From assembly GCA_904063045.1 (NCBI GenBank), contig CAJFCJ010000003.1:2342504-2406503 (forward strand): a stretch of 64,000 nucleotides of DNA, given 5' to 3'. This DNA comes from Dimorphilus gyrociliatus (lineage: Eukaryota; Animalia; Annelida). Below, in pieces: positions 1 through 64,000 of the stretch (positions are counted from its first letter, which is position 1; every line of letters begins with the position of its first letter). The position numbers and the translations under genes are program-made. The notes under the pieces are model-generated. The model ran no database searches. It had not been told where the DNA came from and saw only the letters and a program-made list of their open reading frames with translations.

Positions 1-1578
1 TATACGAAATATGCACAGTAATTTCGTTCTTTTACTATTCTTCCTTTTGTTTAATTATGTTACACAATAGATTATATGCATTATTTATTTTATTATTCTC
101 TATATATTGGCATTATAAATATGAGAAGTTTTTAGTTATTAGTTTCTATTATTATTTATTGATTAATGATAGTATTTCCATTCATCAATCATTTTACTAA
201 GAAATGGTAGTGGTTTTATTATATAACCTTTAGAAAGTAGATTAAATATGAACTTATATTAATTTCCATTCATACTTCGTTTGTTTACAAAAAAAAACAA
301 TAATAAAGATTTTCTAATTTGGATATTGATAGCAAAAAAAATCTGTGTTTGTAGCGATGCAAACTTGTCTTGAAAAGATTTTCGCTAATCTTGAAACCTC
401 CCCAAATTTAGACGTACCCGGGTACCTCATCCGTTTTCTACTTTCCGGAGAATTTTAAATGACTTTACATTATCGCTCGTCGAACAATTTCCCACAAAAG
501 ACCTAATGCTCATTGATAAGACATATAGAAGCTCCTTTTGGGTATGTATAGACCAAGTTATACACAATGCGATGTCATTAGACTAGTTTACATCCAAATA
601 AGTGACAAAAACGAATAAAAAAGGGTTTTTCCTTGGACATACCCGAAAATCCATAGTTCCTGTGTAGTGAGAAATATATTACTGATTTGTTAAAATATAA
701 GTCACGACCTTTATGTTGATTAATGCTGGTGGCTTGTTGACACTACGGTAAAAGTACAATCGTGCCCTGCATGACTAATAGGGCTCTTAGAAAAGAGTAA
801 ATAATTTCTTAAAATGGTTCTCAAAATGGATAGTACAACTTATCAAAACTTTCCCATTGTATCAGCAGTAACAAAAGTTGTTTCTCCTAAAGAAAAGGTT
901 TTTATTTTTGTTATTATAAGAAAGGAAAGAGATTTTGTATAGCTGAAACTATTATTCAGACGTTTACAATTCTGAACTACTTTATTTAAGACTGAAAAGT
1001 TTGAATTTCTCTCTTAATTATTAATGTGATGTTTACATTATTTATCGGTTTTCAGAATGATTGAGACAGGTAATAATTTGCTTACCTTAAGTACTAAATC
1101 CAAATAGAAGTATCCGTTATAATATTAATATGTTTGAAACAATATGAATGACGAATTATCACTTTATATATTGCTTAATACATATTAAATTTATAATTGT
1201 AGTTTCTTATCACTAGGAAAAAAAACAACAATATATTGAAAAAAGAGTTTATTATATCTAAAATATGACTCTTTCCATCAGTTTCCATATATCACTATCA
1301 TGGTATGACATTCTTAATTGACATGATATCAGAAACCTAAACACACTCGTGCTATACTATTTAATTAAGCATCAGACACGTTTTTTAGCATTTGCTATTT
1401 GTCGCTTTTTATCGTTGGCCTTTTGTACTTAATTTGCAGCCTCTTTATGGCTGATAAACGACATTTTGATATTACTAATCGGTTAACGAACACGAATGTT
1501 TTTTTTTTCTATTTATGAAAACTTGATCATTTACACCTGATTTGCTAGATATATTGAAAAAAACTAGATTTATTAATA

Positions 1579-4500
1579 ATGACTTCCAATGCTACTGGAG
1601 TAAGTAAATTTGGATGCTATTTGAATTCTGAGAACAAAGAATATAGTTAAAATATTTCTTGTTATCTATTCTCACCATTCCTGAAATTGCTCTTTGCAGG
1701 GGGCTAATGGCTTCGATAATTTGAAGAATTATATGAAACAGAGTAATGATTTCATAAAAAATTTATCCGGTTTGCTCCAAGAAAGGTAGAGGTGATAAAT
1801 TTTTATCTATTTATTACAAATATTTCTTGTACAACTAACCAGGAGCGAAGCAGAATTAAATTTTTCAAAGAATTTATCAAAGATAAGCAAAAAACTAAGC
1901 CGTTATTGCTCAACCGAACTAACTATTTACGAGGCATGGGGTATGTCAGCTTCGGAGATGGAACAAGAAGCAGAAGCTCACAAGAATGTTTCAATTGCAA
2001 TCAATGATATTTATAAACAAATGAAAGAACTAGATGAGATGTTTGCTAAAAATAGAAAACCGGTTTGATTATTAAATAAAGTATGTTTACGCTCTCCGAA
2101 CGTATGTCTCATCACAGCACGAAGACTTGGTAACGAAAACGAATAAGGATTTAAAAAGAATGCGATGTGATGAAAAAGATAGATCCAAGGAAGCGTTCAA
2201 TTGTCACAAAGATTATGAGAAAGCGAGAGATACTGTCCAAAGGGCTGACAAAATTCAAAAGTTGGATGGAAAGGCTCAATTTGCAGACAATGAATACAAA
2301 AAGACTTGCTTGAAATTAGAGGAAGCAAGACAGGCCTACGAAACTGCTGTATTTAATGTCAGTTTTATTAAGTTACTGTATAATGGTAAACACATAATTC
2401 TTTTAATTTGCCATATAGGGCTGTCATGAACTTCAAAAATTGGATGAAATCAGAATATCCAAAATGAAAGACATGCTCACAGCCTACAACAATTCGATAT
2501 CCTCTGTTATTCCTGTAGTCAATCAGGTAAACTATTCGATAAGAGGGAAACAGTATAGCTTTAATTAAGTTTTACTATTGTGTGACAGAGCTCAGACAAA
2601 ATTAGAGAAAGTATTGGGAAAGTGAATGCAACCAAAGATATGAACGCTGTTGTTGAATTAAAAGGAACAATGTGTAATAAACCTGAGCAAGTTTTGATAA
2701 CTTTTTATGTTAGTTGATGAATAATAGTACTATTGCGATACTGTCAGAAAATATTATATAATATTTTTCTAATTAGGCGGAAAATTCTCACAATCTTGCC
2801 GACAATGAAAGAAGAAGATTTCTTTTACAAGGGCATTTAGTAATTATCTAAACTACTATTATTAATATCAATATTTTTTATTGTGTCATTTGTATTAACT
2901 ACAGAGTTCCTTACAAAGCGATGCTACAACTACCGTTAAAGCTCTGGAAGGTAAGATTTTCGATTTCTTTTTAAAAAATTTAATAATTTTTCAAATTTAG
3001 GTATTAAAAAGACAATGGATGTCTTTAAAAGAGACAACTTTAAGAATGAAGATGCTTATAATCAAGCAAGACACGGATATTGGCAGGTAATTGATTACTC
3101 AGAAAACATTTTTAATCTCTTATTTAATCATTGGTTTATTTGTAAAGTGCCACGCCAAACTCGAAATGTTAGAAGCATCTCAGTACAAAATCAGTAGAGC
3201 TCTAGCTGAATTAGATTGTAGTGCTAAGCCAGTATCAGAGTATGAAAAATACATTGAAAAGAGTGGAGAAAGAGGTCACGAAATTTGGTTTCTAAGAAAG
3301 CCATATCCTCCAGATTATCCTGGTACAGTACCAGAGAGGCTTTTACCGCAAAAGAGTTGTGACGATTACGATGATGAATTCGGTAAGTAAAAATGTATAA
3401 ATCTTTTTAGAATACTTCTAATCTTCTGGTAAAAGTGATATAGAAATGTCAATAGGGCGTTAGTCATCAACTGGCATCGCTATTTAGTCATTCAAAAAGA
3501 ATTTTTTTATGAACTAAGAAAAATATTTAGCAAACTATTTTTTAAAATAAACAGGTTTTCAATTATGTCCAGCATGCAATGAAGGATATTGTAGAAAGCA
3601 TAGTAGGTTTAAATTTTTCAAAGTTTTTTCAACTTTTTTTTTGTTTTTTAACATTTCTATTAGTTTACAGCTTTTTTAAAAATGAGCATTACAAAATAAC
3701 TTTCATTGCCTTAACTAATAATAGTAAATAGCTTTTTTGTTGTCAAATAAAGCGTACTCTTTTAAACTTTAATGTTTAAAAACACAAATATAACTTGCCT
3801 CTAGGAGACGATAACAGTTTAGCATCCTTTGATTCATTCGACGATGGTAAGAAATCTGGATTGACTGTTGTTTAAATATGTTGTTTCAGTAGATACTGTA
3901 TATATTAGTATATATAAAAATATATAAATATATAGATAGAAATAAGAAATATTTATTCATAGACCCCTTGTATTTCAGAAGTATATTCCATTATCGTTTA
4001 CTTTTCTATATGCATGAAAAATATTTTGTTTAGTTTTTATTTACTTTTTTCACAGTGTAAAAATTATTTTCGAATGTATTTAATCTTTCTGATTTGTTAA
4101 AAAATAATCTATTTCTTTTTCTCTTTTTATCTAAATCATTTTCAGATGAGGAATATTCAGGAGAGTTTTTATTTTTATCTTTTTTAGATTATAGCACCAT
4201 TAAGTATTCAATATGCATTCAAATATTTTGCTTGAACAGCTCCAAAAATTGCATATTAATGTGTTCCAAAAAAACGTAGATATTGTTGAATGTGTTTTGT
4301 TATGCATAAGTATTTTAATTAATTTTTGCAAAAAAGTCTGTTGTTAATATAGCCGAAAAAAGACCATTTATCGAAATTAATAAGCTTATAAGATGAAAAA
4401 ACAAGAGCAATTTAACATATTTTTAAGAGGTAAAAAGGCTTGTGCGGAGTTAGCATGCAACTTTTATAAAGTTTTGAAATTCTCCAAATTCTTATTGCAT

Positions 4501-4915
4501 TTTTAAGATAAGAAACGTTGCTCTTAATGAAACAACCCAAACAACAAATTTGCAGATGATAACTATTTTTTTGCATGCTATAGCTTCATTTTATTGTGTC
4601 TTGTTATTTCTTTCTTGCATTTCGCTTATAAAAAACATTAGATATACTTTTGCTTGAAATTTTCTTTTATTCTTTAACTAATTTACTTGATTTTTATAAA
4701 CAGATGTCCCAGAGCAAGATGCTAATGTATCATCAACAGGTCTTGGAAGATTTAAGGCTATATATAGTTATGATGCGGTAAATCAAGGGGACCTTAACTT
4801 TCAGGAAAATGATGTTATTGACATTCAAGAGAAATTAGATGATAATTGGTTCTATGGCGAATTACGTGGTATCTGCGGCAACGTGCCATCCAATTACCTT
4901 GAGAAAATAGGCTAG
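1579..4915 (+). CDS. NOSTRIN: NOSTRIN-like F-BAR + HR1 + SH3 protein (multi-exon)
   Basis: Spliced reading: MTSNATG|GANGFDNLKNYMKQSNDFIKNLSGLLQER (F-BAR start), helical exons 1843-2700, HR1-like CHAKLEMLEASQYKISRALAELD (3140-3210), and terminal SH3 exon FKAIYSYDAVNQGDLNFQENDVIDIQEKLDDNWFYGELRGICGNVPSNYLEKIG* ending TAG 4913-4915. Small exons between 3390 and 4700 are uncertain. Confidence 0.8.
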
Positions 4916-5410
4916 ATACCATTGAGTAATACAATTATTTTGCATCATAGTCACTGCTACTGACTTTTATTACTATTCTGTCAGAAGTTCCAAAGGTAAA
5001 AAAAGCGGCATGTGTTTGTTTGTTCAAATATATGTATAAATATATAATGATGTATTAGAATTTATATGTATATTGCCTTCAAATTTGCTTAAACAGAAAG
5101 GTAAGACTTCTAATTGCATTTTTACTTTTCAACAAGTAGAGATACAAATAATCGAAATTTTCAAATTATTGGATGTTTGTAAATTTGAAACTTTTCAATG
5201 TAATTAATTTTAGCTCAATATACATTCACATATGATAATATATTGCGATTTCAAGAATTATATATTTTAATCCCAAATCCAATGGTTCATATTATATTAT
5301 ACATAGATATTTACATAGCGAAACGTTTAATTTTATTCTTTCTTATACATCTTTGAAGAATGACACGAAAAATAGCCTATAGTTAATTTAAAGATTTTTT
5401 TGATGAAGAT

Positions 5411-7524
5411 CTAAAGCTCTTTCAGAGTGTATTGCGTCCCCATTTTCTTTAAATAGAGGAAAATTAACAGCATCCCTATACTTCCAATAACATAGCAAAC
5501 TGCGGCCCCAAAACACCAGAACACTGAAAGAATAAAGATGAAACTTTTATAGTATAATTTTTAGTATAATCATACTTGAAATTTACCTGAACAAGCAAAC
5601 ACAGGTCCTGATGCACGAGCTAATGAACCCAGAGATCGTAGGATACCTAAAATGGCTCCTTTTTGATTTTCTTGACCAATTTTTGTTGTAACTGTCGTTA
5701 GACAAGGTACAACCACTGCCGAAGCTAATAAAATTCATTTTAATATACATAAAATTTTCAACTTGATTTAATAAGAATAATGTTAGCTTACCAATAGCAT
5801 AAAAGCTCAGCCCAATATAAAATTGAATCAATGAATATGAAAAAGCTATTAGTATAAATGCCGGAATAAGTAGGAAAACAGCAAAAGATGCTGTCTTAAT
5901 TTCTTTTCCCGGTTTTATTCTTCGTGTATAGCCTCCTAGAATTTATGTAAATCAATATAATTAAGTTTTATCACAATTGAAATACAATTAAATCAAACCT
6001 TGAACAGAAGCCATCAGTATACCAATAAAGAGGAACATTTTGCCTTGTTGCATATTATCATACTAATTAAACAAAATGTGTATAAAAATAGAATAAAAAT
6101 AAAAAGTTGTAAAAACTAACTTGAAATCTATTAAAAGTAAAAAATCCCAATGTAAATTCAAGTCCCGAATAGATGAACAAATAACAGAAATAACTTTTTC
6201 CGATTTTTTTTACCAGATCTCGATCTTTTTGAAAAAACAAAGAGTTTTGAATGCAAATATCTAATCGACTATTATTGATAAGGAAAAGTTTTTGTCATGT
6301 TGAAAATTTTAAATCTTGTTGAGTAATTGTTAGCTTTGAAAAAATTCAATTCATTTTTTTATCATCCTTAAAGGTTTACGTAATTATTCTAATTGATATA
6401 AATGAGATATTAGATAGAAGACAAAGAAAAGTTAAAACTAAAAAAAATGCAACTTTAAATGAATTATTGATAAATTGAAAATCGTCAACAAACCTCTCTG
6501 TTTAAAGCCGTTGACGGGTGAAAAATTAAAGAGACTGGATGGATTAATAAGTGATAAACGATTGGAAGCTTCGCTTGTAACAGATTTTCTCTAGATATAA
6601 AATGTAATTAGAATTAATTTTATTAATATTAATAATTAAAGTAATGTATACCCTCTTTTCTTTCGGAAGACTTTCTTTCAAGAATATTATAAGATATATC
6701 ATTTCTATGCCAATTAATGTTAAACAAAACAAGGCTGGACTGAATATGAAAGATGTGCCGCTTTTGTATGTAGTTATAAACGCTCCTATGATAGGTCCTA
6801 CAACAAAACCAATAGAGAATGCAATACCAATAAGAGCCATTGCTTTTCCTCTGTTCTCCTTATTCGTGATATCTGTCATTATTGCTATACTAAGACTCGC
6901 GTTGCTTTCACTTATTCCCGCTAGTATTCTTGCTATTGCGAACAAAGTGAAATTATCGCTTATTGCCCAAATAAGATAGGAAAACGCGTTGACAAACATA
7001 GTCAAGAGAAGAACTCTCTTCCTGCCATAGACGTCTGAAAGAGCTCCAATTAATGGAGAGGATAGGAATTGCATCAATGAGAAAATTGACCCTAAGAGTC
7101 CCCCAAAGAGTACAGAATTCCATCTTGGAGTATCTGGAGCTCCAACAAGTTGACGGAATTGGTGGACAGTTCCTTGAACGAGAGAGTAGAAGGTATCCTA
7201 TATCATCAAGAAAAATTTTTTGCATGATTAATAGTCATAGCCAGGTCTCACCAAGCAACAAAAGACTATTTGTTCATAAACCTAAATATTCACCTCAGCA
7301 ATGGAATACGGTATAATATACAGAAATATAGCGATTTAATAAAAAATGTATATTACAATCTATTCTCTAATAGGAAAATGTGCAATTTATGGAAAACAAA
7401 CCTGTTTATTTTGAGCATATTGCCGCAAAATCGACGGAAATAGAGGTAGTATCACAGTAAATGATATTAAATCGATAATCAAAGCTATGAAGACAACCCA
7501 CTTCGTATTATTATTCTCACTCAT
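5411..7524 (-). CDS. MFSD10: MFS transporter, MFSD10/TETRAN-like (multi-exon)
   Basis: Exon 1 MSENNNTKWVVFIALIIDLISFTVILPLFPSIL; WNSVLFGGLLGSIFSLMQFLSSPLIGALSDVYGRKR (MFS motif A); later exons YLFIYSGLEFTL, QQGKMFLFIGILMASVQG, GAILGILRSLGSLARASGP; stop TAG at 5411-5413. Confidence 0.9.
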
Positions 7525-7633
7525 GATTAGCAAACTAGTCCACTACTCTTAGATTTACTAAGATATTATAAATTGTATTTATACACATCCACGTTGGCCA
7601 GCCAGATAAAAATAGGGCCGCCCATTTCAATGA

Positions 7634-7643
7634 GTCACGTGAT
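7634..7643. promoter_or_regulatory. E-box/CLEAR-like element GTCACGTGAT
   Basis: Near-palindromic GTCACGTGAT about 110 bp upstream of the MFSD10 ATG. Confidence 0.45.
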
Positions 7644-8528
7644 TCTTCTCAATATACTCAAAACACGACCAGAGTACAAGTAACTCCACAAAGTTTGGTT
7701 ATGTAAAACTGCGCTAAAATATTAATTTTATATATAACATATGGTTTATAAAAGGTAATTAATATCATAATTGTTGTATAATGCATAAAAAATCGGCTTA
7801 AAATTGATTATAAACGATGCTACTAGCAACAAGAAGAGAAAAGCTAAGTGTATAGGCCTAACAAATATAAGGCTAAAAATAATGGCCTAATATATAATAT
7901 ATGGGTCATTCTTTCACGTTCTTTTTTTTTTCTCGAGAATTAACATAATGAACAAGAAAAAAACAAGAGATAATAAATTGATATTCTCCGTATACTTAGT
8001 AAGAAAATAACAAATAAATCTTAATAAAGTATTAAAATTTCCATTTTTATGTTTTTTTAAAAATATATATATATAATTTGTATTTATTTTCAATAAAATT
8101 TGTAAATATTGACGAAAAAGAAATCGCTACATATTAAGCAATTTACATATACATATATATATATAAAATATGTATGCATATGATATATTATCTCTCTTTT
8201 TCTTTTTTTTTTTAAAAAAAAAAAAAACTAAAAGAGAGAGAAAAAGATTTTTATGAAAAGTAACTGTAACATCGTACAAAAGTATAGAATGGCACTTTTT
8301 AAATAAATTTCGAAAAGTATAATGCATATACGGATAGTTTGTTTTCTAAAATCCAGTACATCATGTTTTTATAATTGATAACTTTTATGGCTTATTCCTT
8401 ATTATTTATCCATTTTTATATTTCAACTTTCCTTTCTATTTCATGTTTTTTTTAATGTATTGAATGATTTTCTTTCCATTTCTATTATAGAAATAAGTAT
8501 TTATTAAAAGTATAAGTATATAAGTTAA

Positions 8529-9090
8529 TTAATTTACCCAAGTTTGGCCTCCTTCTTGTGTCACTTTACTCATTTTTTCCATAGCACTTTTTCTCTCTTC
8601 TGAATCAAATTTCTTTAAAATGATTTTTCTTTTATGATTAGAGTCGGGTTGTTCTGAGTAGCCCTTTAAAACAAAATAATAACGTTTATATAAAATTTAT
8701 ATTCATATTTTCTCATTAATAAGTCTACTTACAGTCATAGAATTCCATTTTTGAAGGTCCATAATTGGAGGATGTATTTGACTTAGACCTCCTTTACCTA
8801 AAATTGAAAATGAACTGGTATTTTCGTCAAATTTCAATAAGAGTATTTGTTTGTGTACCTGGCGTATACTCATTTTTCCAATATGTCGGCTTTAAACTGG
8901 CAGCCGCTTCCTCTTTTTCCTTTTTTGCCTCTTTGCGGTATATTAGCGCCCAAAACACCAAACAACCGAGAGACAAAAATGATAGAATTGCCAAAGCAAC
9001 AATAAAATACAATAGAATGGAATTTTTCCATTCTAGAGAGCTTAAAACTTCTATTTCAGAATCATGAAAACGCTGTGTATGGTCTTCCAT
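8529..9090 (-). CDS. Small single-pass membrane protein of unknown function (3 coding exons; start could be 9090 or 9129/9135)
   Basis: MEDHTQRFHDSEIEV...SILLYFIVALAILSFLSLGCLVFWALIYRK (TM); phase-compatible GT-AG exons ...EYTP|GKGGLSQIHPPIMDLQKWNSMT|GYSEQPDSNHKRK...QTWVN*. Confidence 0.55.
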
Positions 9091-9487
9091 AATACCATTG
9101 GAGGCTTCACTAAAGTTTGGAGTAGTCATTTTCAATAAAAAATATTATTTTACCGTTAAAACAGTCACTGAGGGCCAAGAAAATAATTTTAATTTGCCAC
9201 TCCGTCTACTGCACTTGTAAAATGGTGATTAAAAACTTTCTAATATTAAACTTGAGTATAAATAAGTTTTGCATACTATGTTTTTTTAAAAAAAAAAAAA
9301 TAGTAATCATATTGAGCACTTTAAATTATTCTTTTGCTAAACTACCCGTTTATTCTGATATTCATATTATAAAAGGAGAGCGTGTTGCAAACCGATAATG
9401 AAATAAAAGCTAACAAATTATTTCAAGTTTTTAGCAATAGCATATTATATTTTAAAGTTGTATTTCTATAACACAACCTAGAATAAG

Positions 9488-9866
9488 ATGAAAGGAAAAA
9501 TAAAGAAAATAAAGAAACGTTGTAAACAAAGGTAATGACTGTGTACTTGTTTTTAAAAAAAAACCATATTCTACTGTTATTGATATGTTTCAAATGAAAA
9601 TTATCACATTTTTTTCTATTTATAGTGATGCAGTATTTATTGAAATTAGTCGAAATGTTTCTGTGAATGAGGCTCTCCGTGAGAAATTAGAAAATATTAA
9701 ACCCCCATCATTGAAAAAAGGAAAAACTACATTAAAAAAAACCAAGTGCAATAAATCTGATGAAATGCCTGTTTTAACAATAGAAAATCTAAGGAAAATG
9801 AGTAAAAACAACATGCCGGATGTTATAATTGTAGGTGGAGCTAAGAAGAAGAATATAAATAATTGA
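9488..9866 (+). CDS. Small Lys-rich protein of unknown function (2 exons)
   Basis: MKGKIKKIKKRCKQ(S) exon with donor aag|gtaatg, acceptor tatag| near 9625, then DAVFIEISRNVS...GGAKKKNINN* ending at 9866. No family recognised. Confidence 0.4.
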
Positions 9867-10476
9867 AAATTGAAAAATATGTTACAATTCTTAAAATATT
9901 AGAGATCTTAACAATTTAACAATGTAGAAAAATCATTCATCATTAATTAATCTCTAGCTAATCAATATGAACAATTGTGTTTCTTTGTTAAATTTTATTA
10001 TACATATTTTGTACTTTACTGTAAGATTAAATGCTTCTTTATGAATGATAATATTTAAGCCTAATATTTTCTTAAATGATGAAAACATATTTCATATCTT
10101 AACATCTCTCATCATTTCTTCCAATTTTGGGTTGTTTTTTTTTCTTTGTTCCCAAGTTTTATATTTATTGAATAGGAATCAAGAAATAATTTCAACTTGC
10201 CCTAATATTTGAACTTATGAGACTACTTTTTAGTATCAAAGTTTAAGAATCTATTAATACTGTTATTTCCTTTTCGTCAAATTTATATTTAGTTAGAAGG
10301 ACACAAAGTCCTATTAGGAAAATTATTGTTATTAATAAATAAACTAAATTATATATATAATAACACTTTATTGCTTTGATTGGTATAAATAATCAGTTTT
10401 TTTTATCAGTCTCAAGGCAGTTTTTTGTTGCACAAGTATTGGTTTGTGTGTGAATTAACATTCATCATTCAATTTT

Positions 10477-10479
<3 letters not shown>

Positions 10480-10513
<34 letters not shown>
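10480..10513. repeat. (AT)n microsatellite
   Basis: Uninterrupted TA dinucleotide run. Confidence 0.95.
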
Positions 10514-10515
<2 letters not shown>

Positions 10516-10802
10516 TACATATTACATAGCAATAAAGATTTAATGATTTTTTTATTTATTTGAAAAGAAAATACAATGTCACTTCACCTATTGGGTCTAA
10601 AGCAAGTAGGATGAATTCGATTATGTCTAGGAAAACTTCTATATTAAGCAGATGTCTAAAATTTAGTCTTTTAATTTCTTTTAACATTATCTCATTTTAT
10701 CTAATAGTGGATTAGTACCAAGCTTTGTTATCTTAAAAAATATGTGATATTTGGACAAAGTTACTTGTTACATAATCCTCAGCTGATTTTAAGAGTTTGT
10801 AA

Positions 10803-10852
10803 GCGCCATCTTTTGCCTTAAAAACAATTGCTGATTGGCTATGAATCACGTG
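10803..10852. promoter_or_regulatory. Promoter module: GCGCCATCTT + CCAAT box (CTGATTGGCT) + E-box CACGTG
   Basis: Three recognisable motifs within 50 bp (10803-10812, 10831-10840, 10847-10852), upstream of a probable 5'UTR intron (donor near 10977, acceptor ttttcag at 11402) of the TMEM53-like gene. Confidence 0.55.
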
Positions 10853-11408
10853 CAACCTTGACATTGAGTTTATGTGCATAAGATGATCTCCCAACGTTTT
10901 GTCGTAGTTTCTTGAATGATCACTCTCTCATCAGATCTCTATAACTTTGGAATTTGTTGGAAAGTATTTCAGCTAAGTAAGTTTCTCTTTGAAAAAACTT
11001 CAATATTCATCTTAGCAAATTTCTGAGCAATTATTTCAATACCGAGAAAAAACGTGGGTAATATTGATTTGTTCAATACTACATTGATCTACAATATCAA
11101 GACTTTGTTACACATTATCGAAATCTTGGAAAATGTTTTTAGTTTATGCAAAAAATCACAATTATTCAATTGTAATTAACTTCCTCTGATTCGTTTTTAC
11201 AAGAAAAGTTCCACAGATAAGATATTTCCTTGAAAACAAAGAAGTGTACGCATAAAGCACTGAATTCGAATTGATAGGCCAAAGTATAACACCAAGATAA
11301 AAAGTTTTATTAGAATCAATTAAAGAAATGAGCTAAATAAAAAAATGGATTTTATATGCGAATATTTGACATTAAACATAAATCCTTTGTTATCCTTTTC
11401 AGATAATC

Positions 11409-12488
11409 ATGAGACTCTTTATGAAAACTATATATAATAAGAGCTTTGCATCTGTATGTATTGAATTATTATGTTTTTTTTCTTCAAAACAATAACCATC
11501 TGTTTTTATTTGCTTCAATTAATAGAATCCTTACCTATATTTGGTGGCTAAGAGATCAGTTGCTTCAACTCAAGCGAAGCCTGAAGTTCTATCTAAACAT
11601 ATGAAAATAAGAAAGGCTTTTGATTCGAAATTGAATGCTGATGAGAGACCCTTAATTTTATTGTATAGTTGGTTGAGGGCCAAATCAAGTCATCTAAATA
11701 AATACAGTGACTTTTATCTGACAAAGGGTTTTGATGTATTACAAATAACCACTACTCCCTCTTCAATTGTTGCACCTAAAAAAGCAAGAAAGAGCATGGA
11801 AGAATTGCTAAATTATATTAATTCCGAACACGACCATAAACCATTATTTGTTCATGGTTTCTCAGTTGGTGGTTATCTCTTTGGCGAAACTTTAAAACAT
11901 ATGAAAGACAAGCCTAAATTATACGAAAGTGTTAGCAGTAGAATTAAGGGACAGTGCTTCGATTCCCCAGTAGATGTTTCAAATATTGCCAAAGGACTTG
12001 CTCATGTGCTAGCCCCAAATAATCCTAACAAAAAAGCATTTTTGAAAAGTGCTTTTTCTCTTTATCTTCAATTAACAAAAAACATAACTGGCTCTTATTA
12101 TAATGCAAGTCAAGATCAGATCTTGAATAATTATTTCGGAATACCAACATTGTTTTTCTACAGTAAATCTGATCCAATTTGTTCGTTCGAATTAATTAAT
12201 AGTATAATATCTGATCATGAAAGAAAGAATATTCCAGTAAGTAAATTATTCTATAAAATTATTGATTATGGTTAAATGGTACTAAACGTAATTATGTATA
12301 TATAGGTTTTGGGGAAATGGTGGACAAGTTCTCCTCATGTTTTACATATGAAACAAGATCCTGTTGAGTATATTGGTTCGTTGAATAATTTCTTAGAAAG
12401 CGTCGATCTTCTTCCAAAAGGACATTTAGAAAAAGAAGATATGATATCAAAAACTGAAAAGATTAAGGAAACCTCATATGGTATTTAG
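11409..12488 (+). CDS. TMEM53/DUF829-family alpha/beta hydrolase (3 exons)
   Basis: RPLILLYSWLRAK, nucleophile elbow HGFSVGG, FDSP, LFFYSKSDPI, last exon WWTSSPHVLHM; stop TAG at 12486-12488. Confidence 0.8.
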
Positions 12489-15418
12489 GATTCAAGAAAG
12501 TTTAACTTATATATTTTCTAATAATATTTCCTTTCTTCCTATTGAAAAGTATTATCCTAAGGTCTTAATTTAAATTTAACTATCAGAACTCTTTATAATA
12601 TTTTACTTATCGATTTCGTTGCGTGTTGACAATGTTATTTCTATTTAAGATGTTTATTTCCTATTCAAATAATAGATAACTCTTTATATATTTATAAATA
12701 TATACAATATTTAAGCACATAAAGTATATAAAATATATACTAATTATATACCAAATGCGTAGTATTTATCGTTCAAAATGTACACCAGATTAGACAAAGC
12801 TCCATCTGGCGGCTAATCAAGGTGGCGCTGCTAGGTTGTCAGTCTTAATCCAAACAGGAATCTTTGGTTTATTTCAAATCCAATTAGATTTAGTTGTGAT
12901 TAAGTAAAAAATCTGATGTGTCTCAGTAAGATCACGCAATATCAATAATGTTGGTGTTGAAATTGCGGCGGTATGCGTAAGGAATGAAAACAAATGATTT
13001 TTCGCAGTTTGTCTAAAATAAACTATATCGAACATCTTTCACTTTTGGCGGCTTTTTTTGATATGAACGATAAACTGGAATTTCTTTGGTATATTTATTA
13101 TGGCATGGGACTGAGGGGGGAGGGGAGAAGGTTAAAAAGAGAGGTGCAAAAGGGGCTTGTATATTTTTTAACTCGAGAAAGAAAAAGAAGAATAAAAGAA
13201 ATAATTATAAAGCTAATTTTTTTCCTTCTTTCCTTTGTTAATTTACGGTTTGAAAACTTTTCTGAAAAGGTAAAGAAAGATAATAAAAATAAAGGAAAAA
13301 GAAGGAATTCATTTAACTTTGTCACTTTGATTCACCGATTTAGCCAGATTTATGAGCCGAGATATCTTTAGTACTTAATGACTTATATTTCTTTATTTCT
13401 TTTCTTTTTGTGTTGTGTAGTTTGATTCAATTCGTTGACCTTTTTTTATTTTGTTTTGGTATTATTTGAAAAAGTAGGATAAATTTTTAATATTTGTCGG
13501 ATATAAGTTTTAACACTTGGTAGCGTCTTTATATAGAGTTTATATATATATATACAGTATATATTGAAATTTAATAGAAAAGATATAATCAATGAATGGA
13601 ATGAGCTTCTTTGTCAGATATATATTTCCATATACCGCATAGTAATAAATATACTTTCTCTCTCTCTATCTATCTCTTTCTTTCTATCCATTCTCTAAAC
13701 TATTGCAGTTAATAACTTCTTCATCAAAACTATTTCTTTCATAATACTGTTTAGGCCTAGTAGTAAATATTTCCTACATTTATACTATATACAGTAGCTA
13801 ATAATAGATTCAATTAATCAAAGATGGCGTATATAAGCTAATTCTTAATTAACTTTACTTAAATATTCTCTCTCTATCTAGGTGAGAAGCGTAAATGTTT
13901 ATTAGAAGATATTTAAGAAGTAAAAGTAAATTGGATATACGTCGAAATTTAATCAGAATACTTTTAATTAATCTATTAAGCTATTTGGTAAATGAATTAA
14001 AGTGACAATTGCTTTTGAAAAGCTAATTTATAATTTTCTCTTATATTTATAAATAATTAGGTTTCTATATTAAAACTTTCAACTAGAAATTGGTATATAC
14101 AATTTCAAAGAAACAAATAATAATAATTCGTAGTGTAATATAACACAAACCAAATGAAAACAGTCTGATACAAGCTCATCAGTAAAACCTTGTAACTATT
14201 TTAGGAGATTACATTTGATGTATTTGCATATAAAACTTGTTCTTTTCATTACTCAAAGTATCTATTTTATTCTTAAATAAGAACCATACCATTATTATCA
14301 ACTGTAGATTAAATACTTGTTGAATCTTATTCCAATGTTCTTTTTTTTCTTAGGTTTTCTCTCTCTCTTGTTTCTTTTTTACATATAATTAAAAGTATAT
14401 TAATATAATAGAAAAGAGCATATTTTATTCTTCTACAATCATTCATTATATACAATATTTTATTAAAATACGTTATCCAGATTATTATTATTATATTATT
14501 ATTATTATTATTATTTTTAGAATTGAAGCGACACCTACATCAAAAATAATATTCCAGTACTAATCCCAACTATTTAATTATAGAGGGGAGAAATTTTCTT
14601 TTTTTATGTACAATTCTGAAAGAAAAGGAAATATGTCCCGAGTTGAAAAATTTTATAAATAGCTTCTTTCTACCTTACTTAAGCCTATACCCTATGGTCG
14701 AAATATAAAAAGTAATTACATACTCTACCCCTATAATAGGGTCTAAACAGCTTTCGAAATTGTCAAAAAATTTAAAACCTATAATTTGAAGTGAAAGATA
14801 GTGAATCATCAAAAGTCGAGAGATATATATAAATAAAATAAAAAGTAGGCATATTTCAATAAAAAAAAACCCCATGCTACTTCTCCCCTTTCCTTTCTCC
14901 TTTAAAAAATTAGAACGTATAAAAAGGTGGGCCCCCGAAAAACGTTATAAAAACTTCGTACGGAAAAACTATTAATATGCAAATAAGCTTTTCAATGTTA
15001 ATAACGTGATGGCCGAAAGGGACGCGGCGTGGCGCTTCGGATAGAAAAACAGAAAAAAGTGAGAGACACAGATAGAATTGAAGAGCGAGAAAAAGCACCA
15101 TTCTACAGCGCAGCCGTCTGCGGCGCACATTTAAAACTTTCTTGTGAAACTTATAAAGAGATACTTATTATATACATATAAATAAACCTATATATACATA
15201 TATATATATATGTATATATGTATACATATATGTATGTATACATGAATGTGTATTAATTTATGTAAAGGAGATATACGAAAAACCTATACATCTATTAAGA
15301 GGAATACGAACCCTGAAAAGCAGAAAATTCTCAAATTTTGTTTGAAAAAAACGGAAAATTCTTTTTTTTTAAATTAGAAGAATATTTTATTCTTCAGAAT
15401 TGTTTGGCTTAAAGAAAT

Positions 15419-17546
15419 ATGCAAATGAGATACTTATTCGTCCTAATTGTTCTGCTACTACTACTCAACTCTTGTTCAGCAAGGAAGAGGAGAAAACGAG
15501 GCGAAAAAAATGCTGGTAAATATCGTTATTTATTTACAAGGGGAAATTAAAAGGGAAAAGCAGGAAAATTGATGCTGGGGAATTTAATTGATTAGTCTAT
15601 CGAACTTCGGTGGCTCCTATATCTCAAAGATCGTAAGCGTGAAGATAAGGCCGAAAATTTTTAGCATAGCTCAATCTTAGTGGTCGATTCGAGTCTTTTC
15701 TTCTTTTTTCTATCCTGTTTTATTATTCAATGAAATGTAATTGAAAGGTAAATTTCTACTTAACTGTAAGTACTCTATAGGTATTAATATATCATTGTAA
15801 TATTATAGTATGAAAATATGATGAAAATTTTAGAAATCAATAATGAATAATTCAATAGACAAAAAAATCTATTTTTTACGATTTTTATCGTCACCCCACT
15901 ATTTAAAAATCAAGTAAAAACAGAGAGAGAGAGAGAGAGAGAGAGACAAAGAGAGATTTATTGGTTGTTTTTACAATTTTTTCAATTCAAAGGGATGGTA
16001 TAAAAGTGGAGGATAACTCTTGTCATAATATTTACTAATCAATAAATTCGATAATGGGTTAAAATTAAAAAAACTGCTTCCATTCTGATATGCCTAATAT
16101 AATTTGATTGATTAAACGCTATCACATAAAGAACTGGAATAGGGTAAGAACCAAGGCAGGGTGGGGGAGGGGGGGTGGAGGCGAAGGAAGGGTTGGAAGC
16201 TTTTTTGGAGTAGTCTTTGAGTGGATTGTAATTACGACAGCTAATTACGTACCGTAAAGCTTATACTCAGTAATAAAGTAATAAGGTACTTATCCTCAGG
16301 ATCTTTTTTTAAAATTATGTTAAGTATAGAAATCTAATATTTTTTTTTCTTTATATATTTTCTCTTCTTCTGATTGCACAAAAAATTAATCTATAAAACT
16401 CTTCTAAAAGCTTATAACTTTCAATGGAACTTTACTAATGGTCACCAGTTAAGGTACTCACTTAGTAAAGACGAAAGAAAAACAACTGAAAATAACATAA
16501 GACTTCAATAAAATGTATAGGCTTAAGGAATATATAATTTTTTTATTTATACGCTGCAAAATGAATAAAAAATCTATTAGGGGAAAAAGAAAAAGTAAAC
16601 CCAACTTTCTTTATGGTATTTATACTGTAATTTCTATCTAATTTTCTGCTCGTGATTACTCTGAAAAAGTCAGGTATATACAAAATAGGCCTAAAGAGAT
16701 CAATGGGGATAATTTTACCCAATTCAACATTTATGTTTTCGTGTTTTTTTACTATCCGCATTCCTAAAGATCCAAACGTACTACGACAATTTATTATAAT
16801 ATAGGTAATAAGACTTTTACTGGTAAAACTTGTCATTGTAAAAATGAAAGACCCCTTTTATAAAGCTCACCGGGTGGAATCAGGTGCAAAAGTAACCTTT
16901 TAAACTGTTTTTATTCAAAATTTTGTATTTAGAATGCATTGCGGAGCTTAATTGATTATTGTTGTAATGTTAACAGGTAAAAAAAAAGAGATAAAAAAAC
17001 TTTTCCCCGTCTCTATTACCTGTTAAATCTGCATCTCACCCTCCCGTCGACTATCATCTTTTTCGTGTCTCTTTCTCTGTCTGCCTGTCTGTCTCTCTGT
17101 CTCTCTCCCTCAGTCTCCGGCTCCCTCCCTCGACTGCCATTAAATAGGTTTATTAAAAGATGACCCTTTTCAATTCATAAATAGATGTCAGCCTCAGGGT
17201 ATTTTTTGTAGCTGGCAAATAATCTCTTTCCAAGAAATTTACAACAAATGAATTTTTTTTATTTAATTATCTTCCTCCTTTTTTCCCTTTCCCTTTTTTG
17301 TATATAATTTAATTTAAGGAAAATAATGAACAAGGAAAATTCTCATTGTTTCTCTCCTCTTTTTTATTATCCAGTAACAATTTCTTATTTATTTCCTCTT
17401 TGATTCAAACTTTTGAATATTTTACTTTAAGAGCTGCTAATCAGGGGATTATTTACGGTAGAGAGGGTAAAAATAAATAAGATTATCACTTTATCGTTTT
17501 ATACACTTCGTGTCCTCTAAAAAATGTATAAGGTTAGGAGAGGTGT

Positions 17547-17593
<47 letters not shown>

Positions 17594-20500
17594 AAGAGAA
17601 AGGAATTGGAGAATAACTTTCACTTTTTTGTTTGTAAATAAAAAATGATTGAAGAGGAAAAATATTTTTTTTTGAGATTGCATCAATAGATCTGTCATAA
17701 TATTATAATGATGAGGTATTGAAGAAAGTTGAACAAAGGTTATTATTCATAAAAAAGGGAACATTTGGCAAACGTTCTATTGAACACCTTCTGTTAAAAA
17801 GACATCATTCTTTTACAAGATTGCGTGACATGTCCATGCTATTTATCATTTCTGGTCGTTTAGAAAAACCCATCTGTTTAATACTCGAATAGGTCCTTTG
17901 TTTAGTTATTACTCATTTATAACAAAGATATTTAATTTCTATAAATGATATCATATTTATAAAAATTGACGTTTTTTCTTTTCTTTTAACTTTAAACCAT
18001 TAAATTCTTTACCTAATAAAGTTTTTATATTGTGTGTTTATTAAATCGAGTTGTAATTCTTTTTCTTTTATCTAGAACTCTATTTTGACATTTTGAACGC
18101 TCATGAATATTTATTAACAATTCACTTTCTATTCTCATTTAAGCTGAACTATTTAAATATTCATAGCTTTTTGTTCAAGTGTTGTAAAATTCAGTAATGC
18201 AAGGGTTTTCTCTTATAGTTTTTTCCTTCACCTTGATTTTTTTCCCTTTGTCTTTGCCTTCTATATAGGTTATACTGTCTATGTATAAATAAAAAAAAAA
18301 GAAATTGCACCTGCTTATTATAGAGGTAGAAAAAAAAATTAGAGGAAATTAGAGAGCATCTATTAAACCTAATTAAGCTAAATTACTATAATTGGTTTTT
18401 CGTTACGTATTTACAACAATAAGTAGAAAATTCTTTTTTAATATTTTCTGCAATTTTCTTATTAACCTAAGATAAATAGAATTTTTACTTATGTCGATTC
18501 TCATTATACATAGTGCTTTTCTCCATATTATTACAGAAATTGCTTATGTAGGCCTATATAGTGGAAAAAATAAGGGAGGGTAAAATAGAGGCTAGAAAAC
18601 GAGGCTTTGTGAAAAAGGAAAAGGAGGAGGAGGAGGAGGAAAGAGAGAGAGAGAGAGAGTGAAAAGTTTTTTTTTTATTTTTGTTGTAACTAACTGTTTA
18701 TACTTAAAGATTTTTTTTCAAATGTTAGGTCACTGTTTGTTTTTCACTTTGTACCATTCCGTTCTACTATTTGATGGGTTGTTTTTTCAATTATTTCTCA
18801 AAAACCAATCTTTCCAAAAGGACTTATCCGATAAAAAAAAACTTGAGTAGGATGATGGATAACTCGTTAGCATTTTTCAGCTTAGTAGAAGAGATAAAAA
18901 TCAAAAATAATTTGTTATTTATTAATACAAGATTTAAATTGTTTATTCCAAACTATATATTGTACAAATCCCTGTTTTATTACTATACGTTGAAGATTTA
19001 TTGCCTTTTATTATTATTTAGTAATAACTGTTTATTATCAGTCACAAAGGTTATATAAAGAAAGGTCTATGAGATAAGAGGAGTTATGAAAGTAATGTAA
19101 CTGGTAAAGCACACTTTTAAGTACGAATTAACTAAGAAACAATTTTTAGTGACCAATAAAGCTATTAAATAGTATTTATACGTAATTTAATATCTTTCCT
19201 ATATGTATTTAATGATTACGTAGGATAAATATTTACAATTCTCAAATATTTTAAACAAATATTCGAAAGGAAGCTAAAATCAACTGAAAAAAAAAACAGA
19301 AAAAGAGTTATCGGAAAATGTACAATAGGGCAAAGAGGGAACAGAGACACAGACATAGACAGAACAGAAAGAAAAACACTGGCACCCGCCAAACCATGAC
19401 GAAATTTGAATGAAAGAAAGAATTAGCAGGGGGTGAAGGAGATTTCAATACGGCGATTCGGCTCTATACAAACATACGAAGCGGTTTTATTAACTAGATA
19501 TTTTTTGTAAATTCTTTACGGTGGGTCATTTATCATCGTTATTAAAAGCGCTTATTCATTTTGAATAGTTTTACGACTTCTTTTTTTTAGGCCCAGGCAC
19601 CTCAACCTTAATCGAATAATAGACTAATCTAATTAAGTTAATCGAATTGTAAAGGTCGAGAGGTTTTTTTTATTTAATTTCATTAAGTCCAATGTCGGTA
19701 AAGGATAAAAAGGAAAATCAATTTGTTTATACATAGACTATTTTAACAAGTTTATTTGTATTGTATTAAAGAGAAAAGTTTGAACAAAAAAACAAGTGTT
19801 TTCCTTCAACTCAATAAAGGCGAGCAAAATGTTAGGATTGATCAATAGCATATTAGTGATTTTCAAACCTTTCAACTTTGACCTTTTTCTTCTGTAATAA
19901 ATTCCAATAAATCCCAGCTTGATCCATTTCCTATGTTATAATTAATATTTTCTTTTCTTTTTTTCTCCTTCTCTCAGGGAAAAGAAACTCCGAAAAAAAA
20001 GTTGATGTATCGAACCCGGCCGATTACATCTGGGCAAAACACACGGTCGCTGCTGGAGATACTGCAGTATTACATTGCAGTTTCGATGCCATGTACCCAA
20101 CATATTATGCGTATAAATCGGTAAGTTCCGTTTTTTTCTCTCCTTCCATCAGCTCTTTCCTCAAGGGAAGAAAATAAGAGAAATAAATCATTTTACGTAA
20201 TTGGCGAATTGAATTGGACGGACCGTAAACATTGGTTTTTTTTGCATTATAAAAGATGTCGATTGTAATAGAAGCATTACTTAGAAATATAGAATGAATT
20301 ATGCTAATAAGTTAACATCCAATCCACACGAAAGTAACCTTTGTGATGGAGATGAGCTTGTAATTAAATTAATTTTGTTTTTGGATAAATGATTAATGAA
20401 GTAGGGACGCAGCACGCACGAAATATATATATATATATAGATGTATATCTTGGTTATCCCTCCAAGTAATAATCGCAATCTTCTTCTATATACTCAATGG

Positions 20501-22048
20501 GAAGAGAGAGCGAGAGAGAGAGAGTAATTCTCTCTATTATTAAAATAATATTAACTAAAAAAATTTTCATTATCTTGACATTAAACAGGTGCGATATTTT
20601 GCAAACTAAATTTATTTACAATAACAGAACTTGGGTATTTCTCATTCGTTTTGAGTTTACGTTTAGAATCGTCTAGACATATATATATAAATTGTATATA
20701 TAATATTAAATTAAATATAACTTTATCGAAAGGGATGTTGACTGTACTCTATACAATAATATTCGTCCTATATCACATATACAGTAAAAGATTTACATAA
20801 CTCTTTTTAACGGTATATATTCCTTTTAGAAAATAGAAAAAGTGAACAAAGTATATTTCATATAGTCGTACAATATATAAATATATTTAGGAAGTAAAGT
20901 TCTTAAATAAATTGCGTAAATATAATTAAAGGAATAGGAAACTAATCAAAGTATTAACCTATCTTCCCATTTTCATATAAAGACTCTTATAAACTTTTGA
21001 CAAACAATCTCGCATTACTCACAATGTTATACGGCTGAATAAACTTATGCAAATATAAACAGAAATACAATATTTTTGCGTGAAAAAAGGAAGAGAGTAG
21101 GCTAGATATTTAACGGAAAAAGAAAGAATATGAGGCGGGGCAGGGAGGGGAGAATTGTTGAGATTGGCTGATAAGGAGATGATATTTTAAGATTTATAGG
21201 GCTATATTTTTGAATTGTACCCCTGGAAATTGAAATATAACCCTGAAAAAATAATAGATTATGAAGAAAATATACAAAAAGTTACACTCATAAAACAAAA
21301 AGAAAAAGAATAAAGAAGATATTTAGAACCACTTCCGAAAAGAAGCTTAACATAAGCATTCAATCGTTGCAAGCCGTCTAGTGTTACAACACTACAAACT
21401 TTTGCAGTAGGCTTTTAACAGACTCCAGCGACTGGAGCCAGATAGCAAAATCTACAAAGACTTATAAACGCAACAAAATAGTACTTAAAAGAGTCATAAT
21501 AAAAGTATTAAATCTTTTTAAAACTTAGGTTAATGCATAAAATACTGCAGTACTGTGGTTGTTGTACTATTTTCCAAGTTAAATCTACTGCATCAGGTGG
21601 CTTGAGTTACGTGATAAACGAACTGAAAGCATTTCATATTCATATACTTTTTTCATCCTAACCAACCTCTTAATTTATTCAAGTTTTCTTTCTTTCTTTC
21701 CTTTCAATTATTATTCCCTAATAGATCGACTGGACGAAAGAACCTCATGAGAAGAGCGGAAAGGGGAAATTGTTGGCTACAGGAGATAAGATGGTGTACG
21801 ATAACAACAATCGATACAGGTGAATGATGAAAACGTTTTGCAGTTGATTAGTGGGGTGCGAGAGATGTTTACAGTGTGTTGCGGAACCGCCGAGGGGCAA
21901 TACAAAGCCACGTGACTTTATATTTTATTCTAAAAAGTTTAAGTAGATAAGTGAAAGGTAGAAAGTGAAGAAGTAAAGAGAGAGAGAGGGGGGAAGGGGG
22001 ATGGAGAGGAAGCGGGAGGGGGGAACACGGAGAAGATAATTAGGTTTC

Positions 22049-22081
<33 letters not shown>

Positions 22082-24781
22082 AAGAGAATATAAAATAGTA
22101 TAATCGTAAAAAGAATTTTTAAGTTCGTATCCGTTTAGTTCTGCAAACCTTGAAGAAGAGACAGACAAAAATAGGAAACGTATGCGAGAATGATTAAACT
22201 AAATTCGAGTCTTTCATTTTGTACAAGAATATTAGAATTTCTCTTTTATTGCCTTAGAGGCCTTTTAAATAAGTGACAGTTGAATAAGACAGTTGCGTAA
22301 TTCAAATAAAACGATTAAATTAGAAAAACGTAGAATGGGGGGATTCTTTGCCTAAGGTTAAAGTTAATGGAAATTTTAAAAGAGAAGACCTTCGTGTATT
22401 TGTTACTCTCCCTTTTATTATTCGTTGCTTCCGCTTTCCCTATCTCTTTCTTTCCTATTTTTTGACCACGCCCTCTTCTCGTTACCCTCACCTTTTATCC
22501 CTTATACATGATCGATAACTTTTCGGTCTACTTTGGCAAAGTTTCTTTTTATCAATATCTAAGGAAGCAAGGCGAGAAAAGGCAAAGAATTAGTCCGGTA
22601 AAAAGAAAGATGATCCCCTATGAGGGAATTGTTTGGCAAAGAGATCCTCGAAAAAGAAGCAAACCTTTAAGCCTAGTCATCTATTAAGCACTCATCTTAA
22701 ATTTCCTTTCTTGTCATTTGCATCGTTTTTCTGATACTCTAAAACTTGTATGGAAATATACATTGGTATAGGATTACAGTATATACTCATCAAATTTGTA
22801 TTAAAGAGTATTTCAGGCGGAAATTACTATCTAAATTTTGTTTTAATCAATCAGAGTCTTCACGCCAAGTGGAACAGCTCTGTCCGTCTTAATTATCAGG
22901 AGAGCAAAGAAAAGCGACTCGGGATTATTCAGGTGTAATCTGAGCGATTCTGGACACAGGCACAAGTATTTGCTACTGAATGTGACAGGTGAGAAAATAT
23001 TTGGCAGTTGGGGGATTAAAAGAGTCAGTTAGCGCTGATGGATTAAGGATTTATTTAATCTAGCTCTTTTTTCGACCTTATTTTTAAAAAATTCTCTGTC
23101 TTCTCTTTGATAGATATTATATACTAATATTTTATTCAACGATTTTCATATAATGGAAAAGGAGTTATATTACCTCAATATAGTCAATTGTTTATTATAT
23201 CTAATCCCTGCTATGCAATTATAACAGATTCCAGTATTGAAGCCCAAACTAGCCCTGACGAGGTCAAGGGTTATGTAGGTGAAAATGTGACATTGTGGTG
23301 CAATGCTACTGGTTACCCGCGTCCAATGATTTATTGGACAAGAGAGAACTCTCACGACAAACTTCCGGATGGAACCTATCAGCATTGGGGTAATAGTTTG
23401 CAAGTTTCAAATACTAAGAAAACTGACGGAGGAAGTTACCTATGCTACGTTGACAATTTTGTTCAACCTATCATGTCGTACGTCTTCAAATTAAAGATCT
23501 TAAATAGTAAGTAGTGCCATCTAGTAAAGAAACTTCTTCTTTTATTGTTTACTTTTCATTAAGTTAATATTGACAATGTAAATTAATAGTGGATCAATTA
23601 ACAATGCGAAAATTAGCACCTTTTTTCATATCTATCTTTTTCCAACGTTCAATAGAGGAAACTAAGGCGAAGTTTGAAGCGGAGATGTTCAGGTACGATT
23701 CACCGAAGTTGTACGTTGGAGAGAACATGAAACACGCTCCTCCACCTGTGAGGGGCAGGGCTTACATCTTAGTCTATAAGATGTATATGGAAGATTATAA
23801 CCCGAACATGAAAATACACATGACCTGGTTTAAGGAAAACAAGAAACTGAAGAGATATTCCAAAAGGTTTATGATTCTGGTATGTAATTACTTACAAGTT
23901 AGATTTTAGCCTATGCTTGAATGTTTTGACGAAGTGATAAGGCACTCGTAAAATTCCCCCCAGGGCTTCTTTAAAAGCCGTTTTTCTCTTATTTTTCACC
24001 GGGATCATTGAGGGAAAAAAACATAGGCGGTAAAGGGGTGGAATTTTTCCTAAAAAAGAGATATTCCAAGTATTTACTGAATGCCTGTGAAAAAAAAGAA
24101 TGTTTCTAAGGATAACCTAATTCCTTGAATACTTTACTTATTTTTTTTAAATCTCATAATTGAATAAGTATGCCTGGTTTTTTTTTATTGTACCTAATTG
24201 TTTGCAGGATTATACGAAATCTTCTAAACCTTATCGGGCCGAGTCGACGTTAATCATACGAACGTTTGATAATATAGACAATGGAAATTATATCTGTCAT
24301 TTTCAAACTGAAAACCTCTCCAATTGGCAAGTTTTCAAAATGCATAAAAGTAAGAAGTTTTATATTTTATATGCGACTAGGCTGATTGAATTCTTATTGG
24401 ATAGCTTTTAAAAAAAAGGAGGCCGAGTACCAGTATGGTACCGAAAATTTTACAATTAAAGATAGAAATAGACACCTGTCGTTTCCGTCTTATGTTAGTT
24501 ATTCACTTAAGCGTAAAACTAGAGCTTTATTCGCTTATTTCCCAAAAGGCTAATACGAAAATGCCTACATAGGCAATCTGTTGTTCAAGAATTTATCCAA
24601 ACTTTCATTTATATACTTTCTATCATATTTTTTAGAGCCTATTGATCCTAATCCCCCTTTCGGACCGACTCCTTCGCCTACACCAAAGGTGGAATTGGTG
24701 AAAACTAAAATGCCGAAAACGGAAAAGTTGTATTCAATGGACGACGAAGATTTTGCTGATGAATCTTCTGGACATAATTAG
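15419..24781 (+). CDS. Secreted three-Ig-domain protein, lachesin/amalgam/DIP-like (8 exons, long introns)
   Basis: Approximate exons: 15419-15515 (signal peptide MQMRYLFVLIVLLLLLNSCSA), 19978-20120 (AVLHCSF), 21724-21820 (IDWTKE), 22855-22989 (DSGLFRC), 23229-23506 (VTLWCNATGYPRPMIYWTR...DGGSYLC), 23655-23880, 24209-24349 (DNGNYIC), 24617-24781. All joins are GT-AG and phase-compatible. Confidence 0.8.
15922..15946. repeat. (GA)n microsatellite
   Basis: AG dinucleotide run in intron 1 of the Ig gene. Confidence 0.9.
17549..17587. repeat. (GA)n microsatellite
   Basis: About 19 AG units in intron 1 of the Ig gene. Confidence 0.95.
18623..18659. repeat. (GGA)n + (GA)n compound microsatellite
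   Basis: ggaggaggaggaggagga followed by an AG run. Confidence 0.9.
22055..22077. repeat. (GA)n microsatellite
   Basis: AG run in intron 3 of the Ig gene. Confidence 0.9.
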
Positions 24782-27666
24782 CTATTAGAGCTTTGTTGTC
24801 ATGATTACTATTTAAGATGGGAAAATATTAAGGAATGACGAGAAAACTTTACCTGTTTGCACTTGTGTGTTTGTTTTTGTTTAGAATCCCATTAAAAAAA
24901 TGGCTGATAGATAACGAACGAGGCGTCATTTTTTTATACTAAAAAAATGATGAGCACTATTTCTTCTTTTTTAATAATTAAAAACAAAACAATGATAAAA
25001 GTAATATATCTTTGAGAGAGACGCTTCAGAACGTCTATTAGCTAAAGAGCAAAAATGTACAGTGAGATTTCTTTTTTTGACGATTACTGCATACTTTTTG
25101 CATCCTAAAAGATCTTTAAAAAAAAAAGAGAGATATATTTTAGATTTAACAATATAATGCCATGTTTTACATTTTTCATGTGTTGTAAATAGGTTGATGC
25201 ACTTTCAACTAATACAATTATATTAAAATTATGAAAAAAGCAAAATATCGTTATTTGTTTAACAACATAATTCCATTAAAGAAAACTCTCAAACACAGAG
25301 GGAAAAATCTAAGAATAATCTAGATTTTAATTTATAATTGAATTTAAACTATTTCTCACTCGAAAGTATCACGCATATAGCCTCAAAAGTTTAATTAATA
25401 AACTATCAACAGGAAATGTATTCTATTTTTATATTGAAACGTATTATAAATTGAGCTAAATGAAGGGCTGCTTTTCTTTTTCTTTGTTTGAAAGTAAGCA
25501 AGTATACATATATATACTTCAACTATAGTCACAAGTTAAAAACAGTGTATAATTTATAATGGATAGATTGATTAGATTGATAGATCGTTTTTCTTCTTTT
25601 TCTTTTTTTTCTTCTCCGTATCCTCTAGACCTTTTCCATATGTTTATATGTAATATTGGAAGAAATATGGCAAACATCTTCATCCTTTACCCTCTTTCTA
25701 TATTTTTTTTATTTCCTTGTAAAAATCTTTCAGCTAAAACTTAAAACTTTTTGCAAGTTTTTCGCCAAAAATTTTAATTCATTCCGAACCTATCATTTAT
25801 CCTTCCAACTTCCGGTTTCTTGATATTTTAATATCTAATTTTTTATTCTATTACCAAGTTCTTTGTTTATTTAATGATTTTTTAGCATATATTTTTAGAA
25901 AGTATTCAGATTATCATAACAATTCCTTGATTGTAAAGAAAACATTAAATACTATAATATAAACGTAGAAAAGTAAACATATATTACATATGCTAACCAT
26001 ATAAAACTTTTTAAAATAAGTCTTCTGAATTAAAAAAGATGAAATATAATATAACTTTTGTATTTAAATCTTAGCAATAAGACTATTTTTTCAAGTATTA
26101 TAAATCGAACAATTTAATTACTAAAAGTAGGAAAGAAAATCCTATTAGTAAATTACGAATTCATCAAAACTAAAAGGAGTGAAGGCGTCATTAGTTGTCA
26201 ATATAAAAAATTGAAGGAATAGGCTTAAAGATTGATGAATTTATCTTGACTCCTATCTGACATGTCTGTACTAGGTAAACAATTCATTAATAAAAGAGTC
26301 TAAAGGGTTTTTTCAATGTAATAATTCTGTATACCTGGCGTTAACTCTGTCTCTTTTTAAAACATATTTATATATTTATAGCTAAAGAATACTAGGCTTA
26401 ATTTTATATTCAGGGACAATACAAGTTATGCTTAAACAATGACATGTGTATTTGATCGAGACGAGGGGTGGGGGAGTTCTTTTTAAAGGATGCATTATAA
26501 TAAACAAATGAGAAAAATGTGTAGGTGGTTGAGAGATGCTTCCTTACGTATTAATGACATGGTATCTGTCCTCATTGAGAGCTCTATCTCACCTAAATCG
26601 AACAGACTAACTGCTGTGAGAAGACAGAAAATCGAAAGAGAGGTCTAAATATTCCCTTCCTGAGAAGAATTCAATGCATTTATCTTCTATAGTAAATATT
26701 CTATATTTATCCTTATCGTTTCCCCTTCTTCCTTTCGAGTATCCTGTAATCGAATAAGGTAGAGATAATTAGTTATCTATCCAATTTAAGTATTTTAACA
26801 AGGTGTAACATGTCTTCTATCGGAAAAGAAATAAAGAAATACAATACATTCAGTTAAGTTTTTCTAGTAATTAACAAAGGAGAAGAGCGTGAAAACATTA
26901 AAAATTTTGACGCATTTCCAAGAAAGGCGGAATTAGATGGGAGTGGAAAAATAACATTCGACTATATTTATTGAAGAGAATCTTCTTAAAAATGTTGTCT
27001 TTATTTTAATCTCAATAAACATCTCTTTCAATGGGGAAAATCGTATCTTTTAAGTGGTAAAGATGTTGACCAGAAAAGGTGTAGGTGTCTGTACGCACAT
27101 TTAAGGAAACAATAAAAAAATTACATATTTGCTGCGAATGTTTGGCAATATTTCGGTGATGAAAAGAGCGTTTGGTTCACCTCTGTATTCTATTTATAGT
27201 ATGAATAAATAAAATGACCTAATTAGACATGAGAAAGCCATAATATACATGAAATTTGTATTATTTTCATCCATTATCATTAATTGACGTTATTCTGTAT
27301 AATTTTATATCGAGCAAGGTTTTAAAGCCTTTTTATAAGGTTGGAAAATAAACGGTAAATAAGTGAAAGTCCGATAGATGGCGTAAAGTTCAAAATAAAA
27401 CAATTTTTATTTTAATTCTAATGATTCGAGCCATTTTATTTAATAATACACTTTTCTATAATTCTCTGCAATTGAACTATAAAATAGTGAAGCCTTACCT
27501 GAATACATAAACATTCAGACAAAGTTCGTACATAGAGAGCACAACAATAACGGTACAGAATGAAATAGAAGAGCAGAATGAAGTAGTAAAACAGTTGAAA
27601 GTATTGCTATAGAAATATTTGCTAATAAGGGAATGCAGAAGATATTCATATTTAAATAAGTTTCGA

Positions 27667-30361
27667 CTAGCAATTCGGCAGTTGCAAAGCCTGATCGTCC
27701 TCTAGAAGGCCGATTAATTTTGTAGGAATTTCATAGTCATTTTCTGCTTGTCTTGCCATTTCAGCCGATGCAATCAACTTCTTTATTCCAATCCATAACT
27801 TTCTTCCAGCTGTTTTCTGATGGAACTCTTGGCATTGTTTGTCGTCAAACAAGTTCATTTCTTTTAGGGCCTTAACAGCCTGTTCAGACCGTGATAGATT
27901 GGAGACATGTATTATCGCTGTAAAGCTGTTCAAAATATCCAGCTCGTGTAGCAACTCTCTTCTTGAGGATGTGGCGAGAACAAATAGCCTGTGACCCGGT
28001 GGTGGAGGTCTCTTGATCAAAACCATTACACCTTGGAGAACAGTATTGGAATATCTCTGTCCCAGTGGCGAATAGTCGATTAATCGTTCGATATCATCCA
28101 ACACAATTATACTTAGAGGAGACCTAATTGCATCGTCAAACACTCGTTTAATATGATGAACTTTGGCTGGTTCGTTATAACCGACCACATCAGACGGTGC
28201 AAGAACTTTAACAAAAGGAAAGCCAGCATTTTTAGCGATATGTGCAGCTAACGCAGTCTTGCCACTACTTGGCGGGCCTTCTAACAGAGCTGAAACGAGG
28301 GGTGTTCTATCTGAGAATTTTGCTTGTCTCATTAACATTTGACAATCCTCCAATGCCCTTGCGACTGGTGATCCCCAATTAACAATTCCGTTTGTAAGTA
28401 ATCCTTCCAATGCATCAGCTGCCCTACCAAAGGCAGGTTTACAATCATTGCTTAAAGCATTGTCAAAATCGGATTTGTAAACTTGCAACTTTTCACTCGC
28501 ATCCGTATCAACATGAACTCCTCCTTTGGTCTGAATCAGTCTATTCATGGCAGTAGCCGTAGCGGTTCTAACTAAACCTTCTATTTCTGCTCCTGAAAAA
28601 TTCTCAGTTCTACTTGCTAAATCTTTTAAATCTACGTCTTTGCCCAGCTTTTCGTTTTCTTTTAGTTTTGCTGTATGAATTCTAAGAATATGCTGACGAC
28701 CAGATTCATCCGGTAGGCCTATTTCACAATGCACTTCCAACCTTCCAGGCCGAAGAAGAGCATCATCTATCATATCTTTTCTGTTTGTCATTCCTATTAC
28801 CAGGACATTATTCAATTGATCTACGCCATCCAATTTTGACAGCAATTGATTTACAACCGTATCGTGAACAGGAGTTCCTCCAGCCATACTGCCTCTTTGT
28901 TTGCATATTGCATCGATTTCATCAAAAATGATGATATGTAATCCAGAATTTGGGCCTAATCTCTTTTCCTCCTCATCAGCTTCCGCAAACAATTTGCGTA
29001 TATTTGCTTCGCTCTCACCAACAAATTTATCCAGAATTTGCGGGCCATTAACAATCTTTGGAGGTCTTGCATTAAGCATTTGGCCAATTTGTCTTGCAAG
29101 GAGAGTTTTACCAGTACCTGGTGGACCGTGGAGTAAAATACCTCTGACGTGTTTCATTCCCAACTGTTCAATTATATCTGGAGGGAAGACTCGGGAGGCA
29201 AACGCTCTTCGAAAAATAGCCGAAAACTCATTGTCTAAACCACCAATTCCCATTTTATCGAAATCCCAATCGGGATTTATAACAGAAGTTTGAATTACTC
29301 CTTTTCCCTTAGATTTTCCAGTGAGATTTAGACTAGATCCTTCACCTCTTTCAAACGTACAACCAGCATTCGCATTCATTATACCAATATTTGATTCCTT
29401 CGTTGACTTAGAATCCAATGATGATAGAAGAATAGATTTTACGTTGAGCAGGAGCTTCTTCGATGAATTAGGTATAATCATAACCAGCGGCTCGTTTCTC
29501 ATTAATACAACTCCAGCGCATAACTGTTGAAATTCCCTTGCCAATGCATCACTATCAACCCTCGTTGTGTCTTGGGTTTTTCCTATATATTCGGCATCAA
29601 GAACAACTTGACAAACCATCCGTTGTTCGGAAGACGGGGAAAAGTTTGTAACCTACAAAGGTGAAAGTATTGATTATCAGTATAATAACGAAAGAGAAGA
29701 AAGGAGGGAAAACATTCACTATGAATTAATAATATTGAACTTCATTATAATTAACTCAACGTAAAGTTCTCATTGACATATAATACATCTATTTAATGTT
29801 GTCGACATATTATTGGTGTTCCCTTTTGAGCTACTCTATAAATATCTTTAGAAAGGATTAGCAATGCGTAATATGCCTACAAATGTAGCTTCCACATCTG
29901 ATCCCTTGAGATCCAAAATCGATACACGGGAAAGCCTTATAGAAAGGCATACTATTACTCTTTTATTTTTATGATAATTTCTCAATAGGCCAATTTCTAG
30001 TTAAATAAAATTGTTGTTTCCTCCTCTTACCCGGAAAGATAGCAATTGATGAAATTATTGAAAATCTAATTACCCGCACTTGTTCGCCAACTGTAACATA
30101 AGCCCATTTTCTCTGAGGTCCGCTTAATGCAATTGTACCTCTTGGCATTCTCGTTTCTCTTACGAGAGAAAAACAAAAATCTCCAGCGCTCGTCTTCATA
30201 AAAATGTGCTTTACATTTTCATCCAAATCTTGAGGATGGACTCCAACCCTATTGCTATAACTCATTTCGTCCGTTAAGGACTTTGCTATCTTCATCTATT
30301 AAAAATAATATAAAAATTATAATAATCTTTTTAAACTACAAGTTTTACTTACAGTCGTCAT
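27667..30361 (-). CDS. NSF: Vesicle-fusing ATPase NSF (3 exons)
   Basis: MTT|MKIAKSLTDEMSYSNRV... N domain; D1 Walker A GPPGTGKT, Walker B IIIFDEIDAICKQRGS, MTNRKDMIDDALLRPGRLEV; D2 GPPSSGKT and IIVLDDIERLIDY. Confidence 0.97.
29797..29951 (-). ncRNA. Candidate intronic box H/ACA sno/scaRNA in NSF intron 2
   Basis: Two hairpins (first closed by UAUGCCU/AGGCAUA-type pairing), H box AUAUUA (29869-29874), ACA triplet (29800-29802), about 155 nt, inside a ~420 bp intron where most introns are 50-100 bp. Folded by eye only. Confidence 0.55.
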
Positions 30362-31515
30362 ATTTCGATCCTATTTCCTTTCTCAATTGTCTACTTCACA
30401 TTAGCATAGACTATGCAACCGAAACGCCCAGTAACTAAATGAATGGCGAAATGATTAAATACTATCGTGTTATTTTACACGTTGGCAATCTGAACTAGTC
30501 AGTATTATGCAATACCATAATATTCTACGAATCAATTCAGTCAGACTACCTAGGTTTAAACAGAATTTCCATAGACGTCAACTGCGATACATGAATTATG
30601 TATAAGGACGATGATTGGTTACCTTTCTTATTATCGTGGAAAAGCGGAAAGGGTTTACGCCATCTCGTGATAGTATTACGTAAACCAAAATATGAAACAA
30701 ATGCCTCTGTAAATAGTTAAATCTCTCTATTGGACTTCATAAAGTAGGCTATTGATGATTCAACAATATATTCCGCCATTTTGAAAAGCTAAATTTTACA
30801 ATATCTACTATTTTCATCTATATCGCGAAATTATAGAAGCACATTTTTAATATTTTCAGATTAAATCGAACAACTTAGTTGTTTTAAAATGCATGCTATT
30901 TTATTATTATCGACTGTTCTTAATATCTTCTTCACAGAAATTCATGTAAATTTCTATATAGAAAAGAAAATGTAAGGATAAAGAGTTATACTTTTATTTT
31001 TATATATAATATATTTATTAATATTATACAATTAACATGAAATAAAATTAAAAAGTACCAAGTGCCTACAAAAACCTTATCCATTACAAATATGTCTAAT
31101 AGTTAGTTACCTAGATATTGATGTAGATATGTTGCACGAAAAACTGATGATTTCAAATGAAAAGCCCAAGAGATTTATTTGTCTTTAATATCATAATTAC
31201 TCAACAAACTAATTTTTAACATAGTTCATAGTCTTATATATTTAATATAATTGTTGACGAAAACAGTTCCAACTCAGATTCAACGAACAGTATCTCTGTT
31301 TAATTATACGGTTAATTCTAGTAAATTCTAGCTAAATATACAAAATAGTCTCGAATACACGTCGTTTTTGAAAGCAAATGACTTATTGTTATCGATTTTA
31401 AGTGGATAATTAGTCTTCTCTGAATTTTTTAAAATTATTACCAACAAAATTTTGAAAAATAACATTTTTTCGGGCAAGACTTTTTTTTCGTCGCGGGAAA
31501 TAATTAAAAACAACA

Positions 31516-33279
31516 ATGTCTGACACTTGGAATGCTCTTCAAGCCGCAAAAAACAAAAATAAAAATATAAAAGAGCTGATGCGCAATAGAAAATGGGTAC
31601 AAAACAATATAGTTGATACAAAAGAGCCAGTGGCGAAACCCAACCTACTAAACCAACAACCAACAAAGTCGCAAGAAATATCTCCTGAAAATTTGCAATC
31701 ATTTGAGAAAAAACTCTTTACTATTTTAACGGATGTTAATTTGGACTTTCCTGCTCCATTACGATCAATTGAAAAGAGTATGAACGAAAACGGAGAAAAA
31801 ATAGCTTTAAATGTAATCAAAGAACTACTTTTCAAATTCTCTGCTCAAAAATTTATCAAGATAAAAGAAGGAGAAAACGAGGATATTACTGTTGAGAGTG
31901 TAGACTTTGTAAAGATTACAGCTTTCTATCACGGCACAGTTCCTAAGAGAAAGAGAGAAGAAGATGAGTTTGAAAGTGAGAAGAAAGCAGCTAAAGTGTC
32001 CAAAATGGATTCAGCGAAAGACTTAGAGGTAATTCATTTAAAATGATAATTTACTTTTTTAACCGCTACAATTTATATAATCTCTCCAGAGTCTCCTATC
32101 ATCTCGAACCACTAAAGAGAGAGAAAATATGAAACCAATTGAAGAAATTCGCAAATTGTTAGAAGCTCCAACAGCTAAAGAACTATCTATGCAAGAAAAA
32201 TTTCAGTCCAAGGGTGGTCACTTAAAAGAATTCTGCGCACACGGAACTAGAGAAGAATGTAAACAGATCAGCGGAAGTAAGACTGCATGTGGAAAATTAC
32301 ATTTCAAGAAGCTGATTCACAAGCATACCGATCGTAAGCATTTCATTCATTTAACTCTGTACAGCATGTACAATGTATATAATAATATTACATTTTACTA
32401 TACGTACAGTCTATCACTATTATTTATTAGTCCATTGTAAATTGATAATTAATAATGTATTATTTTATTAAAGCTTCTCTCGGAGATTGCTCTTTCTTAA
32501 ATACCTGCTTTCATATGGATACTTGTAAATATGTTCATTACACTATCGAATACTCCGACGAACCTAAGAGCAAATCATCTTGCTCTGCAATCTCCAAGTT
32601 TGACAAACAAAATACGACTCGTCTCTTTGCACCCCAATGGGTTCAATGTGATATCAGAGCGTTAGATATGAAAGTCCTTGGTAAATTTGCTGTGATCATG
32701 GCTGACCCTCCGTGGGATATTCATATGGAGTTGCCATATGGAACAATGAGCGATGAAGAAATGAGAACTTTAGATGTACCAACCCTCCAAGATGACGGAT
32801 ATATATTTTTATGGGTTACTGGTAGAGCTATGGAATTGGGAAGGGAATGTCTCAAAGTTTGGGGCTATGAGAGATGTGATGAACTTATTTGGGTTAAAAC
32901 AAATCAATTACAACGGATAATTCGAACAGGAAGAACTGGGCATTGGCTAAACCATGGAAAAGAGCACTGTCTCGTTGGTGTAAAGGGCTTTCCTACTAAT
33001 TTTAACAAGGGCCTAGATTGCGACGTTATTGTAGCGGAAGTTAGAGAAACGTCTCACAAACCCGATGAAATTTATGGCATTATCGAAAGACTATCTCCGG
33101 GTGCCAGAAAGATCGAATTATTTGGTCGAATGCATAACGTTCAACCAAATTGGATTACACTGGGAAATCAATTGGATGGAGTTAAACTATTAGAACCAGA
33201 CTGCGTTAAGAGGTTTAAGCAGAGATATCCTGATGAAAACGCTATGAAACCTCCTACCGGACCGGAAATAGTTGATTGA
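31516..33279 (+). CDS. METTL3: m6A methyltransferase catalytic subunit METTL3 (3 exons)
   Basis: MSDTWNALQA N-terminus, two CCCH fingers (FCAHGTREEC...KLH; CSFLNTCFHMDTCKYVH), MT-A70 domain with catalytic DPPW, GRTGHWLNHGKEHCLVG. Confidence 0.97.
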
Positions 33280-33538
33280 TTATTTAAACTTCCCAGCTTT
33301 CGAAGTAGGAAATACATTTTAAAGAACACTTGCCGACATATCAGCACTTAAAACGCTAACGATTGAAAAGTATCTTAATGAAAAGATTCCCATCATTTTC
33401 TATGCAACATGTATACCAATGCGAACCCTTGGAATAAAAGATCAAATCCACAGACTATAAAAAACCTGTGTCTGTGGGTGATGCCCTTATATAGATTTAC
33501 AGTAAATATATGTGATATACCGTTTGGTATATATGTTC

Positions 33539-33544
<6 letters not shown>

Positions 33545-33570
<26 letters not shown>
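33545..33570. repeat. (AT)n microsatellite
   Basis: TA run in the METTL3 3' region. Confidence 0.9.
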
Positions 33571-33575
<5 letters not shown>

Positions 33576-34092
33576 ATATATATATTTTCCTATAATTCTT
33601 ATTGTTATTGTCTATTTTTCTCGATTATTTTTTCACTCTTTTAATCAATCTTTTATCTAATTAAGACTTTAAACAAAAGACCTTAAAAATATAGTGAAAA
33701 TTTATTCATATATTTTTTGTATATATCTATTTTTTTTTATGACTGAAGAAGCTATTAGTTGATAACAATGTATAACTACGCTGTATTTATATTCTCAATA
33801 GACTGAATTTTTACATTTCGTGACAATTTCACCTAATTTCATGAATTTCAACTAAAAAAATATCACGAAAGATGGCGTGTTGAACAGCAGTTGTAGCCTA
33901 AACAATAGCAGACATTCGACGAAAGACACCCAACTGTTTTTATAATGGAATATGCTTTTTTTACCTTTTTAATTTACTACAATAAACTTTAAAAAACGAT
34001 TTTTTCACTGACATAAAAGTAGAGAAATATGTTGAAACTTATTATTTAGAAAGATTTTACGACTACAAGTCTTATCTAAATAAGACAACAAT

Positions 34093-34778
34093 ATGAATAG
34101 AATATTACTACTATTTCACGTTTTCGTTCTTTTCCTAATCTTCCTTAGTACAAGAATAGAGGCAGGGTAATTGAGGGAGAATTATTTTGAAATCTTATTT
34201 TTATTATATCGTATAAAGTTATCATTATTAATTTTCTTTTAGGAAATTAGACCAAAACAGACCTTCAGGCTCCAACAAAAATGTATACGATGAAATCATG
34301 TAAGAGAATCATTGATCAACTTGTAGACCTGATTTAATTATCCTTTTTCATTTTCCACAGAGAGGAGAGGAATGAAATAATGGATTACAGATTTTGGGAT
34401 ACAACTGGAATTAGGACAAAACTTATGGGTAAATAATGTAATAAAATTTCAGTATAACGATTATATATATTCTTAAATTTACAATAGCATTAAGAACTGC
34501 TGCAACTTGGGTTCAGTCAGATGGAGCAAGTCTATTTTGCGAAAATGAAAGCAGCATGTTTCGACCCGAAGAAGTGTCCGTCAAACCCGTTTATAGATTA
34601 ACCGGAAAGGATAAAAAGAAATGTAAAGGATCCAAATGTTATGGTACTATTGGTTCTAAAATAGCAGGCAAGCTCCATTTGATCGAAATCATTAATCAAT
34701 TTAAGAAAGCGACAATACTGTAATATTTTCTTTATTTCAGCAATGAAACAGCCTAGTTGGCACGGCCTTGGACGCTAA
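34093..34778 (+). CDS. Small secreted protein, candidate amidated neuropeptide precursor (5 exons)
   Basis: Exons 34093-34166, 34243-34299, 34361-34428, 34488-34622 or 34643, and 34741-34778 are phase-compatible. Signal peptide MNRILLLFHVFVLFLIFLSTRIEA; C-terminus KDKKK-(S or CKGSKCYA)-MKQPSWHGL-G-R-stop. Confidence 0.65.
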
Positions 34779-35194
34779 TAAAGCAGGAAAACAATAGTAA
34801 TAAAGTCTAGTCAAACTTTGGCCTTTCGAATTAAATTAGTAAGCTTGCAATGTTTACAACTCTTCTATTCGTCATTTATCTCTTATCTAAAAATGTAATA
34901 TATCAATATAAATACATTCTTAATATAATATTGAAAATAGAAAACAGCAATAATAAATGTAAGAATGTTATTATTATTATTATTATTATGAAATAATGAT
35001 TTATTCTATAATCACTGTTGGCTTACAGAACTATAGAAAAAATAACAGATATTTTCAAGAAACTATTAATACGTTCATTATAATTATTAATTAAAAAAAA
35101 AGTCATATGTATATTATATAAGAAAAGAAACATGATGGAATTTAGATCTTACTCCACAAATTAGTAATACTCAATTATCTTTGTCTTTTTATTA

Positions 35195-36299
35195 TTATTT
35201 CCGTCTGTACTTGGTAGTACCACAAGCTCCGACTGAGACTTCTTCGTCGTCATCGATTGAACAGTTAGCCAATTCTGAGGTTAATTTTAGGTTTTCTACT
35301 TGTTTATTGCTTCCATTCGGAACATCTTCGCAAAGCAGTATAGTTAGAGTTTCTTCTAGGATTTTTGCCTCGGGGCATTCAACTTTTGTATGTTTCTTAT
35401 CAGTTCCATAAACAATTGACGTACAACAAACCTCAGCATGCTTTTTACCGTGACCGTAAAAATACCAAGTACAAATTTCATTTGTATCACTTGGATTACT
35501 ATTAATGTCCTTTAAAGATTAAAAAGAGTTAAGAGTTAACTATTTTTCATCAGATTAAAAAGAATTTAATAGAACACTATATACCTTAATAAAGAGAATT
35601 CGATGGTGAAATTTCACCGCAAGTTTGTCAAACATTTCTAAGTTTCTCAACAGATTATCATCAGAATTTGCAGTATAACTAAATTTATTGTTATGTCTAT
35701 TAATCAACAATTTTATGACCGGCTTTCGGCTCTTAGCAATCATAGCTTGATCTTCTCCATTGCTAACAACAGGAATATGACAAACACTTTCCGTCCTCAT
35801 TTGACTTCTTTCTTGTATCTTCTCTTCGATCATATCGCATAAACCAGTAATCAAATAATATCTGCAATGTGTACATATATATCTTAGACATACTGGCAAA
35901 AAAATGAGCATGAATAAATAAGACAAATAGGGCGTATCAGCTTCTTCCTATTATTATTCATTGATAAGTTGATCCTACATAGGTGTCTTATAATTGTTGA
36001 TACTAAAAAAGGACTCACTTCGCTTCAGCTAAAAGCTCTTTCAATTCACGTAGTGAGTTTGGCAGTTGGCAGTCATTATCCCTTAAATAATTTAAAATCA
36101 CATCGAAATGTTTTCCACTCCGGTCAATCAAAACCCATCCTTCACTATCCGTTGTAACTCCTAAACGACCAGAAAACATAGCTTTCAACATATTATTTTC
36201 TTGTTTACATAATGTCGATATTGTCGTGTAGTGTAATGTTCCCCCAACATTCAATTTGACATATTTTGACATTTCTGACTGAGTTATTTGTTCGGACAT
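35195..36299 (-). CDS. KCTD10: BTB/POZ protein KCTD10/KCTD13/TNFAIP1 (BACURD) family (3 exons)
   Basis: [18 protein letters not shown]...[18 protein letters not shown] (T1-type BTB); family C-terminal motifs [49 protein letters not shown]. Confidence 0.9.
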
Positions 36300-36747
36300 C
36301 ACTGCCTTTCGGGAGGAAAAATTAAAAAAAAAAATAAGTAGACAGCGGAACGGTTATAATGAATCGAACGAACTTCTTTTCGCAATGTTACGCTGAATGA
36401 TAATTAACAAGAGACTTTTGACATTCGATTCTTAATGAAAATGATTTGTAAATTTATATAAATTTACTACTTAAATTATTTTATTAATCGATTATTTATT
36501 TTGTTTTAATTCGTATTTTTCCAACGGAACTATTTTTAGTAAATATATTACACGAAAGATGGCATAGTAAACTTTGTTTGCATAAAACTCTTTTTTGTAT
36601 GAATATACAATTAAGCAATTAGGAGTTTACATTATGTAACTATATTGGCACGGTTATTACTTAAAAGTATATCAGACTACTTAAAATATAAAAAAAATGA
36701 ATTTATTTATTTAATTGACTACGCCATCTCATGTTAATAAAAGTATT

Positions 36748-36757
36748 GTCATGTGAC
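36748..36757. promoter_or_regulatory. M-box/CLEAR-like element GTCATGTGAC
   Basis: Lies 15 bp upstream of the CI-MPR ATG, in the divergent KCTD10/IGF2R promoter. Confidence 0.45.
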
Positions 36758-36771
36758 AGTATCACAATAAT

Positions 36772-39700
36772 ATGGAGTCTATCTTGCTATTGAATAAAAG
36801 GAGAAATTTTCACAAATTGTTGATAAATATATTAATTATCATTGGATTTTTAGGTTCAAGTACAAATTCAGAAACGTGTTCAGTTACAAAATTAAAGTTC
36901 GCTATTATCCCTGGGTAATTCTTCAGTGCAATTTAAACTTTACACCAAAGCAATGATAAAATTATTCTCACAGGGACTTGAGAGTTGTCTATAATGACTC
37001 AGGGAGATATCATGATTACACGTTCAACTTATGTAATGCTGTAAGCTGTGGAGATAGTACTGACGCTGTTATGTGTAACAAAACGACCGCCACATCAACA
37101 CCATTCGGTAATAACTATATTAATTTAACTTCAAAGCAAGGATAAAGTATATATTCATTTCTTTCTTCTCATTTAGCGGAACTTAAAAGTGTTAATATAA
37201 CAAACGATGACAGCTCAACAATATTAGATTTTACTGACAATAAGAAAGAACAAAACTTGAATGTTCTCTTGTTATGTGGTAAAACTCTGGTAAAAAGATA
37301 CTTGATTATTTCTATCATTTGTTTATCTTTAATTGAAAATTTTCTTTGAAGGGAACACCAAAAATTACTGTAGAAGAACACTCTGAAAACACCGAAGCAG
37401 TTTCTATAAAATGGGAAACAGGAAGTGCATGTGCAATTCCTCCAGCAAGAAAATTTGTGCCATGTTATGCTTATAACAAAAATCATGAACTGATTGATTT
37501 AAATCCTTTGGGTTTGAGAAATCCTTTTAAATACTTAATGTCTGATAATTCTACTATTCACATTTCTGTATGCTCAACCATTCCAAGTAAACATTTAAAG
37601 GATTGCTCATCTGAGGCTGTATGCAAAACTTTCGCTGATGAAAAAGCAAAAAAATTGGGAAGACCTTCGAAAGGAATTCAGCTAAACGACGACGAATCTT
37701 TAACAATTACTTATAAGTCTGCTACATCCGAAACAAAAGTAACTTTTCGCTGTCCTAAAGATGACACTGGAATAGGTCAAATCAAATTAATCAGTAACAT
37801 TGAAGATAGTTATGAATTTGAAATAGAAACTGAATACGCATGTCCTCTGAGGAATCAAATAGTCAAAGGAAATAAATTGACTATGGAGAAAAATGGAATT
37901 AATTTCGATTTAGCCGTATTCTCAGACAACGCCTACAATACTTCAACTGACAAATATACATATTTCATAGGTTTTAATAAAGGCTCAAAAATATTAGAGG
38001 CCTGTGGTTTGGAACATGCATTGGCCTGCCAGAAATATCAAAACTCAAATCAAAAGATTGGAGGTTTGGATGAATATTTAAGTTATTTTGATGGAAAGAT
38101 TACTTTAACTATTAAAGATGGAAGACCTTGCCGAGATAAATTTCACCGTCAAACAATTATAGATTTCATATGTGATCCAAGCGCTAAAAATGTTGTTCTG
38201 AAACATATTAGAGAAGATCACTGTTTATATTTCTTTGAAGCTTATACAAAACAAGCCTGCCTGCATAATAATAGAAAAATATTTCAACCCTGTCTCGTTG
38301 AACACAATGGACAAGTATTTGATATATCTCCCTTGAAAAATAAAAATTGGAGAGTTCTTCCTCAAGACAATGAAAATAAAGATGAAATTTTTATATCTCC
38401 TTGCTCATTCTTGAATCCTTCAAGTGAAGAAATAAAATGCAATCATATTCCGACCAGTGTATGTCTTAGCAAACCAGATGATAAATATGGTTTTAGATAC
38501 GGTAATTTATCTATGAGTCCTGTTTACGATAAAGACACTAAAAGTTTGAAAATGACCTCTGTTGGTGGAGATCTCTACATTGGTAATAATAAACCACGAA
38601 AAGCAGAAATCAATTTTGAATGTGGTACTGACGAAACGTCAACTCCGACCTATATAAAAGAAGAAAATATCCTCTACATAGATTGGTTTACCAAATATGC
38701 TTGTCAATCAAATATCATTGTCGGTGATGAATGTAAAGTTAGCGTTAATGGATATGATATAAATCTATTTCCATTGACCCACGAAGTATTTACAATAAAT
38801 GGAACTGATGAATATTATAAATTAAAAATCTGTAATAATTTTGAATTATCGAACTGGGCAGCACGCCGGTGTGTCAAGGACAAGTAAGTTAACTGTTCTT
38901 TTAATTTATAGATAATTTACAAATTTTATTTTACCTTAAACTTTTTTACTCATAATCTCTTACCGATCAGATGTAAAGACCTTGCTCCAGCTAATCAGAA
39001 ATTGCAGTATAAAGATCAAGTTTTGCAATTAATATATTCAGACAAGGGTTCACCGAAAGTAAAGATTAGTTTTATATGTGATCGAGATGTCTCCTTAGCG
39101 GAACTAGAAATTTCTGTAAGTATATTCGAGTTGTTGAATTGATTTTAATTATCAAATTTGTTTAGCAACGGAATAAGGCAACAACTGCAATTGAAGTAAG
39201 AACTCCTCATGCATGTATTAACCCATCTATGGAATGTACTTACATAGATAGAAAAGGAAATAAGTTTGATCTAACAAAACTTGCTGGAATATCATATGCA
39301 ATAGAAGATTCGAAATATGATTACAGATTTTCTATTTGTACACCTTTGAAAGATGTTCCTTTTAATTGCCATGAAACATCTACCCTATGCGCCAAAGATA
39401 AGGAAACCGAAGTATAAGTTAATTATAAACTTGTTGTAAATCTTTAAACTTATTCCTTTTCTTTAGGAAGTCCTTCCAGAAATTGCCACAATCACAGGCG
39501 CTAAAATGGAAGATCTCGGTGGACATATACTTATCACTTATCCAAATCCGGAGGACGGTGAACAAAATAAAACTCATATATCTTTTCAATGTTCAACGCA
39601 ACAATCTTACACTATATTGACCGACTTCGCTTATAATCATATTATCAACTTTCATACTCCACTGGTTTGTCCTGTTAAACATTATGAAAACCGAAAAAAT

Positions 39701-42700
39701 TGCTCTATTGAATATCAAGGTCAAAAGTATTTGATTGAACCGATTAAAAAGACTATTCAATTGAAAATTAATGATAAAGAAGAAGATTTTACATTGCAAG
39801 CTTGCGGTGAAAAATCAGGAATTTATAAGAATGACGAGCAATATTATTCATCAAATAATGAGTTAGAGACGATAAATGATCATAGAACTAACTTCAAAGT
39901 TGACTTTACACAAATAGATAAAAAGAAACCAAATTTAGAAGTCAGATTTGGATGCGATAGGAAAAAACAAACGAAAGTTAGAGTTAAAGAAGATGACTCA
40001 ACAATTGTGATTATTCTTTGGATAGCTGAAGTTTGTGAATACAAAACAAGCGTTGGTTGTGAGACGCCTCAATTCAGTTTTGATTTCTTGAGGTCGAAAC
40101 CCTATTACGAAATTGAAGATACCAATGGAAAACTTTTCTTAAGTATATGCCAAAGCCTGCCACCAAAATTCGAAGGCCCTTGTAGAGGTGCAGGCGCTTG
40201 TTTAGAATATAAGAATGGTACAAAAGTTTCCTTAGGATACTTGCAATCTCATTTAGAATCCGATGGAGATGGTGCAATAATTACTTACAAAGGTGGTAAA
40301 AAATGTAATGGCGCCTCTAAAGTTACTATAACGTTTCTAGTCAAAGATGGTTTTGAATTTAAACGTCAGGGAACAGATGATTGCGAATATAATTTTCAAT
40401 TTTTAACTCCTGCTTACAAGAATAGTGAAAAGAGAATTGGTTCTGATTGCTCGGTTACAGATCCAGTTTATAATTACAAATTTGATCTTTCGTCGCTGAA
40501 AGCCAAAACAAATAAAGTTGAATCAAACGACAAGCAGTATAACTTTTTTCTAAGCGTCTGTCAAGCTGACAAAAATAGTCCGTGTGAAAAAGGAATTGGA
40601 GCTTGCCAAGAAATAGTACAAGATCCTGTTGCGAAAAAAATGATGATGGGAAATATTAATGATAAATTACAATGGGTTAATCAAAAATTGAGACTGAAAT
40701 ATACAGGTGGTACAAAATGCCATGGAATATTTAAAAGATCAACCGTTATAGACTTCATTTGCGATAGACAAGTGGAAAAGATTGTATACATTAATGAAAC
40801 AGAGAATTGCGAATATCAATTCGAATGGTTTACAGCATTGGCCTGTAGATCGTTTGAGACAACACCTACATGCTCAGCTGAGGACTCAAAAAATAATAAA
40901 ATCTATAATTTTTCACCTCTGACAAAGACATCTTCAAACTATATTGTAGACGGTAAAGACGTAAAATTTGCTATAAATTTATGCGCCCCAGTAATTGATA
41001 AACCCTATAAGGTTGGTCAGATAGGTGTAAACTGTCCAGCTCATAGCTCTGTTTGCCTACTTAAAGATCATGAAAAATCAGAAATGTTAAGTTCGGTTGT
41101 AGCAACAGAATTCAGTGTATCTGATGGAAAAGTTGATATCAATTTTAAGGATTCAAAACATAAAGTGAATATAGCAGCAGAATGTTCAGAAAACGAAGGT
41201 GAACCAGAATTTGTTTCGCAAGAAGAAAAAGATAGCATTAAAGAATATAAATTTATATGGTCAAGTAAATATTTTTGTCCAATTGATACAAAACCTGATG
41301 AAACAATTGGTAAAGATTGTAAAGTAATTGATAAAGAAACTGGGTATGTTTTCGATTTAAATCATTTCAGTAAAACACCACTTACGTTTAAAACTGAGAA
41401 ATATGAGTACAAAATATCTTTCTGCCATTTATTGAAAGAAGAGGAGACTTCATGTAAGAATTCGTACGCCTGTCAAACCGAATTATCAGGTTTAAAGAAA
41501 AGTTTTTCACTGGGAACAAAGAAATCAGCTGTAGAGTTTAAAGGAGGAGCCATCTACGTAAATTATACATTAGGCAATAAATGCAGTTCGAAAAAGGAGA
41601 GAAATATTTCTATTGCTATTAAATGTCCTGAAACAAGTCAAATAGATTTGGAACCACAAATTATAGAAATATCTCACTGTGACTATTCTATGACGTGGTT
41701 TACAAAACAAATGTGCGAAAGACCGATGAAATGTTCTGTAAAAAATAATAAAAATAGATATTTCGATTTATCTGATCTGATCCTGAATAAGGAAAGCTAT
41801 AAAGTAAAAACAAGTAAATATACACTGTATTTTAATCTTTGTGGATATGTAAGAGGAATGAAAGATTGTTCATCAGACTCTTTTGCATGCGCAAAAGTAA
41901 TTGGCTCAAATCAATATCTTAGCTTGGGCTCTGGACTGAATGATAAGCCTTTAGAATATAAAAATGGTGCGATTCATGTCTTCTACAGCAATGGTAGTGC
42001 CTGTACTGAAGATAAATCAAAAAGAGTAACAACAAAAATCATAATTGACTGCGGTTTAGAAACTTCAATGCGTGCGGAGTATTACGATTGTACATTTTTA
42101 ATATACTGGTCTATGCCAAGACTTTGCGAAGAAACTTGTGTGAAAAGCGTGCAAAGAGATTTTGGATATAATCTTAATAGTATTCTCAGTGATATTTCCA
42201 AATCCAATACGAAGCTCGGAGATTGTCTTAAGAGTAAGGATCATAAATGTTCTGCTATCAAATATCAAGATGCATCTTACGGTTCGTGGGAAAGTTGTAA
42301 CTATAAAAAAATAAGTGACGGCTTTGAAGTTAATTTCAACAATGGTGATAAATGTTCTGAAGGAAAGAAATCCTCGAAGTTTGTGATAGCATGCAAAGAC
42401 AAGCAGTTTTTGAGGGAGTATATGAAAACGGATTGTGAATTGTCATTTGTGTACGAAACTCCTCAAGCTTGCCCAACTCAAAAAGTATTATGTGCATCTG
42501 ACCACTACAACCTAAGTCCTCTAATGAACGAAATTAATCACGTGAAAAATAAAGACAGTATCTATCATGTTGGAATTTGTAATGGGATAAAAAACATAGA
42601 TGGTTGTCCTAAAAATACCGTTGTATGTTTGGAAAAATCTGGTAAATTTCTCCCTATGGCGTACCTTAATACTAAAAAATTACAAGAGTTTGAAAAAACA

Positions 42701-44045
42701 AATGAACCTCTTGTACTAACATATACTTCCGCCCCAATATATTATACAGAATGCGGTAATAAATACGTTCAAGTAGCAATTTATTTCATTTGTGATAAAG
42801 AAAATATTGGTGCTATGGAATTTATATCATGGTTGTTAATTACTTTTCAATCAAATGCTTAATAGTTAATGGGAAAATTATTTACTTTTTTCTTCAAATA
42901 GGGACAGTGATAAATGTCAACTAAGTTTACGGTGGAAAACGTATTACGGATGCCCAACTACTAAGTAATAATTTACCTAACTTGAGATTTTATGTATAAT
43001 CTATTAGTATTATAATATTTTCTTCCATTCCAAAAGGCATTTAGTTCAAATAAAAGATGGAATAATCAAGGAAGGACCGTTTGTTATAGATTTATCAAAT
43101 TCCAGCGTATATAAGAAAACAACTGTAACCGATGCGAAGAGTAACAAAAAAATTACAATTAATTTGGCTGAAAAGAAGGGAGCTATTATCAGCTCAGAGG
43201 AGAATGATAAAACAATAGCTAAGGCTTCAAATATCAAGTATTATATTGAGAATTATCAATTTCTAATGACAAGTCGATTGAGTTATTATTCAACTACCGT
43301 CTATTTTCAATGTTCTGATAAAGATGTAAAAAAAATATTCTTTTTCTTTTATTATTTTTTAAATGAATAACAGGTTTTGTTTCATTCTTTTGTTCTTTAG
43401 GAAAAACCAGAATTAAGTATACGTGAAGATAGAATATACACTATCAATTGGAAAACTAAAGCTACGTGCCTTACTAAACCTTTGAAAAATTCCAAAACGT
43501 AAGTTTTTAAAAGAATACAATAGTTTTTAATATTTATTATTAAAAAATTATGATTATTATTTAGAGTTGTCAAGAAGAATTCGAATAAATTGAAAATCTT
43601 TATGATTATAATTGGTTGTTTAATTTGTTTGTTAGTTGTTGGTATAGTTTTTGTTAAAAGAAGAAGAATTATGCTTTATTGGAGGAGGAGAAGGTTTAAT
43701 GCAGATTACTATGCCAATATTGAAGATGATGAAGATCATCTAATAGACGCTGCTGAAAATGTTGCCTTTTCTGAAGAGTGCAATATTAGGGGATCACCTT
43801 TTAGTAATGATGTGCAGGTTGAGTGGCATTCGCAAAAAAGAGACGATAAACTCATTACCGGAGATGACCTAGGATTTGGTTCGGATAATGACAGACCTCA
43901 AACTTCTGTCAAGCAGAAGAAAAACCAATCAAAGAAGAAGAAGGGAGATAAACAAAAACATTCTTCATCCACACCCTCAGTATCATCACTGCCATCAAAG
44001 AGTAAAAGGTATAGAGAAGATAGTGACGATGACTTGCTTGTTTAA
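36772..44045 (+). CDS. IGF2R: Cation-independent mannose-6-phosphate receptor (CI-MPR/IGF2R-like), 15 MRH domains, ~11 exons
   Basis: Signal-like N-terminus; 15 repeats of the type C...FDL..L...C...C..G...F.C...Y.F.W.T..AC counted by hand; TM IFMIIIGCLICLLVVGIVFV; tail with YYANI and C-terminal acidic dileucine EDSDDDLLV* (GGA-binding DXXLL). Confidence 0.9.
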
Positions 44046-44725
44046 TTACTACATTTTTATATCTCTCTATGATCTAGAAACAATTTTCATTTATCAAATA
44101 TAAATCTTTGCTAGCTCTTTCCTAAACAAAATTAATTTAATTAATAATGAAATTCAAGTGATGTCTAATATCTAATACGAATGTCTTTCATCTGTATACA
44201 TTAATGGTTGTCTCGATTCTTGCATCAGTGACAGTTTGTCTGTGTTTATAATTCTTTGAAATCGTTCCTTACGTCTAAATGACAATTTATTATTAAATAA
44301 ATAAATAAAAGGAGAGAAAACAGATTTATCCACTAATAAAGGCTTTTGAAAGAAATATACTTTGTCGAATAAAATTGTTTTGACTAATAGTATAAATATT
44401 AATATTTTTCTTATTATTTAACTTTTTACGAAATCACATAACAACCGAACAGGATCATGCTGTTGTCCATGAATACAAGGTTCTCTAGACTAGTTAATTT
44501 TCATAATCGTTTAATATCTCTCTTCTTTCCCTATTCTGGATTATTTACCTTGTTTTTTGAATGTCCATAACTACGTTTTCAGTCATGCGGTTGCCTTGAA
44601 TTATCGGCTAAAGTTGAATATTCTAGTTTTCGTTCACTCTTAACTCATGTACTCATGAAGACTCCTCTTTCATTTACATTTTTTGAAAGTTTTGATTTAT
44701 GTTTCTGAAATTTTACCAAAGCTAA

Positions 44726-46423
44726 ATGGACAACGGTAAAGATTTTCGGTCAACTCATGAGAAAAACATGCAGTTGTACCGAGATAACTTGGATCTATTA
44801 AGAAGATTGGATATAGATATGTCCTACAATAAATCCATGTCGGCCAATTCTAGACCCGTCACGTCCAAAGCAAGAAAATCTGCAAAATCTTCAGAACGTA
44901 AGAAAAGAGAATCTCCTAAAAATCTTGAAACTGTTGCTACAAACTTTCTAGAGAGGACTGATAGAATTGAAAATGAAAATGTGACTCTAAGACAAGACAA
45001 TGAAAGATTATTGAGTAGCATGAATAAAATCATTGAAGAAAACAAATCGAATGATGATGAATTACATAGATTGAAGAGCGAGAATGCTGAATTAATTGAG
45101 AAATGTGAAGAACTAAAAGAGGATAATCAAGCTTTAAAAATTCAACTAAATGATTCGTCGAACTCAAAATCGGATAGAGTAACCAATTTGGAAGAAAGCC
45201 ATGACGAACTCCAATTGGAAATTGAAAGATTGCAAAATCAACTATCAAAGGAACAATCAGAAAATGAGAGTCTAACTCAAAAGATAAGAGAAACTATGAA
45301 ATCGAATAAACAAGAATTAATTCGCAAAGAAGAAGAGATCGAAAATTTAAAAAGGGACAAGAGAAGGTTAAATGAAAAAGTTGGTGATTTACAAGAGGAA
45401 ATTGATAACTATCATAGCGATTCAAAGAAATCATCAAACGAACTTCAAGAAGAATTAGAAGGACTACGAATGGACTTGAAGGAAGGTGTTCAAAAATTAA
45501 AAACGTTGAAAGGTGATTATAATAACTTAGAAGAGAAATACGAACGGCTCAAAGGAGAGAGGAGTAAAGATTTTATGGCAGAATTCGAAACTGATGAAAG
45601 GATACAAGATTTGGAGAAAGAATTAAGAATTTCAAATCAAAAGTATAAAGACTTAAACGAAGATTACGAAAGCATGAAAGATAAATATAAAAATTTAAAA
45701 ACGAAAAAAGAGAAGAGCGCAAGCGCGGAAATTGAAATCTCCTCTGCAAAAGAGAATTATCAAAGAGTTCTAGAAGAGAAACAAAACGTCATAATCAAAT
45801 TAGAAGAGTTGAAAGACGAAAAGATAAAATTAAATAGTGATTATGAAAAATTGAAATTACTAAATGATGAGGGTAAAAGACAGTTAGAAGCTCTAGAAGC
45901 GTCTACCTTAAATTTAACTAATTCGTTAAGTGTTAAAAATAGGCAAATATCGGATTTAAGAAAGGAGTTAGAAATGTCTCAATCAGATATTCAACAATCC
46001 AGAAATGAAAGAATATCATTGGACTCCCTTCAATCGCAATTGGAAGATATTCAAAGCGCCCATAGAAAGTTAATAGACGATAATAGAAGATTAAAGAATG
46101 AATTAAATCAAAAGAAAATGCTGCATGTACAAAGTTCAAACGTCGGCTCGGATTTCGAGCGGGAGTTACAATCTACAAGAGCCAAATTAAAAAAAGCCGA
46201 TAATAGAATAATTGAACTTGAAAGTTGGCTAGATGAGATCTATTCAACAGATGTTCTTACAAATCGAACTAGTCCGTCGAGTCTTCCGTCTTTAACGAGT
46301 AGGGGAAAAGAGCCGATGATATTGGAAAACGGCTTTAGACGTTACTACTCACTTGGGGGTAAAGAAGGTTATAGATATCGTTTCATTAAATCTAAAAGAA
46401 CTACTGACTTAACCTCGAAATAA
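44726..46423 (+). CDS. Intronless 565-aa coiled-coil protein of unknown function
   Basis: Single long ORF, E/K/L-rich with heptad character over most of its length. No family recognised. Confidence 0.85.
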   Translation: MDNGKDFRSTHEKNMQLYRDNLDLLRRLDIDMSYNKSMSANSRPVTSKARKSAKSSERKKRESPKNLETVATNFLERTDRIENENVTLRQDNERLLSSMNKIIEENKSNDDELHRLKSENAELIEKCEELKEDNQALKIQLNDSSNSKSDRVTNLEESHDELQLEIERLQNQLSKEQSENESLTQKIRETMKSNKQELIRKEEEIENLKRDKRRLNEKVGDLQEEIDNYHSDSKKSSNELQEELEGLRMDLKEGVQKLKTLKGDYNNLEEKYERLKGERSKDFMAEFETDERIQDLEKELRISNQKYKDLNEDYESMKDKYKNLKTKKEKSASAEIEISSAKENYQRVLEEKQNVIIKLEELKDEKIKLNSDYEKLKLLNDEGKRQLEALEASTLNLTNSLSVKNRQISDLRKELEMSQSDIQQSRNERISLDSLQSQLEDIQSAHRKLIDDNRRLKNELNQKKMLHVQSSNVGSDFERELQSTRAKLKKADNRIIELESWLDEIYSTDVLTNRTSPSSLPSLTSRGKEPMILENGFRRYYSLGGKEGYRYRFIKSKRTTDLTSK

Positions 46424-46873
46424 GTTAATAGTATTAGCTTAAGTTTCTCTTTCAACCCCCGCAGACTGTGTGATAAATAACTAAATATATGTCAATAATT
46501 AAACAAAAACATAATAAAATTTGTATAGCCTCAGGTAAAGTCGTAAAGTTTCCATTAACAAGTCAACTAGAATAAGATAAAAATTAGGCAGTTACATAAC
46601 TAAACAATGATGGCTACTCTTACATTTAAATTTTTATCAACTAGTATACATTACCTTTCCTCAAATTCTTATCTAATGTCATCTTATTTCACTTAAACTA
46701 TCCCACGAGAGCATTCTCGACTTTAACTTTCACTAATATGGTTACCCGTTCCCGTTCAAGTTTGCCAATAATTAAAACTAATGCGATCGCCCACCAGTTT
46801 GTGTTTACTGATTAGAAGAGAGATCATTTGCTTCTTTTCTCTTAAGAAAGTCCATTCTTTAGTAGAAAAGAAG

Positions 46874-49229
46874 ATGGGAACCATTGATGAAATAGTTAAG
46901 TGTATCATAAATATAGTAATATCCTATATCTCTTTATTCATTAATTATTTCATTTCAAAGAATAAAGTTAAAGTGGATATTGTTCGTCGTATGAAATATC
47001 CCAGAAAACGGTATTTAATTCAAAATTCGCCACCAACTGAAGAAGAATATGAATTAGCTTTGGAGAGTGTAGATTTATGCTGGGAAGCGTTTTTAAACTA
47101 TAAAAATAAAAATGACTTAATCAAGTTTTTAAAGCATAATTTTGAAATGTTCTACGAACTTAGTTTAAGAAGAACTGCTTTGATAGATAATTCTACAGAT
47201 CAATTTAAGGTTCCTATTCTATTTTTTCATCATCTTACCTAATTTCTATAAAGTATTTACCTTTCTTTGTTTATTTACTTTAAAGATAAGACAAATGAAA
47301 AATATAGCAAGATACTATATCATAAAAAATCATGGAACTGTAACTAGACCATCGTTCGATTTCATTGGACCGTTAAAGGTTTGCGGAGTTCATCGTGATG
47401 TAAAATATTGTTATGAATGGTGTAAAATCTTACAAGAAATTGGAGACGATTGTTTTAAGTTTTCTTTGATAGGAGATTCCCGTAAAGCTTATTTCTACGG
47501 CTGTGTTTTCCTAAAATCGACTGTTGCTAAAATCTACGGAGAGAACGAGAAATATAAACCAATTCTAACTCAAATAGCATTAAAATTATTAGATGTTGAA
47601 TTTCAATGTTATTTAGATGATAAATCGTTTGATCTTTGGGAAAGTCGACTAACAACTGCTTATATGAGTAAGTTAGCTGGAAGTAAAAAAAAATCATTAA
47701 TTATTTAATACTATCAGTATATAATGATTATCGATATGCTTTTAAGTTGTTCCTGACATAAAGAGGATGGATCAGTCCTTTTCTCATTTGTATCTTAGAC
47801 TGGCTGAAATATGGAGAGATGGCAATCAGATTAATATGGCTTTACGATGTATTGAATTAGCGGAAGATCGTCAGAATGTTTGTTGATTTGCAAAGATTTT
47901 ATTTATCTAATTACTCCTTTTAAAATATTAAGGAAGAAGTGTTTGAAGGAAAACGGAGTCAACTTGATCAGAATGTCCTTACATTAAAAAGAGAATTACA
48001 AGATATGTGGATGTCAAGACAAAAGGGAGATGGTAACGAAATCATAGATAATGCAAGTAGAAACCGTCATAAACCATTTTAAAATACCTTAAACCTTTGA
48101 TTTTCTCCAATTGACAGTATTATCTGAAAGAAGCATCTACTTACTTAAGTTGTACTGAACTATGCTTTGATTCAGCAGAAGATAGCGAGAACTTTGAAAC
48201 GAATCAAAAAATTAGGTACATATGGAAAAAAGAAGCTGCTGAGCTCTGTTGGCTTGAATGGTTGGAGATAAATAGTACATATTTTGATAATGAGATAAGG
48301 GAACATTTGAGTACCATAATTTCTGACTTTATAAGAGTAACAATAAAACGACAGAAACATAAAGAAGATCGCTATCTTATAGTTGGTTTATTTCCAGTGT
48401 AATTAATTTGACAATAGCCCATTGATTATTTCTGTTATTTTTGCACAGATGACTGCAGCAACTGCAATTTGCCGTTTAGGATTAATAAATTGCGTGTCGA
48501 GAAACATAGTAAAAGATATTGAGACTCTTTTCGACAAATGTAATATTCCCCCAACAGAGGTATATTATGCTTTTTTAATTATGTAATAATTTCGAGTTAA
48601 CATGTTTCTTGCAGAATGATTTATTCAAAATTGCTACCATTTGTAAATTTTTGGGGAATGAGTGTTATCGTTATGACAATCGATTAACAAACTCTATTAA
48701 AGCTTTTAATAGTGGAACGGAACTGCTTGACTTGTTAAAGAAAAAATTCGGTTCATCCGCTGCGCAAGACAGAAAAGTTAGACAGTTAGCAGTTCATTTA
48801 AGAAGAAACAAAGCGTTAGCTCAATTAAAACTAGCCAAAGAGGTTATATTTATCATGGGTTATCCCATATTATACTTTATTACATTTTAACGTTAACCTA
48901 AAGGAACCAGATTATTATTGTGATGTTGCACTGAAATCGGCTCAAGAAGCTTTATATTTATCCCCCCCAGCTGATATTGAAGGTATGACATTTTATGTCA
49001 TAGCAAAAATTTACAAGGAAAAGAATGAAATACTTAAGGCCTTATCTTACGCTCTAGACGCAAAACAATGCGAAGTGGTAATAAATACATTTGTTGAGTT
49101 GTCGTTCATTAAAATTAAGACTTTTGAACCTTTTTCCAGCTCTCAATACAAGAAGGAATGAAAACTCGGATAGACCCTTCAATTGATCAATTAGAGCGGG
49201 AATTAAGTATGAAATTTAGCGAAATATGA
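46874..49229 (+). CDS. TPR-like helical protein with an internal duplication (one gene or two tandem paralogs)
   Basis: GT-AG exons giving two homologous units, each with LCW, CK.L...G(D/N)(D/E)C(F/Y), a TPR-like helix pair (LYLRLAEIWRDGNQINMALRCIELA / FYVIAKIYKEKNEILKALSYALDA) and EG....D......L.REL. The join near 48030-48130 is ambiguous. Confidence 0.6.
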
Positions 49230-49342
49230 CAGAAAAAAGAATCCAAGTGTTCACAAACTGATTATATTTTATTGATAATAATTTTTTTTTAAATAGAAAA
49301 AACAGTATTTTTTTAAGATCAAATAAAAATAGCTCTCCATTC

Positions 49343-50920
49343 TTAATAGTCGTAATATACCATTTCTTTTTGATTACTTGAAATACCTAGAACACTTTTT
49401 GATAGCTGATTCTGCTTGTTGTTTGATGGGCTCCCCCCAAAGTTTGATCTATAACTAGGACCCTTATTCATATTGACACTTGAGTACTGAGGAAAGTTTT
49501 GAACATTTGACATATTTGGAGATGAAAGACCCAAGTTTTTATCTCTAAATTAGATTAGTAAAATAAGATGATTATAAAAATACAAAATTTATCAAACCTC
49601 GTTTTTAAGTAAGCTATTGCAACTATAACAATTATTGTAGCCAACAGAGTCACAGCAACAACTACAGATATTACAACGAATAATGGTTTTTTGCCCTGAA
49701 GTATATCAAAAAGTGCAAATATGATGTATGCTGGCATATACTCTATTGAATTCTAGTTAAATAACTAAAAACAACCTTGATAGCTCTCCTAGGATTTTGA
49801 CCAATTTCAACCTGTAACCATGGAATAAATTTTCTATAGTTATTATGATACAAATATACTTACAGAATCGGTTGAATCAGTTAAAAGCTCATCATCATCA
49901 TCTTTGTCGAAAGGTAGTTTAAAATCTTCAATATCTTCGCAGTATATACCAGTGTATCCTGTTGGACAAATACATATCGGTTTGTCCTGGACCATTTCAC
50001 AGCTTCCTCCGTGTAGACAATTTAAACACGTTGAATTGTCACTCTCCTTTGCACTTTTGTCTTTTATATTACAAAACTTTCCTGTCCAACCTAAATTATA
50101 AAAAAAGTCTCTTAAGTTCTATTTTATAAAATTAAATTAATTTTAAAAACCTTGAGTACATATTAGTTTACCGGTATTGTCGCAGATGTATTGAGGTTTC
50201 CCCTCAGAATTACAATATTTCGAACAGTCTGAATTGTAATACTTCTGTTTACAATCTACTTGATATTGAAATGTTACACTGATTTTAAAGAATAAGATAA
50301 AGTAAAACATCCAAATTCATTAATATTGTAATCATACTTTATCATAAATTTGTTGTCTTTACATATCACATTGTATTTATTATTATCCGTTTTCTTTTTC
50401 AATTTTACAGGAAAATGCCCAAAAAAGTACTTATAGTCAGATGGATATTTTAATGTAACTGACAATTCAAGATACACAACATGACTCGAAGGCTGTAAAA
50501 TGAGATATTTATGAATTTTAAGGATAAAATGTTAAATAATTTTCTTTATCTTTTAAACGATTAAGATACCAACATAGTAACCAGGTAATTCGAATAAATA
50601 TTGCGCTCTTTCCAAGAACAGACCTTCAACAAGATCACCAGTGGCTAATTCAAATTCATTTGATTTTAATCTTTTGAAACATCCTACAGCAGTAGTGGCA
50701 TTACGAGAATTATAAGCGCACACATTTAGCTCAAAAGTCCACATATTCCGAGGAACATCAGACTGCGCTCTTAAGAAAGTCATTAAAATTGACCATTGAA
50801 ATGTTAAAGGTATAAACTAAAAATGTATTTATATGTAAAAGAAAAAGTATAATTTTCTTAAATATTATTAAAACATACAGAAAGAATTTCAAAAACTGGT
50901 ACAAATATTTTCCATTTCAT
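49343..50920 (-). CDS. Divergent Delta-like Notch ligand: signal, MNNL-like region, DSL, one EGF, TM, short tail
   Basis: [10 protein letters not shown] (MNNL-like); [39 protein letters not shown]|GWTGKFC; [34 protein letters not shown]; [28 protein letters not shown]; tail ends EMVYYDY*. Assembled across about 8 exons. Confidence 0.75.
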
Positions 50921-51132
50921 AATTTCTGTTATTAAATAATTTATTGAAAAGTTGAATAGTTTAAAAATTTAAAATATTCAATTAAATAGTCAAGTTTGTT
51001 TTCATCTCTGTTGAAATAACTATATATCTTATTATAAAACTGTTTTAACTTCTCTCTTTAATTGGACGGAAAAGGCAAAGCAGAATAAAATCTTCAGTTT
51101 GAGGGATATACATATTTCTAAACCGAAGTTAT

Positions 51133-54100
51133 TCAAAGTTTTTTTACAATTCTTTTACTGTTTATGCATTTATGTAACCACTCTTCAGTTCTGTACTTCT
51201 TATTATCAGAATTTTCGTCACTTATGACATAATCAGCGCTATCTTTGTCTGTATCTTTTACGAGTAATCCTCCAAAAGCTATTATGTAACGTTTCAGCTG
51301 TTTATAATTTTCTAATTCTTTCTTAATAAAGAAAGTTGCGTCCTTGAAGTAATCTGGTAGTTTCTGTTGTTTTGTTTGATTAAAGTAATTAATATCATTC
51401 ATATAATAGTTAAGGTACAAAACAGCTTAAATTACATTTTTTGGTCCGAAATAGGTTCCAGATTCTGTATCTCCTGATCCGTTCGCCTCCTTTTTAGACT
51501 AGAGAGATAAAAGAAAATTTACTCATAAAAATTATCTCAAAACTACGAACCTTTACGGAATCATCCAGTTTTCTTCTCTTCGGTGCAGATTCACCGTCGC
51601 TATTATCATCTATTGTATCTTCATCCTCGCTATCTTCTGCTTCAGCACCAGGAATAACTATATCTGTGTTTTTTTTAGATTCTTCAAATAGTACTTTCAA
51701 TTGTTGGAGACTCGTTGCTTCTTCCCAAGACTTGTCGTCTCTTCTTTTTGTACACCTTGGAAACCTTATGGAAATACCATCAGCTGTATGAGCCTCAGAC
51801 TTACTAAATTCAGTTCCAGTGACCTCCCATACTGGAGCATTCTTTGGATCTCTAACAACAAAGTCAGGAACATATCCATTGCTAACTTTCAACCAAGAAG
51901 GTACCTTTCCCTTATCTTGCGAAATTTTAATAACATCTAGTTCACTTTGCAGTTTATCTAGCGTTTTATCGTCAAATCCTGAACCGCACTTTGTAACTGT
52001 TACCCATTTCTTTTCATCAGAATCGTAAACACCCATCAAAAATATAGACATAAGCCCTCCCTTTGTACCTGTTCCAAAATAAGCTCCTAATACCACTAGA
52101 TCAGCTGTATCTGCCATTGCTCCAGAAGCTAGATAGTCTTTTTTAACTTTTAACCAATGCCTTTTTCCAGGTTCATAGATGCTCTTTGCATCTTTTAAAA
52201 CAAGACCCTCTAGTTTTTCATTAAACACTCTGGTTAATAAGGATCTTAAATCGGCAGCTTTCTTTATCTTATGGTTTTCTGAAAATAAAATTCTGTTTGG
52301 TATCTCTATCATACTATCTTCCAAAAGCGCTCGTCTTTCTTTTAACGGTCTATCCATTAGGTTTTCCCCTTTGCAAAGTAAACAATCAAAAATAAATAAG
52401 CACACGTTTGCATCCTTGAAAGCAGCTTTCTTGTGGACTCCTAATGTACCGAAGGGCAGCGGCTTGGACGTTTTATTATCAATTAGTAAAACCTCACAAT
52501 CCAAAATTAAATCTGATATTCCAGGAAATGCTTTAGGGATGAATTCTTTAAAATGTGATACTTTGTGAGCCTATAACATAAGAAAAATGTCAGCAAATTT
52601 TCTAATGTTAAAGAAAAAAAAAGACAAAGCAGTACTTGAACTGGCTTCAAACTTCTGGAAAAATAGCAAAATTTATCACCACTTTTATGTAGCTGAACTC
52701 TCTCCCCATCATATTTAATCTCAGCAAACATTCCATTTGGACATTTAGCCATTGCCGATTCGATTGACTTGCAAGCTTCGGCGAGCATAGGTTTCACGGG
52801 AGTCATTAAACAGGCTTTTATACTTAATTCCTTAACCAATTCTCCACTTCGTCTTTTTATTACTCTATCTACGACATCTTTTAAATTATGAGATGCCTTA
52901 AAGGCTTCATAAGCATTGGGATCTAAAGCGTCCAAAATATGCTTGGCTCCAGCATTTATTCTCAAATCATGCTTGATTAAGCGAATGACCATTTTTAAAT
53001 CGTTGTATGTACATTTGGAAGCTATGTTCTTAAGACAGCTTAATTGTTCATCTTCTTTCGTTCTAGTGGACAGATTCTCTAACATATTATCAAGTTCCTG
53101 ATTGGTTAGAGTACTCTTCTTAACAGGCTTTAATTTGCTTGATTTCTTAAAGAAAACTTGAATAGTATCGGCCACATCGCCTTTTTCCAAATCATTTACC
53201 ATTTCATCCAAATTTGTTTGAAAGATCTGTGAGAGGATAAGAATACCGCTGCATTATACTATATAGACTTTTGACAATAGAATCAGAACTAACCTGACTA
53301 AATAATTTAACTAACTGTTTATTGTTCAAATTGTATACTCTTTTCACAACTCCCGGAAGTAGAAGTTTAAATAATAGGAACAAATCTCCGTCAAATTTAT
53401 CTAATTAAGATTGGAAATCTTAATTATTAAAATTGATTTTACAAAGCTATCGATACCTTTTTGGATGAAATTTTTAACAACTTCCGTCTTTGCCAAGTAG
53501 CCACTAACTTCTGCAATTCCAGCACATAATTTACGATATTCCCGAAAATTATCACATCTTCCAATAGGTATGTCCGGATCTAGAGGGAGCGGAGGTGTTA
53601 TAGATCTTGACGGTTCCTGCTTTTTTTCTGGTTTTTTAATTGGTGATCCTCCTGTTTTCTTTAAATCTAATTGAGCTTGTACCAGTTTCTTTTTCTTCGA
53701 TGGAGATTGTGCCCTTTTTTCTAATGTTTCTAAGTAGATTTGTAAGGGCGTATTATGTAATCTTAAGAAAGATCTTATTTGTAATCATTTCGAAATATGT
53801 ATACCTTTAATTAACTTTGAGATTGTCTTTTTGTCTTCATCCTCTAAATCACCAAAGCAATCGATATCTTCCTCTTCTTCGATTATTTTGGTGGTAGCCT
53901 TAGCTTTTAAGAAAGATTCAAATATACATACTGGGTGAAAGTAACTTTTCATTAAACTGCCATCATCGTCTCCAGCGAAATAATTTGATGTTAACTTGGC
54001 TACTCTAAGACTCCCTTTTTCGAGTTTAGTCTTGCAACGTTTACAATTAGCAACTCGTTTAGCATAGTCAGCAAGAAATACTTTTCCGTCTGCCATTTCG

Positions 54101-54180
54101 TAAGTTTGTGAACTGCACGAAATTTTCAATATACAAAAACTACGATGGTGCCATCTAGTTGGACACATTCCGAGAAACAT
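51133..54180 (-). CDS. LIG3: DNA ligase III (alpha form with BRCT), with an upstream in-frame ATG
   Basis: PARP-type zinc finger (ADYAKRVANCKRCK...FHPVC) from ATG 54096; adenylation motif EIKYDGERVQ; EGLVLKD, WLKVKKDY, SIRFPRC; C-terminal BRCT LPDYFKD...LKRYIIAFGG...EWLHKCI. Confidence 0.96.
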
Positions 54181-54189
54181 ACACCTCTG

Positions 54190-54197
54190 CCGGAAGT
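54190..54197. promoter_or_regulatory. ETS/GABP site CCGGAAGT in the LIG3-SNX3 bidirectional promoter
   Basis: Exact CCGGAAGT within the 63 bp that separate the two divergent ATGs. Confidence 0.55.
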
Positions 54198-54243
54198 TTC
54201 TATTCACTAAGAATCATAGTGATAAACTGGTAGTGGTTCTAAA

Positions 54244-55181
54244 ATGGCCAACAACGGGGCTACAGCAAAAATTCCAGTTAAAAAACAAACACTGGAAGAT
54301 GCCTACTCTCCTCCAGCTAATTTCCTAGAAATAGATGTTATTGACCCTCAAACCCATGGCGTTGGCAAAAAAAGATATACGGATTATGAAGTTAGAATGA
54401 AAGTGGGTGTTTCCTATTAATTTCATCAATTTTGAACATATTTATCAATCTTCAAACTATTTTTATTTGATATATTATGCTTTTGATGTAACGTTATAAT
54501 GTCAAAATGATTAAATTAAATGTTTGTGAAGCTGAGAATGGATGATAATGACTCATCAAATTTTTTCAGACTAATTTGCCGGTGTTTAAAGTAAAAGAAT
54601 CGAGCGTTAGAAGGAGATATAGTGACTTTGATTGGTTAAAAGTCGAACTTGAAAGAGATAGCAAGGTTTGTTTGGTGGCTTTTTCATAAAAAATAACAAT
54701 TCTTATTTAAAAAAAAGTTCTTATTTTACACTTAATAAACAAAAAACAATAAAATAATAGATTGTTGTCCCGCCACTCCCACCGAAAGCTTGGTCAAGGC
54801 AACTTCCTTTCCGAGGAGATGATGGCATTTTTGAAGATGAATTCATCGATGAACGTCGTAGGGGACTAGAAACATTTATCAACAAGTAAATATATGTTAT
54901 ACATATAAACTTTTTACTTTCGATCGAATTACTCTGATAAATTAGGTTTTCAACATAAATAATGATGAGTAGTTAACATTCAACCTATATACCAATTAAA
55001 CTCATTTACTTTATTTATAAACACCTAAGTATGTTTACAGATTTTTATAGTTTTTTCTTTTGTTATCCTTTATAGAGTTGCTGGCCATCCATTAGCGCAG
55101 AACGAAAGATGCCTTCACATGTTCTTGCAGGAACCAGTTATTGATAAAAACTACATTCCTGGAAAAGTTCGACTAACTTAA
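54244..55181 (+). CDS. SNX3: Sorting nexin 3 (PX-only, 4 exons)
   Basis: AYSPPANFLEIDV, RYTDYEVRMK|TNLPVFKVKESSVRRRYSDFDWL, |IVVPPLP, FIDERRRGLETFINK|VAGHPLAQNERCLHMFLQ; stop TAA at 55179-55181. Confidence 0.97.
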
Positions 55182-55529
55182 GGAATGAAGAAATTTAACG
55201 AAACGTTAAAAAAATACTAAAACAAAAAAAAATTAAAAAAGAAAGAAAAGCGTCAAGAAAATCCCCTGTTATCGGCAGTGTTGTAATTCTTTTTAGCCGA
55301 AATTCAGCGCTTATGTATAGGTAAATATTTGTGCTTTATAATAATGTCATTGAGAATCAAGTAATAGAATTATGCGTTTCTCTATAACGCTTTTTTTGCG
55401 ATTTTCAATAAAATACTCGCAATATTTCATAATTTTTCTCTTTTTTTCATCCTGATGTTATATTTTAAGGCATTAAAAGTTTAAAATATTTACAAAAAAA
55501 AAGACAATGAGTTATTATTGCATGAATAT

Positions 55530-58500
55530 TTAAAGAGATAAATTTTGTTCTTTTATTCTTATCCAACCAAGATAATTTTTATCTGCTTCATTGTAAATTT
55601 CTATTAAAGATGGAAAGAGACCAACAAGAATTTTTAACCCTGGAAGTATAGCGTTTGCAAAGAGTTCAATATGATTATTTATAAGATCTTTCTCCCGGTA
55701 TAATTTATCATATCTTCCATTAGCAGCTTTAAATAATTCATCTTCTTTATTCATCTCGGATTCTAGAAGATCACAAGCGATTCTATGCTCCTCCCAAGGT
55801 AAACAACAATAGTAAAGATTTGATAAACTTGATATTAAACTTATAATACGTTCCTTCCAAGTTGTATTTTCTATATTCATTTCTTCAAGGTTTGCTAAAG
55901 CTGCTATATCATTTACAACTCCTACCAAATTATTTTGTCTTGTTGATAAAATACATAGTCTTATCGTCTTCAATACTTCTTCATAATCAGTTTCATTAAG
56001 GTCATAGAAGATGTTTATTTCTGAATTTTGCAGTAACAAGTAGGTTATTTTTAGATGATGTTGTTCTATTATTGAGCATTTGTAGATTAAAGACATGGGA
56101 TCATTCGTTGATTTTAGATAATCGTTGTTGACGCCTCTGTGATCGATATGAAGGCATAGACACGCAATGAAGATCGCTTTAACTTGAATAATAGGTAATT
56201 TAACATCGCCTCTAATCTTTTTCAAAATGGTATAAACAAAATGAGCAGTTCGGCAAGCATTCTTCCAATTATGAAATGGTACAGGCCTATAAGATTTTTT
56301 AGCTGACAGTATAAATCCAACTAATTTGTTTAGTTGAAAGCCGTTTGGTCCTAGAAATTGAATAAAAATTGATTATTATATATAATTAACATAAAAATCT
56401 GTAAAAAAAAATATAGAATCTTTCATTTATTCTTATCTCGTTTTTAACGTAAACCTGCTAGCTGTTGGCACATGTAGATAATAAGTTGGGGTAGTATGTT
56501 CTCGCAGTCATGAAAAGTAAACGAATGATTATCTATATTATCGGGTATTTTGACAGGATTAAGGATGGCTTTACTTTTAATAGCTGCTTGAATATCCTCA
56601 CCGCACCACATGTGATGCGAAAGTACATCCTCACAAATTTTTGTAGTATAAGCGTTCATTTTCAATTTGTCTACTAGTTTGGAGTAGTTAATAATCAATT
56701 TTAAATGAGCCTCAATTGACTGTATAGTCTCAATGTCATTAGAAGTAAAACCGCCTTCAAAGTTCCTTTTATTTATTAACTCTATAACAGCTACAACCTT
56801 GTCATTTTCCTTTTTCAAAAAACAATAAAACCATATCTATATTTGTTTGTCATCTGATAAAGTTTATAAATACAAAATGTTTGCTAGTTAATCTAAATGA
56901 TAATTTGTTTATGTATAAGCTATGAAAATATTAGTATCCCTTTGAATAGTCATAGTTAAAGCGCAACGAAATAAGATGATTTTTTTTATACAATTCTAAA
57001 AGAAAATCTGATCAAGGAAGAGAAATTTTTCCGATTAACCATGCAATTACCTTGATTGGAAAAGCCAGGATATTTCTTGTAAAATGCCCGTCAATTTTCT
57101 CATCGAATCTACTATCGCGAAGGACGTTGTTGATTCTAACAAGTTCACACTTTCGAGCAACGTAACCGGCTATACCTTCTTCTAAAGAAAATTCGATTCT
57201 TTTATCATTAGAGATGGATGATATCACTCTATCTTCTTCTTCGACTTGATATATGATGGATTTCTCAGCCCCTATTAATTTATCAGTGATAAATGTCTCT
57301 ACATATTCAGGTAGAAGAGGTAAATCAAAGGTATCAGTGAAAGAGTTGTAATGAAAGTTTAGTAAGTAATTATTTAATTGATTTTGCTTTTCGGAAGAGA
57401 AATTTGCCTGAAGATAAAGAAATATGATATTTATCTTTGCACTGATATAAGTATATATAAAAGAAAAGGAAAAGAGTTAAAGAATGTCATCTAACATGAA
57501 GTCGATTAAGTAAAATACCAAACCAGGCTGAAACAGTGATAACCAATCGTAAGTGCCACTGTGAGAACGGATTCTTATCAGAATTCTTCTGAAACTGTAT
57601 AATATCTGTCAAAAAGGGAAACAATTTACAAACGAGCATATTGAATTTAATATAAAGCCGATTAATACACAAAATATCGCCTTTAGGAAGACATATTGGT
57701 GCAGCTATGACAGATTGTTTAAACAAAGAATTCATGCATGGAATATTCTCTGGGAATCTTTCATCTAGAGCAACATCCTTAGAAAATATTACTTCTTGAT
57801 TTATTGCAGAATAAGCTGCAACCGTTGAGTTTTTTTTTATCTCTCCGTAAGGTATAAATGACCATTTTCTATGGGATTGAAAAGAGTGAATTACTATGTA
57901 GATCGTATCTACATTTCTGGAAGAGAGAAAATGATAATAAAAATTTAATAAGTGTAAACTTTGTTTTCTTGTTGAATGTATATGAATACAGATCTTTATC
58001 CTAGAGAAGAAACAAGAGAGATAACCTATATATTAATATATAAATAAGCTACTAACGCCAGAATACCCAAGAATTATTAAATCAAACTGATCAGCGTTTA
58101 TACCTGTTAATTAATGATTATCTAAGAAAATTATTAAATTGCTAATCAAAAGAAATACGAACAAGTCGATAGTAAAGAAGTCATGTGATACGTGTGCCTA
58201 TGTAAATTACGCCTGGTCTCCAATTCATTATCAGCGTCCCTAAGAAGTTTTTTCTGTACTTGCTTTATTTTCTTTTCCTTGAACTTAAAACGAAAGAAAA
58301 ACACTGTGATTTTACATCTAAGACAAATACAACAAAACATACAATATCATCACATAAATCATCGTCTAATTCATCTTTCAACACTAACTTCTTTTTTCTT
58401 ATTAACCAGTTTTTTATTACCTCTAAAGGTATACAATCAATAACATACTGCTCCAACATTTTCGGATTCATTTCCATAAAGTTTCTCATGCTAACAGCAT

Positions 58501-58764
58501 CTTCATCTACGAAAATATAACAGATAGATTGAAATGAATTACAGAGTAAGATGAATATGTCATCAAGTTGGGAAATGTTGGTATTAGAATAAAGGAACAA
58601 AGTAAGAAATGGATTATAAATATGTTAAAAATGTACATAAGAAATGTGTACTTACCATAACGAAATCTTTGCTCTTTGCTATGTTTTTTATCGACATATG
58701 TCAATTTATGACCGGGCAACGGATTTTTCTGGACAGTTGATAGTTGACGGCTTGCATCCACCAT
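55530..58764 (-). CDS. PDE10-like GAF-GAF-PDEase protein with a degenerate active site (probable pseudo-phosphodiesterase)
   Basis: PDE10-type N-terminus (FMEMNPKMLEQYVIDCIPLEVIKNWLIRK), GAF-A (STVAAYSA...DERFP...SVIAAPI), GAF-B (FSLEEGIAGYVAR...TRNILAFPI...LINK...FTSNDIE), catalytic exon with YRPVPFHNWKNA and IACLCLHIDHRG. Confidence 0.85.
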
Positions 58765-59285
58765 TTACAAGTATAAATTTTATGAGATGTGTTTTACTTT
58801 ATTGTTATTATTTTTAATTTAAAGTATAAAAATGATGTAAGTATTAACTGATAATAATCTTCCTTTAATTGTTTTGTATTAATTTTGCAGTTGTATCTTT
58901 TAAATTGTAGGGTAAGTTCGGTTTTTTAAATATTTCTTCTTTATACATTAAAGTTAGGAAAGCTTTGTTTCATTTAATGCTGAACTATTTAACGAATTTC
59001 ATCGTTTTCATGATATTTTTTCCAACCGACTTATTGATTTTCTCTCTTTTTTTTATATGTAAACGATATGTGTGAAACACTTAAGTTTTGGCTTTGATAG
59101 TCATAGGACGAGGCAGGATTTGTGTAAGAATTTCTTTATGATCTTATTCATTTTATTAATAGAGACTATATAAAAGCACATGTTTGAGAAAGTTTATAGT
59201 TGTAGTAGCTTTTAAACGGTATAATTAGAATACTATTTACGATATTTGAGTTTGGTCAGTTTGCCCAGTAGACTAACGAATAGGA

Positions 59286-59451
59286 AGAGAGACCGCGCGA
59301 ACGCAAGATCTCTCACTAACAAAAATTACGCGGCCGAATTGACCCAATGTGGGACAATCGCAGAGTTCAGCCAATCCCAGTGCAATGAAGGGCCTCGCTC
59401 CGAAGCCTCGCGCCTTCGTGATCACGCGATGACTCTCCGCCAAGTAAGTTT
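59286..59451 (-). ncRNA. U1: U1 snRNA (variant 5' end AAACUUACUUGG)
   Basis: Loop I GAUCACGAAG (U1-70K site), loop II CAUUGCAC (U1A site), stem III, helix H, Sm site AAUUUUUG and stem IV with a UUCG tetraloop; about 166 nt. Confidence 0.95.
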
Positions 59452-59512
59452 AACGGCTAAGAGCTGTCATTTGCTTAAAGAGTGATCTGGCTTGATACAC
59501 ATTTCATATCTC

Positions 59513-59520
59513 ATTTGCAT
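59513..59520 (-). promoter_or_regulatory. Octamer ATGCAAAT in the U1 promoter
   Basis: Exact octamer at -69..-62 relative to the inferred U1 start. Confidence 0.5.
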
Positions 59521-59934
59521 ATTAAGCATTGTTTTAGCTTTGGATTGTATTTTCGAAAGTACCAATAAAATGTGCTTATTTAGCCTCATTTTCAATCACA
59601 AATTTCACATTATCTTATTATTATGTAACAAATTGGTAAAAAATAAATTTTAGGGAGTTTTTACGAAAATACAATGGCGGCATCTGGTGGCTTTTTTACA
59701 ATATAATGGTAAAACGTAAATTTTCTACCAGTTTAGTCAAAGTTTAAATTTCATGATAACTATTTCATTTTAAACAAATAAAGTTTATTTGTGCTAAAGC
59801 AGGATTTCCTTGTGGATATAATCGAATTTACAATATGTCAACAAATGGAAACTTTATCTCAACAATCGAAGCAAACTCAGCTTTTTTTTGAGCGATATTA
59901 TCTTACTCTACTTCGTTGATATAGTTTTTGCAGA

Positions 59935-61677
59935 ATGAACACTGAGAAACAGTTCAAAGATTTAAACGAATGGTACACAAATTGTACATCTGTTATATTG
60001 GAAAAAGAAAGATCTATCTCAAAAATATCTAAAATATTAAAGAGCTTAGACACTGTAATTCTATCCTTACAATCAATGAGCAAAAATTATAGAAGTATTG
60101 ATTTAGAAGCCGTTATAATAACTAACTATCTATTATTATATTTATACAGTAAAACAAAATCTTCGAAGACGTTTAATCAACAATGTACAAGATATCTAAA
60201 TAGTTTTAATACGATCAGTAATTCACTCTTTCCTCGTGACAATTTCTCGAACAATGAATTATCACAATGGACATATTATCTTCATTGTATTCAAGTTTTA
60301 TGGTTAATTATTGATAATAAAATAGAAGATGGTGAAAAATTATTAAATGATATAGAATCTTATGATATAATTGCCAAAGAGGATGAATTTTACTTTAAAT
60401 CATCAAAATTGGGTTTTGTAAATTCGTCAATAGTTCCCATAGAAAATATCGATAATTTAAAGACACTGAAATCAAGTTTAAAATGTTTATTATACTTTCT
60501 TGATAAAGATTACACAAATTGTCTGGAAATAATTAAGAAAGAGACCAGTCTACGGGAAAAATGGTATATTGTTGGAGGTCTTTGTTATTATGAGAATCAA
60601 GAGTATAATGATTGTATAACATACCTTAAACAATTACCTTCCAGTGATATTGATTCGAATGAAAATCTTAAACAGTTTATATTAATTTTAATGGGAAATT
60701 GCAGTGTTAAGCTTAACAATTGGACACAGGCAATGTGCTTTTGGTTTAACGCTTTACAAATCTCTGCTCATCCAATCGTATTATATAATCTATCCTGTTA
60801 CTATTTTATAAAAAAGGATAATATTAAAGAATTAAAAATGTTAAATCTTTTATATAACAAATTATTGGAAGAAAGTAATGCCAATATTTTTGACGAAGAT
60901 CGAAAAGACGATTTACAAGATTTAATTTGTTCAAGAATACAATTCGACACACCAAAAATTGATTCATTTAATTATGCATCATCTATTGGAGTCTCCTATG
61001 TGATTGCTTCGAAATATTTCAATTTAGGAAGGTATGAAGAAGCTGCAGATAGTATATGTAAATTATTCGGGCATGTAGAGGATCATAACGATCAATATCA
61101 ACTTCAAGAAGGAATTTGCCTCACTAATGCCAAATTGTGGTTAATACACTGCTTAATAAAATGCAATGATTTAGAGGAAGCGATGGAAATATGCAATTCA
61201 ATGATGGAGGAAGAAGAGGAAGACGATTTTTTAGGTGACAACTTTACAGATGGTGTAATTACTGATAGACATATTATTATGACAGAGTATTACAAAGCTA
61301 TTATATATTTCAAGACGAAAAGAAACGCCAAAGCTTTAAAATCTTTCGATAGAGTTATTGAGAGTTTAATTGAACTGATATCAAGTAAAAAGTCTTCAGT
61401 TGAGAAGAAAGAGCTATCCATCCTCTTCACACACGAAGCGAATAATCTTGAATATATATTATCAAAGTCGTACGAATTTGTTGGCTACTTACACTATTCA
61501 TCTGGTGATAAAGAATTAAGTGTAAATTGTTTTCGTAGCGGATGTATGGCTTCATCTAAAGATTCTAGTATTGGTAATAATTACTTATTCTTATTAAAAG
61601 AAACAAATAAGTTGGAAGAATTAATAAAAAACTCTGATGATTCTACACCGCAGAAAATTTTAGAACCGGATATTTAA
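59935..61677 (+). CDS. FANCG: Intronless 580-aa TPR protein, FANCG-like
   Basis: [31 protein letters not shown] vs recalled human FANCG [50 protein letters not shown] vs [33 protein letters not shown] vs TAELESLELLVEAL; several TPR-like helices and similar length. Confidence 0.62.
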   Translation: [580 protein letters not shown]

Positions 61678-62966
61678 TTAGTTATTTAAACGAGATACTT
61701 TTTAATAAATGGATAATTAAGGAAACTAAATCATGTATAAGCATAATATATACATCACACATATCCTTTCATACGAAAAATTATACCAATTATTGCCAAA
61801 ATTCTCTAACATTCGTATTCGTTTCCATGTTTATATCTGTTAAAATATTTTATATTAGGCCTTAATATTTGTTATTATTTCCTTAATATACTAATTTTTA
61901 CACTGTATTTATTCTATATATGGATAATTTTTACTGATATTTACTCCATCTTGTGGACATATTTCTAGACCAGTAAAAGTCAAGATTTTCCAATGGATTG
62001 CCGATTAATTATATAAAAAATCGATTTTCTGCAAATACAATTCCGTTTCCAATAAATTATCCAACTAACTACTGTGAGTATAATTTTGGAAAATTTATAA
62101 AAAGTACTTTTAACGTTATTTCACTTTTTTTGTTGTTACAAACTAAGATTATAGTATGGATTAAATGCTTTTTTTAAAAAAAAGTCAAAAAGTATTAACC
62201 CTTTAAGGCGTTTTATTAGCTTTTCTTCTGTTATTAATCGGCGAGATAAGTCTTATATAATTCGACAAGAATGTTAAATATTCAATCTAAGAGATAAGAC
62301 TGACTTATTTCTTACGTCCAGTCCCTGTGGGAAACGTTTTTGATAGATCCCTGGGCTCTTGGTTCGGACCTTTGTTCCTATCGTTTTTTAGCATTCACTA
62401 TGTACCTTATTAAGCATATGGCGACTTAATCTTACTCCCCACCGTTTATCACCTCATCAAATATCTTTGGTAGAACAGGTAGTACGATAATGAAATATTT
62501 TATTACCTCAAAATTCGACGCTTTAGACGTTTATCTGAGTTTTAAAAATCTCATAACATTTGTTAATTTACTGAAAATCCCTTTATTTGATGTAAATCTG
62601 TGTCAACTTTCAGAAACAAATTAGCTAACACTTCAACAACTATCGTCTTCAAAGAGAATTACTCAAATATTCACCTGGTCAACTCTTTACATCAGCCTTT
62701 TTGGTTCCATAAAGCTTTCACCACATTCCTTTAATGGTCGATAAGAGACCATCAACACCTTTGAATTGTGTCAAATAATTGTAATTAAGACTACAGGACC
62801 ATTAAAATCTGTTTGCAATTTTCTTCGTTCATGTAACTCTATCCTGAACGCTCGATTGACTAATTACTAGCATAACATTCATTAGGAAAACTCTATTTTG
62901 ACTCGAAGATTTCTCAATAATAGACTTTGTCCCATTTTGCGAAGATTGTAAAGAAGACTCTCCCCC

Positions 62967-62986
62967 CTCTCTCTCTCTCTCTCTCT
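62967..62986. repeat. (CT)n microsatellite
   Basis: TC dinucleotide run. Confidence 0.9.
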
Positions 62987-63429
62987 TAATTCTATCAACA
63001 GTATAATCGCTATTTCTAAGAAATTTTCATCTCTTTCCTAATCCTATTTCCGGTTTAATAATTTAGCATAAAATATTAAATGAATATTATTTTTAATGAT
63101 TTAGAAATGTGCTACTAGGCTAAGAAGTACTTGGTTTTGACTGAGTTTTTTTTTTACATGAATTAACTATGCACATAAATGAATAGTTGCATGCATATAT
63201 AGCACTTTAATGAGTAGAGATCTCTTTATTATCGAAATATTGAATTTTAAGAAGTTTCTTTGTTATTTGGCCTCAAAAAGTAATCGGTCGATATGTAGTG
63301 ACATCTGTTTTTTGAGTATATGAAAAGTTATATATTTTACATGTTTCACGGCTGCGCAGGCTTTTGTGGGATAAAAGTATTTTCGGAATATTTTATATTT
63401 GGATGAAGATAATGTTCTCGTCGTCTTGG

Positions 63430-63990
63430 TGAAAAGCGCCATCTGTAAATGCTAAAAATACGACCGCCATCTGCCTATCTCTTATCAAAACATTTGTTTG
63501 TCATTCGTCTAAACATAGCTCGCGTCAGCACCATGTACGCTTTCCTCCTTTATCTCATTCCGCTACATGAGCGCCATCTATCAACACCGTCGCCGAAAAG
63601 GAAGAACGATACATAATTAAGAGAACAGCGCGCGACGTCACTTGACAAAGCATCACTTCGATGTTCTGTAGACGCCTCTAACTGTCTATCATTTTAAACT
63701 CCGCCTACTTTGTCAAGTTTGTCACCGCCTCGATCACCGTCTCATGGCTTCAACATATCAGGTATGAATTAAGTTCATGATCGGTATGTCGTTTCATGAA
63801 AATCGTGCGTAATGTTTGACAAACAAGATCTCAAGAAATCCGTAGTGATGTTTAAAGTCGCAATGCCGAAGGCGTGTCACGCTATTACTTTTTAACTTTT
63901 CTAGTTAAGCCTAGTTTGTCAAAGGTTCCTATCGATAGGTGGCGCAAAATTTTTGACAAACGCCCTACCCTGCTAAAAATAGTGACAGAC
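63430..63990. promoter_or_regulatory. CpG-richer regulatory region with clustered CTCF-like (AGRTGGCG) and TGACAAA motifs
   Basis: CGCCATCT at 63437, 63465 and 63572; AGGTGGCG near 63938; seven TTTGTCA/TGACAAA copies; no ORF. Confidence 0.5.
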
Positions 63991-64000
63991 GAGCAGCCGA

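What the first reader, a model, noticed from the sequence alone, without database searches (positions are those of the whole stretch)
55530..56351. Pseudo-phosphodiesterase: PDE10-like protein lacking every metal ligand
Compared with class I PDE motifs: HNxxH is HNWKN (56259-56273); the HD pair in CHDLDH is CLHIDH (56139-56156); ATDL is STRQ; the DL Asp (ACDL) is SNL; EF is EM; and the invariant substrate Gln is His (NNHIELF). The ORF is nonetheless intact across many exons, and GAF-B keeps the NK..F..D.E motif. This points to a catalytically dead paralog kept as a cyclic-nucleotide sensor, scaffold or dominant-negative dimer partner of an active PDE10 (inference). I know of no well-characterised metazoan pseudo-PDE of this kind.
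Basis: partly seen in the sequence, partly recalled or inferred. Interest (0 to 1): 0.75.

Follow-up and report, generated by a model that had tools for sequence, protein, structure and literature searches.

The report
Catalytically dead PDE10-type phosphodiesterase, conserved
A small marine worm (Dimorphilus gyrociliatus) and a related species both keep an intact, transcribed PDE10-type phosphodiesterase gene whose four metal-binding catalytic residues are all replaced, so it is very probably a naturally occurring "dead enzyme" kept for a non-catalytic job.

Summary
Observation confirmed. The window is Dimorphilus gyrociliatus (annelid) and the gene is DgyrCDS2483.

**Dead catalytic site.** The last exon (56350-55530, minus strand) is a full PDEase_I domain, closest to PDE10A. 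The model has pLDDT 92.8 and TM 0.90 to human PDE10A. The four direct metal ligands read N, L, H, R. In 80 homologous catalytic domains they are H, H, D (80 of 80) and D (79 of 80).

**Conserved in a second species.** A syntenic ortholog in an unidentified relative has N, L, H, E. Both genes keep about 790-codon ORFs over 10 exons with canonical splice sites. They are 58% identical, dN is 0.28 and dS is saturated, so this is not a decaying pseudogene.

**Family placement.** Trees place the pair in the PDE10A-like clade (99/99) on a very long stem.

- GAF-B keeps its fold, but the PDE10A cAMP-pocket residues I could name are deleted or replaced in both species. The "sensor" idea is therefore weakened.
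- "Paralog" is unverified. I could not show an intact PDE10A-like gene in this genome.
- RNA contigs prove transcription and splicing of 7 introns. They also show retention of the last intron and of a 43-nt mini-intron, and skipping of exon 8. No productive exon 8-exon 9 junction was seen.

This scan has not reported this gene before. Two other notes concern different PDE10-type genes of the same genome.

The parts
58656..58764 (-). Exon 1, with the ATG at 58764-58762
   Evidence: ORF list. RNA contig junction 58656/58506 with GT..AG on the minus strand.
58343..58506 (-). Exon 2, the N-terminal helical segment that aligns with the N-terminus of PDE10 proteins
   Evidence: RNA junctions. Alignment with PDE10 N-termini.
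58163..58283 (-). Exon 3. The public model DgyrCDS2483 uses an internal donor here and skips exons 4-5.
   Evidence: RNA junctions 58343/58283 and 58163/58103. P0001 sequence.
58057..58103 (-). Exon 4 (start of GAF-A), absent from the public protein model
   Evidence: RNA contig junctions. Same 47-nt exon in the ortholog.
57960..58000 (-). Exon 5a (41 nt)
   Evidence: Frame analysis. The ortholog has a 41-nt exon at the same place.
57917..57959 (-). Inferred 43-nt mini-intron (GTTTAC...CCAG). Its removal is needed to keep the frame. It is not spliced in the RNA contig.
   Evidence: A 38-nt GT..AG segment at the homologous place restores the frame in the ortholog. PDE10 homology runs in frame on both sides.
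57669..57916 (-). Exon 5b (core of GAF-A)
   Evidence: The N-terminal half matches GAF-A of PDE10A-like proteins, E 9e-18. Alignment.
57496..57605 (-). Exon 6 (end of GAF-A and the connecting helix)
   Evidence: RNA junctions 57669/57605 and 57496/57407.
57051..57407 (-). Exon 7 (first half of GAF-B, carrying the 21-residue deletion relative to PDE10)
   Evidence: Pfam GAF_2. PDB 2ZMF at 1.2e-14. Alignment.
56455..56809 (-). Exon 8 (second half of GAF-B with NK..F..D.E, the linker, and the start of the catalytic domain). One RNA form skips it, which shifts the frame.
   Evidence: RNA junctions 57051/56809 and 57051/56350. Translation of the skipped form stops after 6 codons.
56351..56454 (-). 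Intron 8 (104 nt, GTTTAC..TAG). It is retained in the RNA contig that covers exon 8.
   Evidence: Contig record 3 runs unbroken over 56323-56808. Donor and acceptor checked.
55530..56350 (-). Exon 9, the whole PDEase_I-like domain in one exon, with the stop at 55532-55530
   Evidence: AF2 pLDDT 92.8 and TM 0.90 to human PDE10A.
56259..56273 (-). HNWKN in place of HNWKH. The metal ligand H529 is N (codon 56261-56259).
56139..56156 (-). CLHIDH in place of CHDLDH. H563 is L and D564 is H.
55935..55946 (-). STRQ in place of ATDL. The metal ligand D674 is R (it is E in the ortholog).
55659..55679 (-). NNHIELF. The invariant purine-binding Gln is H here (Q in the ortholog), and the clamp Phe position is L.
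55799..55889 (+). A 91-nt GT..AG intron of a plus-strand (antisense) transcript inside the last coding exon. It is probably in the 3' UTR of the convergent SNX3-like gene.
   Evidence: Joint 55794/55886 with 'GT..AG cut +4' and contig depth 344 against about 50. Splice-site check and SNX3-like exons at 54244 to about 55178 on the plus strand.

Best explanation
This is a lineage-restricted pseudoenzyme derived from a PDE10A-type, GAF-regulated cyclic-nucleotide phosphodiesterase.

Shown:
- The gene encodes about 790 residues with the full PDE10 layout: N-terminal helix, GAF-A, GAF-B, linker and a PDEase_I fold.
- All four direct ligands of the Zn/Mg centre are replaced. Three of the four replacements are shared with a deeply diverged syntenic ortholog.
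- Both species keep the ORF and all splice sites under purifying selection.
- The gene is transcribed and spliced.

Inferred:
- Without H529, H563, D564 and D674 the binuclear metal centre cannot form, so the protein does not hydrolyse cAMP or cGMP.
- The cAMP pocket of GAF-B and the substrate pocket of the catalytic domain are both remodelled, while the folds and the helices that connect the domains are kept. The most likely role is therefore a non-catalytic structural or regulatory subunit that acts through protein-protein contacts. It would probably be a dimer, like other GAF-PDEs.
- A high-affinity cyclic-nucleotide sensor is less likely.
- Retention of the last intron and of a 43-nt mini-intron, and skipping of exon 8, suggest that output of full-length protein is limited or regulated at the splicing step.
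For: - Identity: DgyrCDS2483 of Dimorphilus gyrociliatus.
- Domain and fold: PDEase_I 7e-33; PDE10A is the best PDB match at 2e-36. The AF2 model has pLDDT 92.8 and pTM 0.90, and Foldseek's top 50 are all PDE10A at TM 0.90 and rmsd 1.8.
- Ligand columns: N/L/H/R here and N/L/H/E in the ortholog, against H/H/D in 80 of 80 and D in 79 of 80 homologs.
- A single-ligand mutant (D674A) of PDE10A2 loses Zn1 and was crystallised with cAMP bound (PMC12103293).
- Ortholog: same gene order (TPR protein, PDE, SNX3-like, LIG3). Ten exons of nearly identical lengths, all GT..AG, a 785-aa ORF and 58% identity.
- Selection: dN 0.28, dS 0.9 to 4 (saturated). Catalytic exon alone: dN 0.29, dS 1.15-2.07. Neighbouring genes give dN 0.30 (TPR) and 0.09 (LIG3). 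The chance of no stop in 273 random codons of this base composition is 1e-10.
- Full-length collinear match to PDE10A-like P0009, E 5e-90.
- Tree: inside the PDE10A-like clade at 99/99, with a stem of 2.0 substitutions per site against tips of 0.43-0.45. AU tests disfavour placement with pde-5-like proteins (p 0.033) or outside the PDE10 group (p 0.035).
- RNA: seven introns spliced with minus-strand GT..AG, and intron 7 has zero depth.
- GAF-B: passes the Pfam GAF cut-offs, and its model matches 2ZMF at TM 0.70-0.74.
Against: - No contig of the only RNA data set shows the productive exon 8-exon 9 junction or the spliced mini-intron. The forms seen (intron-8 retention, exon-8 skipping, mini-intron retention) all truncate the protein. 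Contigs show presence, not absence, so this does not exclude the productive form.
- There is no protein-level evidence.
- Loss of activity is inferred from residues and has not been measured.
- Only two species are available and dS is saturated, so omega is only bounded (at most about 0.1-0.27).
- The proposed scaffold or dimer role has no direct evidence.
- D674 (R against E) and Q726 (H against Q) differ between the two species, so the pocket may simply be unconstrained.
Confidence: 0.72

Rival explanations
1. It is a cyclic-nucleotide sensor or buffer. The dead protein would still bind cAMP or cGMP, in GAF-B or in the former active site, and pass on or sequester the signal.
For: - The GAF-B fold is kept, and the GIAG loop, T364 and the NK..F..D.E motif are kept in both species.
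- H525, H567, E592 and H595 are kept.
- The PDE10A2 D674A mutant still binds cAMP.
- The ortholog keeps Q726.
Against: - The residues I could name for the cyclic-nucleotide site of PDE10A GAF-B (from a docking paper, PMC6151459, plus my recollection of PDB 2ZMF for F304) are lost in both species. F304 and D305 are deleted with a 21-residue loop, N353 is D and Q383 is E. These four positions are conserved in 13-15 of 15 PDE10-type proteins compared.
- In the catalytic pocket the MMDR loop, the QGD motif and the F729 position are changed, and Q726 is H in D. gyrociliatus.
Confidence: 0.15
2. It is a dominant-negative or regulatory heterodimer partner of an active PDE10-type enzyme of the same animal.
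For: - Engineered catalytically dead PDEs displace active ones and act as dominant negatives (PMC13095499).
- The GAF-A and GAF-B domains and the connecting helices, where GAF-PDEs dimerise, are retained.
- Unchecked notes of this scan report other PDE10-type genes in the genome.
Against: - There is no evidence of an interaction.
- The protein is only about 25% identical to PDE10A-like proteins over its full length, so a shared dimer interface is doubtful.
- I could not verify an intact PDE10A-like partner.
Confidence: 0.13
3. The main product is a GAF-only protein. Transcripts that retain intron 8 stop three codons after exon 8, so the gene would mostly make an N-terminal GAF-A/GAF-B protein, and the PDE-like exon would be translated rarely.
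For: - The contig that covers exon 8 runs straight through intron 8 (depth 41.7).
- No exon 8-exon 9 joint is listed.
- Intron 7 has zero depth, so this is not general pre-mRNA or DNA carry-over.
Against: - Exon 9 is an open 273-codon frame in both species, with dN 0.29 against dS 1.15-2.07, and the exon 8 donor and exon 9 acceptor are in matching phase in both.
- Contigs drop minority paths.
- An antisense transcript overlaps at least part of exon 9 (its intron lies at 55799-55889) and confuses the depth there.
Confidence: 0.1
4. It is a transcribed pseudogene in decay.
For: - A very long stem branch of 2.0 substitutions per site.
- Loss of every direct catalytic ligand.
- Non-productive RNA forms.
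Against: - Intact ORFs of 790 and 785 codons, and 9 canonical introns, in two species whose synonymous sites are saturated.
- P(no stop by chance) is 1e-10 for exon 9 alone and 2e-29 for the whole CDS.
- dN equals that of the neighbouring TPR gene.
Confidence: 0.04
5. It is still a hydrolase that uses an unconventional site, for example H564, D566, H567, E592 and H595.
For: Five second-shell or acid residues are conserved in both species, and the CLCLHIDHRGV stretch is identical between them.
Against: - The H, H and D ligands are invariant in 80 of 80 homologs, and the fourth ligand (D674) is D in 79 of 80.
- A single D674A change already removes Zn1.
- Position 674 is R in one species and E in the other.
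Confidence: 0.04

Closest known systems
Vertebrate PDE10A and invertebrate 'PDE10A-like' enzymes (for example human PDE10A2, PDB 2OUP and 5SDU; GAF-B 2ZMF)
   Same: Same domain order (N-terminal helix, GAF-A, GAF-B, PDEase_I). It is the best sequence and fold match for both the catalytic domain (2e-36; TM 0.90) and GAF-B (1.2e-14; TM 0.70-0.74). It lies inside the PDE10A-like clade at 99/99.
   Different: - All four direct metal ligands are replaced.
- The ACDL Asp, the MMDR loop, the QGD motif and the clamp Phe position are changed.
- In GAF-B a 21-residue loop carrying F304 and D305 is deleted, N353 is D and Q383 is E.
- It is about 25% identical over the full length, against 38-49% among PDE10A-like proteins of different phyla.
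- The whole catalytic domain is in one exon.
Engineered catalytically dead PDEs (PDE10A2 D674A and D564N crystallographic mutants; dominant-negative PDE4 and PDE2 constructs)
   Same: Loss of a metal-ligand Asp abolishes the Zn site while the fold and substrate binding remain. Such proteins act by displacing active enzyme (PMC12103293; PMC13095499).
   Different: Those are single laboratory mutations. Here four ligands and much of the pocket have been replaced naturally and kept across species, so substrate binding itself is doubtful.
Degenerate EAL, GGDEF and HD-GYP domain proteins of bacteria that act as c-di-GMP receptors or scaffolds (own knowledge, for example FimX and LapD; a c-di-AMP 'pseudo-phosphodiesterase' is named in PMC13700151)
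   Same: The same evolutionary logic: a nucleotide phosphodiesterase domain that has lost catalysis and is retained as a regulator.
   Different: A different fold family, different ligands and a different kingdom. There is no homology with the EAL or GGDEF families, and no evidence here that the ligand is still bound.
Invertebrate 'pde-5'-type PDE10 relatives (for example Ostrea edulis XP_048759916)
   Same: They belong to the same PDE10 superclade with tandem GAF domains. One pocket residue can vary naturally: the Ostrea protein has Glu at the invariant Gln.
   Different: They keep all metal ligands. The AU test disfavours grouping the worm protein with them (p 0.033).

Membership tests
Class I cyclic-nucleotide phosphodiesterase (Pfam PDEase_I, HD-domain superfamily) | Sequence and fold of the all-helical PDEase_I catalytic domain | tested here: met
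   114.7 bits against a cut-off of 24.8, over profile positions 1-236 of 238. AF2 pLDDT 92.8 and TM 0.90 to PDE10A.
Class I cyclic-nucleotide phosphodiesterase (Pfam PDEase_I, HD-domain superfamily) | H...HD...D metal-binding signature (H529, H563, D564, D674 in PDE10A2 numbering) | tested here: not met
   N, L, H, R here and N, L, H, E in the ortholog. The homologs are 80/80, 80/80, 80/80 and 79/80 canonical.
Class I cyclic-nucleotide phosphodiesterase (Pfam PDEase_I, HD-domain superfamily) | Invariant purine-recognising Gln with a hydrophobic clamp | tested here: not met
   H here and Q in the ortholog, against Q in 78 of 80. In the 17-sequence full-length alignment the F729 position, which is F in all 15 PDE10-type proteins, is L in both species.
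Class I cyclic-nucleotide phosphodiesterase (Pfam PDEase_I, HD-domain superfamily) | Hydrolysis of cAMP or cGMP | not testable with these tools
   Needs an enzyme assay.
PDE10 family (PDE10A-like clade) | Tandem GAF-A and GAF-B N-terminal to the catalytic domain | tested here: met
   GAF and GAF_2 are above cut-off for GAF-B. GAF-A matches PDE10A-like GAF-A at E 9e-18, and the full length matches at E 5e-90. Alignments.
PDE10 family (PDE10A-like clade) | Phylogenetic placement with PDE10A and PDE10A-like proteins | tested here: met
   The clade has 99/99 support. AU tests give p 0.033 for placement with pde-5-like proteins and p 0.035 for placement outside PDE10. Nested versus sister position is unresolved (p 0.107). 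The branch is long, so caution is needed.
PDE10 family (PDE10A-like clade) | cAMP-binding pocket residues of GAF-B (C287, F304, D305, N353, T364, Q383). The residue list comes from a docking paper plus my recollection of PDB 2ZMF for F304 and T364. | tested here: not met
   F304 and D305 are deleted, N353 is D and Q383 is E in both species. T364 and the GIAG loop are kept.
Pseudoenzyme (inactive homolog kept by selection) | Catalytic residues lost while the fold is retained | tested here: met
Pseudoenzyme (inactive homolog kept by selection) | ORF under purifying selection in more than one species | tested here: met
   A syntenic ortholog with a 785-codon ORF. dN is 0.28 against saturated dS. 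P(no stop by chance) is 1e-10 to 2e-29.
Pseudoenzyme (inactive homolog kept by selection) | Expression of a productive full-length mRNA and protein | tested here: inconclusive
   The gene is transcribed and 7 introns are spliced. Intron 8 and the mini-intron are retained, exon 8 is skipped in one form, and no exon 8-exon 9 joint appears in the contigs. No proteomics is available.
Decaying (unitary) pseudogene | Stops, frameshifts or broken splice sites | tested here: not met
   There are none in either species once the canonical GT..AG introns are removed.

The most novel reading that the evidence does not exclude
This is the first natural pseudo-phosphodiesterase of the class I (PDE1-11) family in animals. 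It would be a PDE10A-derived, catalytically dead GAF protein, kept since before the split of two deeply diverged dinophilid-type annelids. It could be the only PDE10A-like gene left in this compact genome. It would work as a regulatory or inhibitory subunit of cyclic-nucleotide signalling complexes, with its dosage set by regulated intron retention and exon skipping.
Probability: 0.15. Interest if true: 0.75.

Novelty: new variant of a known kind. Interest (0 to 1): 0.55.

Why it matters
Pseudoenzymes are known for kinases, phosphatases, proteases and bacterial cyclic-dinucleotide phosphodiesterases. The class I cyclic-nucleotide PDEs are major drug targets, and I found no natural dead member described in the literature held here.

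A conserved natural example gives three things:
- It shows which parts of the PDE10 scaffold are kept when catalysis is lost: the fold, H525, H567, E592, H595 and the CLCLHIDHRG stretch.
- It offers a natural counterpart to the engineered dominant-negative PDEs used in cell biology.
- It shows that a genome noted for shrinking its gene families still keeps such a gene (1.63 genes per orthogroup, PMC7854359).

The limits are that it is known in only two small annelids and its function is unknown.

Tried and rejected
- **Word search with the exon alone.** It returned nothing because the length window excludes full-length proteins.
- **Looking for an intact PDE10A-like protein of D. gyrociliatus.** All of these failed:
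  - Searches with P0004 and with a spiralian PDE10A-like profile were flooded by vertebrate PDE10A, and no Dimorphilus entry appeared in the 120 rows shown.
  - I picked AT-rich-looking hits by amino-acid composition and classified them. The three looked up (P0047, P0030, P0106) came from other assemblies.
  - The findings search by sequence was blank.
  - So 'paralog' versus 'sole PDE10A-like ortholog' stays open.
- **Naming the relative species.** The SRR accessions occur in no paper held. The P0004 sample gave no DNA.
- **Precise dN/dS.** dS is saturated for this gene and its neighbours, so only an upper bound on omega is given. YN00 failed numerically.
- **Assembly or sequencing error.** I rejected this as the cause of the substitutions. 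An independent species shares them, and the RNA contigs match the window without a single difference.
- **Grouping with P0004 and the Uloborus protein in the tree.** I do not trust it, because the tool itself flagged long-branch attraction.
- **Reads.** Read laying and the look-up of sequencing runs each allow one call, so the mini-intron and the exon 8-exon 9 junction could not be examined in raw reads.
Full report
**What is there.** The minus strand of 55530-56351 is one open exon of 273 codons. It matches Pfam PDEase_I end to end (7.3e-33, profile 1-236 of 238). Its best solved relatives are PDE10A catalytic domains (2e-36), ahead of PDE2A (2e-30) and PDE5A (6e-25). An exact look-up identifies the gene as DgyrCDS2483 (CAD5113306.1) of the miniature annelid Dimorphilus gyrociliatus. 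Its genome is compact, with a median intron of 66 bp and small gene families (PMC7854359).

I aligned the exon with 80 homologous catalytic domains from an exhaustive HMMER search. In human PDE10A2 numbering:
- H529, H563 and D564 are invariant (80 of 80) and D674 is present in 79 of 80. The worm protein has N, L, H and R.
- The ACDL Asp is N, the EF Phe is M and the purine-binding Gln is H.
- Not everything in the site is lost. The acid His of HNWKH and D566, H567, E592 and H595 are kept.
- Outside the metal centre, the MMDR loop, the QGD motif and the clamp Phe position are also changed.
- The PDE10A2 D674A single mutant already lacks Zn1 and was crystallised with cAMP bound (PMC12103293). 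Loss of all four ligands therefore makes hydrolysis very unlikely. This is an inference, not a measurement.
- The fold is intact. The AlphaFold model has pLDDT 92.8 and pTM 0.90, and the 50 best Foldseek matches are all PDE10A (TM 0.90, rmsd 1.8 Å).

**Gene model.** Contigs of one public run (X1) match the window without a difference. They skip seven introns with GT..AG on the minus strand, so X1 holds RNA and the gene is transcribed and spliced.
- These joints give exons 58764-58656, 58506-58343, 58283-58163, 58103-58057, 58000-57669, 57605-57496, 57407-57051, 56809-56455 and 56350-55530.
- The public protein model (662 aa) skips the 47-nt and 332-nt exons and so lacks most of GAF-A.
- With the RNA exons the frame is continuous only if a 43-nt GT..AG segment (57959-57917) is also removed. 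That gives 790 residues.
- This 790-residue protein aligns from end to end with PDE10A-like proteins (E 5e-90; the N-terminal half alone gives 9e-18 against GAF-A).
- GAF-B passes the Pfam GAF cut-offs. Its best PDB match is the cAMP-bound GAF-B of PDE10A (2ZMF, 1.2e-14), and its model has TM 0.70-0.74 to 2ZMF.

**A conserved ortholog.** In the exhaustive search only one protein is close, a 178-aa ORF fragment at 53% identity. Every other hit is 34% identical or less over the full domain.
- The fragment's contigs come from four sequencing samples of an unidentified relative. They carry the same gene order: TPR protein, this gene, an SNX3-like gene and DNA ligase III.
- I built the ortholog's gene: ten exons of almost the same lengths (91, 167, 121, 47, 41, 251, 110, 357, 355 and 818 nt), all with GT..AG, giving a 785-codon ORF that is 58% identical.
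- It also needs a mini-intron (38 nt) at the homologous place. This is the main reason to accept the mini-intron as real.
- Its ligand columns read N, L, H, E. Three replacements therefore predate the split, and the fourth position is non-canonical in both species. It keeps Q at the Gln position.
- The two species are deeply diverged. The LIG3 core is 84-86% identical, the TPR protein is 56% identical, and dS is saturated in all three genes.
- For this gene dN is 0.28 against dS of 0.9 to 4 depending on the method. For the catalytic exon alone dN is 0.29 and dS is 1.15-2.07. That is the same dN as the TPR neighbour.
- A random frame of this base composition would stay open over 273 codons with probability 1e-10. 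A decaying pseudogene is therefore very unlikely.

**Family placement.** A maximum-likelihood tree with a site-heterogeneous model puts the two worm proteins inside the clade that holds vertebrate PDE10A and the 'PDE10A-like' proteins of echinoderms, molluscs, nemerteans, a spider and a tardigrade (99/99). They are apart from the invertebrate 'pde-5' type, PDE2 and the group I labelled PDE5/11 from tree position only.
- The stem is 2.0 substitutions per site, against 0.43-0.45 on the two tips. A burst of change was followed by slower evolution.
- AU tests disfavour placement with the pde-5 type (p 0.033) or outside the PDE10 group (p 0.035). They cannot tell nested from sister position (p 0.107).
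- The branch is long, so these values deserve caution.

**What it probably does.**
- These residues are C287, D305, N353 and Q383 from PMC6151459, plus F304 and T364 from my own recollection of 2ZMF.
- Both species lack a 21-residue loop that carries F304 and D305, and have D at 353 and E at 383.
- The 15 other PDE10-type proteins compared are nearly invariant at these positions.

The catalytic pocket is remodelled too, and two of its positions differ between the two species. I therefore think nucleotide binding is less likely than a structural or regulatory role through protein contacts. The protein would probably be a dimer, as in other GAF-PDEs. This step is inference. Engineered dead PDEs do act as dominant negatives (PMC13095499), but nothing here shows a partner.

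**Open points.**
1. Productive mRNA is not confirmed.
   - In X1 the contig that covers exon 8 runs through intron 8.
   - Another joint links exon 7 directly to exon 9, which shifts the frame and stops after six codons.
   - The mini-intron is unspliced, and no exon 8-exon 9 joint is listed.
   - Intron 7 has zero depth, so this is not general contamination.
   - Contigs drop minority paths. An antisense transcript with its own GT..AG intron at 55799-55889 overlaps the last exon; it is probably the 3' UTR of the SNX3-like gene.
   - The productive form may be a minority or stage-specific. This needs reads or cDNA.
2. I could not verify that an intact PDE10A-like gene exists in this genome.
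   - Two unchecked notes of this scan describe other PDE10-type genes on other pieces of the genome: s1-080252, and s1-083645 with Glu at the invariant Gln.
   - The Ostrea 'pde-5' protein has the same Glu. At least one of those genes may therefore be of the pde-5 type.
   - The gene studied here could then be the only PDE10A-like gene left.

**Novelty.** Searches of the paper library for pseudo-phosphodiesterase, pseudoenzyme with PDE terms, and variants found only a bacterial c-di-AMP case and engineered mutants. I rate this a new variant of a known kind: a PDE10-family member turned pseudoenzyme. It is of moderate interest because it is conserved and well documented at the sequence level, but it is restricted to a small lineage and has no known function.

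Noticed in passing
window 58283-57669 (minus strand): The public protein model DgyrCDS2483 (662 aa) uses an internal donor in exon 3 and skips a 47-nt and a 332-nt exon that the RNA contig includes. It therefore lacks most of GAF-A. The RNA-guided model has 790 residues.
   Followed up: yes
window 57917-57959; L001 7999-8036: Very short inferred introns (43 nt and 38 nt, both GT..AG) lie at the same place in the two species. Each is needed to keep the frame. The 43-nt one is unspliced in the RNA contig.
   Followed up: partly
window 55400-55889 (plus strand): A much deeper contig (depth 344 against about 50) and a plus-strand GT..AG joint (55799-55889) lie inside the last coding exon. The convergent SNX3-like gene (CDS 54244 to about 55178, plus strand) seems to have a spliced 3' UTR that overlaps this gene antisense.
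   Followed up: partly
This is either a long 5' UTR or an assembly merge of neighbouring transcripts.
   Followed up: no
P0094 (Uloborus diversus PDE10A-like, XP_054724597.1): This is the only other of the 80 catalytic domains with a changed metal ligand (D674 is S), and it also sits on a long branch. It may be a second, independent degenerate PDE10A-like protein.
   Followed up: no
P0025 and its 14 listed isoforms (Ostrea edulis 'pde-5'); P0053: The invariant purine-binding Gln is Glu (LPHLEVGF) in all 15 Ostrea isoforms checked. The same change is reported by another note of this scan (s1-083645) for a different PDE10-like gene of D. gyrociliatus.
   Followed up: partly
P0003 (2922 aa): One database protein matches the query in three separate stretches. 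It is either a triple PDE-domain protein or a fused annotation of a tandem array.
   Followed up: no
one search hit list: Among the named spiralian PDE10A-like proteins in the top rows, all are molluscs or nemerteans and none is an annelid.
   Followed up: no

Follow-up and report, generated by a model that had tools for sequence, protein, structure and literature searches.

Variant U1 snRNAs are known as a kind, and whether they serve as alternative 'readers' of splice sites is a matter of debate, most of the human variants looking nearly inert, with the majority of human variant U1 genes expressed at <0.001% of U1 (PMC10870369). The closest described system is that of the planarian Schmidtea mediterranea, in which the U1C1, U1C2 and U1D1 RNAs begin with AAACTTACTTGG (Schmidt et al. 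2018, PLoS Genet, supplement PMC6312358). These RNAs are represented by 1828, 1099 and 23 unique reads, respectively, and were validated by RT-PCR, and U1C1 and U1C2 are the most neoblast-enriched of the planarian U1 variants (PMC6312358). The C-to-U substitution at the base annealing to exon position -1 of the 5' splice site was remarked upon by the authors, who also raised functions outside splice-site choice for the U1C variants; position 2 of the RNA is not discussed there (PMC6312358). The arm described below is identical to the one in this planarian supplementary table, and a text search for its 12-nt string AAACUUACUUGG found it in no paper text. What is new is an annelid member, and with it the observation that an unrelated RNA body bears exactly the same double change.

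The annelid gene lies in a 64,000-nucleotide stretch of the Dimorphilus gyrociliatus genome, hereafter the window (C3:2342504-2406503 of a 77.9-Mb assembly in 349 contigs), on the minus strand at 59286-59451. These 166 nt match the U1 family RF00003 over the whole model (1-166) with 120.1 bits, against a gathering score of 69.5 (E 9.7e-30). Genome-wide, the window copy is the sole full match to itself and hence single-copy, sharing 74-79% identity with the other U1s, the nearest of which on the same contig is 1.47 Mb away. It forms an island of 50% G+C in intergenic DNA of 27% G+C, its neighbours being a gene on the minus strand, with a first exon that ends near 58764, and a 580-codon open reading frame on the plus strand beginning at 59935; the two flanking genes are PDE-like and TPR-like. 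The 5' arm, comprising RNA positions 1-12 (59440-59451, minus strand, RNA position 1 being 59451), reads AAACUUACUUGG instead of AUACUUACCUGG; in other words, the canonical arm AUACUUACCUG is replaced by AAACUUACUUG, the differences falling at positions 2 and 9. A U1 gene with C9U at 59443, where the minus-strand RNA has U opposite a plus-strand A, was what the original prediction had proposed, and the full-length family match bears it out. The prediction had also set U9 opposite exon position -1, in keeping with the established register of U1 on the 5' splice site (stated alike in PMC6312358), where exon position -1 is read by C9 and intron position +7 by U2. Its further claim that all the other U1 elements are intact holds for the stems, the loops of stem-loops 1 and 2 and the Sm site, but not for the arm itself, where a second change, U2A (59450, minus strand; plus-strand T, RNA A), stood in the string given and went undiscussed. 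This second substitution falls in the otherwise conserved 5' AU dinucleotide and faces intron position +7.

The single-stranded elements that receive the proteins of the U1 particle are unaltered. The loop of stem-loop 1, GAUCACGAAG (59414-59423, minus strand), which is the U1-70K site, equals the Rfam consensus loop bar its one variable position (shown in lower case), while the loop of stem-loop 2, AUUGCAC (59380-59386, minus strand), the U1A site, is invariant across all the intact copies and retains its closing C-G pair. The Sm site AAUUUUUGU (59319-59327, minus strand) is identical to that of the canonical copies, and the UUCG loop of stem-loop 4 is unchanged. The cloverleaf, consisting of stem-loops 1-3, helix H and the 3' stem-loop 4, is recovered alike by the cmscan structure, the minimum free energy fold and alifold. 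With the cloverleaf defined on the major type, 41 of its 48 pairs are kept in the variant, ten having changed on both sides and nine on one side while still pairing, and a few stem positions are unpaired; when an equal number of random substitutions was introduced into a canonical copy, the pairs kept averaged 27.3 (sd 3.1) and never exceeded 40 in 20,000 simulations. Across the paralogues, RNAalifold finds compensatory changes in 14 of 52 pairs. The earlier argument that the paired stems speak against decay is upheld by these pair counts, by the ten double compensations and by the unchanged protein-binding loops, and on this sequence evidence the variant does not appear to have been decaying, at least through most of its history. 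A decayed U1 pseudogene was rejected as a candidate identity, because the promoter element, the Sm site and the stems are all kept, unlike in the four degenerate U1 copies of the same genome.

A search of the whole genome with RF00003 yields 13 U1 loci, of which eight are intact and canonical (L001-L008; 130-139 bits, all with ATACTTACCTGG), one is the window gene (L009), scoring lowest of the intact copies at 120 bits, and four are decayed. An independent pattern scan of the genome, using the U1 arm and the loop of stem-loop 1, recovered all of these loci but L013, that is 12 of the 13, and found T at position 9 in only one. Three of the decayed copies, L010, L011 and L012 (C65:4551-4712, C133:19672-19833 and C133:34023-34184), are identical pseudogenes with a GUAC start, a degenerate Sm site and 3' third and no stem-loop 4, and the fourth, L013 (C72:27410-27578), carries G11U and a degenerate 3' third; all four are devoid of the upstream promoter element, yet keep 'aaagc' immediately 5' of +1. 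The intact gene L003 (L003:1501-1665, equivalent to C24:621586-621750) represents a third U1 lineage, equal to the window variant in its divergence from the major type and the closest relative of the variant in the tree described below. It has compensatory stem changes, an intact promoter element and all 11 canonical arm bases, and since it has thus evolved in a structure-preserving manner while retaining the canonical arm, the two arm changes are specific to the window gene. A side observation concerns U2: at least ten U2 snRNA genes or U2-like copies, scoring from 72 to 159 bits, lie within 37 kb at C29:558867-595524, which suggests that there are U2 variants or pseudogenes as well.

The census bears directly on one of the interpretations initially offered, namely co-evolution of U1 and donor sites, in which the U1 of the organism turned to U9 and its donors followed by acquiring A at -1. 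Many donors of the window do have A at -1, and the -1 base before GTAAGT roughly follows base composition, both of which would suit such a history. Collecting all the U1 loci, however, as had been proposed, reveals C9 in eight intact, promoter-bearing genes, all with the canonical AUACUUACCUGG arm, and U9 in a single gene, so that organism-wide co-evolution is ruled out for practical purposes and retains a negligible probability. The locus thus adds a second 'flavour' of U1 to the genome and does not amount to a rewiring of the entire splicing code.

The upstream region relates the variant to the snRNA genes of the genome. Common to all eight canonical genes, about 60-78 nt upstream, is the element AACTCAAYATGCAAATGAG, and its counterpart in the variant is CTTAATATGCAAATGAG (59510-59526, minus strand; -75 to -59). 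The core motif CTYAAYATGCAAAT occurs at 33 sites in the genome, compared with one for the reversed control, and every one of the nine intact U1 genes has it 75-82 nt upstream, as have three U5 genes and one U4 gene at 78-82 nt; being shared by U1, U4 and U5 genes, it is the snRNA proximal sequence element. The exact motif was present at none of 15 U2 matches. The U1, U4 and U5 genes account for 13 of the 33 sites, about 20 lying beside no assigned gene, and the element contains the octamer ATGCAAAT, for example at 59510-59526, C7:652628, C7:4224634 and C12:1956932. Other promoter features are less well preserved. The canonical TATA-like element (about -33) is not kept in the variant, which has TTTAAG instead (59474-59479, minus strand; -28 to -23), a weak and uncertain match to the canonical CTATA/TTATGAA (about -35 to -28) by visual comparison. 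The 'aagc' just 5' of +1, present in every other copy, is missing, and the tYtcaaaag-like motif that follows most of the canonical copies has no counterpart in the downstream flank of the variant, where no clear 3' box is seen. The loss of the TATA-like element, of 'aagc' and of the 3' motif makes weak expression, or a shift of the start by 1-2 bases, possible.

It is these losses that lend some substance to a reading in which the gene is a silent or nearly silent relic, that is, a long-functional U1 that is now a weakly expressed or unexpressed pseudogene, with arm changes due to neutral decay. Such a state would also suit a gene that scores lowest of the intact copies against the family model and has the longest branch of the tree, and it would agree with the minute expression of most human variant U1 genes (PMC10870369). 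We nevertheless regard it as unlikely. The proximal element is intact here but missing from the true pseudogenes, the Sm site and both protein-binding loops are unchanged against a difference of about 25% elsewhere in the RNA, and further evidence on the opposite side comes from other organisms.

Part of the variant gene is found in 17 public sequencing runs from 13 studies, seven of the runs being on record as RNA. This evidence consists of Logan contigs, which carry no start, end or strand. The contig of run X12 is identical to the window over 4315 nt and has the same base at 59443; it probably derives from the source DNA and hence is not independent. In run X1, from another organism, a 331-nt contig spans 59275-59459 with two differences in 185 nt, and its continuation over the downstream flank (59245-59285, minus strand), a possible 3'-end processing signal, has 26 of 30 letters alike (about 87%). 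In run X7, a 140-Mb poly(A) RNA library from a third organism, a 216-nt contig spans 59275-59453 with three differences in 179 nt, and its flanks are unlike those of the window. The depth of this contig is 9, which would exceed what single-copy DNA of a 78-Mb genome could give in such a library. Both the X7 and the X1 contigs overrun the predicted mature ends, by 26 and 8 nt upstream, respectively. All the listed differences in the two runs fall outside the arm, one unlisted difference per run lying near a contig end, and the 31-mer shares of 10/13 for X1 and 8/13 for X7 are those predicted from the listed differences alone, which argues that the arm is unchanged in both. Run X3, a coral metatranscriptome matching 61% of the words, was discarded, as it yielded only a piece of canonical-type U1.

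The conservation of the gene at 98-99% beside diverged flanks points to purifying selection, and in two other organisms it is hard to reconcile with a relic. The same runs address the base at 59443, which was to be confirmed in raw reads: it is the same in the X12 contig (with the caveat of the probable common source), and the k-mer shares of X1 and X7 fit an unchanged arm. A sequencing or assembly error at this position, which has only the general possibility of such errors to recommend it, is accordingly of vanishing probability, the more so as divergence from the other copies extends over the whole gene, to about a quarter of its positions, and the same arm exists in other animals.

Given the register, the perfect target of the variant arm is CAA/GUAAGUUU, the slash marking the exon end, and the two arm changes together would make this site, with A at -1 and U at +7, the one with which the RNA pairs best, standard G(-1) donors being accommodated only by a G-U wobble. 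Nearest-neighbour duplex energies give the variant arm an advantage over the canonical arm of up to 5.6 kcal/mol on NAA/GU donors, as at site 38884, whereas on the ideal canonical donor it binds 4.1 kcal/mol worse than the canonical arm. All eight of the A(-1) donor strings to which the original prediction pointed are present on the plus strand, no more than 2 nt from where they had been placed, and most of them end long open frames. Most also carry GTAAGT, a strong intronic half to which canonical U1 could bind as well; such a half is the usual compensation by which canonical U1 is able to use A(-1) donors.

A dedicated class of donors matching the variant arm is not visible in genome-wide 9-mer counts, admittedly a crude test. 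These counts are 657 for AGGTAAGTA, 1916 for AAGTAAGTT, 1700 for AAGTAAGTA and 885 for AGGTAAGTT, and the odds ratio for the association of A(-1) with T(+7) around GTAAGT is 0.84 compared with 0.78 in the reversed control, non-donor occurrences being included in both. Three attempts to derive a donor consensus were dominated by noise. Joins of the GT...AG type between open frames gave 608 real and 350 control candidates in 308 kb (the window and other loci), too noisy for a donor logo; a motif search by expectation maximisation at the ends of long open reading frames reached 1.8 bits against 3.8 bits in the control, from which no consensus is claimed; and a pattern of GTAAGT followed by an acceptor matched the reversed control more often than the real sequence. 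In 264 kb comprising the window and L027-L046, GTAAGT occurs 93 times on both strands, whereas 181 occurrences are expected from base composition and its reversal occurs 216 times, and in the same sample the base preceding GTAAGT roughly tracks genome composition (70% A+T), with no excess of G(-1). The shortage of GTAAGT, taken with the lack of a G(-1) excess, suggests either a weak or unusual donor consensus or an avoidance of cryptic donors.

The second arm change deserves separate consideration. The 5' AU dinucleotide of yeast U1 is tuned for binding of the cap-binding complex, and all 18 replacements or deletions of AU are viable, the worst being GG, GA and UU (PMC5766165). Since all of these changes are viable, a start with AA should be tolerable, and by analogy it may alter biogenesis as well as pairing at +7. 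A different possibility is that the variant is expressed without any role in splice-site choice, for example in suppressing premature polyadenylation at AU-rich sites or as a competitor that blocks donors. Such alternatives were raised for planarian U1C by the authors themselves (PMC6312358), and the arm target AAGUAAGUUU is AU-rich in a genome of 70% A+T; set against this, the intactness of the U1-70K and U1A sites is what a normal snRNP able to do both jobs would have, and we consider this reading unlikely.

How widely the arm is distributed was assessed by scanning metagenome contigs, with only positions 3-13 (T at 9) and the loop of stem-loop 1 fixed. The scan returned 20 loci, 11 with the double change, two with C9U alone and seven chance matches. 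In the 11 double-change loci (L052-L055, L057, L058, L060, L061 and L064-L066), a U1 with AAACTTACTTGGCG adjoins a canonical U1 with ATACTTACCTGG. The bodies of these variants share with planarian U1C the GCGCUY of stem-loop 3 and AGUCGAAC.UGUAAUUUUUG before the Sm site, and their canonical partners resemble U1A1; together with the 5.8S rRNA of L060, which has what we take to be a metazoan-type motif, these likenesses indicate that the sources are probably flatworms. In five of the loci (L055, L058, L060, L061 and L066) U5, canonical U1, variant U1 and U2 lie in the spacer of an rDNA repeat, and in L052 and L064 the U1 genes are linked to 5S rRNA. A 1976-nt contig assigned to a Sedimenticola sp. 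MAG (L067; JALVNE010000069.1) contains only a tandem array of canonical, variant and canonical U1, and is eukaryotic DNA mis-binned into a bacterial genome. The two metagenomic U1 genes with C9U alone (AUACUUACUUGG) are at L047:2063-2224 and L062:929-1103. Apart from this change the first of these scores very well as a U1 (151 bits); it is sister to the double-change clade and may represent an intermediate state. The seven chance matches of the scan, L048-L051, L056, L059 and L063, were set aside as not being U1 genes, as was L068, a chance match from the search that yielded L067, and an exact scan for a stem-loop 1 of the window type found no match in the metagenome contigs.

The relation between these variants and the window gene was assessed in a maximum-likelihood tree from which the arm columns had been left out; the planarian sequences were compared by eye and excluded from both alignment and tree. 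The window variant falls inside the U1 clade of its own genome (99/100), as sister to L003 (94/95), with the longest branch in the tree (0.51), and the metagenomic variants form a separate clade (92/89) that excludes their canonical neighbours. The arm-free tree speaks against descent of the window gene from a common ancestor with planarian U1C, in that it does not bring the variants together and forcing all of them into one clade costs 12.9 lnL (AU p = 0.045). Since the window copy groups with the other U1s of its genome, the arm was either gained independently or kept through concerted evolution: from the sequences, either the same two substitutions would have arisen independently in the annelid and flatworm lines, or the gene would be an old paralogue whose body has been gene-converted while its arm was kept by selection. 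An 11-nt arm allows about 495 double changes, of which this is one, and with a recurrence of this kind both readings of its origin imply selection on the arm. Neutral decay, for its part, does not predict that the same change, at odds of one in about 495, should appear in the expressed planarian variants. One and the same precise double change is thus encountered in an annelid, in planarians, where it is enriched in stem cells, and in many uncultured animals, always beside a normal U1, and because it recurs across animals and, in the annelid, on the animal's own RNA body, the arm itself appears to be under selection.

We therefore favour the reading that the variant U1 snRNA gene of the window is functional and kept by selection, as a minor paralogue alongside the eight canonical ones, and assign it a probability of roughly 0.7. 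The gene is intact, carries the proximal promoter element, bears the marks of structural constraint, is conserved in relatives and has the arm of the expressed planarian variants, and to this extent the notion of a variant U1, advanced at the outset as a specialised form, holds good; the specialisation proposed for it, in the use of non-G(-1) donors, is a conjecture. The transcription of the mature RNA, its assembly into snRNP and its effect on splicing are steps that we infer. Transcription would start from an snRNA-type promoter, and with its Sm, U1-70K and U1A sites unimpaired the RNA is predicted to assemble into an ordinary U1 snRNP, which may then shift or widen the choice of 5' splice sites for a subset of introns or in particular cells, as has been proposed for planarian U1C. 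A broader proposal, which we advance tentatively and would not back at even odds, is that AAACUUACUUGG defines a distinct second class of U1 specificity, either old within Spiralia and hidden by the concerted evolution of the RNA body, or acquired at least twice, by annelids and by flatworms, through identical substitutions at both positions, with a specific and conserved set of targets, be it A(-1)/U(+7) donors or a stem-cell or germ-line programme as in neoblasts. If this were true, a layer of splice-site choice based on snRNA variants, long suspected, would be reachable by comparative genomics. With its genome of only 78 Mb and its one copy of the variant gene, this compact, culturable worm would offer a clean knock-down system for the introns that depend on the variant.

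Placed among the known systems, the window gene has the length of canonical U1 (RF00003), its four-way junction and stem-loops 1-4, its U1-70K, U1A and Sm sites and its promoter element, and differs in the 5' splice-site recognition arm by the two substitutions at positions 2 and 9. With planarian U1C1, U1C2 and U1D1 it shares the first 12 nt, which are identical, the coexistence of a canonical U1 (U1A1 in the planarian) and the intact cloverleaf, Sm site and AUUGCAC loop. The differences lie in arrangement and in body: planarian U1C1 is about 300 nt from the canonical U1A1 on one scaffold, whereas the window gene is solitary, and the flatworm-variant features GCGCUY...AGUCGAAC.UGUAAUUUUUG are not found in the window RNA, the body of which resembles the U1s of its own genome, with a stem-loop 3 and helix H like those of L003. 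The planarian variants are known by their expression and cell type, the window variant here by its sequence. The second U1s of the 11 metagenome loci and of L067 likewise have the AAACUUACUUGG arm, always beside a canonical AUACUUACCUGG U1, but, unlike the window gene, they have a planarian-type body and reside in tandem snRNA, rDNA or 5S clusters. The human vU1 genes (O'Reilly et al. 2013, PMC3561869; Wong et al. 2024, PMC10870369) are, as here, imperfect paralogues beside canonical genes, some with changed 5' arms and some expressed, capped and found in snRNPs, and a role at alternative targets has been proposed for them. Yet they are many, recent and mostly very weakly expressed, with few affecting splicing (PMC10870369), whereas the annelid has a single one, which is old (about 25% diverged) and has been conserved among relatives.
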